Below, piece after piece: positions 1 through 64,000 of a stretch of 64,000 bases of DNA. Within the stretch, counting starts at the first letter, position 1; the number at the start of each line of letters is the position of its first letter. Made by a program: the position numbers and the translations under genes. Below the pieces are notes generated by a model. It did no database searches. It worked only from the letters and a program-made list of their open reading frames with translations, and had not been told where the DNA came from. Source of the DNA: a virus; IMG/VR virus record IMGVR_UViG_3300034121_001395; one strand, 5' to 3'.

Positions 1-396
1 GAGATTGCAATTGCGGATGGCGCACCAGTTGGTCCATCGCATGACGAAATTGTGCTGCACGCTGAGGAAGATTATCGATTTGCTCGTGAACGTATTAAAA
101 AACTTATAGACACGAGTGATGAGGCCATAAGTACAATGCATGCTCTTGCAAGTGATGCTGAACATCCACGCGCATTCGAAGTCCTTGCTGGCATGATAAA
201 AACTGCAGCTGATATAAATGGACAGTTATTAGGACTGCAAAAAGAACGCAAAAAAATTATACAGGTTGACGATAAACGAGGACAACCTGCTGCTCAAAGT
301 ACTACAAATAATGCTATATTTGTTGGCACCACTACAGAACTGCAAAAGTTGTTGAGAGGTGATGCTAATAGAGATGAACCTATTGATGTTGAATGA
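1..396 (+). CDS. gp16: Terminase small subunit (5'-truncated; frame open from base 1)
   Basis: HPRAFEVLAGMIK and TTNNAIFVGTTTELQKLL motifs of T4-like gp16; immediately precedes terL. Confidence 0.9.
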   Translation, partial: EIAIADGAPVGPSHDEIVLHAEEDYRFARERIKKLIDTSDEAISTMHALASDAEHPRAFEVLAGMIKTAADINGQLLGLQKERKKIIQVDDKRGQPAAQSTTNNAIFVGTTTELQKLLRGDANRDEPIDVE

Positions 397-1286
397 CTAC
401 TCCAGATTCGTATAATGGCAATCCATATATCAAGAGAGACGGTATTCAACAACAGTTTACCGCTCATGAAATATCTGAGTATAAAAAATGTATGGCGAGT
501 GTGTCATACTTTGCTGAACACTATGTAAAGGTTATAAATCTTGATCGTGGACTCGTAAATTTTAAGTTGCGCGGCTATCAAGAAAAGATGGTCGATCACT
601 TTACGCACAACAGATTTAGTATTGTACTTGCGTGTCGTCAAAGCGGAAAGTCTGTGACAAGTGTTGCATGGTTGTTACATTATGCAATATTTAACCCTGA
701 TAAGAAAATAGGTATACTAGCAAACAAAGGGGCGACTGCGCGTGAGATGTTGAGTCGTCTTACACTTATGCTTGAAAACTTACCATTTTTCTTGCAACCT
801 GGTTGCAAAATCCTAAATAAAGGAAACATAAAATTTAGTAATAACTCTGAAGTTATTGCTGCAGCAACAAGTGGTTCAAGTATTCGTGGCTTGTCAATGA
901 ATGTTATCTTCCTTGACGAGTTTGCGTTCGTGCATGGAGCAAACGAGTTTTATACGAGTACCTACCCAGTTATTTCTTCTGGTAAAGATACAAAGGTTAT
1001 AATAACGAGCACTCCTAATGGAGTTGGTAATATGTTTTATAAGCTTTGGGAGGGAGCAATACAGGGCACAAATGAGTTTCAATCATTTACAATTCGTTGG
1101 AATGATGTGCCAGGACGAGATGAGGAATGGAAACGTCAGACAATTGCAAACAGTAGTGAACTACAATTTACTCAGGAATTTGAATGTTTATCAGGTGATT
1201 CTGAAGTTGATGTTATTATAAATAACAAAAAAGTTAAAGTCAAACTTAAGAATTTATATGAAACATATCCTTTACAAAATAACTAG
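393..1286 (+). CDS. gp17: Terminase large subunit N-half (ATPase domain) fused to a 33-aa split-intein N-fragment (1185-1283)
   Basis: YNGNP start, RQSGKS Walker A, FLDEFAF Walker B, ITSTPNG motif; ends QEFE|CLSGDSEVDVII, an intein block A. Confidence 0.95.
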   Translation: MTTPDSYNGNPYIKRDGIQQQFTAHEISEYKKCMASVSYFAEHYVKVINLDRGLVNFKLRGYQEKMVDHFTHNRFSIVLACRQSGKSVTSVAWLLHYAIFNPDKKIGILANKGATAREMLSRLTLMLENLPFFLQPGCKILNKGNIKFSNNSEVIAAATSGSSIRGLSMNVIFLDEFAFVHGANEFYTSTYPVISSGKDTKVIITSTPNGVGNMFYKLWEGAIQGTNEFQSFTIRWNDVPGRDEEWKRQTIANSSELQFTQEFECLSGDSEVDVIINNKKVKVKLKNLYETYPLQNN

Positions 1287-1893
1287 AAGTGATGGTCAAA
1301 AATATATTGGTATCACTATTGATTATAGACTAAAAAATAGAATGTCCCAACATAAAATAAGTGATAAATTTAAAGGTTATGATTTTGAATATGAAATATT
1401 GCTAGAATCTGATGATAGATCTGTCATTGAAATAGCAGAAGAAAAAGCAATAGATGAATATGATACATTTAATAATGGATTAAATTCTACTAAAAGCGGA
1501 AAAGGGTATGGACACAATTCATCGTCATTTACTACATTTGGTTATAAATTCGACGATGAATCTAGACAGAAAATGTCTTTAGCAGCAAAGGGACGAGCTA
1601 AGCGTGAAGGATTTGAAATTAGATCTAATAGAAGTAAAAAATTTTATAATGATAATCCAGAAGTGCGAGAAAAAATATCAAAAAATAGACGTGGAAAAAA
1701 GGCGGCATTTAAATTAAATGATAATGATATTGCTCTACTAATAGAACAATATACTACGTTTGACCATCCAGATATTGGTAAAAAATCAAAAAATGGAAGA
1801 ATACTTACCAAACAAAGAGTTTTTTCCAATGTTATTGCTCGTTTTTTTAATGTCACTCCAGTTGCAATATATGGGTATGTAAAAGATTTGTAG
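1258..1893 (+). CDS. Free-standing GIY-YIG homing endonuclease between the terL halves
   Basis: ILYKIT...KYIGIT N-terminus, NGLNST motif, basic NUMOD-like tail; AT-rich; overlaps the end of IntN. Confidence 0.85.
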   Translation: MKHILYKITRSDGQKYIGITIDYRLKNRMSQHKISDKFKGYDFEYEILLESDDRSVIEIAEEKAIDEYDTFNNGLNSTKSGKGYGHNSSSFTTFGYKFDDESRQKMSLAAKGRAKREGFEIRSNRSKKFYNDNPEVREKISKNRRGKKAAFKLNDNDIALLIEQYTTFDHPDIGKKSKNGRILTKQRVFSNVIARFFNVTPVAIYGYVKDL

Positions 1894-1894
1894 T

Positions 1895-3013
1895 ATGCAA
1901 AACGTTTTAATTAAAAATGGTGATGGTGAATATGTTAAATTTGATGGTGTGCGAAAAACTGTACACGACAAATATATCAAATTAACACTATCTACAAATA
2001 AAATCATAAAATGTTCAGTTGATCATAGATTTGTCGTTAATGATAATATTATTTTCGCTAACAGATTAGAGATTGGAGACCATATAAACTCTAATAATAA
2101 AATTATTCATATTGAAATCGTTAACGAATCAATTGATTTATATGATCCCATTAATGTTAGCAATTCTCATACCTTTTATCATGATGACAATATCATTTCA
2201 CATAATTGTAATTTTATTGGCAGTAGTCAAACATTAATAGGTTCAGACACTCTATTGGGGCTGCAATCATATGATCCGTTGCAATTACAACATGGCATAC
2301 GCTATTATATTGAACCAATTGAAGGTCATGACTATATAATAACCGCAGATGTCAGTAAAGGACGCGGTCAAGATTACAGCACTTTTACAGTATTTGATAT
2401 ATCTGGAGTTGATGGTGTCTTTAAACAGGTGTGTACCTATAGAGATAATCTTGTGTCTCCACTTATGTTTCCAGAATTTATTGTTCGTGCCGCGAAAACA
2501 TACAATGATGCGCTTGTAATAGTTGAAAACAATGATGCTGGACAAGTTGTGTGTAATGCAATCTATTATGACTATGAATATGACAATACTTTTGTGCAAA
2601 GCTCAGTAAAAAGCAGTGGCATTGGGGTGACTATGACAAAACGTGTAAAACGTATTGGTTGTAGTAACTTAAAAGACCTGCTTGAGAGTGGTAAACTTCA
2701 ACTATGTGACGCAGACACAATAGTTGAACTCAGCAGTTTTGAACCAAAGGGAGACAGCTATGCAGCTCGTGGAAACACACATGACGATATGGTTATGAAT
2801 CTTGTACTCTTTGCTTGGTTTGTAAGTACAGATGCGTTTGGAGGACTCAGTAATATTGAACTAAAATCACTGCTCTATAGTGAAAAAATTAAAGAGATGG
2901 AAGAGGACTTGCCTCCATTTGGTATATTTGATACTCCACAAACATCACAAACTCCTAGCATGATTGACTATGAACGCCAAGTGTCATCGCTTCAAGAGTG
3001 GAATGCGCTGTAA
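1895..3013 (+). CDS. gp17: 104-aa split-intein C-fragment (1895-2206) fused to terminase large subunit C-half (nuclease domain)
   Basis: Block B CSVDH, block F LYDPINV, terminal SHN followed by CNFIGSSQTLI; nuclease motifs ADVSKGRGQDYS and HDDMVM. Confidence 0.95.
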   Translation: MQNVLIKNGDGEYVKFDGVRKTVHDKYIKLTLSTNKIIKCSVDHRFVVNDNIIFANRLEIGDHINSNNKIIHIEIVNESIDLYDPINVSNSHTFYHDDNIISHNCNFIGSSQTLIGSDTLLGLQSYDPLQLQHGIRYYIEPIEGHDYIITADVSKGRGQDYSTFTVFDISGVDGVFKQVCTYRDNLVSPLMFPEFIVRAAKTYNDALVIVENNDAGQVVCNAIYYDYEYDNTFVQSSVKSSGIGVTMTKRVKRIGCSNLKDLLESGKLQLCDADTIVELSSFEPKGDSYAARGNTHDDMVMNLVLFAWFVSTDAFGGLSNIELKSLLYSEKIKEMEEDLPPFGIFDTPQTSQTPSMIDYERQVSSLQEWNAL

Positions 3014-3024
3014 AAGTGACTTTT

Positions 3025-3032
3025 TATAAATA
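3025..3032 (+). promoter_or_regulatory. T4-type late promoter TATAAATA (others at 4828, 5410, 11076, 11274, 16640, 29791, 30943, 31877, 51529, 57139, 57160, 59234, 61461, 63442)
   Basis: Exact T4 late consensus just upstream of structural and late genes; gp55 is encoded in the window. Confidence 0.85.
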
Positions 3033-3104
3033 TCGATAGATTGAATTTTTCTTATTATGCAACTTAAACTTATAATTACAACACTGAAAGAAAGATAAAA
3101 ATAT

Positions 3105-4820
3105 ATGGCAACCTTACAAAGCGTAGGAGTGCAAGTCACAGAAACAGACTTGACACCAGTAACACAACCAGTATCAGCATCAGTCGGAGCGTATGTCGGT
3201 CACTTTAATTGGGGTCCAGCAGACGAAGTTACTAATGTTGGTTCTGAAACGGCATTAGGAAAACTCTTTGGCACACCAAGTAAAAGTGATGATGTCAATG
3301 CGGCGTCATTCCTAACTGCAGAAAGTTTTCTTAAATATGGAAATTCGTTGAGAGCAATTCGTACAGTTGATAGCGCTACAGCAAAAAATGCTGCTGCCGT
3401 TGCTGGTTATGAAGGCACATCTGAATTTGCCACATTAATTAAAAACAAAACACAATTTGATAATTTATCAACAAATGAATTACAAGCTCCATTGTACTCA
3501 CGTTACCCTGGTGAACTTGGTAATTCATTAAGTGTACAAATTTTTCATAAAGACAACCAAGGGACTACTTCAGTAGAATCTAAAAAGTTCTTCACTAATT
3601 TAGCTGATACTACTCTTTGGGCAGAGGAAGTTGCCGAAACACAACTAGCTTCAGACGAAATTCATATTGCAGTTTATGATGAAAAAGGATTAATTAGCGG
3701 AACAAAGGGTACAGTACTTGAAACCTGGCAAGGTCTTTCATTGCATCCAGATGCGCGCAATTCAAATGGTTCCAATAACTATTGGGCTGATGTAATTAAC
3801 CTCGGTTCAGAATTTATCTATGTAACAGCTCCACTTGACGTCGCATCATTATCAACTGATACATATTCTTTGTCTGGAATTGGATTTTATTCCTTTGTTG
3901 GTGGTGCTAATGGAACAAGAGACATTGATAATGTAGTTAATTCTTTAAGCATACTAGAAGACACTGATAATATTGATGTTAATTTGATATTTGCTGAAGC
4001 ATTTATTGGTGATAATGCAAATGAAATTAATGCAGCATTAATTTCAGTTGTTGAGAATCGCAAAGATTCTATTGCATTTTTATCGGCTCCACTTAACTTA
4101 TACACACTATCAACAGATGATGCAAAATTAACTGCACTTAAAACCGCAAAGGAATCATTTTCATCTACAAGCAATAGCATTTTAAGTTACACAGTATTTG
4201 ATAGTACTCCTGTATATGTGTACAATAAGTACGCTGATCGTTATGAGTGGGTTCCAGCATGCGGTCATATGGCAGGTCTCTGTGCATACACTGATGAAAT
4301 CTCTGATCCATGGTTCTCACCAGCAGGATTTAATCGTGGTCAATTGCGTGGAGTCACTAAGTTGGCATACAATCCAAAAAGTATTGATCGTGATGATTTA
4401 TACAACTCTAATATCAATCCAATTGTGAACGTTACTGGCCAAGGGATTATTCTCTATGGAGACAAAACCGGCCAAACACGTCCAAGTGCATTTGATCGTA
4501 TAAACGTGCGTCGTCTTTTCATCACAATACAACGTGTGTGTGCACAAGCTGCTAAATTCCAGTTGTTTGAATTAAACGATGAATTTACTCGTAATGCATT
4601 TATTAATACGATTGACCCATACTTACGAGACGTTCAAGGACGTCGTGGTATTACTGACTATAAGGTTGTATGTAATGAAACAAATAATACACCGCAAGTA
4701 ATTGATACCAATCGTTTCGTGGCTGACATCTATATCAAACCTGCTCGTTCAATTAATTATATTTCACTTAATTTTATTGCAACACGCACTGGTATATCAT
4801 TCACTGAAATTGGAGCATAA
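3105..4820 (+). CDS. gp18: Tail sheath protein
   Basis: GVQVTETDLT start, FNWGP, PWFSPAGFNRG, FDRINVRRLF, IKPARSINYISLNF. Confidence 0.97.
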   Translation: MATLQSVGVQVTETDLTPVTQPVSASVGAYVGHFNWGPADEVTNVGSETALGKLFGTPSKSDDVNAASFLTAESFLKYGNSLRAIRTVDSATAKNAAAVAGYEGTSEFATLIKNKTQFDNLSTNELQAPLYSRYPGELGNSLSVQIFHKDNQGTTSVESKKFFTNLADTTLWAEEVAETQLASDEIHIAVYDEKGLISGTKGTVLETWQGLSLHPDARNSNGSNNYWADVINLGSEFIYVTAPLDVASLSTDTYSLSGIGFYSFVGGANGTRDIDNVVNSLSILEDTDNIDVNLIFAEAFIGDNANEINAALISVVENRKDSIAFLSAPLNLYTLSTDDAKLTALKTAKESFSSTSNSILSYTVFDSTPVYVYNKYADRYEWVPACGHMAGLCAYTDEISDPWFSPAGFNRGQLRGVTKLAYNPKSIDRDDLYNSNINPIVNVTGQGIILYGDKTGQTRPSAFDRINVRRLFITIQRVCAQAAKFQLFELNDEFTRNAFINTIDPYLRDVQGRRGITDYKVVCNETNNTPQVIDTNRFVADIYIKPARSINYISLNFIATRTGISFTEIGA

Positions 4821-4856
4821 TAAAACGTATAAATACTAAATATATAGAAAAATACA

Positions 4857-5396
4857 ATGAGTAATTTATCACAATTTAAAAATCAATTTTTAGGTGGAGC
4901 TCGTCCAAATCTATTTGAAGCAGAAATTTATTTTCCAAGCAATGTTGCCAGTGGTGCTACGGCATCATTAAAGTCACGTTTCTTAGTTAAGGCTGCACAA
5001 CTTCCAAGTAGTATTATTGCTCCTATTGAAGTGCCATATCGTGGACGTAAATTAAAAGTTGCTGGAGATCGTACATTTGAACCATGGACAATCACAGTAA
5101 TTAATGACAGCAAAATGGAAATTCGCAACGCGTTTGAAAACTGGATGAATTTGATTAATCGTCATGCTTCAAACACAAGTGCGTACACTGCTGCTCCACT
5201 TGGTTACTACAAAGACCTGCACATCAAACAATTAACACGTGAAGATGCAAACCCTACGAAAAAATATACATTCGTGGGTGCATTTCCAACAAATATAGGT
5301 GCAATTGAGCTTAATTACGAAACTAATGATACTGTAGAAGAATTTACAGTTGAATTAAACTATCAGTATTGGACTTCTGATAGTACTATTGGGTAA
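4857..5396 (+). CDS. gp19: Tail tube protein
   Basis: GGARPNLFE, GRKLKVAGDRTFEPWTITVIND, EEFTVELNYQYW. Confidence 0.97.
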   Translation: MSNLSQFKNQFLGGARPNLFEAEIYFPSNVASGATASLKSRFLVKAAQLPSSIIAPIEVPYRGRKLKVAGDRTFEPWTITVINDSKMEIRNAFENWMNLINRHASNTSAYTAAPLGYYKDLHIKQLTREDANPTKKYTFVGAFPTNIGAIELNYETNDTVEEFTVELNYQYWTSDSTIG

Positions 5397-5423
5397 TTAG
5401 TTTTTGCACTATAAATATATATT

Positions 5424-7049
5424 ATGAAGCTATTTGGCTATGAAATATCAAAGGTAATCAATAAAAAAGATACCTCAGAACTTAATACAGTACCATCGTT
5501 TTCAGCTCCAATTGAAAACGATGGTACTTCTGTTATAACGTCATCGGCTACTGCCGGTTATTATGGACAGGTACTTGACATTGATGGTACTGCTCTTACA
5601 AATGAAAAGGATCTGATTTTAAAATGTCGTGCGGCATCAACTCAACCAGAATGTGACTCTGCCATATCAGATATTATAAATGCGTCAATCATCTCAGACT
5701 CTGATGGCTCTCCAGTTAACCTAGTACTTGATAATCTAGAACAACCTGAAAACATCAAGAAAAAGATTCTTGAAGAATTTGCTACAATTACTAAACTGTT
5801 ATCATTTAACTACAACGGGCAAGACATCTTTAGAAAGTGGTATATTGATGGTAAGGTTTATTACCACATGATGGTTGACCCTAAAAAGCCAAAAGAAGGT
5901 ATCAAGGAACTGCGTGCGATTGATCCATTAAAAATTAAAAAGGTCAAAGAAATAACGACCAAAGTTGATAAAGTTACTGGAGTAAAAACTTCAGATGTTA
6001 CCGCAGAATATTTCTTATATTCAGACGACTTTAACAGTAACAGTGGCTTTAAGATTGACCCTAATAGTATAGTCTATGCTCCGTCTGGACTACTTGATGA
6101 AAGCAATAAGTTTGCAGTTTCATATCTACACAAGAGTGTAAAGTTGGTTAACCAATTGCGTATGATGGAAGACGCACTTGTGATCTATCGTATATCGCGC
6201 GCACCAGAACGTCGTATTTTCTATATTGATATTGGTAACTTGCCAAAGGGTAAGGCTGAAGAGTATGTCCAGGGAATTATGGCGAAATATCGCAATAAAC
6301 TTGTCTATGACGCAAACACCGGTGAAATACGTGATGATCGTAAAAGCATGAGTATGCTTGAAGACTTTTGGTTGCCTCGTCGTGAAGGTGGTCGTGGCAC
6401 AGAAATTACTACACTCCCGGGCGGAGACAATCTCAGCCAGATTGAAGACGTAATTTTCTTTCAAAAGAAACTTTATCGCTCACTAAATGTACCAGTTAAT
6501 CGCCTTGAGAGTGAAACTGGATTTAATATTGGTAGGGCGAGTGAGATATCACGTGAAGAGGTCAAGTTCCAAAAGTTCATCAACCGGTTACGTAAAAAGT
6601 TTTCAATGCTCTTTATTGAAGCACTGCGAGTGCAGTTGTTATTAAAAGGAATATGCACTACAGATGATTGGGAAACTATACGCGAAGGCATTTCGGTTGA
6701 CTATATTGAAGACAACTATTTTTCGGAATTAAAAGACTTTGAGATTATGCGGGAACGTATAAACATGCTTGATACTATAAGTTCTCATATTGGCAAATAC
6801 TATAGTGACAAGTGGGTGCGCAGCAATGTACTTAATCAATCTGAAGCTGATATTGAGCGCATGAACGCTGAGATCTCTGAAGAAAAACCTGCTGAAGAGT
6901 CTCCACCAGAGGAGTCTAGCGGAGATGAAGAGTCAGTAAATTTTGAAAGCACCTCAGGCGACACATATATAGATAATAGTCATAAAGAAGAAATTCATGA
7001 AGCTCAATTAAAAATGATTGAGAGTATGACTAAAATTCTAGAAGAATAG
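5424..7049 (+). CDS. gp20: Portal vertex protein
   Basis: RAPERRIFYIDIGNLPKGKAEEY, MLEDFWLPRREGGRGTEITTLPGG. Confidence 0.98.
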   Translation: MKLFGYEISKVINKKDTSELNTVPSFSAPIENDGTSVITSSATAGYYGQVLDIDGTALTNEKDLILKCRAASTQPECDSAISDIINASIISDSDGSPVNLVLDNLEQPENIKKKILEEFATITKLLSFNYNGQDIFRKWYIDGKVYYHMMVDPKKPKEGIKELRAIDPLKIKKVKEITTKVDKVTGVKTSDVTAEYFLYSDDFNSNSGFKIDPNSIVYAPSGLLDESNKFAVSYLHKSVKLVNQLRMMEDALVIYRISRAPERRIFYIDIGNLPKGKAEEYVQGIMAKYRNKLVYDANTGEIRDDRKSMSMLEDFWLPRREGGRGTEITTLPGGDNLSQIEDVIFFQKKLYRSLNVPVNRLESETGFNIGRASEISREEVKFQKFINRLRKKFSMLFIEALRVQLLLKGICTTDDWETIREGISVDYIEDNYFSELKDFEIMRERINMLDTISSHIGKYYSDKWVRSNVLNQSEADIERMNAEISEEKPAEESPPEESSGDEESVNFESTSGDTYIDNSHKEEIHEAQLKMIESMTKILEE

Positions 7050-7053
7050 CTCT

Positions 7054-8741
<1,688 letters not shown>

Positions 8742-8745
<4 letters not shown>

Positions 8746-10640
8746 TTATTTTACAACCAACACGTAGTTTACTTTCTAGTTGTGATCAGTTGGCACTTGA
8801 GTTACAAATCGCTGCTGATAAGTCTTATAGCATTGATCCAAATAATCCAGCTGGATTTCTAATAAATTCAAGAGTTGGTCCACCTGCAACATTTTCACGA
8901 GCTTCAGGCGCAACCGAAGTAGATAGCGCTGGACGCATAGTATTTTCTAATGAAAATTTTGCACTATACTCAAATGAAATTATATTAAACAGAGGGTGGG
9001 CTTTAGGAGCTACTACATCTACACTAAGTGGAACCGCTCCGCTTGGTGGAAATGCTTATCTGATTACAGAAACTACAGATAATGCATTACATAACTGCGC
9101 TTCATATGGATCTACTACAAATATTGGTGCAATAACTACAATGCTAGGAATGATCTATACTGGCTCGCTCTTTGTAAAAAAAGTAGAGGGTAGCATTGAT
9201 TGGATTCAAATTACTATGGGTAGTGGTGGGTTTGGAACTGCACAATATGCAAATTTTAATATTGCCAATGGAACAGTTGGTAACTTTGCAAATTTAGCTC
9301 CTGGCACAACACCTACTATCGAAGCGTATGGCGATGGTTGGTATCGAGTAAGTATAGCTGCAGTAGCGACTGCTAACACAACAAACTCTGTTGCATTTTC
9401 TCTAGGTTTTATCAATAATATAAATGGTACGGTACGACTTCCTGTTTATGCTGGAAATCCAGCTAATCGAGTGTTTGCTGCTATGGGACAGTTTCAAAGA
9501 AACTCTTTTACTGGACCATATATCTTAACAACCACTTCGCCACGATTTGCTCCATCATTTTATCATGATCCGGCGTCTCTGCAAAGTCGAGGACTCTATA
9601 CAGAAGAAGGCAGAACCAATATAGTTCGACAAAGCGAAGCCTTTGAAACAACTTGGACGCGATCTGCTATAACTATTTCCTCAAATGTTGAAATATCACC
9701 ATCTGGAGATCGTACTGCAGATAGACTTATTGAAGATGCCTCAACTGCTGCGCACGGTATAGCGCAAAACATAACATATACTGCAACTCCTCATACATTT
9801 AGTCTCTATGCAAAAGCCGGTACAAGAAACTGGATACGATTAGGATTTGGAAATCCAACTCCAGACAATGTATGGTTTAATCTTGCTAATGGAACTATTG
9901 GAACAATATCAACTGGATTTTCTGCTTCTATGCAAAATGCTGGAAATGGTTGGTGGAGGTGTATAATAACGCGAACGCCAACTGCTGGTTTATTGAGTAC
10001 ATACATGCGTATTGCGTCTGCGGATGGAAACATAAGCTATCCTGGAAATGGATCTGGAGATGTTTATCTTTGGGGTGCACAGGTTGAACCTGGACCTTTT
10101 GTCACTCGATACAATCCAACTACGAATGCTAATACTATTCGCAGTGTTGATGTTTGTGATATTAATGGTGCAGGATTCGCTGAGATGTACAACCCACTTG
10201 AAGGCACATTATGTGTATCAGCAATTTTCAATGCTCCTATTAATTACTCAACTTCACAAATGTTGGTGGATATAAATGATACTACTGTATCAAATCGCTT
10301 AAGAATATTTAGACAAAATAGTACTGGATATAGTGGATTTAACAATACATCTAATTCGATAACAAATGTTTCAATTACTACTTCGGTTGCAGCTCAGCCG
10401 TTTGAGATTCAAAAATATTCTGTAGGATTTAAACAGAATGATTATGCGTTCTACGCTAACAATACTTTGATTGGAACAGACACTGATGGTGCGATGCCCA
10501 TCTCTCCAACCACGTTGACTATTGGTGATGCTGCAGTTGGGTTTTCGCGATTATACACCAATGGAATAATCTCCTCTATTCGATACTATCGTCGCCGATT
10601 GCCGAACCCTAAACTTCTGGCTCTCACACAGCCAGATTAG
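8742..10640 (+). CDS. Head spike/fibre-like protein with two carbohydrate-binding-like repeats and a LamG-like C-terminus
   Basis: FSRASGAT, GLYTEEGRTN, duplicated GDGWYRV/GNGWWRC modules, WGAQVE, NGIISSIRYY. Confidence 0.65.
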
Positions 10641-10657
10641 ATTTATAATCTTTACTT

Positions 10658-11050
10658 ATGATTGACTATATACTTAAATTTCCATCTAAAGAAGTCGCTC
10701 AACAGTTTGGACTCGCTAATGGTTTTGCTGTCCAAAATGAAAGTGGGGATATAGTCTCGCGTCTGGCAAGTTATGAGCATGCGTTGTATGAGATTGGAGA
10801 ACATTTTATTGCACAGCAGACAGACATCGTCGATGAGTCTGAAACAGAAAGCATTATTGAACAGCCAGCATTAATTGGTGACGGCCGATATTGGGTTCTT
10901 TTTCGTGATTTAGTAGGGATTCCAATTCCCGATGGAGCAGATCAGTTTATCTATTGGTCATCTAATCAAACATTTTTAAAGGATGACCAAGAAGTATATG
11001 TCTCTAGACCAATAGAAGATCCAAATGTTCCAAATATATTTTGGGCATAA
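10658..11050 (+). CDS. Hypothetical protein, probable partner of the spike/fibre protein
   Basis: MIDYILKF start and PNIFWA end; position directly after the fibre gene. Confidence 0.5.
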   Translation: MIDYILKFPSKEVAQQFGLANGFAVQNESGDIVSRLASYEHALYEIGEHFIAQQTDIVDESETESIIEQPALIGDGRYWVLFRDLVGIPIPDGADQFIYWSSNQTFLKDDQEVYVSRPIEDPNVPNIFWA

Positions 11051-11091
11051 TTATTAAAGTTGAAATCATAAAATGTATAAATAGTTAAAGT

Positions 11092-11262
11092 ATGGAAAAA
11101 ACAAAAGAATTTATTGACAGCCTAATGAATGGTCAAAAAGAGACCTCAAATTCATTATTCTCTGGCATGATACGTGATAAAGTTCGTACAGTATTAGATA
11201 TCAAAAAGGTTGAACTATCAGCAAATATCTATAACGCTTCACAGCCACAAAGTGAAGTATAA
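11092..11262 (+). CDS. Small prohead core protein (gp67-like), 56 aa, absent from the ORF track
   Basis: MEKTKEFIDSLMNG...KVRTVLDIKKVELSANIY; own late promoter at 11076; lies before gp21 as T4 gp67 does. Confidence 0.7.
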   Translation: MEKTKEFIDSLMNGQKETSNSLFSGMIRDKVRTVLDIKKVELSANIYNASQPQSEV

Positions 11263-11297
11263 ACGTTAATTTTTATAAATAAATACACAACAATCGA

Positions 11298-11942
11298 ATG
11301 AAGTTAATTACCGAACATTCAGAAGATTTAAGATATATCTCAGAAGCTGCCGACAATGGTGAAAAGAAATTCATCATTGACGGTATTTTTATGCAAGCTG
11401 AACAGGTGAATCGTAATCGCCGTATATATCCAAAAACAGTTTTAGAAAAAGCCGTGCGTAAATACGTCGCGGAATATGTTAATAAAGGACGTGCTGTAGG
11501 TGAGCTTAATCACCCAGAAGGTCCTACTATTAACCTTGATAAAGTTTCACATCGCATTACCGAACTGCAATGGAACGGCAATGATGTTGTTGGAAAGGCG
11601 CTTATACTTGACACACCGATGGGTAAAATTGTGAAAGGACTTTTAGAAGGTGGTTGTCAACTAGGCGTCTCTAGTCGTGGTATGGGAACCGTTGCGAGTA
11701 AAAACGGCCAATCCTTTGTTAATGACGACTTTGTGTTGTCAACAGTTGATATTGTTCAAGACCCAAGTGCTCCATCTGCTTTTGTAAATGGAATTATGGA
11801 AGGTGTCGAATGGATCTGGGACAATGGTTTGTTAAAGGCGCAACAACTTGAAAATTATGAGACAGAAATCAAAAAGGCCTCTTCTGCAAGTCTTGCCGAA
11901 GCACAAACAAAAATCTGGACTGATTTCCTCTCCAAACTCTAA
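11298..11942 (+). CDS. gp21: Prohead protease
   Basis: MKLITE, NRNRRIYP, GELNHP, GVSSRGMG, DIVQDPSAPSAFVNGIME. Confidence 0.97.
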   Translation: MKLITEHSEDLRYISEAADNGEKKFIIDGIFMQAEQVNRNRRIYPKTVLEKAVRKYVAEYVNKGRAVGELNHPEGPTINLDKVSHRITELQWNGNDVVGKALILDTPMGKIVKGLLEGGCQLGVSSRGMGTVASKNGQSFVNDDFVLSTVDIVQDPSAPSAFVNGIMEGVEWIWDNGLLKAQQLENYETEIKKASSASLAEAQTKIWTDFLSKL

Positions 11943-11962
11943 ACAATAGAAAAAAGTAATAT

Positions 11963-13552
11963 ATGGAAAATACAATAATTGAAAACACAGAAGATGTCGT
12001 CATTGAAGACATCAACGAAGAAACATTACTTTCTCTTGACGAAACCTTAGAGCTTGATCAGGAACAAACTGAGATCGCTGAAGGCAAGTGTAAGAAAGAG
12101 GGAGAAGACATGGAAGATGAAGAAGAGTCTGATGAAGACGAAAAAGAGGATGAAGAAGAGTGTGAAGATGACGAAGAAGAAATGACTGAAGCTAAAAAGA
12201 TGACTGAAGCTATAAATGCATCACGTAAAAAACAAATTTATGCTATTGCAAAGAAATTAGGAATAACTGAAGACGAAGTCAATAAACTCATAATTAAAAG
12301 CATAAAAGTCTATGGCGCTGCTGGAAGTGACTGGGGATGGATACGTTTACATCATATTCTGGAGTTTATACGTGATGAAGCAACAGGTAATACACAAAAA
12401 AAATTAATTAGTCTTGCTAAATCAGGAGACTTTAAGAAGCTTGATAAAGAAGCTAGTGATGGTTATGATCCAGAAATAGATGATTTAGAATATCATTATG
12501 AAGCTAAAAAGATGACTGAAGCTGAAGTAAGCTCTGATGAAGAGTTTACCTCATACGCTAAGGGTATTCTTAAGGCTGCTCATGGAGACAACTATGATGA
12601 AACCAAGGCAATGGCCGCAATTGAAGGCATCCTTAAAAAGGCTGATGGAGATTATGGTTCAGCAATTGGTATGCTTACAAGTGGTCTTGGCGAAGAAATG
12701 GAAGACGAAAAAGAAGTTGAGATGAAAGAATCAGAAGAAGTTATTGAAGAAAACACAATCTCAATTGATATATCTGACATTACTCGTCTCGTTGAAAGTG
12801 AAACAGGATTGACTGAAGAGTTTAAAGAAAAAGCTACTACAATCTTTGAAGCTGCTGTTAAGAGCAAGATCAAAGAAACTGAAGAAACTCTTAAAGAAAG
12901 CTATGCAGTCGCTCTTATTGAAGAAGTAGAAACAATTAAAAACGAACTCGTTGAAAAGATTGACAACTATCTTACCTATGCAGTTGAAAGCTGGGTAGAA
13001 GATAACGAGGTTGCAATCGAAGGCGGACTTCGTACACAAATTGCTGAAAACTTTATTCAATCACTCAAGACAGTATTTGTTGAAAACTATATTGAAGTGC
13101 CTGAATCCAAGAAGGATTTGGTCGCTGAGATGGAAACTTCAATCGCTCAACTTCAAACTGAGTCTTCAGAATTGGAAAACACAGTGCTTGCCCTCAACGA
13201 AAAGGTTAATAGCCTTACTCGTGAAAAGGTAATCTCTGAGTCTACAACAGATCTTGCTGATACCCAAGTTGAAAAACTCAAGTCATTACTTGAAGATATC
13301 GAATGCACATCAGAAACATCATTTCGCAAGAAGGTAGCTACCATCAAGGAATTTTACCTTAATGGCGCTGCAGTCGAAGAAACAGAAACATTGGTTGAAG
13401 AAAATGCCAATGAATCTTCCTATATAACAACCGAAACAGTTATAGAAAATGAAACAATTGCAGAAGAAACAGTTTCGCCTGCAATGCAAAAATACTTGAC
13501 CGCATTATCACGTCTGAACAAGGCAAATGAAGCCACTGTTCCAGTACGTTGA
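11963..13552 (+). CDS. gp22: Prohead core scaffolding protein with inserted N-terminal modules
   Basis: EEFKEKATTIFEAAV, DNYLTYAVESW, FVENYIEVPESK; lies between gp21 and gp23. Confidence 0.92.
   Translation: MENTIIENTEDVVIEDINEETLLSLDETLELDQEQTEIAEGKCKKEGEDMEDEEESDEDEKEDEEECEDDEEEMTEAKKMTEAINASRKKQIYAIAKKLGITEDEVNKLIIKSIKVYGAAGSDWGWIRLHHILEFIRDEATGNTQKKLISLAKSGDFKKLDKEASDGYDPEIDDLEYHYEAKKMTEAEVSSDEEFTSYAKGILKAAHGDNYDETKAMAAIEGILKKADGDYGSAIGMLTSGLGEEMEDEKEVEMKESEEVIEENTISIDISDITRLVESETGLTEEFKEKATTIFEAAVKSKIKETEETLKESYAVALIEEVETIKNELVEKIDNYLTYAVESWVEDNEVAIEGGLRTQIAENFIQSLKTVFVENYIEVPESKKDLVAEMETSIAQLQTESSELENTVLALNEKVNSLTREKVISESTTDLADTQVEKLKSLLEDIECTSETSFRKKVATIKEFYLNGAAVEETETLVEENANESSYITTETVIENETIAEETVSPAMQKYLTALSRLNKANEATVPVR
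12187..12523 (+). repeat. 25-bp direct repeat TGAAGCTAAAAAGATGACTGAAGCT (12187-12211 and 12499-12523), 312 bp apart
   Basis: Two exact copies, both encoding EAKKMTEA in frame. Confidence 0.95.
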
Positions 13553-13602
13553 TAAAGGTTCCAACCCCAAACAACAACAAACAATAAAGAAAAAATACTA
13601 TT

Positions 13603-14895
13603 ATGTTTAATTCAGAAACACTAGAAAAAAAGTGGGCCCCAATTCTTGAGGCTCAAGACGCCCCTAAGTTCAAGGACAACTATCGTAAGTCAATTACTGC
13701 AGTTCTTCTCGAAAACCAAGAAAAAGCACTTAAGGAAGAAAATGCACAAGCTGCATATCTTGCTGAAGGCAACTCAATCGGTGACGGTACCGGTGCAGTT
13801 AAGACCTGGGATCCAGTTCTTATCAGCCTTGTTCGTCGTGCGATGCCAAACATCGTTGCTTATGATATCGCTGGTGTTCAGCCAATGACCATGCCAACTG
13901 GCTTGATCTTCGCTATGCGCAGTCAATATCAAAATGCAGCTGGTGTAAATACTGCTGAAGCTCTCTTCAATAAGCCAGACACCGCATTCGGTGGTCCAGT
14001 TACTACTGCACAAGGTGAAGCTCTCACTGGCAATGGTACAAATGGTAGCTATGTTGATCCAGATCCAGCTGTTGGTACTGTTCAAATTGGTCGTACAGCT
14101 GCTGCTGGTGGCTTTGGTCAAATGGGATTCACCGTTGACAAAACAACCGTTACTGCTAAGACACGCGCTCTTAAGGCTGAATATTCAATGGAACTTGCTC
14201 AAGACCTCAAGGCTGTTCACGGCCTCGATGCAGAAGCAGAACTTGCAAACATCCTCAGCACTGAGATTCTTGCAGAAATCAACCGTGAAGTTATCGATAC
14301 CGTTAACGCAAAAGCACAAGTTGCTGGCATCAATGGTACTTTCGATCTTGACCAAGATGCTGATGGTCGTTGGGCTGTTGAGAAGTTCAAGTCACTTCTT
14401 TTCCAAATTGAAGTTGAAGCTAACGCAGTTGCTAAGGCAACACGCCGTGGTAAGGCAAACTTTGTACTTTGCAGCAGCAATGTTGCAAGTGCTCTTGCTG
14501 CAGCTGGTGTGCTTGACTATGCTCCAGCTCTTGCAACCAACCTCAATGTTGACGACACTGGCAATGTATTCGCTGGTATGGTAAATGGCCGCCTCAAGGT
14601 GTTCATCGACCCATTCGCATCCGAAGACTATGTAACTGTTGGCTATCGCGGTACAAATGCATACGACGCAGGTATGTTCTATTGCCCATACGTTCCACTC
14701 ACAATGGTTCGTGCAGTTGATCCAGACACATTCCAACCAAAGATTGGCTTCAAGACACGTTATGGTCTCGTTGCTAACCCATTTGCTGGTAACCCAACAG
14801 CTAACGGCGGTACAGGTGCTAATGCAGCTAACCCATACTTCCGTAAGTTCACAGTAACTGGTATCGGTGGTTCTACTTACACTAACGCAGCATAA
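13603..14895 (+). CDS. gp23: Major capsid protein
   Basis: KWAPILE, DPVLISLVRR, GVQPMTMPTGLIFAMR, YCPYVPL, FQPKIGFKTRYG. Confidence 0.98.
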   Translation: MFNSETLEKKWAPILEAQDAPKFKDNYRKSITAVLLENQEKALKEENAQAAYLAEGNSIGDGTGAVKTWDPVLISLVRRAMPNIVAYDIAGVQPMTMPTGLIFAMRSQYQNAAGVNTAEALFNKPDTAFGGPVTTAQGEALTGNGTNGSYVDPDPAVGTVQIGRTAAAGGFGQMGFTVDKTTVTAKTRALKAEYSMELAQDLKAVHGLDAEAELANILSTEILAEINREVIDTVNAKAQVAGINGTFDLDQDADGRWAVEKFKSLLFQIEVEANAVAKATRRGKANFVLCSSNVASALAAAGVLDYAPALATNLNVDDTGNVFAGMVNGRLKVFIDPFASEDYVTVGYRGTNAYDAGMFYCPYVPLTMVRAVDPDTFQPKIGFKTRYGLVANPFAGNPTANGGTGANAANPYFRKFTVTGIGGSTYTNAA

Positions 14896-14925
14896 TTTGT
14901 TGCAATAGGTAATAACCTTAAAATT

Positions 14926-14956
14926 AGAGGCTATCCGAAAGGATAGCCTCTTTTTT
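14926..14956 (+). terminator. Rho-independent terminator after gp23
   Basis: AGAGGCTATCC-GAAA-GGATAGCCTCT followed by a T tract. Confidence 0.92.
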
Positions 14957-14970
14957 GCATAAATACTATT

Positions 14971-15426
14971 ATGATAGATTCAAATTTATTAGCGTTAACT
15001 GGATTCAAACTCTACATACATGCTGAAAATTTTAAGCATACCCAATATTTTGCGGTAAGTGCAAGTTTTCCTGCTGTGTCATTACCAGAGGTAACTACTG
15101 GATTTCGAAACTTACAAGGGTTTGTTCCAGGCGATAAGTTGGCATATGATCCATTAACTGTACGCATTGCAATAGATGAAAGTTTAGAGTCATATCGAGA
15201 GATTTTTAATTGGATCTATGCTAATACATCATCTGATGCACCTGTTAACTATGATATGTCATTACACTTTTTAACAAATCATAATAATATATCACGTAGC
15301 GTACGTTTTGCAAATGCTTTTCCAACAAATATTGGTGGGATTGAATTTAGCGTACAACAAACTGATTCAGAATATGCCTATGTAGATGTTACTTTTAGAT
15401 ATGACTATTTTGAATTTATAGAGTGA
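14971..15426 (+). CDS. gp3: Tail completion / tube terminator protein
   Basis: PGDKLAYDPL, YREIFNWI, FANAFPTNIGG, VTFRYDYF; position after gp23. Confidence 0.8.
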   Translation: MIDSNLLALTGFKLYIHAENFKHTQYFAVSASFPAVSLPEVTTGFRNLQGFVPGDKLAYDPLTVRIAIDESLESYREIFNWIYANTSSDAPVNYDMSLHFLTNHNNISRSVRFANAFPTNIGGIEFSVQQTDSEYAYVDVTFRYDYFEFIE

Positions 15427-15442
15427 TATAGATATATAATAT

Positions 15443-15892
15443 ATGATGCAACTTGAAGATATACTTAAATTATGGGAAACTGACAGCGTTATTGATGAGA
15501 TTAATTTAGATGAAACAAGTGTCAAAAGCGCGAGTCTCCATTCTAAATATCTAGAACTTTATAGCATTGCAAAGTTAAATCTCAAAAAGAAAGAGCTCTC
15601 TATGGCTCATTTACGCAAAGATAAGTGGTTGTACTATAATGGTAAGATGACTAAAGATGAAATGGATGCCAAAGGATGGCAATATGATCCATTCTCTGGT
15701 ATGAGCAAACCACTTAAAAGTGATATGGAGTTATTTTACACTACAGACTCTGATATTATGAAACTTCAAGGACAAATAGAATATCAATCTACAATTGTTG
15801 AAGCTCTTAAAGATATTATGGACAATATAAAGTGGAGACAGTCTACAATTAAAAATATTATAGATTGGAAGCGATTTACGTCAGGCGTTTGA
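15443..15892 (+). CDS. uvsY: Recombination mediator
   Basis: LHSKYL, KWLYYNGK, IKNIIDWKRF. Confidence 0.9.
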   Translation: MMQLEDILKLWETDSVIDEINLDETSVKSASLHSKYLELYSIAKLNLKKKELSMAHLRKDKWLYYNGKMTKDEMDAKGWQYDPFSGMSKPLKSDMELFYTTDSDIMKLQGQIEYQSTIVEALKDIMDNIKWRQSTIKNIIDWKRFTSGV

Positions 15893-16644
15893 TGACAAAC
15901 CTAGGCATAACTAAAGTTGACGAAACTTCATTGAGAATAGTCTCTAATGATTCTGGAATTCTTATGGAGCTTTCAGAACATTTTACTTTTTTTGCTGAAG
16001 GATATAAGTTTATGCCGCTGTATCGAAATAAGATGTGGGACGGCAAGGTGCGTCTCTATGATTCGCGTACTGGTCGCTTGCCATATGGACTGTTGTTTGA
16101 AGTGTTAAAGTTTGCAAACTCTCATGGTTATAGTTATGAATTGCATCCTAGCATAACTGAACGAGATGTACCAACATCACAGTCATTGTTAGATTATGCA
16201 AATAGTTTACATATTACAGGTGGTGAAACACGGATAACACCACGAGACTATCAACTTGAAGCATATGTACATGCTTGCACTGAAGGACGCAGTCTTGTAA
16301 TATCTCCTACAGGTTCTGGAAAAAGTTTAATTATCTACTTATGTGTTCGTTGGTTTTTAGAACATTATGACCAAAAGGTATTGATTGTAGTGCCTACAAC
16401 ATCACTCGTTCACCAAATGACAAAAGATTTTGAAGAGTATTCTAAATCTGATGATACATTTAATGTTGAAGATAGTGTATCTATGATAATGAGCGGATAT
16501 GATAAAAATCCCCAAAAAAATAAAATTAAATTGACTATGGAAGATGGATCAATACAGTCGTATTTTCCAAATGATATAGTAAATACTAGTAATAGAGGTA
16601 AAATTAAAGCTGGTGATTTAACTTTAAAAGATGACATAGTATAA
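15892..16644 (+). CDS. uvsW: UvsW helicase N-half with a C-terminal Hint-lobe-like tail (about 16519-16641)
   Basis: YRNKMWDGKVRL, PRDYQ, Walker A SPTGSGKS, IVVPTTSLV; then non-UvsW tail KIKLTMEDGS...KAGDLTLKDDIV. Confidence 0.92.
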   Translation: MTNLGITKVDETSLRIVSNDSGILMELSEHFTFFAEGYKFMPLYRNKMWDGKVRLYDSRTGRLPYGLLFEVLKFANSHGYSYELHPSITERDVPTSQSLLDYANSLHITGGETRITPRDYQLEAYVHACTEGRSLVISPTGSGKSLIIYLCVRWFLEHYDQKVLIVVPTTSLVHQMTKDFEEYSKSDDTFNVEDSVSMIMSGYDKNPQKNKIKLTMEDGSIQSYFPNDIVNTSNRGKIKAGDLTLKDDIV

Positions 16645-16672
16645 ATATACCTATAACAACCTTTGTAGGTAT
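16640..16672 (+). promoter_or_regulatory. Late promoter plus hairpin sequestering the HNH gene start codon
   Basis: TATAAATA at 16640-16647; ATACCTATAA (16647-16656) pairs with TTGTAGGTAT (16663-16672, one G-U), covering the AT of the ATG at 16671. Confidence 0.75.
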
Positions 16673-17501
16673 GAATTACTTTTTAAATGAACTTAATAAT
16701 CTTGCGATAAGCAATAAATATACAAAATGGTATAATGCCTTAATCAATCGCGCTATATCTAGGAATATATTAGATAATCCTATTGAAAACCACCATATAT
16801 TTCCAGTTTCGTTTAATCGTGATTGGAAAAATAAAAATGATAACAAAGTAGTTCTTACGATTCGGGAACATTTTATTTGTCATTTACTTTTAACAAAGAT
16901 GTTTTTTGGAGAAAATAGGTTAAAAATGGTTAGAGCGATGTTCTTTCTAAATCGCAGAAATAAATCTAAATCTTCAAGACAATATCTTGATTATAAATTG
17001 ATTTGGATAGATCATATGCAGAAAAATAATCCATTATTTGATGATAATACCAAACAGAAAATTAGTAAGGCTTTAAGTGGGAGAACTAAAGAAACTCATG
17101 ATTATATTAGAATCGCTAATATAAAAAAATCACAATATACTGCTGAGAATTCACAATGGCTACGAGATTCGCGAAATAAATTCAATGAAACTATTGCTAA
17201 GATGACAAAAGAAGAGCGGAAACAGAAATTTGGACATGAATGGTCTGATGAAGTTAGAAAAAAGTTTAGTTTAGAACGAACTGGTCAAACAAAGGAAAAT
17301 TCAGATCGTGTTCGCAAAATGTCGAAAACTAAAATAAAAAATAATTCCTTATTAAGCGCTGAAGAACGTAAAGCCAAACATTCTACTACTACAGGAATGA
17401 AATGGTATCATAATGATGAATTACGAATTTCAAAGTTAATGTTTCCTATTATAGATAATAATGAATGGGTGTTAGGCAGAAAAAAATATGAAAATATCTA
17501 A
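16671..17501 (+). CDS. Free-standing HNH homing endonuclease (MobE-like) between the uvsW halves
   Basis: ENHHIFP...VLTIREHFICHLLLTKM; C-terminal KWYHN...WVLGR. Confidence 0.85.
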   Translation: MNYFLNELNNLAISNKYTKWYNALINRAISRNILDNPIENHHIFPVSFNRDWKNKNDNKVVLTIREHFICHLLLTKMFFGENRLKMVRAMFFLNRRNKSKSSRQYLDYKLIWIDHMQKNNPLFDDNTKQKISKALSGRTKETHDYIRIANIKKSQYTAENSQWLRDSRNKFNETIAKMTKEERKQKFGHEWSDEVRKKFSLERTGQTKENSDRVRKMSKTKIKNNSLLSAEERKAKHSTTTGMKWYHNDELRISKLMFPIIDNNEWVLGRKKYENI

Positions 17502-18399
17502 AATTGATATCATTGAAACTCCATCGCCTGTTATTATTACTACATGGCAAAGCGCAATCACATTACAAAAATCATGGTTTCAAAGCTATGGTATGGTTAT
17601 AGGAGATGAAGCTCATCTCTTCAAAGCAAAAAGTTTAAATACGATTATGTCTGCATGTGTTAATGCATGTTATCGCATAGGCACTACTGGCACTCTTGAT
17701 GGCAGTCTTTGTAATGAACGAGTGCTTGTTGGTAATTTTGGTCCAACACATCGAGTAATTACAACAAAAGAGCTTATTGATAACGATACTCTTGCTGCAT
17801 TAAAAATTAAATGTATTGTATGCAACCACAGTGATGAACTTAAAAAGGTAATCTCTAAAGCAGACTATCAAACTGAGATAGATGCAATTGTGACTCATGC
17901 TGGTCGAAACTCTTTTATAGCAAACCTTGCGCTCGATCAAAAGGGCAATACACTCGTACTCTTTAATCTAGTTCAGAAACATGGCAAACCTCTTTTTGAA
18001 CTTATAAGTAGTATTAATAGTGATTCTAATAGACATATATTCTATGTGTCTGGAGAAGTAGACGCAACAAACCGAGAACACATACGTGAATTAACTGAAA
18101 CACAAAACAATGCAATTATTGTGGCGAGTGTTGGTACGTTTAGTACAGGAATCAATATCAAAAATCTGCACCAGATTATATTTGCTGCGCCAACAAAGAG
18201 TCAAATACGTGTATTGCAAAGCATTGGTCGAGGACTACGAAAATCTGATGATGGTCGACCAACAACAGTCTATGACATATCAGACAACTTCTCATGGAAA
18301 AAGAAAAAGAATTATACGCTGCAACACGCAATAGAGCGTACCAAAATGTATGCAAAGGAAGGGTTTAACTATAAACTATATGAAATACCACTGCAATGA
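17488..18399 (+). CDS. uvsW: UvsW helicase C-half with an IntC-like first strand (MKISKIDIIE)
   Basis: VIITTWQS, Walker B GDEAH, GTTGTL, FSTGINIKNL, LQSIGRGLR. Confidence 0.92.
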   Translation: MKISKIDIIETPSPVIITTWQSAITLQKSWFQSYGMVIGDEAHLFKAKSLNTIMSACVNACYRIGTTGTLDGSLCNERVLVGNFGPTHRVITTKELIDNDTLAALKIKCIVCNHSDELKKVISKADYQTEIDAIVTHAGRNSFIANLALDQKGNTLVLFNLVQKHGKPLFELISSINSDSNRHIFYVSGEVDATNREHIRELTETQNNAIIVASVGTFSTGINIKNLHQIIFAAPTKSQIRVLQSIGRGLRKSDDGRPTTVYDISDNFSWKKKKNYTLQHAIERTKMYAKEGFNYKLYEIPLQ

Positions 18400-18857
18400 T
18401 TGATGGCTTATATTCAAAAGTAAAAGATCTTGACATACGGGTCTTTACATTGTCGAGTGGTAAAGTCCTTATAGGAGAAGTTGTGCATGCCTATGAAGAT
18501 GGCATACAGTTAAATTATCCACTAGAAATAAGAAAAGCACTTGTAAAGTCTGGAGTCTATACCCAAGTAATGCTACCACTTGTGGCTGGCAATGACAGCG
18601 AAAATTGTATTGTCTATGATCGTAGTATTGAAACAGAATCTGATACATCTGATGAGGTTAAACGTAAATATACAGAAGCACTTATATATCAGAGACTACT
18701 TCATTTGATATCCAATTCTTCTAAAGAAACAGATGAGAATGAATTGGATGAATCAGAAGATTTAAATTATCCCATTCCTGAAATTGATCCACCAGAAGAA
18801 TCACAGTCTGACGAAGAATTATGGAATATTTTCTTAGATCGTTGGAAGAATGTATGA
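18396..18857 (+). CDS. Hypothetical protein (possible Sm-like fold), typical position before gp55
   Basis: FTLSSGKVLIGEV N-terminus; synteny only. Confidence 0.5.
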   Translation: MIDGLYSKVKDLDIRVFTLSSGKVLIGEVVHAYEDGIQLNYPLEIRKALVKSGVYTQVMLPLVAGNDSENCIVYDRSIETESDTSDEVKRKYTEALIYQRLLHLISNSSKETDENELDESEDLNYPIPEIDPPEESQSDEELWNIFLDRWKNV

Positions 18858-18973
18858 TGACTATCAAACAATCATAGATTATTATACACTCTTTTATAAT
18901 CTATGTAAATAACAAAATTCACATAGATGTAAAAAAGTATTTACATTTGCAAAATATAGTATATAATGAAGCT

Positions 18974-19576
18974 ATGAAAACTGAAAAGACAAAACGAAAA
19001 TCACGCGGTGATGACTATGTCAACAATAAAGATTTCTCTACTGCTGTTGTTGAGTATGTAAGTGCAGTTACAGAGGATAAAGCAAGTGGTCGAGAACCTC
19101 GACAAATTACCAACTATATTGGTGAATGCTTTATGAAGATTGCAAACGGGCTGTCACGCAGCCCAAACTTTATGAATTATAGTTATCGTGAAGACATGGT
19201 TATGGATGCAGTAGAAAATTGCATCAAAGCAATTATGAATTATGACATCAACAAGCCAACGCGTACTGGCAATCCAAATGCATTCTCATATTTTACACAA
19301 ATTTCATGGTATGCGTTTTTACGTCGTATTGCAAAAGAAAAGAAGCAGGCTGATATCAAGCAACTACTAATCGAAAAAGGTGGCATTGGAAACTTTGCTG
19401 AGTTTGAAGACGATTCAGACTATGGTGAGTCACTTGTCGAAAAGATGCGCCAGCGTAATGACGCTTTTTACAAAGAAAGTAACGAAGTTGCTGAGACAAG
19501 TGAAAAGCCTCGAGCACAAAAAAAAGTCAAAGAAGAATCACAAAAGATTGGTGCTCTTGACAGTTTTATCTCATGA
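18974..19576 (+). CDS. gp55: Late-transcription sigma factor
   Basis: YVNNKDF, YIGECFMKIA, NFMNYSYREDMVMD, NAFSYFTQI, AFLRRIAKEKKQ. Confidence 0.95.
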   Translation: MKTEKTKRKSRGDDYVNNKDFSTAVVEYVSAVTEDKASGREPRQITNYIGECFMKIANGLSRSPNFMNYSYREDMVMDAVENCIKAIMNYDINKPTRTGNPNAFSYFTQISWYAFLRRIAKEKKQADIKQLLIEKGGIGNFAEFEDDSDYGESLVEKMRQRNDAFYKESNEVAETSEKPRAQKKVKEESQKIGALDSFIS

Positions 19577-20637
19577 AAATAGCAATACTCACTGACACTC
19601 ATGCCGGTGTCAAAAATGGTAGTGATGTCTTTATAGACTACACTGAGCGGTTCTATTCTGAAGTCTTTTTTCCGACCTGTCAGACACAGGGCATTACTCA
19701 GATACTTCATCTCGGTGATTACTTTGATCATCGTAAATATCTTAACTATAAGGTGTTAGCACGTAACCGAGCCATGTTTCTTGACAAACTTGAAGAATAC
19801 GGTATGACTATGGATATTATTCCTGGCAACCATGACACATTTTTTAGAAATACAAATTCACTTTGTAGCCTTACTGAGTTATTGCAGTATCATAGTAAGA
19901 ATGTGAATGTGATTATGTCCCCTACTGTGCGAGACTATGATGGCCTCTCAGTTGCGTTGCTGCCATGGATTACGCCTGAAAATTATGCAGAGTCATGTGA
20001 TTTTATTGAAAAAGCGAATGCACCAATAATTGGAGCTCACTTGGAACTTGCCGGATTTGAGATGATGAAGGGTGCTCCAGCAGTCAGTCATGGCATGTCA
20101 GCAGATTTGTTCTCTCGATATGAGATGGTACTATCTGGACACTATCACACAAAGAGCAGTCGTGGCAACATTCATTATCTTGGTGTGCCATATGAAATTA
20201 CTTGGGCAGACTGCAATGACCCCAAATACTTTCATATATTAGACACAAACACCCGTGAACTTTCAGAGATTCGCAACCCGCTTTCACTCTTTAAAAGATT
20301 GACCTATGACGACACCCTTGGTCCTGTCACCCTAGTTGAACCAAGTGAAGTCTCTGGAACATATATAAAGGTAGTTGTAACAGCTAAAAAAGATCCATAT
20401 TCATTTGATAAGTATATTGATTCTATAAACGCTGGTGAGCCATTTGATCTAAAAATCGTTGAATCATTTGTAGAATATTCTGCTGACTCTATAGATGATG
20501 ACTGCATTGAGGTGTCTGATACTCCTTCACTCTTGAATAGTTATGTTGATGCAATTGAAACCGATCTCGATAAGACTCGTATAAAAACTAAACTTCAAGA
20601 ACTCTATCTTGAATCTCAACTAATTGATGGCATATGA
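19573..20637 (+). CDS. gp47: Recombination endonuclease subunit (Mre11/SbcD-like)
   Basis: TDTHAG, HLGDYFD, PGNHD, SGHYH. Confidence 0.95.
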   Translation: MKIAILTDTHAGVKNGSDVFIDYTERFYSEVFFPTCQTQGITQILHLGDYFDHRKYLNYKVLARNRAMFLDKLEEYGMTMDIIPGNHDTFFRNTNSLCSLTELLQYHSKNVNVIMSPTVRDYDGLSVALLPWITPENYAESCDFIEKANAPIIGAHLELAGFEMMKGAPAVSHGMSADLFSRYEMVLSGHYHTKSSRGNIHYLGVPYEITWADCNDPKYFHILDTNTRELSEIRNPLSLFKRLTYDDTLGPVTLVEPSEVSGTYIKVVVTAKKDPYSFDKYIDSINAGEPFDLKIVESFVEYSADSIDDDCIEVSDTPSLLNSYVDAIETDLDKTRIKTKLQELYLESQLIDGI

Positions 20638-22355
20638 TTATTTTTACTTCTTTAACATATTGTAATTTTTTAAGCGTAGGAGACAAAGAGATTACGATGA
20701 ATCTAAATGATTCTCGTTCTACCTTGATTGTAGGTCATAATGGTTCAGGTAAATCACTTATGCTTGATGCATTGTCATTTGTACTTTTTGGCAAGCCTCA
20801 TCGTAACATAAACAAGCCACAACTAATTAACAGCATAAATGGCAAAAACTGCCTCGTAACTGTTGAGTTTAAACTTGGACCTTCACAATATAAGATTGTG
20901 CGTGGACTAAAGCCAAACATTTTTGAAATTTGGCAAAACGGAATACTCATAAATCAAGAGTCACATTCGCGTGACTATCAAAAGTTACTTGAGACAAATA
21001 TCTTAAAGTTGAATCACAAGAGTTTTCACCAGGTTGTTGTGCTTGGTAGCAGCAACTTTATTCCATTTATGCAACTTAGCAGTCATCACCGTCGTGAGGT
21101 TATTGAAGACCTACTTGATATTGGGGTGTTTAGTAAAATGAATGCAGTATTAAAGGAAAATTCCGCAAAACTAAAAGATAACATAAAGGATACAGAAAAC
21201 CAACTGTTTACCTTAAAAGAAAAAGTTGATTTGCAGAAAAAGCATATCTTACGACTGCAGCAACTAAATGAAAGTAATGCAGCAAAATATTCTGAAGAGA
21301 TAGTAAATCTTCGAAATAACATTGATGAGATGATGACAGAAAATTTATCTCTTAGCTCGGAATATAGCGAGGCATATGGCAAGACTCAGCAGCAATTGCA
21401 ACGTCATGAAAAAACAAAGGCTTCATTGCTTTCGTATGAGAGACAAATAAAAGACAACATTAAAAAAATTGTGTCTGACTCTCAATTTTATGAAAACAAT
21501 ACAGAGTGTCCAACATGTAACCAAACTATAGGCTCGGAGATTCGTGAACATAAAATTAGCGAATGCAAACATAACGCGCAAGAATTAAATTCTGGATATG
21601 ACAAGCTTAAAGAGACTTTAGCTCAAACCGGAGATTCTATACAAGAAGTGTCAAGCGAGTTGCAAAGACTAAACTCTCTACATAATAAAATACACAGCAA
21701 TCAAAACTTGGTTAGTGGGTTTGAAAAGCGAATCTCTGACTTGACAACGTTAATGAATACTCATCATGAGACTTCAGAAGTCACTGATGCACAGTCTTCT
21801 CTTGACTCCATCTACTCTGAAAGAGAGAGCCTTCAGGAATTAAAGTCTACACAACTTGAAGAGAGAATGTACAATGAGATTCTCGCTGAACTCTTAAAGG
21901 ACACTGGAATAAAGACGAAAATTATTCGTCAGTATTTGCCAGTTATGAACAAACTTATAAATCACTATCTACAAATTTTAGACTTTTTTGTTTCATTTAA
22001 TCTTGATGAAAATTTTACAGAGACGATACGCTCACGTCATCGCGATGACTTTTCATATAGTTCATTTAGTGAAGGAGAAAAACAACGAATAGATTTGAGT
22101 CTGCTCTTTGCATGGAGACAAGTCGCAAAGATGAAAAATAGTAGCAACACAAATCTACTCATTCTCGACGAAGTATTTGACGCAAGTCTTGATTCTGATG
22201 GTATTGACAACCTACTTAAGATTATGAACACCCTTGATGCAGACACACGCATATTTGTGATTAGTCATAAGCAGGATCTTCTAGAAGGCAAATTTGAGCA
22301 AAAAATCGAGTTTGAAAAGGTTAAAAACTTCACAAAAATCAAGGAAATGGCCTAA
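20634..22355 (+). CDS. gp46: Recombination ATPase subunit (Rad50/SbcC-like)
   Basis: GHNGSGKS, CPTC hook, FSEGEKQRID, LDEVFD. Confidence 0.96.
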   Translation: MIIFTSLTYCNFLSVGDKEITMNLNDSRSTLIVGHNGSGKSLMLDALSFVLFGKPHRNINKPQLINSINGKNCLVTVEFKLGPSQYKIVRGLKPNIFEIWQNGILINQESHSRDYQKLLETNILKLNHKSFHQVVVLGSSNFIPFMQLSSHHRREVIEDLLDIGVFSKMNAVLKENSAKLKDNIKDTENQLFTLKEKVDLQKKHILRLQQLNESNAAKYSEEIVNLRNNIDEMMTENLSLSSEYSEAYGKTQQQLQRHEKTKASLLSYERQIKDNIKKIVSDSQFYENNTECPTCNQTIGSEIREHKISECKHNAQELNSGYDKLKETLAQTGDSIQEVSSELQRLNSLHNKIHSNQNLVSGFEKRISDLTTLMNTHHETSEVTDAQSSLDSIYSERESLQELKSTQLEERMYNEILAELLKDTGIKTKIIRQYLPVMNKLINHYLQILDFFVSFNLDENFTETIRSRHRDDFSYSSFSEGEKQRIDLSLLFAWRQVAKMKNSSNTNLLILDEVFDASLDSDGIDNLLKIMNTLDADTRIFVISHKQDLLEGKFEQKIEFEKVKNFTKIKEMA

Positions 22356-22459
22356 TTAAAGGCCCCCGAAGTCTTTGGTAGCTTAACTTCCGCACTTTTT
22401 TCATAAATTTTCACTTTTTTATTTACAAGTGCCTATTTTTATGCTAGAATAGTCTCATA

Positions 22460-24739
22460 ATGGTTGCAGTAGCAAATCGTGAGAGTCAAACAGTCCTAGC
22501 CAAACTCTTGGCTAAAGAGAACATTCAAGTTGCAATTGGCAACTACAAGACAGCATTCTTTGATGTCAAGAATCGTGTGCTTGGTCTTCCAACATGGAAT
22601 ACAGACAATAAGAATGTGTCTGACTTACTTATTGGTCATGAAGTTGGACATGCTCTATATACTCCATCAGATGCAGTGACTCGTTTCAAAGAGAAGTTTC
22701 CTACTCTGCCATTTGATATTGGAAACATTGTTGAAGATGTTCGTATTGAACGACTTGTGCGAGACACATATCCAGGTCTTGTTCTCTCTTTTAAAAATGG
22801 TTATCGTCACTTTATCGAAAAAGACTTTTTTAAAATCTCTGGTGTTGACTTATCAACTCTTGGATTTGCTGATCGCCTCAATTTGCGTGCCAAAATCGGC
22901 CAACTAGTAGATGTGCCTCTCAACGAAAAAGAGACAGATATTTACAAACGATGCCTCTCTGCAAATACTTACGATGAAGTTTTGCAAATTTGTGCAGACA
23001 TTGCTGAAATGGTCAAAGGAGAAAAACCACAGACACAGCAGTCTCATGAATCCCAAGACTCTGAAGATTTTAAAACTGATGATGACATGGAAATTGATCC
23101 TACACAAGGTCAAGATTCTTTAAATTCAGATTCGCGAGGCAATGAACGAGACGGCGACACATCTTCAAATGAATCTTCAGACGAATCTTCAGATAATGGT
23201 GACGAACAGTCTTCTCAACAAACTGATCAAGAGGGCCAAAATCCAATGTCGAGTTCAAAACCGCTTGATAACGACAACTCTTCTGATTCACGAGGCTCTG
23301 GAAATGAAGGCGGTCATTCATCAGTTGTTCAAGAACTACAATCTAAAACTATGCGTGAGGTTGAAAAAAATCTGCAAGACATGCAGGTTCGTGAAACGAC
23401 TCATGTAATGTGCAACAAGCCTTATGTCCAGGACATGATGTCAGCTATCATTCCAGTAAAAGAGATTATGGCTGCTCGTCGTCATGATGAATATCGCTAC
23501 TCGGCCATTATGACAAATGAACAAGTTGTTCAAGACTGGACAGAGTTTGCTGCATCTACTAAAAAACATGTTGCAATTCTCGTCAAAGAGTTTGAACGTC
23601 GCAAGGCAGCATACCAATATAGCCGGGCAACTCGGTCTACTACTGGAGCGCTAGACGTCAATCGCTTGCATTCCTATCGCTTTGAAGATCAGATCTTTAA
23701 GAGTGTCACTCGACTCGCAGACGCTAAAAATCACGGCATGGTATTTTTTATCGACTATTCTGGTTCGATGCGTGATACAATAGGTCGAGTGATCGTTCAG
23801 GCTCTTCAACTTGTGACATTTTGTAAAGCGGTCGGCATCCCTTTTGAAGTCTATGGTTTTACAAGTCGGTATTTTAATCCTTCTGAGTCTCAATGTCCAT
23901 TGCCTGGCTACAATCTTGACTTTTCTGACACCATCATATTTCAACTATTGCACTCACGCATGGCTCGCTCTGAGTTTGAAACTGCGTGTCGTGAACTCAA
24001 AGCTCAGACTATCTATCGTGATTCTTATGGTCGTGGCGAACTTGCATTCAACAGCAAATATGAAGTTATGAATGGTACACCTCTCAATGAAACTATTATT
24101 ATTGCTCATGAGATTGTTCGCCGCTTTCGTGACAACTACAAGGTTCAAAAGATGAACACAATCTTTTTAACTGACGGCGATTCATGCCCTCCGCGCTATC
24201 GTAAAAATAACGTAGGTGAAGAGTATGAACACACAAACCCTCGTCCCTGGAACGCGACCAAAGTGTTGCCACTCTATGGTAAGAATATCGAGATGTCTAC
24301 TAATCACTCTATCCGAAGCCTCTACCGCGATCTCGTTATGAGCCTCAAGAGGACATGTGATACTACAGTAATTGGTTTCTTTGTAGCAAACTACAAGTCA
24401 GACTATAAAAATAACTGCATCACTGCTCTTCGTAGCCGCAAACGTGATCTTTCATGGTCAGATGCTGTGATCGAGTTTAATGCACTACAAAAGATTGCTA
24501 AAAAAGAAAAGTGTCTTGCTATTCAAAATGGATTTGGCTATGATGCATATTTCGTCTTCGACTCTAAAAATGGACTTGATATTACCGAAGATGGTGAAGA
24601 GTTTGTGAGTGAAGGCTTCTCAAAGGACGTGACTGACAACTCGTCACAAAATAAAATTGCCAAGGATTTTGCTAAATTCAATACTGAAAAACGTGTTTCT
24701 AGAGTGTTTTTGAATAAATTTGCTGAGTTTATTGCATAA
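22460..24739 (+). CDS. HExxH metallopeptidase-like plus VWA (CobT-like) protein
   Basis: HEVGHALYT, NIVEDVRIE, MIDAS DYSGSM, GTPLNE, LTDGD. Confidence 0.85.
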   Translation: MVAVANRESQTVLAKLLAKENIQVAIGNYKTAFFDVKNRVLGLPTWNTDNKNVSDLLIGHEVGHALYTPSDAVTRFKEKFPTLPFDIGNIVEDVRIERLVRDTYPGLVLSFKNGYRHFIEKDFFKISGVDLSTLGFADRLNLRAKIGQLVDVPLNEKETDIYKRCLSANTYDEVLQICADIAEMVKGEKPQTQQSHESQDSEDFKTDDDMEIDPTQGQDSLNSDSRGNERDGDTSSNESSDESSDNGDEQSSQQTDQEGQNPMSSSKPLDNDNSSDSRGSGNEGGHSSVVQELQSKTMREVEKNLQDMQVRETTHVMCNKPYVQDMMSAIIPVKEIMAARRHDEYRYSAIMTNEQVVQDWTEFAASTKKHVAILVKEFERRKAAYQYSRATRSTTGALDVNRLHSYRFEDQIFKSVTRLADAKNHGMVFFIDYSGSMRDTIGRVIVQALQLVTFCKAVGIPFEVYGFTSRYFNPSESQCPLPGYNLDFSDTIIFQLLHSRMARSEFETACRELKAQTIYRDSYGRGELAFNSKYEVMNGTPLNETIIIAHEIVRRFRDNYKVQKMNTIFLTDGDSCPPRYRKNNVGEEYEHTNPRPWNATKVLPLYGKNIEMSTNHSIRSLYRDLVMSLKRTCDTTVIGFFVANYKSDYKNNCITALRSRKRDLSWSDAVIEFNALQKIAKKEKCLAIQNGFGYDAYFVFDSKNGLDITEDGEEFVSEGFSKDVTDNSSQNKIAKDFAKFNTEKRVSRVFLNKFAEFIA

Positions 24740-24839
24740 AAGTGAAAAAAAGTGAGTTTTTTATCATTTTCTTATGTACAAATCGTGAATTTTAGTGTAT
24801 AATCATCCTGTAAGCAAAAGCAACCACAACATACAAAAT

Positions 24840-26009
24840 ATGACAAACGAACAAAAAGCATCTGTCCTCAAAGAATTGTTTGCTAACAATGATCCAAAAT
24901 CTGTCTCTAGCAAGACAATTTTTGACGCTGGTCGGACCCATTCCCTAAAGTTTAGGGAAATTGATGAAGTCTTTATCAAGCGTGCGCGAAAAGTTGGTCG
25001 TGGTAAATTTGACATCTCTGGACTGCTCGATACAGAGTCAAGCATTCCAACCGCACCAGTCTCAGTGCAGGAAGTTCCTCAGCATGCAATGAAACTTGCT
25101 TGTGCAGTGGCTTCGGTCTCGAATGATGAAATCTTTATCCCTGAAAATGACCATACCTTTGTTAAATGGGGCGAATATAAAACCATTCAAAAAATTATTG
25201 AATCACGAATGTTTTTTCCGCTCTATATCTCTGGTATGTCAGGCAATGGTAAAACCATGATGGTTGAACAAGCTTGTGCCAAACTCAAACGCGAGTATAT
25301 TCGAGTACAAATCTCCCCTGAGACTGATGAAGATGATCTAATTGGTGGTTTTCGCTTGATAAATGGCGAGACTGTATTCCAAAAAGGTCCTGTGGTAAAA
25401 GCCATGGAGCGAGGCTGTATCTTGCTCATTGATGAGCTTGATCGTGGTAGCAATAAGATTATGTGTCTTCAGGGGGTGCTTGAAGGTAAGCCAATTCTAA
25501 TCAAAAAGGTTGGTGAAGTCGTCACCCCGGCCCAAGGGTTCAATGTGATTGCTACTGCAAACACCAAGGGCCGGGGGTCAGATGACGGCCGCTACAGCGC
25601 GGCAAACATTATTGATGAAGCCTTTATTGAACGATTTGTGGCTACAATTGATCAACCATATCCTCCTTACAAGGTTGAACGCAATATCATCAGCAAACAT
25701 ATGGAGTATTTCAAAGTTGATGACAATGAATTTGTTGATAAGCTTGTTGCATGGAGTAGCGTTATCCGCAAAACGTATGATGCGGAAGGGGTTGATGAAC
25801 TCATCTCAACTCGTCGCTTGTGTCATATTGTCAAGGCTTATAGCATCTTCCACGATCGTTTGACCGCAATTGGAATGTGTATTGCTCGATTTGAAACTGA
25901 AACTCGTGAAGCATTTCTCGATCTCTACACAAAGATTGACAGCAACCAAATTCAGGCTGAAGCAACCTCTGCAACTGAAACTCAAACACCAGAAGAAGCA
26001 CCATTTTAA
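24840..26009 (+). CDS. MoxR/CobS-family AAA+ ATPase
   Basis: GMSGNGKT, LLIDELD, ATANTKGRG, EAFIERF, ISTRRL. Confidence 0.9.
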   Translation: MTNEQKASVLKELFANNDPKSVSSKTIFDAGRTHSLKFREIDEVFIKRARKVGRGKFDISGLLDTESSIPTAPVSVQEVPQHAMKLACAVASVSNDEIFIPENDHTFVKWGEYKTIQKIIESRMFFPLYISGMSGNGKTMMVEQACAKLKREYIRVQISPETDEDDLIGGFRLINGETVFQKGPVVKAMERGCILLIDELDRGSNKIMCLQGVLEGKPILIKKVGEVVTPAQGFNVIATANTKGRGSDDGRYSAANIIDEAFIERFVATIDQPYPPYKVERNIISKHMEYFKVDDNEFVDKLVAWSSVIRKTYDAEGVDELISTRRLCHIVKAYSIFHDRLTAIGMCIARFETETREAFLDLYTKIDSNQIQAEATSATETQTPEEAPF

Positions 26010-26092
26010 ACACTTTAGCGGTTGGTCTACGCTAAACCATGAATCTATAGACCAAAACTGAATAAACATAATTGAAACAAAAAACATATAAT

Positions 26093-26350
26093 ATGACTAA
26101 AATTGAAACAACTAAGTTGGCACGTCTCGTTAAGAACATGACTCAAAAGGAAGCTCTCTTTGCTTTCCTTGAAGCAGGTCATGAATTTTCCGCTGCCGAA
26201 GCACGTAAGGCTGGTATTGCTGACCCAAGTCGCGTCATCAGTTCGCTTCGCAATGACCACGGTCTTGCAATCTACCTTAACCCACGCAAGACCCGTACTG
26301 GCGAGCGTATCAATCGCTATCGCCTTGGTACCCCACGTAAGAACGGCTAA
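26093..26350 (+). CDS. Small winged-helix DNA-binding protein
   Basis: TQKEALFAFL...FSAAEAR...RVISSLR...YRLGTP pattern. Confidence 0.6.
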   Translation: MTKIETTKLARLVKNMTQKEALFAFLEAGHEFSAAEARKAGIADPSRVISSLRNDHGLAIYLNPRKTRTGERINRYRLGTPRKNG

Positions 26351-26365
26351 TTGCTAAAGTTAAAT

Positions 26366-26400
26366 ATGCGGCAACAGTGTAAAAGCTGTTGCCGCATTTC
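26366..26400 (+). terminator. Probable terminator hairpin
   Basis: 12-bp perfect stem ATGCGGCAACAG/CTGTTGCCGCAT followed by pyrimidines. Confidence 0.65.
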
Positions 26401-26406
26401 TTCCCT

Positions 26407-26706
26407 ATGAAAAAAACAAATGCCGAAGTTGGAGTTAAGTATGATTCGGAAAAACCCGACTATAGTTTAATTCCTCCGCATGCTCTTGATGAAACAGTAA
26501 AGGCACTCACATACGGCAAAAACAAATATTCTAGGGATAATTGGAAACTACTCGACGACGCCGAAAATCGCTATTTCGCCGCCGCTCAACGACACCTATG
26601 GGCTCTCCGCAAAGGAGAGACCTATGACCACGAGTCTGGATTGCATCATGCCGCACACGCAATGGCATGCATACTTTTTTACTATGAATTACAAATGCAA
26701 AAATAA
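26407..26706 (+). CDS. dATP/dGTP diphosphohydrolase domain protein (DUF5664-like)
   Basis: GVKYDSEKPDYSLIP, YGKNKYSRDNW, AAQRHL, ESGLHHAAHA. Confidence 0.8.
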   Translation: MKKTNAEVGVKYDSEKPDYSLIPPHALDETVKALTYGKNKYSRDNWKLLDDAENRYFAAAQRHLWALRKGETYDHESGLHHAAHAMACILFYYELQMQK

Positions 26707-26751
26707 TTGCATTTACACTCACTCTTTTTTGATATATAATACACTTACACT

Positions 26752-27426
26752 ATGACTAAACTATCCTCTCAAACAATTGATATTCTAAAGAATTTCTCAG
26801 GCATCAACTCTAATCTTGTTGTAAAAGCAGGAGAACCACTCTCTACAATTTCTGAAGCCAAAAATATTATGGCAATTGCAGATATTACTGAACAATTCTC
26901 TGTTGATTTTGGTATCTATGATCTAAATGAATTTATCTCAATGTTTTCACTACTTCAGGATCCAGATCTTGAGTTTACAAATGATAGTGTACAGTTTAAG
27001 TCTGGACGTACTCGTGCCTCTTATCGATTTGCAGATCAAAGTATTCTTACAAGTCCTAAGAATAAGATCAATATGCCACAGTCTGATTTAACTGTAAACA
27101 TTACTTCTGAACTACTTTCTCAAGTTCGTAAAGCAGCTGGAGTACTTGGTCATTCAATTGTTTCGTTGAAAGGCGAAGACGGAACTGTTACACTTTCTGT
27201 TGTTGATCCTAAAAACTCTTCAGCAAATACATTTTCAGTGGTATTAGATGAGAACAACTCACAGCATGGTTCGTTTGACCTGCAATTTTTGATTAATAAT
27301 CTTAAAGTGCTTCCTGGTGACTATGTGGTGAATATCTCGTCAAAACTTATTAGCCATTGGAAAAATGAAAATACTCCGGTGCAATACTATATTGCTCTGG
27401 AAAAAACTTCAACGTTTAATAACTAA
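26752..27426 (+). CDS. gp45: Sliding clamp
   Basis: LKNFSGINSN, FGIYDLNEF, NLKVLPGDY, YYIALE. Confidence 0.95.
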   Translation: MTKLSSQTIDILKNFSGINSNLVVKAGEPLSTISEAKNIMAIADITEQFSVDFGIYDLNEFISMFSLLQDPDLEFTNDSVQFKSGRTRASYRFADQSILTSPKNKINMPQSDLTVNITSELLSQVRKAAGVLGHSIVSLKGEDGTVTLSVVDPKNSSANTFSVVLDENNSQHGSFDLQFLINNLKVLPGDYVVNISSKLISHWKNENTPVQYYIALEKTSTFNN

Positions 27427-27437
27427 TATATATTACT

Positions 27438-27704
27438 ATGGAAGAACAGACAACTAAACAAACAACTGGAAATGAAATCACTCTTGGTGATCTTATTTTG
27501 ATGTATAACATTATTGCTACAGTATCTCGCCGTGGCGGATTTGAAGCAAGTGAATTTAAACTTGTTGGATCGCTTTTTGAAAAGCTTAAAACATATGTCC
27601 CAGCAAAAGAAGACACTACAGAAACCACCAATACTTCGACTGAAGAAAATCAAATGAAATTTGAATTTGTCGAAGAAGATACCGCTGAGACTGTAACTCA
27701 ATAA
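27438..27704 (+). CDS. Hypothetical protein
   Basis: ORF packed in the operon; SRRGGFEASE motif. Confidence 0.6.
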   Translation: MEEQTTKQTTGNEITLGDLILMYNIIATVSRRGGFEASEFKLVGSLFEKLKTYVPAKEDTTETTNTSTEENQMKFEFVEEDTAETVTQ

Positions 27705-27708
27705 AAAT

Positions 27709-27936
27709 ATGGCAAAAGATAGGCTTGACGGGACTGCTGCATGCAACCCACTATATGAAATATTCGTCCTTCCAGGTAGAATAATTTTATGGCTACAATA
27801 CATGAATCCAAAAGGAGGAATGTCTGGAGTCGCAAAATCTAAGAGACGTGCAAACAGTCCCGTCATGACCTTCATCTATGCATTAGGGTTTTGGACTCTT
27901 GCTGGCTTTATTGCATACATGCATTACTTTGGTTAA
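27709..27936 (+). CDS. Hypothetical small membrane protein
   Basis: Two hydrophobic segments. Confidence 0.5.
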   Translation: MAKDRLDGTAACNPLYEIFVLPGRIILWLQYMNPKGGMSGVAKSKRRANSPVMTFIYALGFWTLAGFIAYMHYFG

Positions 27937-27948
27937 AACTAATATATT

Positions 27949-28200
27949 ATGGAAATTGAAGACGATAAAACAAAAGAAGAATTGCTTGGTGCAATTCGTG
28001 AAATCTCTGCTGAACTTGCTAAAATGGATGAAGCGCGAGATGCAATCAAAGAAATTATAGATGCTGCGGCAGATGCATTTACTCTGCCAAAACCACTTAT
28101 TCGTAAAGTTGCTAAATTGTATCACAAGAAAACTGCTGCTCAATTTGAGCATGAAGCAGAAGAAATTAAAAGTGTGTACAAACAAATCACTTTGGTATAA
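27949..28200 (+). CDS. T4 DsbA-like double-stranded DNA-binding protein
   Basis: Helical 83-aa protein with IRKVAKLYHK motif. Confidence 0.65.
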   Translation: MEIEDDKTKEELLGAIREISAELAKMDEARDAIKEIIDAAADAFTLPKPLIRKVAKLYHKKTAAQFEHEAEEIKSVYKQITLV

Positions 28201-28209
28201 GATAGCATT

Positions 28210-29151
28210 ATGAAGAATGATGAATATTTGTGGGTAGAAAAGTATCGTCCCCAGACGATTGATGATTGTGTACTTCCCGCAGAGTTAAAGAAAACATTCA
28301 ATGAAATAGTGCGGGGAGGTCAACTCCCCAATCTATTATTGTCTGGCTCTGCAGGCCTTGGAAAAACTACAGTTGCACGTGCGCTATGTAATGCTTTAAA
28401 CCTTGATTATATGTTGATCAACGGGTCTGAAGAGAGTGGTATTGATGTGCTTCGCAACAAGATCAAACAGTTTGCTTCAACAGTATCATTAAATGGCGGA
28501 TACAAAGTAGTTATTCTTGATGAGGCTGACTATCTTAACCCCCAGAGTACAATGCCTGCACTTCGCGGGTTTATCGAAGAGTTTAGCAACAATTGTCGCT
28601 TTATCCTCACTTGTAATTTTAAGAATAAGATTATTGAACCACTACACAGTCGCTGTTCAGTAATTGAATTTAATACTACTAAAAAGTCGTTGGCTTCTCT
28701 TGCTGGTGACTTTATGAAACGGTTGATCTTTATTCTTAAGACTGAAGGAATTAAGTATCATGAGCAGACTCTTGCTGAACTTATCATTCGTTATGCCCCA
28801 GACTGGAGAAGAGTGCTCAATGAGTGTCAACGATACAGTACGAGTGGTGAGATTCCAACTGCTATTTTGGTTGGTATGTCAGATCAGAGTATTGCTGAAT
28901 TGGCTCGTTACCTTAAAAGCAAAGACTTCAAGTCGATGAGATCATGGGTTGTAAACAATAGCACACTCGATAGTGCAGTTGTTTTTCGTAAACTCTATGA
29001 TTCACTCTATGATGTTGTCGCTCCATCTTCTATTCCGTCTGCAGTTCTTATTCTTGCTGACTATTCTTACAAAGCAGGATTTATGGCTGACAAAGAGTTG
29101 AATATGGTTGCATGCATGACAGAACTAATGGGAAATATTGAATGGGCGTAG
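28210..29151 (+). CDS. gp44: Clamp loader large subunit
   Basis: LWVEKYRP, GSAGLGKTT, ILDEAD, SRC. Confidence 0.96.
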   Translation: MKNDEYLWVEKYRPQTIDDCVLPAELKKTFNEIVRGGQLPNLLLSGSAGLGKTTVARALCNALNLDYMLINGSEESGIDVLRNKIKQFASTVSLNGGYKVVILDEADYLNPQSTMPALRGFIEEFSNNCRFILTCNFKNKIIEPLHSRCSVIEFNTTKKSLASLAGDFMKRLIFILKTEGIKYHEQTLAELIIRYAPDWRRVLNECQRYSTSGEIPTAILVGMSDQSIAELARYLKSKDFKSMRSWVVNNSTLDSAVVFRKLYDSLYDVVAPSSIPSAVLILADYSYKAGFMADKELNMVACMTELMGNIEWA

Positions 29152-29594
29152 AAAATAAAAAACTCTCGCCATTTGACTTTATCAATAGCATTAATGAAGG
29201 TCAAAGTGGTAAAAATTTACTAGAAGCTTCGCGAGCAGATAACAGCGAAAGCCTCGATCATGATAGTCTAGATAAACAGTATGTGCCGTTTATAATCAAT
29301 CGCGGGCTGTCATACTTTAATGATACTATACTACTTGCAAATGAAATGAATAGACGAGCATTCTTGCCGCACAAGATGCAGTATGATTTTTTAAAACATT
29401 GTACACGTCCTCGTAAGAGATTTAGCAAATGGGCAAAAAAGTCAGATGACTCTGAATATATAAAATGTATTATGGACGAATACTCATATAGTGCCGAAAA
29501 GGCACGAGCAGTATTCGGTTTATTTACTCAAAATCAACTAACACAACTAAAAAACAAAAGAGATGTCGGAGGAAGCACGCGAAAAAGTAATTGA
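29142..29594 (+). CDS. gp62: Clamp loader small subunit
   Basis: PFDFINSI, YVPFIINRGLS, ANEMN, RKRFSKWAK. Confidence 0.92.
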   Translation: MGVENKKLSPFDFINSINEGQSGKNLLEASRADNSESLDHDSLDKQYVPFIINRGLSYFNDTILLANEMNRRAFLPHKMQYDFLKHCTRPRKRFSKWAKKSDDSEYIKCIMDEYSYSAEKARAVFGLFTQNQLTQLKNKRDVGGSTRKSN

Positions 29595-29772
29595 AGCAGA
29601 AGTATTGTCAGACACCCCAGTTGAAAAACTTCAGATTGATCCGTCTAAGTTTATTAAACGTATGATGGCCGGAGGCTGGAGGACATCTTCTGGCAAAAAG
29701 AACTTGTCTCCAAAGCGAGTAGAAAAACGCCGCAAGAAGAATAAAGTCGCACGAAAGAGCAGAGCACGGTAA
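29563..29772 (+). CDS. Small protein with a highly basic C-terminus
   Basis: KRRKKNKVARKSRAR tail; fills the gp62-regA gap. Confidence 0.5.
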   Translation: MSEEAREKVIEAEVLSDTPVEKLQIDPSKFIKRMMAGGWRTSSGKKNLSPKRVEKRRKKNKVARKSRAR

Positions 29773-29810
29773 ATTGCAAACACGATATATTATAAATATA
29801 GTATATCGTT

Positions 29811-30248
29811 ATGACAGTACCACTTTCCCCCACAGATATCGTTGATTGGTCACCGCCTCAGATGCTTGAGGTATATTTGAATGACCCTGATGACTTTTTA
29901 AAGATTAAAGAAACTCTTTCTCGCATTGGTGTCTCTTCTAAGCGAGAAGAAAATGTACTCTTTCAAAGTTGTCATATCTTGCATAAACAAGGGCGCTACT
30001 TTATTGTGCACTTTAAGGAACTCTTTATGCTTGATGGCAAGCCATCTACATTTATGTATGATGACATGTGTCGTCGCAACACAATCACAATTCTTCTTTC
30101 TGATTGGGGTTTGCTTGAAATCGTCAATAGAGATCAAGTAAAAGATACCACTAGTCTAAAACAAATTAAAATTATCTCTCACCGAGATAAAACCAATTGG
30201 GATTTGCGTTCAAAATATAGCATTGGCAACGTTAAGAAAAAAGCATGA
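29811..30248 (+). CDS. regA: Translational repressor
   Basis: DDFLKIKETLSRIG, QSCHILHKQGRYFIVHFKELF, KYSIG. Confidence 0.97.
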   Translation: MTVPLSPTDIVDWSPPQMLEVYLNDPDDFLKIKETLSRIGVSSKREENVLFQSCHILHKQGRYFIVHFKELFMLDGKPSTFMYDDMCRRNTITILLSDWGLLEIVNRDQVKDTTSLKQIKIISHRDKTNWDLRSKYSIGNVKKKA

Positions 30249-30931
30249 AAAGCTTCGTTGAGTATAACGCCTGTTCAATTCAAGAAGAGTATGACTACTA
30301 CGAAGCTTTGTCACTTCTTGAAACTGCCGAGCTGACTGAAAAAGTTTTAAATGGCTTGACCTCTGGAGTACGAGCCAAACTAGACTTTATAAAGACTCTT
30401 GCATCAACTGCTGGAGCAAATTTGCAAGACACTCTAACACTCTTTAAAGACAGTCGGGTTTTTAAGTTTTTTAGCGCGCTACGTTTTAACTTAGCTAATC
30501 TTTGGAAATCAATAAAGGCTGGTTTTGCAACATACGCCCAAATACAGCGGGCAATCGCAGAATACGTTTCAAAAACTAAAATTGGCAGATGGACAGAGGA
30601 GGCACTTCGTGATCTAGACGTCTGGTTACAAAAACATCCTGTTATAAAAAGAATAGGAGGCTTTGCTGTCGCAGGCCTGTTACTCTATATTTGGTTGAAT
30701 ATGTCATTTACAGGTGATTTGTCATACGACTTTGACTCTTCTGATATTTTAGCCGCGCTTTCAGGAAATTTTGCCCTATCAACACTTTTTGCTGGCACAG
30801 AGGGTACACGAATGCTATTGCTATTTGTTACCGGAGTAATTGGTTTAAGCTTTCCATGGCCAGGACCTACAAGCGGAAAATTAGCGTTGTCAGTGTTAAA
30901 CGGTTTGAGAAAGCTGGCTAAATCGCGGTAA
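30245..30931 (+). CDS. Hypothetical membrane-associated protein
   Basis: Hydrophobic C-terminal segments; MKSFVEY start. Confidence 0.6.
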   Translation: MKSFVEYNACSIQEEYDYYEALSLLETAELTEKVLNGLTSGVRAKLDFIKTLASTAGANLQDTLTLFKDSRVFKFFSALRFNLANLWKSIKAGFATYAQIQRAIAEYVSKTKIGRWTEEALRDLDVWLQKHPVIKRIGGFAVAGLLLYIWLNMSFTGDLSYDFDSSDILAALSGNFALSTLFAGTEGTRMLLLFVTGVIGLSFPWPGPTSGKLALSVLNGLRKLAKSR

Positions 30932-30970
30932 AAACGCCACGTTATAAATAGTATATAGCAATTATCTCAT

Positions 30971-31885
30971 ATGTGTGTCGTAGCAGTAAAATACATTAAG
31001 AAATTTGGTTGGGTCGGCGCTAAAAATCGCGACAGAAACTATTCAACCTCTATCAAGGTTGTAAACTCAAACCGTGACGGCATTCAACGCCTCTTTATTG
31101 ATGATCAAACCACGCGATGGACCGAAGGTGTAAACGAATATGGTTTGTCAATTATTTCTGCATCATTTAGCGTAAAGAGTGATGAAAAAGAAGGAGAAAA
31201 GGTTCTTTCAAAAAATAAAAAGAAGACTCCAATCGTCTCTCCTGACGGCCTTGCAATTCGTAATGCACTTCGTTTGCAGGAGCCTAAAGATGCAGCAAAA
31301 TTTCTAATTGAAAAAGAACTTGCTGGTGCAACATTCATCTTTAACCCTGAAAAATGCTACCTTCTCGAAGGTGGATTTACTGTTAAAAAAGAGGATGCAA
31401 CAAAGGAAAATCCTCGCAAGTATGTCTACAACCTTAAAGAGATAACACAGGAAGAAGATCATTGCGTTCGTACAAATCATGGTATCGATCTAACGATGCT
31501 TGGCTATAGCGCAAAGGCAACTGACCCTCATCTTCAAGCAGCTCGTAAGAGTTCTGAGACTCGCTGGGAAATCGTAAACAACTATCTTCGTGACAATACG
31601 ATTAATGATCCTCATGAGTTTCTCGAGGCAATGTCCCAAAAACCAAATGATGATAAATTCATGAATCCAATACGAACTGGAGACATCAAAAAAGCTGAGA
31701 TGGTCACTACTGGTCAGCTCTTACTTGTTGCTAAAGAACGTACTCTTCACTATCGTCCTATATATTCTGCCGTAGAGTTTGACTATAAAAAGTTAAACTC
31801 TGAAGAGGCAAAGACATTCTTTGAAATAATTTCTAGTAGAAAATTACTTTCTTTCAAAGAATTTGTACTTCCTGAATATAAATAA
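30971..31885 (+). CDS. Ntn-hydrolase-like protein (N-terminal Cys nucleophile)
   Basis: M-C-VV start, KNRDR, EGVNEYGL, RTNHG, SSETR; late promoter at 30943. Confidence 0.7.
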   Translation: MCVVAVKYIKKFGWVGAKNRDRNYSTSIKVVNSNRDGIQRLFIDDQTTRWTEGVNEYGLSIISASFSVKSDEKEGEKVLSKNKKKTPIVSPDGLAIRNALRLQEPKDAAKFLIEKELAGATFIFNPEKCYLLEGGFTVKKEDATKENPRKYVYNLKEITQEEDHCVRTNHGIDLTMLGYSAKATDPHLQAARKSSETRWEIVNNYLRDNTINDPHEFLEAMSQKPNDDKFMNPIRTGDIKKAEMVTTGQLLLVAKERTLHYRPIYSAVEFDYKKLNSEEAKTFFEIISSRKLLSFKEFVLPEYK

Positions 31886-31889
31886 AGTT

Positions 31890-31966
31890 GTATAACCATG
31901 GTGGTTGTACCAGTAGATGCCAGAAATGGGTCTGCTGAACATATATAAAACTCGCTTAAAAAGGAG
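31890..31966 (+). promoter_or_regulatory. ROSE-like RNA thermometer in the hsp20 leader
   Basis: Hairpins at 31890-31910 and 31911-31937 (GAAA loop); CUCGCU (31951-31956) pairs with SD AGGAG (31962-31966) leaving a bulged G. Confidence 0.7.
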
Positions 31967-31974
31967 AAACGAAA

Positions 31975-32382
31975 ATGAAAATAAGTACAACGTATAGGCC
32001 ATTTGGCATTGGGTTCGATCAGCTCTTTCAAGAGTTTGATTCAATTAACAAAGAAAATTCGAATGTTTATCCACCACACAACGTGGTTAAACTCGACGAA
32101 GATCAGTATGTCATTGAGTTAGCAGTCGCTGGATTCGCTGAGTCGGAACTCGACATCGAAACTGTAGAAAATTCGCTAGTGATCACTGGTGAAAAGTCTG
32201 AAAAAGACGAAAGAGAGTATGCCCACAAGGGTATTAGCGCACGTAAATTTACTCGGCGCTTCACGTTGGCAGAGCATGTTGTCGTGAGTGGTGCTTCTCT
32301 ACAAAATGGAATCCTATCAGTCTCGCTTGAGAAACAGGTTCCAGAAGAGAAGAAACCTCGCAAAATTGTAATAAACAAATAA
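31975..32382 (+). CDS. hsp20: Small heat-shock protein (Hsp20/IbpA family)
   Basis: IGFD, YPPHNVVK, IELAVAGF, HKGISARKF, NGIL, PEEKKPRKI. Confidence 0.96.
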   Translation: MKISTTYRPFGIGFDQLFQEFDSINKENSNVYPPHNVVKLDEDQYVIELAVAGFAESELDIETVENSLVITGEKSEKDEREYAHKGISARKFTRRFTLAEHVVVSGASLQNGILSVSLEKQVPEEKKPRKIVINK

Positions 32383-32407
32383 ATAAATAAAAATTAATAC
32401 ATAAAAT

Positions 32408-32456
32408 TAAACCGGCAAAGATTGTTGTTTACATCTTTGCCGGTTTATGTTATAAT
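32408..32456 (+). promoter_or_regulatory. 15-bp perfect inverted repeat overlapping the gp43 promoter (TTTACA 32428, TATAAT 32451)
   Basis: TAAACCGGCAAAGAT (32408-32422) and ATCTTTGCCGGTTTA (32433-32447); 17-bp spacer. Confidence 0.75.
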
Positions 32457-32464
32457 GCTCTTAC

Positions 32465-35026
32465 ATGATTAATGGATTCTATACTTGCATCGAACGAAAG
32501 ATGAATACTCTCCTGTACAGGGGATATGACGAAGACGGACAAAAGATTTATACAACATACAGGTTTCGTCCTGTAATGTATCTCGAAAGTAAGGATAGCA
32601 ATGCAAAGTGGCGGTCTCTCGACGGGTTGCCTCTCGAACCAATGCGGTTTGAGAGCATGTCTGATTGCCGTGCGTTTATTAAGAGCTATGAAGGAATCGA
32701 TAACTTTAAAATTTATGGAAATGATCGTCATATACCTGCTTTTATTCAGGCAGAATTTCCAAATGAAATTAAGTATAACCCTAAAAAGGTTGATGTCGTG
32801 TCTCTTGACATTGAGTGTAAGTCTGATAATGGTTTCCCAGAGCCATCGGTAGCCGATCAAGAAATAACCGCGATTGGCCTCAAGAGCAGTCGGCTCGATC
32901 ACTATATTGTTTGGGGCTTAAAGAGCTATGACCCTTCGCAGTCAAGCGTCCCTCATTTGAAAAAACAATTTAGACAATTTGATAGCGAATCTGAATTGTT
33001 GACAGATTTTTTATCTTGGTGGTCAGACACACTAAACACACCAGACGTTATTACTGGTTGGAACATTCGTTTGTTTGATATTCCATATCTCGTCAATCGC
33101 ATCTCTCGTGTACTTGGTCAAGACTCTGCAAAAAAGATGTCGCCATGGAATTTTGTTGAACAAAAGTCTGTAATGATTAAAGGTAAAGAGAATTTCTTAT
33201 ACAACCTATATGGAATTCAGCAACTAGACTATCTTGACCTCTTTAAAAAGTTTGCAGCAAATACCTATGGCGCCCAAGAGTCTTATCGTCTTGATTTTAT
33301 TGCTGAAGTTGTACTTGGGCAAAACAAGATTGATTATAGTGAATATGGCACACTCACAGAACTTTATGAACGTGACTATCAAAAATTTATTGACTATAAC
33401 ATTGTTGACATTGAACTTATTGAACGTTTAGAAGCCAAACTCGGTCTTATCAACCTTGTGTTTACACTTGCATATTTTGGCGGCGTAAACTATGGAGATA
33501 CATTAGGGACTGTTGCAATTTGGGACAGCATTATTTTTCGAAAACTTGCAACTCGAAAGATTGCGATTCCGCCAAACTCTCGATCATTTAAAACAGACTA
33601 TGCTGGTGGATTTGTTAAAGACCCACAGGTCGGTCGTCACCAATGGGTTATGAGTTTTGACCTTAATAGTCTCTATCCCAATCTTATTATTCAATATAAT
33701 ATGAGTCCTGAAACAATTGTGCCTCATATGAAAGTGGCATCATTGCAGAATGGTGGAGAAGACAAGATTTTAAACTCTGAACAAACATGGGCGCCAGAAG
33801 ACAATCTTGCAGTTGCTGCAAATGGCGCATGCTTTCGTCGTGATAAACAAGGCATCCTTCCAGAAATTATTGAAGAATTATACAACCAACGTGTTGCAGT
33901 CAAACGACAAATGCTTGACTATGAGAAGGAAGCAGAGCTTACTGATAAAAAGACTGCGCGATATCATACACTTCAAATTGAAATTGATCGAGCGAGCAAT
34001 CGGCAAATGTGTTTAAAGATTCTTCTTAATAGTTTGTATGGCGCAGCGGCAAACCAATATTTCAGATACTTTAATCTTGATATTGCAGAAGGTATCACAT
34101 TATCTGGTCAACTTGCAATTCATACTGCAGAAAATGCAGTAAATGAGTATTTGGCGAAGGCTCTTGCTGATAGCATTCCAAAGGATCGTATTGTAGCATC
34201 AGACACAGATTCAATCTATATCAACTTATCAGATGTTGTACAAAAATGTAATCCAAAAGACCCTCATGCATTTTTAATTAAATTTGGTAAAGAGGCTCTT
34301 GAACCAGTAATTCAAACAGCTTATGAAAACTTGTCACGTAAGACAAACTCTTATAAAAACACAATGGTAATGAAAGTAGAAAAGATTAGTAGTGTTGCTA
34401 TCTTTACTGCCAAAAAACGATATATCCTAAACGTTCTTAGTAGCGAAGGCGTGCAGTATACAGAACCAAAAATTGTTATGAAAGGCATTGAGGCTATTAA
34501 AAGCAGTACTCCTAAAATTTGTCGCGAAGAGTTTAAAAAGATTTTTAAGATTTTAGTTACTGGTTCAGAGTCTGATATTCAATCAGAAGTTTCAAAGTTT
34601 CGTGATGTGTTTGACCATTATCCAATTGAAAAGATGGCATTTCCTAGGGGAGTGTCTGATATCAATAAATGGATGCAAAAAGTTGGCGTAAATGGTGTAA
34701 AAGTTCCATATAAGAGTGGCACACCAATTAACAGTCGTGCAGCAATTATGTACAACTCGTTGTTAAAACAACATGGCCTGACCCAACAATATCATCTTAT
34801 TAAAGGTGGTGACAAGATTAAATACATCTATCTTAAAAAGGGTAATCCAACCGGTGAAAACGTTATTGGATTTATTGATACTTTGCCAACAGAATTTGAA
34901 TTAGAAGGTTGGGTGGATCGTGACTTGCTTTTTGAAAAAACATTTTCTGATCCGCTACAACTGGTGCTTGATGCAGTTCATTGGAAAGCAATTCCAGTTG
35001 CAAGTCTTGAAGATTTTTTTAATTGA
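32465..35026 (+). CDS. gp43: Family B DNA polymerase
   Basis: LDIEC exonuclease, FDLNSLYP, KILLNSLYG, SDTDS, KKRY. Confidence 0.98.
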   Translation: MINGFYTCIERKMNTLLYRGYDEDGQKIYTTYRFRPVMYLESKDSNAKWRSLDGLPLEPMRFESMSDCRAFIKSYEGIDNFKIYGNDRHIPAFIQAEFPNEIKYNPKKVDVVSLDIECKSDNGFPEPSVADQEITAIGLKSSRLDHYIVWGLKSYDPSQSSVPHLKKQFRQFDSESELLTDFLSWWSDTLNTPDVITGWNIRLFDIPYLVNRISRVLGQDSAKKMSPWNFVEQKSVMIKGKENFLYNLYGIQQLDYLDLFKKFAANTYGAQESYRLDFIAEVVLGQNKIDYSEYGTLTELYERDYQKFIDYNIVDIELIERLEAKLGLINLVFTLAYFGGVNYGDTLGTVAIWDSIIFRKLATRKIAIPPNSRSFKTDYAGGFVKDPQVGRHQWVMSFDLNSLYPNLIIQYNMSPETIVPHMKVASLQNGGEDKILNSEQTWAPEDNLAVAANGACFRRDKQGILPEIIEELYNQRVAVKRQMLDYEKEAELTDKKTARYHTLQIEIDRASNRQMCLKILLNSLYGAAANQYFRYFNLDIAEGITLSGQLAIHTAENAVNEYLAKALADSIPKDRIVASDTDSIYINLSDVVQKCNPKDPHAFLIKFGKEALEPVIQTAYENLSRKTNSYKNTMVMKVEKISSVAIFTAKKRYILNVLSSEGVQYTEPKIVMKGIEAIKSSTPKICREEFKKIFKILVTGSESDIQSEVSKFRDVFDHYPIEKMAFPRGVSDINKWMQKVGVNGVKVPYKSGTPINSRAAIMYNSLLKQHGLTQQYHLIKGGDKIKYIYLKKGNPTGENVIGFIDTLPTEFELEGWVDRDLLFEKTFSDPLQLVLDAVHWKAIPVASLEDFFN

Positions 35027-35051
35027 AACAAATATATACAATACAAACATT

Positions 35052-35462
35052 ATGAGTACAAATTGGGTAAAAGACATATATGATATGCATGCAAAGTATG
35101 GCGTACATGCCGCAGTTGAAAATTTTGATGCAAATAAACTAAGACAGTTTTTAAACTTTCGTTTGGGTTTTCTTGAAGAAGAGCTTAATGAAACTAAGAC
35201 TGCAGCAACCAGTGAACAAATAGACGCTGAAGAGGTAGTTGATGGACTTATTGATCTGTGTGTTGTTGCAATAGGCACATTAGACGCATTTGGCGTAAAT
35301 GCCTATACAGCATGGAGTGCGGTGCATACAGCAAATATGAACAAAGAGGTTGGAATAAAAGAATCTCGACCAAATCCACTAGGTCTTCCAGATCTTATTA
35401 AACCAGAAGGATGGTGTGCTCCTTCTCACGCAGGCAATCACGGCAAATTAAGTAGTTTATAA
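35052..35462 (+). CDS. MazG/PRA-PH-like nucleotide pyrophosphohydrolase
   Basis: FLEEELNE, EEVVDGLIDL, VHTANMNK, LIKPEGW. Confidence 0.8.
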   Translation: MSTNWVKDIYDMHAKYGVHAAVENFDANKLRQFLNFRLGFLEEELNETKTAATSEQIDAEEVVDGLIDLCVVAIGTLDAFGVNAYTAWSAVHTANMNKEVGIKESRPNPLGLPDLIKPEGWCAPSHAGNHGKLSSL

Positions 35463-35505
35463 AATCATTTACATTCTGTTTAGAATAGATTAGAATAATC
35501 TTCGA

Positions 35506-36447
35506 ATGCAATACAGTCTTACTATATTTACTTCAATATTTGACAATAAGACTCATCGTCAAATGACATTTGATAGTGTTGATGCATTTGAAAAACTGTT
35601 GTATAAACTGAGCGAGCAACCAGGGTATAAACCTAAAAAGGGAGAATTCCGCGCTGGCTCTCCACTAATAAGTCCTGCTCGCTTTGTTGAAAATGAAACA
35701 CGTAAAAATGTGAATGTAATTTCATGGGGAGGGTGGGCAGCACTTGATGTCGATGACTATAATGGTTCCTTTGAAGACACGATAGAAAGCTTTAAAAACG
35801 TTCGATTCATTTGTTACTCTTCTGCAAGTAGCACACCTGAAAAGCCAAAGTTTCGGGTTATATTTCCACTCACATGCGAGGTGCCAGTAGAAAGTATAAA
35901 ACATTTTTGGTATGCACTAAACACAGAATACAACTCATTGGGAGATCCACAAACCAAGGACCTGTCTCGTATGTATTATGTGCCTGCTCGCTATCCAAAC
36001 AGCCACTACTTTATATTCTCACATCATGACGCTCCACTATTGGATCCATACGCGTTGATGGCTAAACATCCATATGTGATCAAAGAGACCGCAGCAACAT
36101 TCCTTGATAAACTGCCCGAGAGCATACGTTTAAAAGTTATACAACATCGGCGCGAATCGCTTACAAATACTTCATACACTTGGAAATCATATCATGACTG
36201 CCCCTTTGTAAATAGAAATATGGTGGCTGATTATCGCAATATCCAACATTCTGGATGGTACACACAAATGTACAAAATAATGGTTAATATTTCTTCTAAC
36301 GCAATGAAGCGTGGTTATCCTATCACACCAGTTGAAGTTGCAACCCTTTGCAAAGAAATAGATCTTGAGACTGGAGGATGGTACAAATCCCGTCCAATGG
36401 AACTGGAGGCCTCCCGGGCCATAGAATTTGCCTCCCAAACATTGTAA
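35506..36447 (+). CDS. Primase-polymerase (AEP-like) domain protein
   Basis: ALDVDD, YSSASS..PKFRVIFPL, DPQTKDLSRMYYVP. Confidence 0.65.
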   Translation: MQYSLTIFTSIFDNKTHRQMTFDSVDAFEKLLYKLSEQPGYKPKKGEFRAGSPLISPARFVENETRKNVNVISWGGWAALDVDDYNGSFEDTIESFKNVRFICYSSASSTPEKPKFRVIFPLTCEVPVESIKHFWYALNTEYNSLGDPQTKDLSRMYYVPARYPNSHYFIFSHHDAPLLDPYALMAKHPYVIKETAATFLDKLPESIRLKVIQHRRESLTNTSYTWKSYHDCPFVNRNMVADYRNIQHSGWYTQMYKIMVNISSNAMKRGYPITPVEVATLCKEIDLETGGWYKSRPMELEASRAIEFASQTL

Positions 36448-36481
36448 ATTCTCACATTTTTGACCTCCGGGAGGCCTCCAG
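36403..36481. repeat. 15-bp perfect GC-rich inverted repeat CTGGAGGCCTCCCGG (36403-36417) and CCGGGAGGCCTCCAG (36467-36481)
   Basis: Read directly; each arm contains the palindrome GGAGGCCTCC. Confidence 0.85.
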
Positions 36482-36533
36482 ATGGTCGGTTTCTCTATAC
36501 GGGGGCACTGTCCGGGGCCTTTTTTCACTTTTA

Positions 36534-36587
36534 TGAAAAAAGTTGTGTACTTTCTGTGGGTTTTATGCTATAATAACCATGTAAGCA
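36534..36587 (+). promoter_or_regulatory. Early promoter cassette, copy 1 (A tract, TGTACT, 17 bp, TATAAT, GTAAGCA leader)
   Basis: 53/54 identical to 48893-48946. Confidence 0.85.
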
Positions 36588-36592
36588 ACAAT

Positions 36593-37735
36593 ATGACACC
36601 ACAAACCAAAATGCAACTCGACGCCCGTAAGTCACTCATCGCTAAAATCGCTCAGCGTCATGCTGCTGACCGTAAATTGATCAAGTCCTTTGAAGTTGAA
36701 GATAGTACTAAAGTTTCAAGCGACTATGATAATCTCGTTCAAGATGAATTTGCTCGAGTGCGTAAAGCTTCTACGTTCAATCCAATTAGTCTCTAATGAA
36801 AAAGATCAAAGCAAAAACTTTTGACTATTCACCCATTGCTCTGAGAGCGCTGACTCGTCATAAGATTGCTCCTCCAACAAAATTCTTTACAGACAGAAAA
36901 AAGGCAAGTTCTAAGCTTGCATGCAGACTCAAATCTCATTGAATATGTACAAAATCAAAACTGAAACACTGCGTGACGTTAAAGAACGTCAAACACTATG
37001 GCTTCCCTGGATGCAAGAAATTTGTGAAGGTCTTAGTTTAGACTCACTAGTCGAGACGACCACCCAAATGTTGCCAATTGGAAACTATCTAGTCTCAATC
37101 AAACCAGCAAATAGAAACACCAAACAATGACACTGCTAACCAAACTATTCGGCAATAAGTCTAAGCGCAAGAATATGAGACCGCTCTATGGTTGGTCGAT
37201 CTTTGCTCTTGATGACAGCGTTCATCTTTCAAGACGCGTCACAGAAGCACAACGTAAACAGATGCAACAACTGCCATGATTTCTACAGTTGAATATATTC
37301 AAAACGGATTTATCTTTGTAAGTTGGGTTGCTGCAGGTTGGCTCGTTGGAGCAGCAGTCACTGCATATCTGATGCGATCATCAAAAAATAAGTAAAAAGC
37401 GATATGTCAACATACGAAAAAAGAGTTCAAGAACTTGAAGATGAAGGTCTTACAACCTCAGATGCGCAAGGGATTGCTGATATGGAATTTGAACAGGAAG
37501 CGGTGTACGAAAACTTTAACCAAATTTTTAGATGACAAATAGTGCTCAATATGAATTAGAAGTGTTGGTGTTATCGGTACCAGACAAATTAGTAGAGTTG
37601 GGACTCATCGACAATGAAGACGAATATTCATTGTTCTATGCGTTGCAGCATCGAGTTAACTCTATACGTTGTAAAAATTCTAAACGTTTAAATTTTTTTA
37701 CTCGGCTAAAAAATAAGTTTTATGGCTGTTGTTGA
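36593..37735 (+). other. Run of very small early ORFs (for example 36593-36796, 36796-36942, 36945-37130, 37532-37735), unknown function
   Basis: Tightly packed ORFs after a strong promoter, several with overlapping start and stop. Confidence 0.55.
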
Positions 37736-38009
37736 AATCTTTTTGAATCGTGGCATAAGCCTCTACGAGGGTCGGCTTGCTAACTACAACCGACTCGTGT
37801 TCGAGTATGAGTCACGATTGTCTGGAGAGGATGCAGCAGAAGAAGCATATAAAATAATAAACTCCGCAACTTTTGAATTGCAAGATGACGAACTTACAAT
37901 TCAGGAAGAATATCTTGCCAACAATCAGGAAATTATTGCCAGCGGAGATGTAGTAGCCATTGATGATGTAGTGTATATTTGTTTGCCGGTCGGTTGGAAA
38001 AAGATGTAA
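37722..38009 (+). CDS. Hypothetical protein
   Basis: SGDVV...YICLPVGW C-terminal motif. Confidence 0.55.
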   Translation: MAVVEIFLNRGISLYEGRLANYNRLVFEYESRLSGEDAAEEAYKIINSATFELQDDELTIQEEYLANNQEIIASGDVVAIDDVVYICLPVGWKKM

Positions 38010-38050
38010 AAAAGTGTGTACAACCCTTTATAGATAATGTATAATACACT

Positions 38051-38215
38051 ATGCAAGTGAATTTTGAAAACGTTGTAGTATTTATTGCATTCGGGCTCTA
38101 TGCCATGGTATGCATTGCTCATGCATATAAACAAAATTATGCATGGGCTGTGGTCTGGGGAGGATACGCTGTATCTAACTTAGGCTTAATTGTAGCGCAA
38201 TCACTAACAAAATAA
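38051..38215 (+). CDS. Small two-helix membrane protein, 54 aa, absent from the ORF track
   Basis: MQVNFENVVVFIAFGLYAMVC...; promoter TGTACA 38017 / TATAAT 38040 directly upstream. Confidence 0.6.
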   Translation: MQVNFENVVVFIAFGLYAMVCIAHAYKQNYAWAVVWGGYAVSNLGLIVAQSLTK

Positions 38216-38220
38216 AAATT

Positions 38221-38940
38221 ATGGGAATGTTCGATTATATAAGAGTAGGAACAACTCTACCAGAGTTGCCAGATGCGGTTATCTCTCATTGGGGAGATAA
38301 AGTAAGTGATATTGCCTTTCAAACGAAAGACACCCCAAACCAAGCAATGTCAACCTATAGGATTGATGGGCATGGCCAATTATGGTTTAAGCAGGTTGAA
38401 GGTCGTTGGGAAAAGGGTGAAGAGGTTGCTGAAGACGCGTCGTTTAGTGAAAAGATAGCCGCAATGGGTCACTTTGTAGTCGAAGCGGAGTGGTATGAGA
38501 AAGAGCCATATACAGGAGCTATCAACTTTTATGAAAGCTATAATCATGCAGAATATAAATCTCCCGAGTTGGATTATGACAGTGATGATTGGAGACGCTT
38601 TGAATCTGGTTGGATTGAATATTGTGCATTGTTTAAAAATGGAAAGCTCGTTGAAGATATCACGCTTGTAGAGCATAGAGAGCCTAAAAAATATACTGAT
38701 GAAGAGTATGCCGCCAAGCAAGAGGAATGGGTCGCAGATCGCGAAAAGTGGGAAATAACTTTTAAAGAGAATCGTAAAAAATATCCTAGTGCTGAACAAA
38801 AGCTTATAGATAATATTGAACGTGAAACTAAACTAGCAACCGCAATATTTGATGAGCAAGACATATCAAATGCGTTGTCTAACATTAGAATTTTTATTAA
38901 AGAATATAGAGAAAAACATGATAAATGGTACGAACAATGA
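38221..38940 (+). CDS. Hypothetical phage protein
   Basis: MGMFDYI, FQTKD, WIEYCALFKNG motifs. Confidence 0.65.
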   Translation: MGMFDYIRVGTTLPELPDAVISHWGDKVSDIAFQTKDTPNQAMSTYRIDGHGQLWFKQVEGRWEKGEEVAEDASFSEKIAAMGHFVVEAEWYEKEPYTGAINFYESYNHAEYKSPELDYDSDDWRRFESGWIEYCALFKNGKLVEDITLVEHREPKKYTDEEYAAKQEEWVADREKWEITFKENRKKYPSAEQKLIDNIERETKLATAIFDEQDISNALSNIRIFIKEYREKHDKWYEQ

Positions 38941-39460
38941 AAGTAAATGGTATAAGTTTCGTGGCAAGGTTTTTGAATGTGCTGAACACACAATTCGTCA
39001 ATTAAACCTTGCACTCGCATACAACAGATCAAAAGAACGTTATGAAGAAGTTAAACCAAACACAACAAGAAAAAGTTGAGACTGCTAGAGCAGCAATCAA
39101 GCAACTTCAAGATGCAGAAGCTATCATCTATAGCAAACTCATCGAAGAGATAGATTTAGACAATGACTGGCTCTATGACTATGTCTTCAACTGCGCAACT
39201 GAAGATGATTATTCTGCGATGGTAAGAAGAGAAATCTTTGAATAACTATGGCAGCAACAAACGATATTACTGGAGACTCAATTGCTTCACGAGTGCTTTC
39301 AGCTCAAGGACGAGAAAACTTTGATGCTGCATTCAAGAAAAAATCTCTCTACGAATGGTATCTTGATGAGGGCATCATCATTGATGCTGAAGGAGAAGAA
39401 TATCATACACCAGTCAGCTATTCTGAATTTAGAACACACTTTAGAAACAATAGATAAAAT

Positions 39461-39700
39461 ATGAAACTAATCTTAGCAAGTGCAAGTTGGTGCGGTCCGT
39501 GTCAAGTAGTTAAGGCACGATTGCAATCAGAAAATTTAATGGATCGAGTAGAGATCAAAGACGCAGACATCGACGGTGCATTCTTTAAAGATCACGGCAT
39601 CAAATCTGTACCTCGCTTGTTAGTCATTGATGGCGAAACTGTTGTAGAAACAGTTCAGGGTTCGGAAGATATCATCAAACGCATTAAGCAAGATCAATGA
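39461..39700 (+). CDS. Thioredoxin/glutaredoxin-like protein
   Basis: WCGPC and IKSVP. Confidence 0.88.
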   Translation: MKLILASASWCGPCQVVKARLQSENLMDRVEIKDADIDGAFFKDHGIKSVPRLLVIDGETVVETVQGSEDIIKRIKQDQ

Positions 39701-40131
39701 GTTATAACCTTTTTCTAGATGATTTGCGCAAACCAGAGCATGCGTATATCCATCCTAAGCGTGATGGTAATAGCATCGTTATAACGTCGCATAGTTTAGA
39801 AAATATGTCTGGTGTGCCTAACAACGACTGGGTTGTAGTTCGTACTTATGAAGATTTTGTACAAACAATCGAAGAAAAAGGTATTCCTAATGCTGTAAGT
39901 TTTGATCATGATCTGGATGAAGAACATATTCGTCACTATTATAAAGTAACTGAAAGCACCGGAGTTATTGAGTATGGTAATTTAAAAGTAAAAACTGGAA
40001 AACACTGTGCAGAATATTTTGTACAAAAGTATAAAGAACTGCAACCACATCATATTCCCCACGTTTATATACACAGCGCAAATCAATGGGGAGCACAAGA
40101 AATTAGAAAAGTATTAAAAGAAATTTGTTAA
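39697..40131 (+). CDS. Cyclic-phosphate-processing receiver-domain protein
   Basis: LFLDDLR, SFDHDL, TGKHCA, HSAN. Confidence 0.75.
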   Translation: MSYNLFLDDLRKPEHAYIHPKRDGNSIVITSHSLENMSGVPNNDWVVVRTYEDFVQTIEEKGIPNAVSFDHDLDEEHIRHYYKVTESTGVIEYGNLKVKTGKHCAEYFVQKYKELQPHHIPHVYIHSANQWGAQEIRKVLKEIC

Positions 40132-40132
40132 A

Positions 40133-40651
40133 ATGATTAAAAGAATATTTCAAGATTTAGATGAGTGTATCTTGCATACATATGTAAACAGCATGCCGCC
40201 TACCGAGTATGTTGAGTTTATACTCAGTGAAGACATGCATACCTATCGTACGATGATTCGTCCGTGCGCAAAGCGCCTCTTTGAATACTACAACAGTGTC
40301 GTAGGCAAAGAAAATGTTTATATTCTTACAAGCGCAACTTGTGACTATGCTGAAAGCTTGAATCGTCTTGGTGAGTTTGGTTTAGATAACGATCACATTT
40401 ACACACGCGAAGACATTCAGCAGTATAGCATTTCACATGGCTATGGTGGCGAAAGCACTCTTCCAATGCCTATCGCTGATAAAGACAATGTTCTCATTGA
40501 CAATCTTCCACCTCGCTATAATTACAACAAGATGGACATGATGGGCATCGTCACTAAAAACTACTATCAAACAAGAGAGTATTATGGCTTGAATGATGAT
40601 GACGAATATTTCTTTGAAGATGTTGTAGAGTTTATCAAAGCGAGACTATGA
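40133..40651 (+). CDS. HAD-superfamily (NIF/FCP1-like) phosphatase
   Basis: DLDECILHT, IRP, ILTSA, LIDN. Confidence 0.7.
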   Translation: MIKRIFQDLDECILHTYVNSMPPTEYVEFILSEDMHTYRTMIRPCAKRLFEYYNSVVGKENVYILTSATCDYAESLNRLGEFGLDNDHIYTREDIQQYSISHGYGGESTLPMPIADKDNVLIDNLPPRYNYNKMDMMGIVTKNYYQTREYYGLNDDDEYFFEDVVEFIKARL

Positions 40652-40991
40652 GCAGAGAGCTTAAATTTAGAGTTTATATTCCAGAACATGAAGGATTTTC
40701 TTATTTTGAATTAGGAAATTTTGATTATTCAGACAGATATTTGTATCAACATAACTATCCTGTTCAACAATACACTGGACTCAAAGATAAAACGGTGATG
40801 AGATTTATGAGGGAGATATTGTAAAAGCGACATCTGACCAATACGAAAATGAAAACTTTGTCGGCAAAGTGATTTTTGATGAAGGGTGTTTTTTAACTTG
40901 GATTAATAAAAATGATATTCGGGGAATTTGGGGTGAGGATGATATTGAAGTCATTGGAAACATCTTTGAAAATAGTGAATTATTAAAATGA
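40648..40991 (+). pseudogene. YopX-family gene with a 1-nt frameshift at the A run 40789-40792
   Basis: MSRELKFRV...QYTGLKDK continues in another frame as NGDEIYEGDIV...EVIGNIFENSELL; adding one A restores the family motif. Confidence 0.8.
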
Positions 40992-41266
40992 AATATAAAA
41001 TCACAATCAGCGAAGGATGCACAGCATTCTATACAGAAATCAATGGTAAATTTGTTGGTGGAGAAGATCCACGATACGACTTTACGGAAAAAGAAATCGA
41101 CGAACTTATCGACTATCTTTGCGAGCGATTTAAAGAAGAGCGTAAGATGTGTACAGTACAACTCGATGATTTAATCAAATGCTTTCAACCAGACAGTTGG
41201 CACTATGATGACGAGCCATGTGATCAATGCGGAGATAATGTAAGCTCGCAAACTTGGGAGTTATGA
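40988..41266 (+). CDS. Hypothetical protein with a C-terminal CxxC
   Basis: CDQCGD; coupled to neighbours. Confidence 0.55.
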   Translation: MKYKITISEGCTAFYTEINGKFVGGEDPRYDFTEKEIDELIDYLCERFKEERKMCTVQLDDLIKCFQPDSWHYDDEPCDQCGDNVSSQTWEL

Positions 41267-41922
41267 TTGAAATTTTAGTAGTTAGCGATATTCATCTTGG
41301 AACTTCGGTAAGTCAAAAAGAAAAGGTATTAGAAGTTCTTTCGCTTGATTTTAACACACTACTAATCAACGGTGACTTATTCGATAACTATTCTTTCAAA
41401 CGCTATGACAAGCGTGATTGGAAAATTCTTGGAAAGATTCGTAAACTTTCAAAAACACATAATGTTATTTTAGTTAAGGGCAATCATGACAGTAATGCAG
41501 AATTTTTAAGTGCGATTACTGGCATGGAACTGCTAGAAAATTATGCAACCACAATCAATAACAAAAGATTCTTTTTTGAACATGGTGACAAGTATGATCA
41601 TTGGATAAAACACCGACCATTTTTAACATGGTTTTTTACTGGTATATACTATTGGATACAAAAGTTTGATAGGACACATAGATGTTCAAGGCTTTTAAAA
41701 CGATTGAGCAAATCTTGGATTGAAGCAAAAAATATAGTTTGTAAAAAATTCGTCGAGAAATACGGCAAAAAATATGATGTGCTTCTTGCTGGTCACACCC
41801 ACTATGCAGAAATAAGAAAGATTGATTCTTGCACCTATATAAATTCTGGCTCATTTTGCGAGCATCGCTGTTCTTATGTCGAGATTTATCCTGATGGAAA
41901 ATTTAAATTAAAATACATTTAG
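41263..41922 (+). CDS. Calcineurin-like metallophosphoesterase (LpxH-like)
   Basis: SDIHLG, NGDLFD, GNHD, EHGD, GHTH, NSGS. Confidence 0.88.
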   Translation: MIEILVVSDIHLGTSVSQKEKVLEVLSLDFNTLLINGDLFDNYSFKRYDKRDWKILGKIRKLSKTHNVILVKGNHDSNAEFLSAITGMELLENYATTINNKRFFFEHGDKYDHWIKHRPFLTWFFTGIYYWIQKFDRTHRCSRLLKRLSKSWIEAKNIVCKKFVEKYGKKYDVLLAGHTHYAEIRKIDSCTYINSGSFCEHRCSYVEIYPDGKFKLKYI

Positions 41923-42698
41923 TTGTTTACAAACTGAAGGAACTGTGGTATAATGAGCTTATGCAACCGCTAAGTCCAACTGAAATTTACTCTCTCATCG
42001 AGTATGAGAAATTACGGAATTTTGTCGAGCTTGTGTCGAATGGTAAACGACCAGATGGTTCATACAATTATTGTCGTGAAGCATTGGAAAAGAAAGCTCA
42101 GCAACTGCTGGAAGAATTAAAAGAAATTAAACAAGACGGATTGAGAAATCTTTGCTGATATGAAGCTTTGGAGAATATGGGCTAAAGCAATGGGATCAAA
42201 GATTAGCGACGATGATCGTGAATCTGATGCCGCTGCAATAGTAAGAACAATTTTTTGGATTGTGAATTTGATTACCTGCTTTTTCATTATGGCAAATACA
42301 ATACGACACTGGTAGAATATGAATATAAATGAGTCGGATACAATCATTGAATACAGAGATTGCAATCATAAATTGCACGAAATGTCATTTGACGAGTCAT
42401 TGGAGTATATCAAGAAGTCAATTGCCTCAGTATACGAACGAGGTGCTTCAGAGTTTGTGGTAGTTTGTAATAGACGTGATTATGACTTTTTTTGGTTAAA
42501 TGATTATCAGTAATTGAACTCTAATAAAATATGAATAAAAAACCTAAAGTCACTTATGAATGCTCGTGTTTAAAATACGGAGTTTTGAGAAGTGCTTGCA
42601 GAGGACCACAGGGTTGCCAAGCTGACAGAGATCGTGAAGCGTATTTGGAATCTAAAAAGCCTAAAAGTAAACGTTGGGTCTGGAAAAAACAATAAAAT

Positions 42699-43424
42699 AT
42701 GATTATGACAGATGAAATTACATATTTTTTGCAACGAGGTGATGTCTTGTTGAAAGAAAAATTTGCTGTAAAAAACTTAAATCTGTCATCTGTGTTTTGT
42801 GCATATGACGACATTGTAGATTTTTTTAACAAATTAAATATCTTAAACAGCATTCCGCAAAATTATATTCCTGTGGGGTCAGTAGAGTTTATCAACAAAT
42901 ATGCTGACAATTTTGGAATTGATTTGCCGGAAAACATTTCATATCCAGAATGTTTGCAAAAATACTTAAAAAGAGATTTAAGAAAAGGAATTTTTTTTGG
43001 TGCAAACGACTATGAATTTGTCAAACCCCAATCTACAAAAATATTTACTGGAGCAATTAAAAAAGATTTAAAGGAAAATGTTGTTGATTGGGAACCAGTT
43101 TGGATTTCTGAACCAATGTCTTTTGATGCTGAATTTAGATATTATGTAGTTGATGGTAAAATAGTCGGTCACTCTCGCTATGATGACTTTGAAAATGATT
43201 TATGCGCAGATGAAAACGTTGTAAGACAAATGATTTGTGACTATGCGGATCAACCTATAGGCTATTCAATAGATGTTGGAATAAACAGTGATAACGGTGA
43301 GACCGTTTTGATTGAAGTAAATGATGGTTGGGCATTAGGTTTATATCCTTGGGGAAATATGAGCAATGAAAGTTACGTAGATTTGATTACAAAAAGATGG
43401 AAGCAAATTTTAGATAAAATATGA
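42699..43424 (+). CDS. ATP-grasp domain protein (DUF4343/R2K-like)
   Basis: PVGSVEF, FVKP..TKIFTG, EFRYYV, DVG, LIEVNDGWALG. Confidence 0.75.
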   Translation: MIMTDEITYFLQRGDVLLKEKFAVKNLNLSSVFCAYDDIVDFFNKLNILNSIPQNYIPVGSVEFINKYADNFGIDLPENISYPECLQKYLKRDLRKGIFFGANDYEFVKPQSTKIFTGAIKKDLKENVVDWEPVWISEPMSFDAEFRYYVVDGKIVGHSRYDDFENDLCADENVVRQMICDYADQPIGYSIDVGINSDNGETVLIEVNDGWALGLYPWGNMSNESYVDLITKRWKQILDKI

Positions 43425-43796
43425 ATAAAGACAATACAGAAAAAATTACGTACATTATAATTTTAGCTATTGTAATATACTACTGTTCAATTGTAGTGTG
43501 GGGATTTGCACGCCAGATGGACACTTTGAAAATTGAAGCAGTAGAACGTGGGCATGCTGAATGGAAAATTAAGAGTAATGGAGCAGTAAACTGGCAGTGG
43601 AAGGAACTCAAATAAAATATGATTATGACAACTATTCCTGATAAAGCAGATTTAAAAAGAATCGACAAATACAATTCTTTGGATCAACTTATGATTCTCA
43701 AAGATATCTGTAATAGAATGTATATTGCGCGAAACATTACGCTGTCGCAAGACTCTATGATTGACAACTTAGAAAAACTCGATAGACTGTTTAGAG

Positions 43797-44069
43797 ATGA
43801 AAACTACAATTGATGTTGTTCGAGAATGCTCTGGAGCAATTATGTCAATTTGTTGTATGACTGCAGCTTTACCACAAATTTATAAAGTGCTTAAAACAAA
43901 ACATGCATCAGATCTTTCACCTCATAGTATTTGTATTGGATTGTTATGTGCTGTCTCTGGACTCATATACACACTAACTGGTCCATACGGTGTGTGGTTG
44001 TTAATTAACTGTATAAGTGGTATTATACTCCAGTCTATAGTACTAATTTGTTGGTCAAAATATAAATGA
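43797..44069 (+). CDS. PQ-loop / SemiSWEET-like three-helix membrane protein
   Basis: ALPQIYKVLKTKHASDLS, three hydrophobic helices, Asn in the third helix. Confidence 0.75.
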   Translation: MKTTIDVVRECSGAIMSICCMTAALPQIYKVLKTKHASDLSPHSICIGLLCAVSGLIYTLTGPYGVWLLINCISGIILQSIVLICWSKYK

Positions 44070-44073
44070 TGTT

Positions 44074-47000
44074 ATGAAAGAGATTCAATTTGTATCAGAG
44101 CTAACTGAAGCAGAAGTACGACAACTGCTGTTTGATATTTACGAGCGAGTGCCAATCGCTGGTGAAGATCTTTCCTATTCAGCATTGCCAGATAAAATTA
44201 CACGTGTTGTCAATGAAGCGCATCGTCTCTTTGCACTGGAAGAAGTGGTAACAGCATATATTGTTGAAGAATGTAACAATGGAAACATTGGTGTTCAAGA
44301 TCCGATTAACTTTTTGCTTGCATCTCATCGTATGTTAAGACATAATCTACACGACACATGGAAAGAAGAATATTAATATGAATGAAAAAATTGAGAAAAT
44401 TGCAAAAGCACTTGAGGATGTATCTGATCGTTCTGTGAATGCTATGGAAAATTTAGAACATAAACTAAATGATTTGGATGCTGACACCAAACAAAATAAA
44501 ATTATAATTTGGGTGATAGCATTTATTATTGCTGCAATTATAATCGCACTTAGATCTTAAGCTATGGAAGGTAAATATTTTAGATGTGAATGCCATTGTG
44601 GTGTGCTCTATATGGAGTATGATCCAGATTGGGGTTTAGAGTTTGCAATGTATGAACGTTGTGTTTCACGATCGTGGTGGAATAGAATATACCTCGCTTG
44701 GCGCACGCTCTATGGTCGACCATACACTGATATGATCATCTTGAATGACCAACAGGTTGCAGATCTTGCAGACTACCTGTTTCTTGTACAAAATCCAGAT
44801 CAAACTATAAACAATATATAATACTATGAACTACGATAAACAAGAGCCTATTAAGATTAGTGTTGAAGGTGGTCTGTCTCCAGACAGGACTCTTCAACTT
44901 ACGATGCATCCACATGCTACGATAGAAGAATGGATTGAGACATTCAAGACTATTCTTATTCATCAGACATTTGCAGAAGATACGATAAAAGAATTGTTTG
45001 ATAGAGATTATGACGAATCATGTTATGACGCTGATAACGACGATGATTGTAGCGTAGACGAAACCATCACATACCGATCTTTTAAACAAAATAATTGGAA
45101 ACAAGAATTTTAAAACATATGAAGATTGCAATTAACGAGTGTCATGGAGGATTTGATCTTTCGCCTGAAGCAATGTATTTGTATAGAGAAAGAGCAAATG
45201 TTCCTATAGATTTCCCATTGTATGCTTGGCATATTCCTCGAAATGATGAAAATTTAATAGGAGTAATTGAAGAGTTGGGAGAAACATCTTGGGGGCAATT
45301 TGCCAAACTAAAACTCGTTGAGATTCCAGATGACGTAGAATGGGAAATTGCTGAGTATGATGGAGTTGAATGGGTAGCTGAGAAACATCGCAAATGGAAT
45401 TAAAAAACTTGTGTACATTTTTCGAGTTTTAGTGTATAATTAGGCCATGATTATTGATACATACAGTCCCAGTCCTTGGAGAGTTTTTAAACATCCTTCG
45501 CTGCTGTTTAACAGCTTTTATTGGAGTGATATCAAATACCAAATCAAAGCATGGTTTAATCCACGCCAAAAGTGGCTAACTAAAACTATTCCTAACACAT
45601 GGTGTGACAAGGTAACTCTTATTCCGCACTTACTTTTTACTTGTCTCACACACTATGTAGAAGACGAAAAAGGTCTTCAAGATCATACTGATTGGACTGA
45701 AGATCTTGAAAAAGGATATATCTCGCAAGAGTATGTTGATAGTGTTAAAAACACTGATAATGAGCTTCGTGAAGTTTATAATTATATTAAAACCGAGCGA
45801 CCAGGACTTGAACTACATCTTGAAGTTTCTTATCCAACACCAAGTTCAAAAGCAATCAATGATCTTTTCATTAAAGAGGAAGATGGCAATTGTACAATGA
45901 GAAGCTGTGAAGAGCTTTACGGTATGTCATATAAAGAAGCATATGCTGAGGTTCATCGTCTTGAAGCATTGCTTGAAGAAAAAGATATGTGGGCTATGAA
46001 CACCATCATCAAGCACTATCAAAAAATGTGGACATGAAAAACTACTTCGCAGACAACAACTATGGCATTCGGTTTAAATCCAAAACAGAAGCAATTGAGC
46101 AGTTATGCTTAAAGGTTTTTGGAGCGACTCCTGTTTATGAATCGTCTCTTGAAGAATTAAAAACAGAAACACTAGAGAGTATGTATGCAAAGGTAGTTTC
46201 TGTAGCTTTAGAATGCGATCCAATTCCAGCAAAGGATCGTGCGGATGATAAATTAGAACCACCGTGGGAAGTTTTTGCGCGAGTTAAACGTGAACGTGAC
46301 AAACTGGTATCGGCTTTGTGGTCGATCAGGGAATATTGGAATCGTAACCAGAATGAATCGGCAATGGTTGACGCATGCTGGCATGCAATCTATACTGCTG
46401 AACAAGCACTCGCCGCCGTGGAAGGAGGGAGCGATGAGTGAGGGGCGGATCAGGGTATATGGCCGGAGGCTGTCCAATCGTGAGATTGCGGATTTGCTAC
46501 CTCTTTCAGCCGAACGCCAACGCGAACGCGACATGCTTGTTGAGGAGCAAAACCTATTGAAGCAATGCTTGTCAGCCATGCCAGTCGGCTACATTCCAAC
46601 GCACACAGCGGAGAACTTACCAGAGATGATTTGCGACTTAGCGAAAGCACTTGCTGAAGAAACCACTGAGCGAGAAAATCTCGAACGCGAACTTGCCACC
46701 GTGACTGAGCAACGCGACAGGCTGGCGGAGGCAATACGAAAACACAGAGATGAGCTTGAACTAACTTCTGGCGACTCCGTTGATAGAATTTTATGGAACG
46801 CCCTCGCCGCCGTAAAAGAAAAACAAACAAAAGACAGTCAAAGTTGTCCAGAGTGTGACGCTTTGGCAAGTCATGGATGCAATGATGGACCATGTGAAAC
46901 TCATAAGTTATGAAATATAAATCAGTAGAAGAATTAAACGATAAAATTATGGAAGCTATAGAAGAAGACGACAAATTTGAAACGCAACTGTTTGCAAAAT

Positions 47001-47635
47001 ATCCTGCTCTCTTTCCACGAGATGAAAGTGGTAATCTATTGCCACAAAGCCAACGATGCTGGAACGATTGCCCAGACGGGTGGAGAAATATTGTAGACTC
47101 GTTGTTTGATTGCATCGATGACTATGTAAAGCATCATAAGTATACAGAAGTCAATCCAAAGCGCAAACTGCAATTGAGAATGCGTAAAGCATATTGGAAG
47201 TATGTACGTGATCCAATTTACAGAAAGTTCAATCCATATCGAGACTTTGAAAAGAGATTGCCTAAAGGTGCAAAGTTTGCTTCTCCGAGCAATGAAGAGC
47301 GAGAGAAGATTAATAAAACTTTTGCCTCTCGTATTCGTGCTCTCGTAAGTACTATTGATAGAAAGTTTTTTAATAGACGCGATCTTTACATTGGTGTGTC
47401 TCCTCCCCCTGTAGTTATCGATCAATACAAAGAAAAGTTTGGCACTCTGCGCGTCTATTTTGATGGTGGAGATGATGTTGTTAAAGGCATGGTTCATTAT
47501 GCTGAACATCTGTCTTCGCTTACCTGTCAAGACACTGGAAAGCCTGGACAACTGTGTCGTCGTGGAATGTGGTATGCTACTCTGAGTAAATCACAAGCTA
47601 AAAAGCAAGGATATAAACCGACAAAGGACCAATAA
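44074..47635 (+). other. Run of hypothetical accessory ORFs (44074, 44378, 44564, 44826, 45119, 45447, 46034, 46434, 46910)
   Basis: Contiguous same-strand ORFs; 45119-45403 has VEIPDDVEW..YDG; 46910-47635 has QYKEKFGTLRVY. Confidence 0.6.
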
Positions 47636-47640
47636 AACGT

Positions 47641-48240
47641 ATGAAAAAAAATGACTTTATTGCAAAGGCAATCTCTGAATTGCTAGAAGACGGATTTTCT
47701 ATTCGATTGCCTATGGTAAAGTCTATTGATGGCAAGTATGGTGGTTGGTTTAATGATGATAAGACACAAAAAGAATTTGTAGTCGCGATGAAGCGTGACA
47801 GCGCATTTGAAGTGTTTGTGCATGAATATTGTCACTATCTTCAGTGGAAACATCATCGCAGATTTTTTAATAAAAAGGCAAAGGGATGCGATGTTGTATT
47901 TAGTTGGCTTGACGGTAAACGCTATTCAAAAAAGGTAGTAGCGCAGTCGATACGAGATGCTATAGAACTTGAACTGCATTGTGAACAGCTTGCGTGCAAG
48001 ATGATTAAACAATATAAGTTAGACATTGACCTTGACAATTATATTCGTGGTGCAAACTGCTATCTCTTCTTCTATCATACTGTAGAAAAGTTGAGAGCAT
48101 GGTGCAACAACAGTCGATCACCATATTCAAAGCCGTTGAGAGCATTAGCATCGACACGACTAGAGCCTTTAGATTTTTATCTAGACGCAAATAACTATAG
48201 TGATAAGCTTCGTGCTCGTCATGAAAAGATTTGCAATTAA
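47641..48240 (+). CDS. HExxH zinc-metallopeptidase-like protein
   Basis: FVHEYCHYLQW, LELHCE. Confidence 0.6.
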   Translation: MKKNDFIAKAISELLEDGFSIRLPMVKSIDGKYGGWFNDDKTQKEFVVAMKRDSAFEVFVHEYCHYLQWKHHRRFFNKKAKGCDVVFSWLDGKRYSKKVVAQSIRDAIELELHCEQLACKMIKQYKLDIDLDNYIRGANCYLFFYHTVEKLRAWCNNSRSPYSKPLRALASTRLEPLDFYLDANNYSDKLRARHEKICN

Positions 48241-48341
48241 AAACCCTTTCACGGTGTAAACTGTGAAGCTGTGGAGACGTATTATCCTCTCCTTGTTTGC
48301 TGAGGACAAATAATACTAAAGATAGAAAGGAAACAAAAATA

Positions 48342-48755
48342 ATGATGAAAAAACTGTTGTATACAACTATAACCTCATTATTGCTTCTTGGGACTGCATA
48401 CTCAACGAGTACCGCTCTTAAGAACGCGACAAAGGTGCGCGCACGCATTACATACTACTATTCGGAATCTCCGTGGTGGGATCGTGTAGCATGCCCAAAA
48501 ACCAAAACTGCAAAAAGCGGGGTGACTGTAGCAGCTCATCCCGATTTCAAGATGGGAACGAAGTTATTTATTCCCGGTTTGAAAGGAAAAGTAGGAAATG
48601 GGAGTTTCGTCGTCCAAGATCGTGGTTCGGCCGTTACTCGCAAAAGTGCTGCTCGTGGTCGTGGATATGTCTTTGACATCTACGTTCCAAGAGCATCATA
48701 CACTCAGCTTGTAAAGTCCACTCCTGCCTGGATGGATGTTTATATTCTGAAGTAA
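48342..48755 (+). CDS. Secreted 3D-domain (peptidoglycan-active) protein
   Basis: Signal peptide; TVAAHP..MGTKLFIP, VQDRGSAV, FDIYV. Confidence 0.75.
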   Translation: MMKKLLYTTITSLLLLGTAYSTSTALKNATKVRARITYYYSESPWWDRVACPKTKTAKSGVTVAAHPDFKMGTKLFIPGLKGKVGNGSFVVQDRGSAVTRKSAARGRGYVFDIYVPRASYTQLVKSTPAWMDVYILK

Positions 48756-48892
48756 AAAATACACTCAGCAAACAGGTTTGGGGATAGTGTGGTCATTTGT
48801 ACTACACTATCCCTGTCCCAGGCCTCCCAAGGGCTAAAAATGCCTAAAATATGGTCCCGGGGACGAAAAAAGTGAAAAAAAGTGCATTTTGT

Positions 48893-48946
48893 TGAAAAAA
48901 GTTGTGTACTTTCCGTGGGTTTTATGCTATAATAACCATGTAAGCA
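48893..48946 (+). promoter_or_regulatory. Early promoter cassette, copy 2
   Basis: 53/54 identical to 36534-36587. Confidence 0.85.
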
Positions 48947-48960
48947 CAACCAACCACAAT

Positions 48961-49792
48961 ATGCAAACCACAATTAAGTTCCCTTCCCACGAAGAGATTT
49001 ATAAGCAGATGCTCGAACTTTTCAATGCAAGTGCCAACTGGCGCGGGATGCACAATCGTGAGACGCTCGACGATTTGATCTCTGACTTGGAACAGTATCG
49101 TCGCACTCTTCCAACCGTTGAAGAATATATTGTCCACGATCTTCTCTAATACAAATACCACCACTAATACCATGTCAAACTACCCTAATATGAGCTACTG
49201 CATGTTCGAGAATACCGTTCATGCCATGAAACAAATCGAGAGTGATCTACTAGCTGCTCTCGATGATGGAACATCGCCCGAAGATTATCGTAAAGCATTG
49301 AGTTGCCGTCAAGAGGCAGAAGCATACGATAGACTCAAAGAGATGTGTGAAGATATTCTTAGCATACTTAAGGACATGAATTACAATGATCCTGACTATG
49401 TTGAAATCGACGATGAAGACGATTAAGGAACACAGATATAATACACATATGGAAACGATCTACAATGTTAAAGTACGTACAAACGATGACGATGCATTCA
49501 CTGTCTATCATTTCGATGAAGAAGGTGCCAGGGAGTGCGTTTTTGATTACTTGTCGCAAGGCTTTACGGTCACTATAGTAACTGAAACTTCAGAGGAACT
49601 CTGATACAATAAGATATGCAAACAGACACCGTCGAACAAACTATTGAGAAGCTGATGAAGACTGTTGACGAGCTCATGACGCTCGGTCATGCCGCAATCA
49701 ACTTCATCGATTACGACAAGCATAGCGCTGATCGTATGCACCTTCGCGATAATCTTCTTAACATCACCAAGCGACACAACGAACAATACTAG
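48961..49792 (+). other. Four small early ORFs (48961-49149, 49172-49426, 49449-49604, 49616-49792)
   Basis: Packed ORFs; the last two each have a -10 box 5-6 nt before the ATG. Confidence 0.6.
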
Positions 49793-49900
49793 AAGAAGTC
49801 TTGGACAATATGCTCTCAATGCAATTTAATGTAAAAAGTTGTGTACATCTTCTAAATTTTAAGTTATAATAGTCTCCTAACAACAAAACAAAACAAACAT

Positions 49901-50335
49901 ATGCTAACGCGTGTAAAAGAAATGATTGACGAGTTCAATTCTCGTCCCAATGCTTCCGCTGGCTTTACTGCCAAGGAAGTTTATGAAGTCGGTAAGACCT
50001 TTGGTCTTACTTGTCGTGAAATTGGCCAAACCTTCCTTGGCAAAGACAAGTCGATTGGTTATAGTCGCTATTTGCCGCAAATGCCTCCCGCTGAGGTTAT
50101 TGCAGCAGCAATGAAGGCTGGTCCAAAGAAGCGTGGTCGTAAACCAGGTGCTGCAAAAAAAGTTGCTGCTGAAGTCGTGCCAGAGGTTGTTGAAAAGGCA
50201 AATGATGAGATGCCTTCTTCAAGCGAAGGTGGAGAAGTCTTTTGTTGGATCGCATCTCCTCAAGAGATTGCTGAAGAGTTTGAGTCTCCAGCGCCAGTTA
50301 AAGCCAAAAAACCACGTAAAGTAAAGCGTCTCTGA
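49901..50335 (+). CDS. Hypothetical protein with an AT-hook-like basic motif
   Basis: KKRGRKP; own promoter (TGTACA/TATAAT); followed by hairpin 50358-50392. Confidence 0.6.
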   Translation: MLTRVKEMIDEFNSRPNASAGFTAKEVYEVGKTFGLTCREIGQTFLGKDKSIGYSRYLPQMPPAEVIAAAMKAGPKKRGRKPGAAKKVAAEVVPEVVEKANDEMPSSSEGGEVFCWIASPQEIAEEFESPAPVKAKKPRKVKRL

Positions 50336-50413
50336 TTTAATTTGACGCCTCTTAAAAATCCCAGATGGTAATTTTAAATTGCTGTCTGGGATCTTTCTCT
50401 TATAAATCACTAT

Positions 50414-50776
50414 ATGACAGACACTCATCCTATTCTAGATCGCCTCTATTCAATGTTTTGTGCAAAAGCAAATGTGCACACCTCTGACGTTTTGCAAAAT
50501 CAACTATTTTCAAAGGTGCTCGATTTTGTTGAATGTCAAGATTGTTTTAATAGCATTTCATGGTCTTCAATCGAAAATGGTCATTCAATCAAAGATGCTG
50601 TTTCAGACGTTTATCTATACGTCACTAATGATCGACCACTTCAAGTCAATAAAATTATAGAGTGCGAGTTGTCTGAAAATTATGACGCGCTCTCTGAGCG
50701 CACAGCAGCTCTTGAAGAGCAAGACAACTATCATTTGAGTTTAATCGTTGCGTTTCGCAAAATTATTTTTGGTTAA
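50414..50776 (+). CDS. Hypothetical protein
   Basis: ORF preceded by a TATAAATC late-like box. Confidence 0.5.
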   Translation: MTDTHPILDRLYSMFCAKANVHTSDVLQNQLFSKVLDFVECQDCFNSISWSSIENGHSIKDAVSDVYLYVTNDRPLQVNKIIECELSENYDALSERTAALEEQDNYHLSLIVAFRKIIFG

Positions 50777-50777
50777 T

Positions 50778-51512
50778 ATGACAATAGAGCAAATACGACA
50801 ATATTTTGTAGGTCAATACAAAAGCAAAAATTTTGTAGTTGATAAGAGTGGTGTCACTACACTCGAGCTTGTTGGTGCAAGCTTTTGTGCCAATGAACCA
50901 AGTATCTTTGGTGAAATTAACGATGACTATATTCAACGCGAGTTGGAATGGTATCTTTCGCAAAGTCTCTATGTAAAAGACATTCCAGGTGTTGTTCCTA
51001 AAATTTGGCAAGACGTTTCAAGCCGAGACGGCAAAATCAATTCAAATTATGGTTATCTTGTTTTCAACTCTGAAAACTACGCGCAATATGAAAATGTGTT
51101 AATGGAATTGTCTCGTTCACCAAACAGTCGCCGAGCTGTCATGATCTATACTCGACCAAGCATGCATAGCAACTGGTGTGTAGGCGGCATGAGTGACTTT
51201 ATTTGCACAAATGCAGTGCAATATATGATTCGTAATGGCGCCCTGCAGGTTGTTGTACAGATGCGTAGCAATGATATTTGGGCAGGTTATCGTAATGACT
51301 ATGCGTGGCAAAAGTATGTTCAAGACAAACTCGTCTATGATTATAATTGTGGTACCAAAAAAGCCGATAAGATTGTCCCAGGAAATATCATTTGGCAAGT
51401 CGGCAGTCTACATGCATACGAAAATCAATATTATTTGATTGATCATTATTCTAAAACTGGAGAATTCTACATTTCTAAAAAAGATTATAATATTTTGTAT
51501 AATAAATCTTAA
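50778..51512 (+). CDS. gp42: dCMP hydroxymethylase-like thymidylate synthase family protein
   Basis: GMSDFICTNAVQYMIR, MRSND..GYRNDYAWQ, GSLHAYE closely match T4 gp42, including Asp at the pyrimidine-specificity position. Confidence 0.85.
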   Translation: MTIEQIRQYFVGQYKSKNFVVDKSGVTTLELVGASFCANEPSIFGEINDDYIQRELEWYLSQSLYVKDIPGVVPKIWQDVSSRDGKINSNYGYLVFNSENYAQYENVLMELSRSPNSRRAVMIYTRPSMHSNWCVGGMSDFICTNAVQYMIRNGALQVVVQMRSNDIWAGYRNDYAWQKYVQDKLVYDYNCGTKKADKIVPGNIIWQVGSLHAYENQYYLIDHYSKTGEFYISKKDYNILYNKS

Positions 51513-51541
51513 CGACATAGAGTTTGGTTATAAATACCTAA

Positions 51542-52186
51542 ATGGGATATGTTTATAAATTTACTCACGTCAATACTGGAATGTATTATATAGGAAGTCA
51601 TAATGGAAAAAAGAAAAACTATAGTGGAAGCGGTTTAATTTGGCAAAGAGCAAAATTAAAATACAGTATAGATTCTTTTACTAAAGAATTGTTATATGAA
51701 GGAGATTTTTATAGAGAAGAAGAGGAAAGAATTCTTAAAGAATTAGATGCAGCAAATGATCCGTTATCATATAATATGAAAAATGAAGCATTAGGTGGTT
51801 CATTTCATGGAGAAAAAAATGGAATGTTTGGTAAAAAATTAACTGAAAAACACAAATACAAATGTGGAAATGGATTTAGAGGTAAAAAAAGACCAGATCA
51901 TTCAGAAAAAATGAAAGGTAAAAATAATCCAGCATTTGGTAAATCAGAACATGCATATGGTATAATTGAATGGGCAAAAAATAATGAAGGAAAAACATAT
52001 GATGAAATACACGGAGAAGAAAAAAGTAAAATTTTAAGAAGTAAATTGTCTAAGAGTCAGCGAGGTAAAAAACATAATTTGGCACAAAAGCAATGTCCTC
52101 ATTGTCTATTAGTTGGTAGTGGCCCAAATATGTCACGATACCATTTTAACAATTGTAAAAAATATATTCAAGAACACTCCCTTTGA
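51542..52186 (+). CDS. GIY-YIG (Seg-like) homing endonuclease with NUMOD3-like repeats
   Basis: GYVYKFT...YYIGSH, YSGSG, YNMKN, GEKNGMFGK; C-terminal CPHC; late promoter at 51529. Confidence 0.85.
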   Translation: MGYVYKFTHVNTGMYYIGSHNGKKKNYSGSGLIWQRAKLKYSIDSFTKELLYEGDFYREEEERILKELDAANDPLSYNMKNEALGGSFHGEKNGMFGKKLTEKHKYKCGNGFRGKKRPDHSEKMKGKNNPAFGKSEHAYGIIEWAKNNEGKTYDEIHGEEKSKILRSKLSKSQRGKKHNLAQKQCPHCLLVGSGPNMSRYHFNNCKKYIQEHSL

Positions 52187-52223
52187 TATTTACAAAGCTT
52201 AAAAAACATATATAATAACATCT

Positions 52224-52349
52224 ATGAAACACACTGGAATTAAAGTACAACAAAAGAAAATTAAGCGCAAAGGCATTCATGCTAAAAGCAAGACTTCACA
52301 TCTCAAACAAAGTAAACACTACAGGAAACTTTCACGCGGCCAAGGTTAA
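52224..52349 (+). CDS. 41-aa basic peptide, absent from the ORF track
   Basis: MKHTGIKVQQKKIKRKGIHAKSKTSHLKQSKHYRKLSRGQG; promoter TTTACA 52189 / TATAAT 52211. Confidence 0.6.
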   Translation: MKHTGIKVQQKKIKRKGIHAKSKTSHLKQSKHYRKLSRGQG

Positions 52350-52354
52350 TAAAC

Positions 52355-52702
52355 ATGAAAAAAGCATCAATAAAAGTTCTTGAAGAGTGCGCGGAACTAC
52401 AACTCAAAAAGTCTAATGACTATCAAAATCCTCATAGCAGGATTCGTCAAGCAGACTATTATCCACGCGGCGCAGCTAGTATACTTGACGTTATACACGC
52501 AAAGGTGCTACGTATGTCAAGCGTTCTTGAAGCCATGGAAAATGATCCAAATTACACTCCAAACTTTGAAAGTATTGAAGACAGCGGCAAGGATCTAATT
52601 AACTATGGCAGCTTTCTCGTTGCATGGTGTCGTGGTGGAATTGATGGTCAGGACCCGGATCGTGACTTTTTAAATCGTCGTAAAAAACAAACTGAAGCAT
52701 GA
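52355..52702 (+). CDS. Nucleotide-modification-associated domain 1 (DUF1599-like) protein
   Basis: KKSNDY, KVLR, ESIEDSGKDLINY. Confidence 0.7.
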   Translation: MKKASIKVLEECAELQLKKSNDYQNPHSRIRQADYYPRGAASILDVIHAKVLRMSSVLEAMENDPNYTPNFESIEDSGKDLINYGSFLVAWCRGGIDGQDPDRDFLNRRKKQTEA

Positions 52703-53727
52703 GAATACTAATTACTGGTTGTAATAAAGCACAATGTACATATGACTTTTATCTGCAACAACAATTGCAGGTTGCGATGTGTCAATATAGTTTGCCACGA
52801 GTGCTTCGTGATATGGGTCATACAGTTGATATGCGTCCTACTATTATTGGTGAAAGTTTAGATGAATATGATGAGGTGTTTGTGTTTTTACACAACCCGG
52901 CCGGGTTTGCCGGGTTTGTCTATAACGCACTTTGGGCAATATCACGTCATCCAAATTGTATTTTTGCTTTTGATGATTGGCAAACCGATAGTATTTTCTC
53001 TGGAATCACTTCGCTGAGCGATCCAACTAAGTTATTTAGAAAATTTGTTGTAGACAGTCATACTAATATTCCAAGTGATATTGAAACGCATGCAGATGTA
53101 TTTCTTCAAGCAATTGAAAAGATAAAGAGCAAAACAAACAGAATGTGTATGCCCGCCTTTGCTGGTGGTGACCTAAGTCTATTATTAGACTGGCCAAAAG
53201 AATTGCTATTTGGATACAACCCAAATCCATATCACTTAAATCGCCAAGCAACACCGGCTCTCTTTCCTGAGCCAAAACAGCGAGTGTTTAATTTTGCTGG
53301 ACTAGTCCAAGACAAGACTAAAAAATGGTTGGCAAAACAGGGAGTAGAATCAACAGATTGGCCTCTAAAGCAATATGGCTCTCGTAAAGATGGCCAAGAC
53401 AGAGTTGTTGAAAGCGAAATGATGAATGTCTATGCATCACAATGGGGCATACTTATGCCTGGATATTTCCACGCTGGATCTGGATGGTGGAGAGCACGAC
53501 CTCTACAAATTGCTGACGTAGAGTCAATTCTTATTGGTGAACCTAAAGAAATGATGTTGTATTATCGTGACGAGAGCCTTGCAAACATTCGAGCATCTGA
53601 CATCGCGACTCTATCAGACTCTAAATTGACTGAAATTGCTATCGCACAACGAGAAGCGATTTATCGCAATCATCCGCTCAATAAAGAAGTCACACGTCAA
53701 GAATTAAATGCAGTACTAAATGCATAA
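52699..53727 (+). CDS. Putative glycosyltransferase-like DNA-modification enzyme
   Basis: MRILITG start, LRDMGHTV, FAFDDWQ, GSGWWRAR; adjacent to gp42-like and Nmad1-like genes; fold call is tentative. Confidence 0.45.
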   Translation: MRILITGCNKAQCTYDFYLQQQLQVAMCQYSLPRVLRDMGHTVDMRPTIIGESLDEYDEVFVFLHNPAGFAGFVYNALWAISRHPNCIFAFDDWQTDSIFSGITSLSDPTKLFRKFVVDSHTNIPSDIETHADVFLQAIEKIKSKTNRMCMPAFAGGDLSLLLDWPKELLFGYNPNPYHLNRQATPALFPEPKQRVFNFAGLVQDKTKKWLAKQGVESTDWPLKQYGSRKDGQDRVVESEMMNVYASQWGILMPGYFHAGSGWWRARPLQIADVESILIGEPKEMMLYYRDESLANIRASDIATLSDSKLTEIAIAQREAIYRNHPLNKEVTRQELNAVLNA

Positions 53728-53783
53728 TTTCTTGTTTACTTTACACAAAAACAATATATAATATATCAAAGGAAAAATAAACT

Positions 53784-54848
53784 ATGTCATCTGTACTTGA
53801 AAAATTAAAAAAGAATTGCAGAATTAAAGAAGCTGATGTCCTTGCTGACAGCGACTTTTATTCTGAAAAAGACGTTACATCTACATCTGTGCCAATGGTC
53901 AACGTTGCTCTAAGTGGCAGTATTGATGGTGGTCTGACGAGTGGTCTTACTGTACTTGCCGGCCCATCAAAGCACTTTAAGACGAGCTTTGCATTGCTTA
54001 TGGCAGGTGCATACCTTAAAAAACATACTGACGCGTGCCTTATGTTTTATGACAGCGAATTTGGTTCTCCTCAGCAATACTTTGAAAGCTTTGGAATTGA
54101 CACTTCACGAGTGCTGCATATTCCAATTAAAAACATTGAAGAACTTAAGTTTGATATTGTTAATCAACTTGAGCAGATGGATCGCAAAGATAAAGTAATT
54201 ATTGTTATTGACAGTGTTGGTAATCTTGCAAGTAAGAAGGAATTGGAAGATGCGATGAATGAAAAGAGTGTTGCTGACATGACTCGCGCTAAAGCTCTTA
54301 AAGGATTGTTTCGTATGGTAACCCCCTACCTGACAATGAAAAACATTCCACTTCTTGCAATCAATCATACCTATCAGACTCAAGAAATGTTTAGCAAGGC
54401 TGTGGTGAGCGGTGGAACAGGAATTATGTATAGCGCTGACAATGTTTGGATTATTGGTCGTCAGCAAGATAAAGATGGCACTGAAATCCAAGGTTATCAC
54501 TTTATCATCAATGTTGAAAAGAGTCGATTTGTAAAAGAAAAGAGCAAGATTCCAATCAGCGTTAGTTGGGAAGGTGGAGTTCAAAAATGGAGTGGGTTGC
54601 TTGATATTGCGCTTGAAGGCGGTTTCGTAGTCAAGCCTAAAAATGGCTGGTATACTGCATACGATCCAGCGACAAAAACTGAACTTACAGGAAACCTTCG
54701 CGCAGCACAAACGCTGACAAAAGAATTTTGGGAAACCATCTTTACAAAGACAACATTTGCCTCACATATCAAACAAAAGTATACAATTGGTCTGCGAGAC
54801 ATGATTGATGGCGGCTCAGACCCAATTGTAGAAAACGAAGAAGTCTGA
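53784..54848 (+). CDS. uvsX: RecA-like recombinase
   Basis: AGPSKHFKT, FYDSEFG, DSVGNLASKKE, SGGTG. Confidence 0.97.
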   Translation: MSSVLEKLKKNCRIKEADVLADSDFYSEKDVTSTSVPMVNVALSGSIDGGLTSGLTVLAGPSKHFKTSFALLMAGAYLKKHTDACLMFYDSEFGSPQQYFESFGIDTSRVLHIPIKNIEELKFDIVNQLEQMDRKDKVIIVIDSVGNLASKKELEDAMNEKSVADMTRAKALKGLFRMVTPYLTMKNIPLLAINHTYQTQEMFSKAVVSGGTGIMYSADNVWIIGRQQDKDGTEIQGYHFIINVEKSRFVKEKSKIPISVSWEGGVQKWSGLLDIALEGGFVVKPKNGWYTAYDPATKTELTGNLRAAQTLTKEFWETIFTKTTFASHIKQKYTIGLRDMIDGGSDPIVENEEV

Positions 54849-54849
54849 T

Positions 54850-55449
54850 ATGAAGACTTTGGCGGACTATATACTTCTATTAAAAGGCGCGATGCCGCTT
54901 GATATGTGCGAGGCATTGATTGCGAGATATGATTCAATATCAAAAAATGATCCTTTAAAGGTACATCGTAAAAATAAAATCCTTGATTTTGAAGAGATTA
55001 ACATGCTTGATCATCCTGGATTTGAAGAGTTTAGGGTTCCAATGATGACGTTGATGAGAGCAGTCAATAAACACTATCTTGAAAAAACGTGTAATATTTT
55101 AAAGGATCGTTTACCGTGTTATGAACCTCTACAAGATTTTGAGGCGCCACGAATAAAACGTTATGAGCCTAGAACTGGGCTCTTTGATTGGCACACTGAT
55201 CATTGTGATGTTCCATCAAGTAAACGTGCAGTTGTAATGTTTTGGTATCTTAACGACGTTGCAAAAGGGGGTGAAACGTTATTTGATATTGGCACAGAAA
55301 TTGCAATAAAACCTGAAGCTGGTAATGTGCTCTGTTTTCCACCTTATTATATGTATCCACATAAGGGTGCAACTCCAATCTCTAACCCAAAGTATGTAAT
55401 TTCATCATATGTCTGGCTTCCACAGAAGTATGGAAATTCTTGCGATTAA
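54850..55449 (+). CDS. 2OG-Fe(II) oxygenase (prolyl-4-hydroxylase-like)
   Basis: WHTD, WYLNDV..GGET, FPP...HKG, KY. Confidence 0.85.
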   Translation: MKTLADYILLLKGAMPLDMCEALIARYDSISKNDPLKVHRKNKILDFEEINMLDHPGFEEFRVPMMTLMRAVNKHYLEKTCNILKDRLPCYEPLQDFEAPRIKRYEPRTGLFDWHTDHCDVPSSKRAVVMFWYLNDVAKGGETLFDIGTEIAIKPEAGNVLCFPPYYMYPHKGATPISNPKYVISSYVWLPQKYGNSCD

Positions 55450-55454
55450 AATTT

Positions 55455-55757
55455 ATGCCGAGCGAAATATCTGACTATATATTTGTAGATGACCCTGCAA
55501 ATGACAAAGTGTATGCAATACGACTTGTTAGTGGGCCGTATGTAGATACCATCTATAAGTATGCAAATATAAAAATAAATGAAGACACAGAAAAAGAAAT
55601 GTGTACATTATCGTATGCGTATAATATAATGTCTACTCCAACTGGATGCGATAAAGAAACATTGCATTCTGATGCAGATTTTAAAAACTATATCGGAGAC
55701 GTATTATCTGATATACTTTCAAACCAAGAATATAAAATAGGAAACCATGGAGAATAA
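55455..55757 (+). CDS. Hypothetical protein in the T4 gp40 position
   Basis: Lies before gp41; FKNYIGDVL motif. Confidence 0.5.
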   Translation: MPSEISDYIFVDDPANDKVYAIRLVSGPYVDTIYKYANIKINEDTEKEMCTLSYAYNIMSTPTGCDKETLHSDADFKNYIGDVLSDILSNQEYKIGNHGE

Positions 55758-57135
55758 TCTTCAAGACATCATAATTAAAAATCTAGTCAATAACGAAGCA
55801 TTTTGTCGTAAAACCCTACCACACCTAAAACCAGAATATTTTGAAGGACATCATAAGGCGATATATGGTCTTATATTGCAGTTTATAACAAAGTATAATA
55901 AACTCCCAAATTCATCATCGTTAGCAATTGAATTTCAACAGTCCGAACATACTCGTCGTACAGACGCAGGCGCAATTGCACAATCAATCTCAACGTTAAA
56001 TGAAAATTTTTCAGTTGAGCATGAATGGTTACTTGTTCAAACTGAAAAGTGGTGTAAAGATCGAGCAGTTCATCTTGCTATTATTGAAGCAGTTTCTATT
56101 ATTGATGGCAAGTCTCCTGACAAAGCAGAAGGAGCAATTCCAAGTATACTTAGTAAGGCGCTAAGCGTAACATTTGATACAAACGTTGGGCATGATTATC
56201 TTGAAAACGTAGATGGTCGCTATGAGTTTTATCACAAGACAGAAGATAAAATTCCCTTTGACTTGGATATGTTTAATACAATTACTGGCGGAGGCATTCC
56301 ACGTAAGACGCTAAACATTATTCTCGCTGGTACAGGTTGCGGCAAGAGTTTAGGAATGTGTCATATGGCTGCTGCTGCTCTTGCCCAAGGGCGAAATGTC
56401 TTGTATATTACTCTTGAAATGGCAGAAGAGCGTATTGCAGAACGTATCGATGCTAATTTGCTTGATATACGAATTGATAAAATCAAAGACCTGTCTCAAC
56501 GCGAATTTTATTCTCGCGTAGAGGACATCTCTAAACGCACTCATGGAAAACTTATTGTGAAGGAATATCCAACTGCAGCGGCACATGTTGGTCACTTTAG
56601 AGCACTGCTGCTCGAATTAAAACTTAAAAAGAAGTTTGAACCCGATATCATATATGTAGATTATCTTAATATTTGTGCGTCTTCACGTGTTAAAGGATTA
56701 AGTGGTAGCATCAACACCTATAGTTTTATCAAAAGTATTGCTGAGGAGCTTCGTGGTCTTGCTGTAGAGTTTAATGTCCCAATCTGGAGTGCCACTCAGG
56801 TGACTCGCGGAGGATTTAATAATTCAGATGTTGAAATTACTGACACCTCTGAATCTTTTGGCTTGCCTGCTACCGCTGACCTCATGATTGCATTTATTCG
56901 AACTGAACAACTTGACAAAATGAATCAGATTATGGTTAAGCAACTCAAGAATCGTTATAATGATCCAACAAGCAATAAACGATTTACTATTGGAATTGAT
57001 CTTTCCAAGATGAGACTATATGATATTTCAGATCCTATGGCAAATATTACCAATGATGGTGATAGTTCTCCAGTAGTAAGCACTCCATTTAATAGTCAAC
57101 GAAAAAATAGAGATTATAGTGACATAAAGGTGTAA
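55747..57135 (+). CDS. gp41: Replicative DNA helicase
   Basis: AGTGCGKS, ITLEMAEE, VKEYPT, VDYLNI, SESFGLPATAD, KQLKNRY. Confidence 0.97.
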   Translation: MENNLQDIIIKNLVNNEAFCRKTLPHLKPEYFEGHHKAIYGLILQFITKYNKLPNSSSLAIEFQQSEHTRRTDAGAIAQSISTLNENFSVEHEWLLVQTEKWCKDRAVHLAIIEAVSIIDGKSPDKAEGAIPSILSKALSVTFDTNVGHDYLENVDGRYEFYHKTEDKIPFDLDMFNTITGGGIPRKTLNIILAGTGCGKSLGMCHMAAAALAQGRNVLYITLEMAEERIAERIDANLLDIRIDKIKDLSQREFYSRVEDISKRTHGKLIVKEYPTAAAHVGHFRALLLELKLKKKFEPDIIYVDYLNICASSRVKGLSGSINTYSFIKSIAEELRGLAVEFNVPIWSATQVTRGGFNNSDVEITDTSESFGLPATADLMIAFIRTEQLDKMNQIMVKQLKNRYNDPTSNKRFTIGIDLSKMRLYDISDPMANITNDGDSSPVVSTPFNSQRKNRDYSDIKV

Positions 57136-57173
57136 TTTTATAAATAATACAAATATTATTATAAATAGCTTAT

Positions 57174-58706
57174 ATGTCAAAACTAACCGAATTTAAACGT
57201 TACCTAACAGAGGCGCTCTCTACATCATCTGTAGAAAAAGCTGCATTCATTATTCAACGCTACCTTAAGAAAAAGACTGGTACTACATTTTTTAAATATC
57301 CTGGATTAGAAAAATACAAGAATCCTAATGGCACTGGTTTTGGACTACGTCTCTATACTACAAAGCGCAACCAAAGTATTCGTTTTAACTGGACTCAAAG
57401 CTCGCTTGCTGGTTTAAATAACTTAACATCTATTGATTACTGGAATGGTAAGAGCCCAACTCCATTTCATATTGAATTTGATCAGAGTGTCTCTCTTGTA
57501 AAGACATTGCCAATTGTTGCTGATATTATAATTGCAGGCACTGTTGAACTTGGCAAGATTATGTCTATGCCTGACGAGGTGCCACTCTATGAAGGAGTGC
57601 TAAATGAAGCACGTAGCAGTCATGACTTTGAAGCTATTTTTGATGAGATTGCTGACTATCTTGTTGACCCAAACTTTGTAAAAAGTAAGATTTACAGCAT
57701 GTACGGCATTCCTGGAGTCAAGATTTTTGACGCTCTTTCGGCAGCATATCCAAACTATATTGAAAAGCAAGGCATCAAGTATGTTTGGGTCGGCAAGGCA
57801 AAAGACTTAAAGCAAATCAAAGCTGAAAAGGGAAAGATTATGGCTCGTATTGGAGTCGTGGCCGGTGTCGTTTCTAAAGGTGCTGCTAAAGAAAAATACA
57901 GTTATTCTCCGGAAGTAGAACAAATTGAAGCAGATCGTGAGCGCCTATCATTTGAAGCTCAGCTAAAAGATCTTGAAAATCTCGTTAAACTTACAGTGAG
58001 TGGCGCATCAAATGCGCTCTTTGTTTCTGGTAAGGGTGGAGTTGGTAAAACCCATACAACTGAAAAGATACTTGCTGATATGGGACTGCGCGATGGCAAT
58101 GGTTATTTTAAAAATACCGGTTCCGCAAGTGCTGCTGGTCTCTATTCATTGTTGTTCCGTTACAAAAATGATATTGTTTTCTTTGATGATAGCGACGACG
58201 CACTTGGCGATCAGGAAGCTCGTAACCTATTAAAGGCTGCTACTGACACCAAAAAGATTCGTAAACTTGTTTGGAATAAAATGGGTAAAAATGTTGTCGA
58301 TCCTGAAAACGACATGAGTGATGACGAAATTATTGACCAAGGATTGATTCCTCGTTACTTTGAATTTACTGGTAAAATTATCTTTATCTCAAACCTTAAC
58401 CTTGACAAACTTGATCCAGATGGTGCACTACGTACACGTGCTTTTATCATCAACATCGATCCTACTGAAGTTGAAATCTATGACTTTATGGAAAAGATTG
58501 TAGGAGATATGAAGCTTGAAGACGGTCTTTCACTTGATCAAAAAGCTCGTTTGCATGTTGTTGATTTGCTTCGTAAGGGTAAGAGCAGACAAAGCGCCAA
58601 CCTTCGCAAACTCTCACGTGGCTTGAATATGGCTGCAGGAGCACTTGCTGCCGGTGTTGAAGTTTCCGACGGCGATCTTGCTCGTATGATTGAGTCTTAC
58701 GCATAA
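57174..58706 (+). CDS. Late P-loop/AAA-like ATPase with an N-terminal extension
   Basis: GKGGVGKT, FFDDSD, NLLKAA, FISN; tandem late promoters at 57139 and 57160. Confidence 0.75.
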   Translation: MSKLTEFKRYLTEALSTSSVEKAAFIIQRYLKKKTGTTFFKYPGLEKYKNPNGTGFGLRLYTTKRNQSIRFNWTQSSLAGLNNLTSIDYWNGKSPTPFHIEFDQSVSLVKTLPIVADIIIAGTVELGKIMSMPDEVPLYEGVLNEARSSHDFEAIFDEIADYLVDPNFVKSKIYSMYGIPGVKIFDALSAAYPNYIEKQGIKYVWVGKAKDLKQIKAEKGKIMARIGVVAGVVSKGAAKEKYSYSPEVEQIEADRERLSFEAQLKDLENLVKLTVSGASNALFVSGKGGVGKTHTTEKILADMGLRDGNGYFKNTGSASAAGLYSLLFRYKNDIVFFDDSDDALGDQEARNLLKAATDTKKIRKLVWNKMGKNVVDPENDMSDDEIIDQGLIPRYFEFTGKIIFISNLNLDKLDPDGALRTRAFIINIDPTEVEIYDFMEKIVGDMKLEDGLSLDQKARLHVVDLLRKGKSRQSANLRKLSRGLNMAAGALAAGVEVSDGDLARMIESYA

Positions 58707-58725
58707 TCGTTTAGCATATACAATT

Positions 58726-58762
58726 AAAAAAACGGGGTCTTCTATGAGGATCCCGTTTTTTT
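58726..58762 (+). terminator. Rho-independent terminator, possibly bidirectional
   Basis: A tract, 11-bp stem ACGGGGTCTTC/GAGGATCCCGT with G-U pairs, T tract. Confidence 0.85.
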
Positions 58763-58777
58763 ATAAGTAGTTTTAGA

Positions 58778-59242
58778 ATGATAAGTATCAAGGTACATGG
58801 CGCCAGACGTGACCGCCGCCTTTACAATCTTATAAAAAATGCTGCATATTTTTATCTAAAAACACTGTGTCCACGCATTCGAAAGATACGCATAGTAATT
58901 CAACTTATTGATAATTTGTCAGAATCTGAACGTGTGCATGGTGACTGTTGTCAATGTGGAGTCGATGAACCAGACATTGACTATATTGTAAGACTCAATA
59001 AAAGTGATTCATATCATCTTATATTAACGATACTAGCACATGAAATGGTTCATCTTAAGCAGTATGTTCGAAGAGAGCTTGTCCTTTATAGCGGCGACAA
59101 CGAAGGTGCCCGATGGAAAGGAGTCTACTGTTCAGAATATGACTATGACTCTGCTCCGTGGGAAAAGGAAGCGGATGAATACGAACTTGAACTCTATATG
59201 GCATTTTTTGAAAACTGTTCATTGTTGAAAGAGTATAAATAG
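58778..59242 (+). CDS. SprT-like zinc metallopeptidase
   Basis: LAHEMVHLKQY, PWEKEA. Confidence 0.75.
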   Translation: MISIKVHGARRDRRLYNLIKNAAYFYLKTLCPRIRKIRIVIQLIDNLSESERVHGDCCQCGVDEPDIDYIVRLNKSDSYHLILTILAHEMVHLKQYVRRELVLYSGDNEGARWKGVYCSEYDYDSAPWEKEADEYELELYMAFFENCSLLKEYK

Positions 59243-59258
59243 TTAACAGACACAAAGC

Positions 59259-60197
59259 ATGAAAAGTTTTAAACAATATATTTATGAAATTGAATCTATG
59301 ATGACCTACGATAACTTAGTAAATATTTTAATTTCATTAGGGTATGACAAAATTAAAAAAATATCTGGAAATAAAATTGCAGTTCTTGTTAATGATAACC
59401 GAGTAACAACTCTTGAAAAAATTAATAAGAATATTAAAGGATCAATATACGATAGAAATCCTAGTTCTGAAAGTAGTGTAGGACGTGTTAACATATCAGG
59501 CTTTTCTATTCTAGCTAAACCAGCTTCTAAACAGGGAAGCGCCAGTGCTGGTGTAGAAAACGAACAAATTATTGTCGACACGATCAATAAAAGAACAAAA
59601 ACTGGTCCAATTAATGTAATTTTTAAAGCAAAGAATAAAAAATTCACTGTTTTAAATTGTGTTAAAGCCATTCAAGTTGGAGGAGATACTGCTGGAAGAA
59701 AAAAGGCAGATATTGTATTAATTAATTCAAAAAATAAGAGATATCCAATTTCAATTAAAAAGGATAATGCCGAAACATGGGAAAGCGCAGATAGTTATTT
59801 TGGTCCTACTGCATTAAAAATAATCAAAAAGGCAATAAAAGACAAAAAAACTAAACTTGTCAGCGAAGGCAGTTATTTTAAAATAGAACCTAACATTGCA
59901 GTTGAAGCCACACAAGCAGAAAAACAAGCCGTTGTTTTTGGTTCAGATTTAGAAAATGGCGGAGCGGTTGTCACAAAAACATTTGGTAGTTCGTCATTTT
60001 CTGATGACGGCGATACTTTAGTTGTTGATTGCTCTCACATAATTACATCTTTAAGTGATGTTAAAGGAGACAAGGACGTATATTTTCTTATAAGAAATGA
60101 TAAGACTCGTAAATCATTAAAGGAATATCCTGGCATTAGAATATTAGCTGTCTATACAAAGAGAATAAACCAAAACGTAGTAGTCGTTAAACGTTAA
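59259..60197 (+). CDS. Putative PD-(D/E)XK-fold nuclease-like protein
   Basis: ENE helix, KADIVL...PISIKK pattern. Confidence 0.5.
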   Translation: MKSFKQYIYEIESMMTYDNLVNILISLGYDKIKKISGNKIAVLVNDNRVTTLEKINKNIKGSIYDRNPSSESSVGRVNISGFSILAKPASKQGSASAGVENEQIIVDTINKRTKTGPINVIFKAKNKKFTVLNCVKAIQVGGDTAGRKKADIVLINSKNKRYPISIKKDNAETWESADSYFGPTALKIIKKAIKDKKTKLVSEGSYFKIEPNIAVEATQAEKQAVVFGSDLENGGAVVTKTFGSSSFSDDGDTLVVDCSHIITSLSDVKGDKDVYFLIRNDKTRKSLKEYPGIRILAVYTKRINQNVVVVKR

Positions 60198-60205
60198 TTT
60201 ATTTT

Positions 60206-61444
60206 ATGATTACTTTTAAACAATACATAACAGAAGCAAGTACGGAAGGTAAAAATCTTCATATGGTTCATATTGAGGATCAAGTGCTCTATGGCGGTGT
60301 AAAGGGCGCTCGTGAAGCAATCATTGCATTACGCAGTATGAGAGACATGTTAGCTGGAAACAGTCCACAATCATATGATGTTGCTGCAAAGTTTGACGGT
60401 GCTCCAGCAATATTTGTTGGAACTGATCCATCAGACGGAGCATTTTTTGTTGCCAAGAAAGGCATCTTTAATAAAAATCCAAAAGTCTATAAGAGTGAGC
60501 GTGATATTAAGGCTGATACAAGTGGCGACCTTGCAGAAAAATTAACTGTAGCATTTAATGAATTTAAAAAACTAGGCATTAAAGGAGTATTGCAAGGAGA
60601 TCTTGCCTATACACAAAAAGATTTAAAGACAGAACGTTTTGACGGTGTTGAATATCTTACATTTCAACCAAACACAATTGTCTATGCAATTCCTGCTGAC
60701 AGCACTCTTGCAAAAACTATAAAGGCATCTAAGATTGGTGTAATGTTTCATACACAATACTCTGGAGACTCTTTTGAAACGATGAAGGCATCATATGGCT
60801 TTGATTCAGGCACTCTTAAAAAGACGTCTGGTGTATGGTTTTCAGACACATACATACGTGACCTGTCTGGCAAGGCTACGCTCACTGCCGCAGAAACCGA
60901 TCAGTTAACGGCTAAACTTTCTGAGGCTGGACGTATTTTCCAAAAGATATCGGGCAGCACACTTCGTCAAATTGAAGCAGACCCAACTCTTGCTCAAACA
61001 CTCGAGACATTCAATAATACATTCGTTCGTCGTGGAGAAGTTGTCACAAATACCACTCAACACGTGCAACGACTGGTAGATTGGGTGAGTGACCGGTTTC
61101 AAAAAGACATTGAATCTAAAAAGAGCGAAAAGGGAAAGCTCGCTGCAACTGGAAAGCGCGATGAGTTTATGTCATTCTTTTCTGATTCAAACAAAGCAAA
61201 CTTAGACCTCATCTATCAACTACAAAATGCACTCATTGATGCCAAGCTTATTATTATACGCAAACTTGACACTCTTAAAAAGATGAAGACATTTGTGCGC
61301 ACTTCAAGTGGCTTTCAAGTGACTCCACAAGAAGGCTTTGCTATCAATGACAGAATCAAACATAATGTCGTTAAGCTTGTCGACCGCATGACCTTCTCTA
61401 AGAATAATTTTGATCCCGCGATATTAAAGGGGTGGTCACATTAG
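60206..61444 (+). CDS. DUF6267-like protein with a ligase-type KxDG motif
   Basis: KNLHMVHIED, AKFDGAPAIF, LQGD, FQPNTIVY, EGF, VKLVDRMTFSKNNF. Confidence 0.7.
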   Translation: MITFKQYITEASTEGKNLHMVHIEDQVLYGGVKGAREAIIALRSMRDMLAGNSPQSYDVAAKFDGAPAIFVGTDPSDGAFFVAKKGIFNKNPKVYKSERDIKADTSGDLAEKLTVAFNEFKKLGIKGVLQGDLAYTQKDLKTERFDGVEYLTFQPNTIVYAIPADSTLAKTIKASKIGVMFHTQYSGDSFETMKASYGFDSGTLKKTSGVWFSDTYIRDLSGKATLTAAETDQLTAKLSEAGRIFQKISGSTLRQIEADPTLAQTLETFNNTFVRRGEVVTNTTQHVQRLVDWVSDRFQKDIESKKSEKGKLAATGKRDEFMSFFSDSNKANLDLIYQLQNALIDAKLIIIRKLDTLKKMKTFVRTSSGFQVTPQEGFAINDRIKHNVVKLVDRMTFSKNNFDPAILKGWSH

Positions 61445-61473
61445 TGTAAAAGTTGTTTTTTATAAATAACTTT

Positions 61474-62364
61474 ATGCCACACTTATATGAAATACATTTA
61501 TTAGATCGAAAGGAATCTGGATTGTTACCATGGAAATATAGTGGATCTTCATATAATGATGAACCTTTTTATTTTGGTTCATCGTGTCATCCAGACTACA
61601 AAAATCATTTTAATATTTCATCAAATTTAAAAAAAGTTAAAAAAATTATTATTAAACAGTATAGTAAAACTGATATAAGCCCAATAGAATTGCGAATTAA
61701 AGAATCACAATGGCAAAAGAATAATAATCATAAATATGATGACGAATATTATAATTTATCTGATTCTATTCACCCGGTAGCAGATAATCAAATTTCTAAA
61801 GAGAAAATATCTAATACATTAAAACGAAAGGGAATAACGCCATATTCATCTAAAACTCATTCACATGAAGCGCTGTCTAAAGCAAAGGCAACAAAAGAAT
61901 TAAAGGGATTCAAGTGGTATTATTGTCCGCAAACGTTAGAATCAAAAATGTTTGCAGTTAAAATAGGAGATGTTCCTCCTATATCATGGTTACCTGGAAA
62001 AAAACCAAAAACAAAATATAATAAGAAACCACTAGGCCAACGTTGGGAAGTGTATAAAAATGGAAATAAAATTTGGGAAGGTCAAAACCTTAAAAAGTGG
62101 TCAATAGAAAATTCTTTAATTGGATTACCATATAATATACACTTATATAAAAAGAGAGAAATAGCTTCAACTCATATTATTTCTAGATCAAAAGTCACAA
62201 ATACTATAATTTTTGATGGTCATGATACTGGATTACTTCAATACCAATTTTCAATATTACATGAGTGTTCGTCATCATATATTTCTACAATTATAAATGG
62301 AACTGGCATATTTTATAAGTATTGTATAGCAGAATATAATGCTATAAAAATTAAAGAGAGGTAA
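61474..62364 (+). CDS. Degenerate GIY-YIG (Seg-like) homing endonuclease
   Basis: HLYEI...KYSGSS, YFGSS, YYNLS; very AT-rich; late promoter at 61461. Confidence 0.65.
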   Translation: MPHLYEIHLLDRKESGLLPWKYSGSSYNDEPFYFGSSCHPDYKNHFNISSNLKKVKKIIIKQYSKTDISPIELRIKESQWQKNNNHKYDDEYYNLSDSIHPVADNQISKEKISNTLKRKGITPYSSKTHSHEALSKAKATKELKGFKWYYCPQTLESKMFAVKIGDVPPISWLPGKKPKTKYNKKPLGQRWEVYKNGNKIWEGQNLKKWSIENSLIGLPYNIHLYKKREIASTHIISRSKVTNTIIFDGHDTGLLQYQFSILHECSSSYISTIINGTGIFYKYCIAEYNAIKIKER

Positions 62365-62367
62365 GCG

Positions 62368-62997
62368 ATGCCATACTTAAATCATAACACTCCGAATATT
62401 ACATGTTTCATAAGAAACGAATATCTTTTTAATCATGAAAAGGGTCATGGCGAATATACTCCTGCTAATATACACTCAGTAGCTTCTATTGAAAATCGTG
62501 TTCCACTCTTTGAAGCATTCTTGTCGAATGGTGTAAACTGGACCCGTCGTCCGCTGTCTGCGTTTTGTTGGAAAGAGTGTGATCCGCTTCCACTCGAAGA
62601 GCTTATCTACTGGGACTGCTTTAGTCCGTATATTGATGTTTCTATTCGCTCTCGCTTTAGGGGTTTGAGAGCGGAACTTATAACTCCATCAACTGCTAAA
62701 GTCTGGGGTGAATATCTCTTTACTCTTGATTGGGCTTGGGAAAATAAAGGGGTATTAGACACAAACTTTTCAGAGACAAGCGAACATAAGTGCGCTCATC
62801 TTTTTAAAGCGGACAGTGGTCATTTTTATGCATATCCAAACAATCGAATCTTGTGGCATGACAAAGCATGGAGTGATGAGCCTATAACATGCAATCCAGG
62901 ATATAAAATTGATAGCAATATATACAGTGTAGAAAACACAAAAGTTAGCTATACTGATGATCAATATATGACAAACTTTACAGTAACACCATCATGA
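62368..62997 (+). CDS. Hypothetical phage protein
   Basis: MPYLNHN, RNEYLFNHEKGHGE, WDCFS, EHKCAH, YPNNR. Confidence 0.7.
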   Translation: MPYLNHNTPNITCFIRNEYLFNHEKGHGEYTPANIHSVASIENRVPLFEAFLSNGVNWTRRPLSAFCWKECDPLPLEELIYWDCFSPYIDVSIRSRFRGLRAELITPSTAKVWGEYLFTLDWAWENKGVLDTNFSETSEHKCAHLFKADSGHFYAYPNNRILWHDKAWSDEPITCNPGYKIDSNIYSVENTKVSYTDDQYMTNFTVTPS

Positions 62998-63440
62998 TGC
63001 AATCATTTAAAGAATTTTTATTGGAGAATACTGCCTATTATAGAGGCTTGTCAAAGAGTACGTCTGATAAACGAAGCGCTCATTTTAATCGTCAGACCCG
63101 TATGAGTGATGATGATGCAGACGCGTACAAACCTGCGCCTGGAGATGCACGCGCCGATACAAAGACGTCTAAATGGACGCAGGCATATGCCGACAAATAC
63201 GGAGAAGATCTTGAAGAATCAGAAACAAGTGCACTTCAAAAGAAAGCAGAAAAGACTGGCATAGCATACAGCATTCTTAAAAAAGTATTTGATCGCGGCA
63301 TGGCTGCATGGAAAACTGGTCATCGGCCAGGAGCCTCACAGCACCAGTGGGCATATGCTCGCGTCAACAGCTTTATTATGGGTGGACCTACTCAAAAGAC
63401 TACAGATGCTGACCTGTGGGCGCAGCATAAGGGTAAATAA
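62994..63440 (+). CDS. Hypothetical virion-type protein (DUF5824-like)
   Basis: YKPAPGD, RGMAAWKTGHRPG, WAYARVNSF, DADLW. Confidence 0.65.
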   Translation: MMQSFKEFLLENTAYYRGLSKSTSDKRSAHFNRQTRMSDDDADAYKPAPGDARADTKTSKWTQAYADKYGEDLEESETSALQKKAEKTGIAYSILKKVFDRGMAAWKTGHRPGASQHQWAYARVNSFIMGGPTQKTTDADLWAQHKGK

Positions 63441-63461
63441 GTATAAATATATAATCTGCAT

Positions 63462-64000
63462 ATGAAAAAAGAAGTAAGACTCAAAGATCTACTAACAGTT
63501 GACCCTACAGATGGCTCATATAACTATGATCCACTCGACATTATGATCACTGCATACAAAAAACGCAAACGAGATTGGATGATCAGTGAAGAGGACCCAG
63601 AATGTGAGTGTCCAGCAGACTGTGACTGTGACTGTGACTGTCATGACATAGAAGAGTCTGTCTATGATACTATGTCAAAACATGAGTTGAATGCAGAACT
63701 TCGTAGAATTAATGACGAACTTAAAAAATTAAAGTCTGCTGAAAAAACAAAAGACACACTCAACAAAATAGGAATATTGACTAATGCTCGTGATAGTGTG
63801 CTAGAAATGCTAAAGGAAGAAACAATTGTTGAAGTATTAACTATTCAGCAGCGTATGGCACGCCGTGCAGCTATGCGTCGACTCAAGAGTCGCATAAAGG
63901 TTGGTCGCGAGCGGGCAAAACGCCGTCGCGCATCAAATGAAGTATTAAAAGCTCGTGCACGTCGTGCAGCTCGTAACCAACTAGCTAAACGTTTACTTGG
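63462..64000 (+). CDS. Late protein (3'-truncated) with a Cys-Asp repeat and an Arg-rich helix
   Basis: Open frame from the ATG after late promoter 63442; CECPADCDCDCDCH; QQRMARRAAMRR. Confidence 0.7.
   Translation, partial: MKKEVRLKDLLTVDPTDGSYNYDPLDIMITAYKKRKRDWMISEEDPECECPADCDCDCDCHDIEESVYDTMSKHELNAELRRINDELKKLKSAEKTKDTLNKIGILTNARDSVLEMLKEETIVEVLTIQQRMARRAAMRRLKSRIKVGRERAKRRRASNEVLKARARRAARNQLAKRLL

Follow-up and report, generated by a model that had tools for sequence, protein, structure and literature searches.

The split NrdA enzyme of phage Aeh1 depends for its activity on tails derived from the insertion of mobE (Crona 2010, PMC3045599). These tails are needed for the higher-order dimer only and not for formation of the heterodimer (PMC3045599), and the same study raised the speculation that such tails could be what is left of a degenerate split intein and that they interact electrostatically. 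In split inteins, according to a review (PMC11766414, on Shah 2013), the fragments first associate through a disordered part of the N-fragment (IntN) and the C-fragment (IntC).

The locus described here is the uvsW helicase gene of a lake phage, fractured by an endonuclease gene. It supplies, from sequence comparison, the first support of this kind that we have found for the 2010 speculation: tails on endonuclease-fractured genes can be degenerate split inteins. A preliminary description of the same DNA stated that no such stripped split-intein adaptor had been described. This is too strong, given the essential tails and the speculation already published (PMC3045599).

Layout of the fractured gene and its cassette

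The window (the whole stretch of viral DNA analysed, 64,000 nucleotides) contains the following features of interest:

15892..16644, + strand: uvsW N-half, 250 aa; UvsW_N domain, Walker A (SPTGSGKS), first part of RecA-like domain 1 and a C-terminal tail
16380..16506, + strand: donor-type uvsW exon stretch, read from the DNA identity profile as a co-conversion tract travelling with the cassette
16507..16641, + strand: N-half tail, 45 aa, NPQKN KIKLTMEDGSIQSYFPNDIVNTSNRGKIKAGDLTLKDDIV (NPQKN...KDDIV); equivalent to the C-terminal half of a split-intein N-fragment, block A being absent
16640..16673, + strand: T4-late-promoter-like TATAAATA followed by an 11-bp hairpin; the motif, at 16640, overlaps the stop codon of the uvsW N-half
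16671..17501, + strand: free-standing HNH homing-endonuclease gene, 276 aa; phrog_655 homing endonuclease (2.6e-30)
17488..17529, + strand: C-half head, 14 aa, MKISKIDIIETPSP; equivalent to beta-strand 1 of a split-intein C-fragment, blocks F and G being absent
17488..18399, + strand: uvsW C-half, 303 aa; remainder of RecA-like domain 1 with Walker B (DEAH, reading GDEAH), and RecA-like domain 2

The three ORFs are as the preliminary description gave them, and uvsW is indeed cut between Walker A and Walker B by the HNH gene. The N-half matches Pfam UvsW_N (2.1e-17) as well as ResIII and DEAD, and the C-half matches phrog_9690 (1.6e-91) and Pfam Helicase_C; the first 14 nt of the C-half overlap the end of the HNH gene. 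Together the halves contain the parts of UvsW, the SF2 helicase of T4-like phages: UvsW_N and two RecA-like domains, whose motifs I and II are here divided between two chains. Relatives carry uvsW as a single gene, which in the window is divided into two ORFs that enclose an endonuclease ORF, and one intact relative (L004) matches T4 UvsW (2oca_A) at 4.9e-93. The split gene is under purifying selection between two split lineages: exon dN/dS against the split relative L006 is 0.067 for the N-half and 0.036 for the C-half.

At the site of the break, intact uvsW genes whose C part is 97-99% identical (L004, L005, L007 and others) read ...SGKEKHNIESRVIITTWQS..., and the C-half is 99% identical to L004 from VIITTWQS on. 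In place of the six-residue loop of these relatives, the window carries 45 residues added to the N-half and 14 added to the C-half. The extra peptides facing the break are therefore present as first described. That the segment might be an ordinary domain of intact UvsW had been named as an objection; the near-identical intact genes carry neither peptide. Since tail and head have no counterpart there, both are part of the inserted cassette.

The extent of this cassette can be read from the DNA. From about 16372 onward, identity to L004 drops from at least 93% to 80, 68, 57 and 45%, while over the same stretch (16380-16506) identity to the split relative L002 climbs to 98-100%. The cassette as a whole is 98-100% identical to that of L002, with flanks at 88-94%. 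The tail and the adjoining exon are 100% identical in P0001-P0003, whose N-halves are otherwise diverged, and in lake metagenome contigs the differences are concentrated outside 16380-17530. The cassette moves as a unit. Some 1.15 kb long (window ~16380-17530), it occupies a surface loop of RecA-like domain 1, ahead of the VIITTWQS strand.

The HNH gene is 100% identical across L001-L003, and its residues 149-275 share 46% identity with the middle ORF of L159, whose N-terminus is unrelated. The 11-bp hairpin buries the HNH Shine-Dalgarno sequence and AUG (-12.5 kcal/mol, z = -2.9). By analogy with T4 I-TevI and Aeh1 mobE, the TATAAATA motif and hairpin may have a regulatory role. We looked for tail pairs beside 67 relatives of the HNH gene and found none; most of these relatives lie between genes.

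Intein homology of the tail and head

A profile built from uvsW tails only retrieves 93 proteins at E <= 1e-3 among 1.84 billion. Most are split-intein N-fragments, aligned from block B to the split point with E-values down to 1e-7 to 1e-9, and those sampled are assigned to Intein_splicing/Hint by Pfam. TxxH occupies the aligned position in about 70 of the 87 full-length matches, a Cys1 block A lies 55-90 aa upstream in at least 49 of them, and 62 end no more than 15 aa from the C-terminus. The reciprocal HMM, made from 49 true IntN sequences, matches the tails of the window (2.4e-7), L006 (2.1e-10), L159 (8e-7) and L161 (4e-6; Z = 1e6 throughout) and does not match intact uvsW. The window tail aligns without gaps to positions ~50-93 of the 96 in this HMM.

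Pfam assigns no Hint domain to the tail, the head or their concatenations, single-sequence searches of the PDB with the tails give chance matches only, and word-indexed protein searches with the tail regions return near-identical proteins only. Because both the forward profile search and the reciprocal HMM match, the homology of the uvsW tail to inteins, at a terminus facing the break, is established at the sequence level despite the lack of a Pfam Hint assignment. The AF2 model of the tail (pLDDT 86, four strands) has inteins as its top Foldseek matches, with an rmsd of 1.1-1.8 A over 37-41 residues and E-values of only 0.18 or above. The NrdJ-1 split intein (8ubs_A, residues 80-104) is both the best PDB sequence match and the best fold match. 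A feature-based search gives scores of 0.81-0.82, which are leads only.

The head, conserved as MKI.KI... in L006, L159 and L164, matches the first strand of an intein C-fragment by sequence. In all six contiguous mini-inteins compared (6/6), the site 7-16 aa past the tail match, directly before block F, ranks first or second among its matches across the entire protein. The true IntC of L168 reads VKLKKITKKPK and the L006 head MKIKKITKVEK. The intein origin proposed earlier therefore stands for both peptides, through the tail-only profile, the reciprocal HMM and the head. The by-eye alignment to the TerL intein of the same phage is not significant in a pairwise test: its score of 27-28 is no better than that of shuffled sequences (mean 26-28; p about 0.4). 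In a tree of 35 tails and IntN pieces the window tail groups with NRG-type true inteins (98* set), but the data are also compatible with one clade that holds every uvsW tail (p-AU 0.54). P0048, a protein of 1013 aa with a non-catalytic, tail-like C-terminus, was considered as a further case and set aside; no endonuclease or C-half lies downstream.

What has been lost is catalysis. Blocks A, F and G, the block B His and both splice-junction nucleophiles are missing in 8/8 uvsW variants found. The N-junction (SGYDK/NPQKNKIKL) has no Cys/Ser/Thr at residue 1, and HMM positions 1-49 have no counterpart. At the place of block B the window reads FPND and other uvsW tails read TQSQ, TANT, PGSQ, KSNQ, KADD or QPND, compared with TPDH/TPNH in true inteins. 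The head leads directly into VIITTWQS, with no terminal (H)N followed by a +1 Cys/Ser/Thr. All three absences had been read correctly in the preliminary description, as had their consequence: since every catalytic block is missing, canonical protein splicing is excluded on sequence grounds.

A putative clasp and competing explanations

The tail and head derive from a split intein, probably either because an endonuclease gene left a split-intein locus with its immediate flanks or because a split intein decayed in place. The cassette has homed into uvsW carrying a stretch of donor exon, the 45 codons added to the N-half with a stop inside TATAAATA, the hairpin over the endonuclease start, the HNH gene, and the overlapping ATG and 14 codons that open the C-half. 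Two peptides remain of the split intein, one on either side of the endonuclease: from the N-fragment its C-terminal half, which begins with the strand preceding block B and runs to the split point, and from the C-fragment its first strand. With the catalytic parts gone, no peptide bond is made, as judged from the sequence. Tail and head would instead pair as split-intein fragments do on first association and so tether the halves of the RecA-like domain, allowing the two-chain UvsW to fold and work and making the insertion nearly neutral for the phage. We give a probability of about 0.6 to this reading, in which a homed cassette supplies catalytically dead split-intein peptides that clasp the two halves non-covalently.

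We infer the clasp role from a predicted complex, from retention of the pair across diverged variants and from analogy. The complex prediction for the tail and head scores 0.32, compared with 0.02 for the best of three controls. It passes a mark that is reached by 58/80 solved complexes and 2/110 mismatched pairs, and falls in the weak band: scores of 0.60 or under include only 7/80 solved complexes but both of the passing mismatches. The runs agree in at least 89% of contacts and partner pLDDT is at least 53. Memory of split inteins already solved could explain the pass.

Retention is seen in the recurrence of the pair. Within uvsW, tail and head flank at least three unrelated intervening ORFs: the HNH gene (window, L161 and L162), an unrelated 249-aa ORF (L006) and, in L159, an ORF whose N-terminus differs. 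The preliminary description had suggested looking for the pair in other fractured genes, and it is also found in a ribonucleotide reductase (RNR) of L164, at the site that is split in phage Aeh1 and with no intervening gene.

The peptides could also be pictured as neutral relics, decayed or dragged in, with the UvsW halves assembling by the RecA-domain interface alone; we regard this as unlikely but worth serious attention. The halves of one RecA-like domain might assemble unaided, the complex score is weak, and the window tail lacks the DDKWL extension found in most other variants. Pairwise dN/dS of the tails is 0.78-0.90, at a saturated dS that makes it uninformative on purifying selection. 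Because the Aeh1 tails are dispensable for the heterodimer (PMC3045599), that analogy is no guarantee of a clasp role either. However, the eight uvsW tails, mutually only 20-35% identical, are all open frames in AT-rich cassette DNA where a stop-free run of 45 codons has a chance of ~0.012 and one of 45-55 codons p ~0.005-0.012. All eight match the intein HMM at structural positions while the catalytic positions are lost, and the MKI.KI of the head is kept across three types of intervening gene and the RNR. A further idea is that the peptides serve the endonuclease (for example, through a late promoter, translational coupling or disruption of the target site) and that their protein sequence is incidental. 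The position of TATAAATA and the hairpin at the 3' end of the tail coding region would fit, as would the C-half ATG, which overlaps the last codons of the HNH ORF and of the unrelated L006 ORF. Conservation at the amino acid level nevertheless follows the intein profile over 43 residues, and in L164 the pair occurs without an endonuclease, the two ORFs being separated by only 11 nt, which makes this explanation improbable.

Two further accounts would restore a single product or dispense with one. Group I introns with endonuclease ORFs occur in T4-like phages, and the interruption might be removed as RNA; or uvsW might simply be inactivated in this phage. We consider either very improbable. No Rfam intron match is found in the window even at E <= 10, and the N-half stop and C-half ATG are both conserved in relatives. 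A 191-nt contig from an RNA library, the only part of the region covered by that run, reads continuously through the 3' end of the HNH gene to the C-half exon, which is weak evidence as DNA may be present. Inactivation is opposed by the exon dN/dS of 0.036-0.067, which argues against pseudogenes. Covalent joining by a non-canonical form of protein trans-splicing would be consistent with peptides derived from an intein but is barely credible for peptides that have no residue-1 nucleophile, block A, block B His, block F or G, terminal Asn or +1 Cys/Ser/Thr context.

If the clasp reading is true, it accounts for the ability of free-standing endonucleases to settle in the middle of an essential enzyme domain, and the pair would give protein engineering a small natural module for heterodimerisation without splicing. 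The surviving part of the intein consists of the two pieces that flank the endonuclease, and the same arrangement is found in one RNR and in eight uvsW variants, the latter with three or more kinds of intervening ORF; this bears on how split inteins arise and decay. More tentatively, and with somewhat less than even confidence, we suggest that tail-endonuclease-head cassettes form a distinct and widespread class of mobile element, in which an endonuclease gene carries a non-catalytic split-intein half as a protein 'splint'. Such a class would account for the uvsW family and for the L164 pair at the Aeh1 nrdA split site, would permit invasion of coding sequence at sites with no usable intron or splicing intein, and would provide a natural minimal heterodimerising module. 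It would be a third way to neutralise a gene interruption, beside RNA and protein splicing.

Comparison with known systems

The same phage carries an atypically split TerL intein (window 393-3013; Cat/GOS-TerL type), which shares the fractured-gene layout and the Hint fold with the uvsW locus. Unlike the uvsW peptides, it is complete (Cys1, SVDH, SHN/C), with an IntN of 33 aa and an IntC of 104 aa. A search for its relatives in IMG/VR gave extein matches only.

In the 'capture' step of split-intein assembly, as set out in the review (Shah 2013, PMC11766414), the sites of first contact are the parts of IntN and IntC flanking the split point, and these are the parts that uvsW keeps. Unlike the assembly described there, the uvsW pair cannot 'collapse' onto the N-terminal half of IntN, which is missing. 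Nor is the window pair oppositely charged, a point against the clasp reading and in contrast to the anionic/cationic pair of typical split inteins: its tail and head are both net neutral, and the L006 pair is -4/+3.

The fractured genes with split inteins (Dassa 2009, PMC2677866; gp41-1, NrdJ-1, IMPDH-1) have a layout like that of the uvsW locus, with an N-half carrying an intein piece, an endonuclease gene, and an intein piece joined to the C-half, and share its phage or metagenomic origin. The uvsW tail is homologous to their IntN, NrdJ-1 being the best PDB match. The differences are that the uvsW cassette retains only ~43 of ~96 IntN positions and ~10 IntC residues, that it lacks blocks A, F and G and the block B His, so that no trans-splicing is possible, and that it occupies a loop rather than a conserved catalytic motif. 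True split inteins of this group do occur in uvsW, at motif II (DEC/H, in P0085).

Aeh1 NrdA (Friedrich 2007; Crona 2010, PMC3045599), whose tails are the nearest precedent, is, like uvsW, the product of an essential DNA-metabolism gene split within a domain by a free-standing HNH endonuclease, with unique AT-rich tails on both new termini and no splicing. The Aeh1 tails match neither the intein HMM nor the tail HMM and are set apart as a sequence family; they have no database matches, whereas the uvsW tails are Hint-derived. Tail function was assayed in Aeh1, whereas the uvsW tails are known from their sequence. The two systems meet in L164, which carries a Hint-derived pair at the same RNR site.

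The split uvsW gene and its mobile insert

As the preliminary description had proposed, uvsW is cut between Walker A and Walker B by an HNH gene, with two uvsW ORFs flanking a third that belongs to a phage homing-endonuclease family.

Features of the split uvsW locus
15892-16644: uvsW N-half, 250 aa, with the UvsW_N domain and Walker A (SPTGSGKS)
16671-17501: HNH ORF between the uvsW halves, 276 aa, homing-endonuclease family phrog_655 (2.6e-30)
17488-18399: uvsW C-half, 303 aa, with Walker B (GDEAH) and the second RecA-like domain

The HNH ORF runs 14 nt into the C-half. Alignment with T4 UvsW (2oca_A, 4.9e-93) places the break between motifs I and II, in the RecA-like domain 1 loop that leads into the GTWQT strand. 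No group I intron was found at 15800-18500, since Rfam returned no family match there even at E <= 10. Both halves are under strong purifying selection (dN/dS 0.036 and 0.067, from a comparison of two split lineages) and the split gene is therefore in use.

A search of IMG/VR for relatives of the split uvsW identified many. A single intact gene of about 500 aa, with 97-99% identity to the window's C-half, occurs in L004, L005, L007 and others. At the break site these intact relatives read ...SGKEKHNIESRVIITTWQS..., where the window instead has 45 extra residues after SGYDK (the tail, 16507-16641) and 14 before VIITTWQS (the head, 17488-17529), replacing a six-residue loop. Judged by this comparison, the tail and head peptides are part of the insert.

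At the DNA level the window matches intact L004 at 92-100% until approximately 16370; identity then falls to 80, 68, 57 and 45%, and is again 98% at approximately 17530. With the split phage L002 it is 98-100% across 16312-17510 and 88-94% in the flanks. Three N-halves that differ widely elsewhere (P0001-P0003) have the last 45 or so exon residues and the tail 100% in common. These profiles and this sharing indicate the recent spread of a unit of about 1.15 kb through backgrounds that are themselves diverged; this mobile cassette consists of donor exon, tail, HNH gene and head. Its co-conversion is one-sided, the pattern that a free-standing homing endonuclease would be expected to leave. The two possible source samples aside, the stretch is also present in lake and freshwater metagenome runs from 14 studies, and in metagenome contigs that carry it the differences concentrate outside the cassette.

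A late-promoter-like TATAAATA (16640-16647) overlaps the stop codon of the N-half, and the HNH gene has its SD and AUG locked in an 11-bp hairpin (16646-16673; -12.5 kcal/mol, z = -2.9). A hairpin over the endonuclease start combined with a late promoter is an arrangement known from T4 I-TevI and Aeh1 mobE. A late transcript initiating within the 5' arm of the hairpin would release the HNH start codon.

The same peptide pair accompanies other intervening genes. In L006 (with P0004) uvsW is split at the same site by a 249-aa ORF unrelated to the window's HNH gene (no similarity by BLASTP) and with no Pfam or PHROG match, although its N-terminus looks GIY-YIG-like by eye. The L006 tail aligns with that of the window without gaps (score 47 vs 21.6 +/- 4.1 for shuffles, p = 0.0005) and its head, MKIKKITKVEKDPR, is also similar (p = 0.005). 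In L159, whose head is MKIKKIDVIDPR, the C-terminal 130 or so aa of the middle ORF (1862-2617) are 46% identical to those of the window's HNH ORF (16671-17501; 9e-29) and the N-terminal parts are unrelated, a mosaic suggesting that different nuclease domains have been shuffled with a shared, presumably DNA-binding module. L161 and L162 include HNH genes of phrog_655, and P0018 and P0070 are additional uvsW N-half fragments bearing tails.

Intein ancestry of the tail and head

The tail had been matched by eye to this phage's own TerL intein; that alignment is no better than one with shuffled sequence. Pfam detects no Hint domain on the tail and head peptides. The broader claim of homology to inteins is upheld for the tail by profile searches in both directions, which are not fully independent since the true inteins of the reciprocal search were picked via the forward one.

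The forward profile (A1), built from uvsW tails only, gave 93 matches at E <= 1e-3 among 1.84 billion representative proteins, the E-values resting on this entire library. Of 87 full-length matches, approximately 70 carry the block B motif TxxH exactly at the position of FPND or TQSQ in the tails, a Cys-led block A lies 55-90 residues upstream in at least 49, and in 62 no more than 15 residues separate the match end from the protein's C-terminus. By their motifs, these are split-intein N-fragments (IntN); Pfam Intein_splicing/Hint was found on those sampled (P0008, P0010, P0085). The reciprocal HMM (49 true IntN pieces from the A1 matches, 96 positions, E-values at Z = 1e6) matches the window's N-half at 2.4e-7 in a gapless alignment (kelieleLedGsilkcTpdHkvltknrgyveakdLteeDdil against KNKIKLTMEDGSIQSYFPNDIVNTSNRGKIKAGDLTLKDDIV). 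It also matches L006 (2.1e-10), L159 (8e-7), L161 (4e-6), P0070 (6e-6), P0018 (6e-5) and L162 (0.015), with no match to intact uvsW or to C-halves.

Among PDB sequences, the tail profile matches best the NrdJ-1 split intein 8ubs_A; the match covers residues 80-104, which extend from block B to the split point, and is not significant (E = 0.66). An AF2 model of the tail has four strands (pLDDT 86) and reflects homology, as intein rows were present in the input alignment. Its top fold matches are nearly all inteins (best 8ubs_A, prob 0.98, rmsd 1.8 A over 38 columns; none at E <= 0.001).

For the head, the three uvsW heads were turned into a 9-residue scoring matrix, and each of the six contiguous mini-inteins found by A1 was scanned with it over the whole protein (248-1547 positions). 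Every one of them has its top or second-ranked position 7-16 residues past the tail match, immediately before block F (VYD...), an outcome with a chance probability of roughly 4e-8. In L168, a UvrD-like helicase has a true split intein whose C-fragment opens ...VKLKKITKKPKTRVYDIEV..., compared with MKIKKITKVEK in the L006 head.

The only intein parts to survive are those adjoining the endonuclease, so two routes of origin fit: an endonuclease gene would have left a split-intein locus, taking its immediate flanks, or a split intein would have decayed in place. A phylogeny of the tails and IntN pieces (35 sequences, 41 columns) is compatible with one or several origins (single clade of uvsW tails, p-AU 0.54).

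Complete split inteins occur elsewhere in these phages. The window's terminase large-subunit gene (393-3013) is fractured by a 211-aa GIY-YIG-like ORF and has a complete atypically split intein, with an IntN of 33 aa (CLSGDSEV...) and an IntC of 104 aa (...SVDH...SHN|C) that matches CatC, an engineered consensus atypical intein (6dsl_B, 3.7e-10). The gp41 helicase gene is intact in the window (55747-57135); in a closely related 173,760-bp IMG/VR phage (L170, G002:C1:51963-55088) an atypically split intein breaks it in two at Walker A (ILAG|CVHPDTQV... and ...SSHN|TGCGKS), and the accompanying HNH ORF is encoded on the other strand.

Splicing and a possible clasp

All eight uvsW tails lack the first half of IntN, and with it block A and residue 1, and have another residue in place of the block B histidine. 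The heads end before block F, so that both the terminal Asn and a +1 nucleophile context are absent. Canonical protein splicing at the split uvsW is therefore excluded on sequence grounds, and the earlier view that the locus lacks splicing equipment (block A and residue 1, block B His, block F, terminal Asn) is correct. At a different uvsW site, motif II (DEC|H), N-halves carry complete split-intein N-fragments (P0085, P0042, P0056, P0064, P0097); uvsW has thus been invaded at two sites by two kinds of element.

Evidence is mixed on whether, as was proposed, the tail and head hold the UvsW halves together. In favour, all tails keep an open frame in AT-rich DNA despite 20-35% mutual identity (p about 0.005-0.012 for such stop-free runs) and retain the structural positions of the intein profile, and the head is constant across different intervening ORFs. 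Prediction of the complex (tail, 48 aa; head with 16 exon residues, 30 aa) scored 0.32, against 0.02 for the best of three controls, with at least 89% contact agreement between runs and partner pLDDT of at least 53. In calibration, 58 of 80 solved complexes attained this mark, as did 2 of 110 mismatched pairs; scores of 0.60 or under comprised only 7 of those 80 complexes plus both mismatches that passed. The prediction favours a clasp weakly, and its pass may be explained by likeness to solved split inteins. Against a clasp, tail dN/dS is 0.78-0.90 (dS saturated), the window's tail and head are not oppositely charged, and the tails of Aeh1 are dispensable for the heterodimer (PMC3045599).

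Ribonucleotide reductase and known fractured genes

In the metagenomic locus L164 (2335-5105) the large subunit of ribonucleotide reductase is broken into three or more pieces. It is interrupted first by an atypically split intein, next by a contiguous mini-intein and last by a non-catalytic tail/head pair. The complete mini-intein ends at ...VHN|CEILLPTKPFNSLDDEG; after it the ORF ends with the tail DFEIELDDGTVVKLPGQHKVLLKDGSMKKVRELTEDDDIENLLV (intein HMM, 2.4e-9), and the next ORF, 11 nt further on with no endonuclease between, opens MKIVKKTCVRDVP|KIALCTLGS.

A separate A1 match, P0009 (293 aa, lipoprotein-like N-terminus), has two tandem tail-like modules without catalytic residues, with a strand after each. 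The same Hint sub-structure may here be used within a single chain.

Our literature search found no paper documenting a degenerate split-intein remnant of this type. Dassa 2009 (PMC2677866) described a set of fractured genes, not including uvsW, that carry complete split inteins alongside free-standing endonucleases. The L164 break, between the NLCxEI and ALCTL motifs, is the site where mobE splits nrdA in phage Aeh1, whose tails (L165) do not match the intein HMM. Crona 2010 (PMC3045599) showed that split Aeh1 NrdA requires its insertion-derived tails and found no database matches for them; these authors speculated that tails and mobE might be left over from a degenerate split intein and interact electrostatically.
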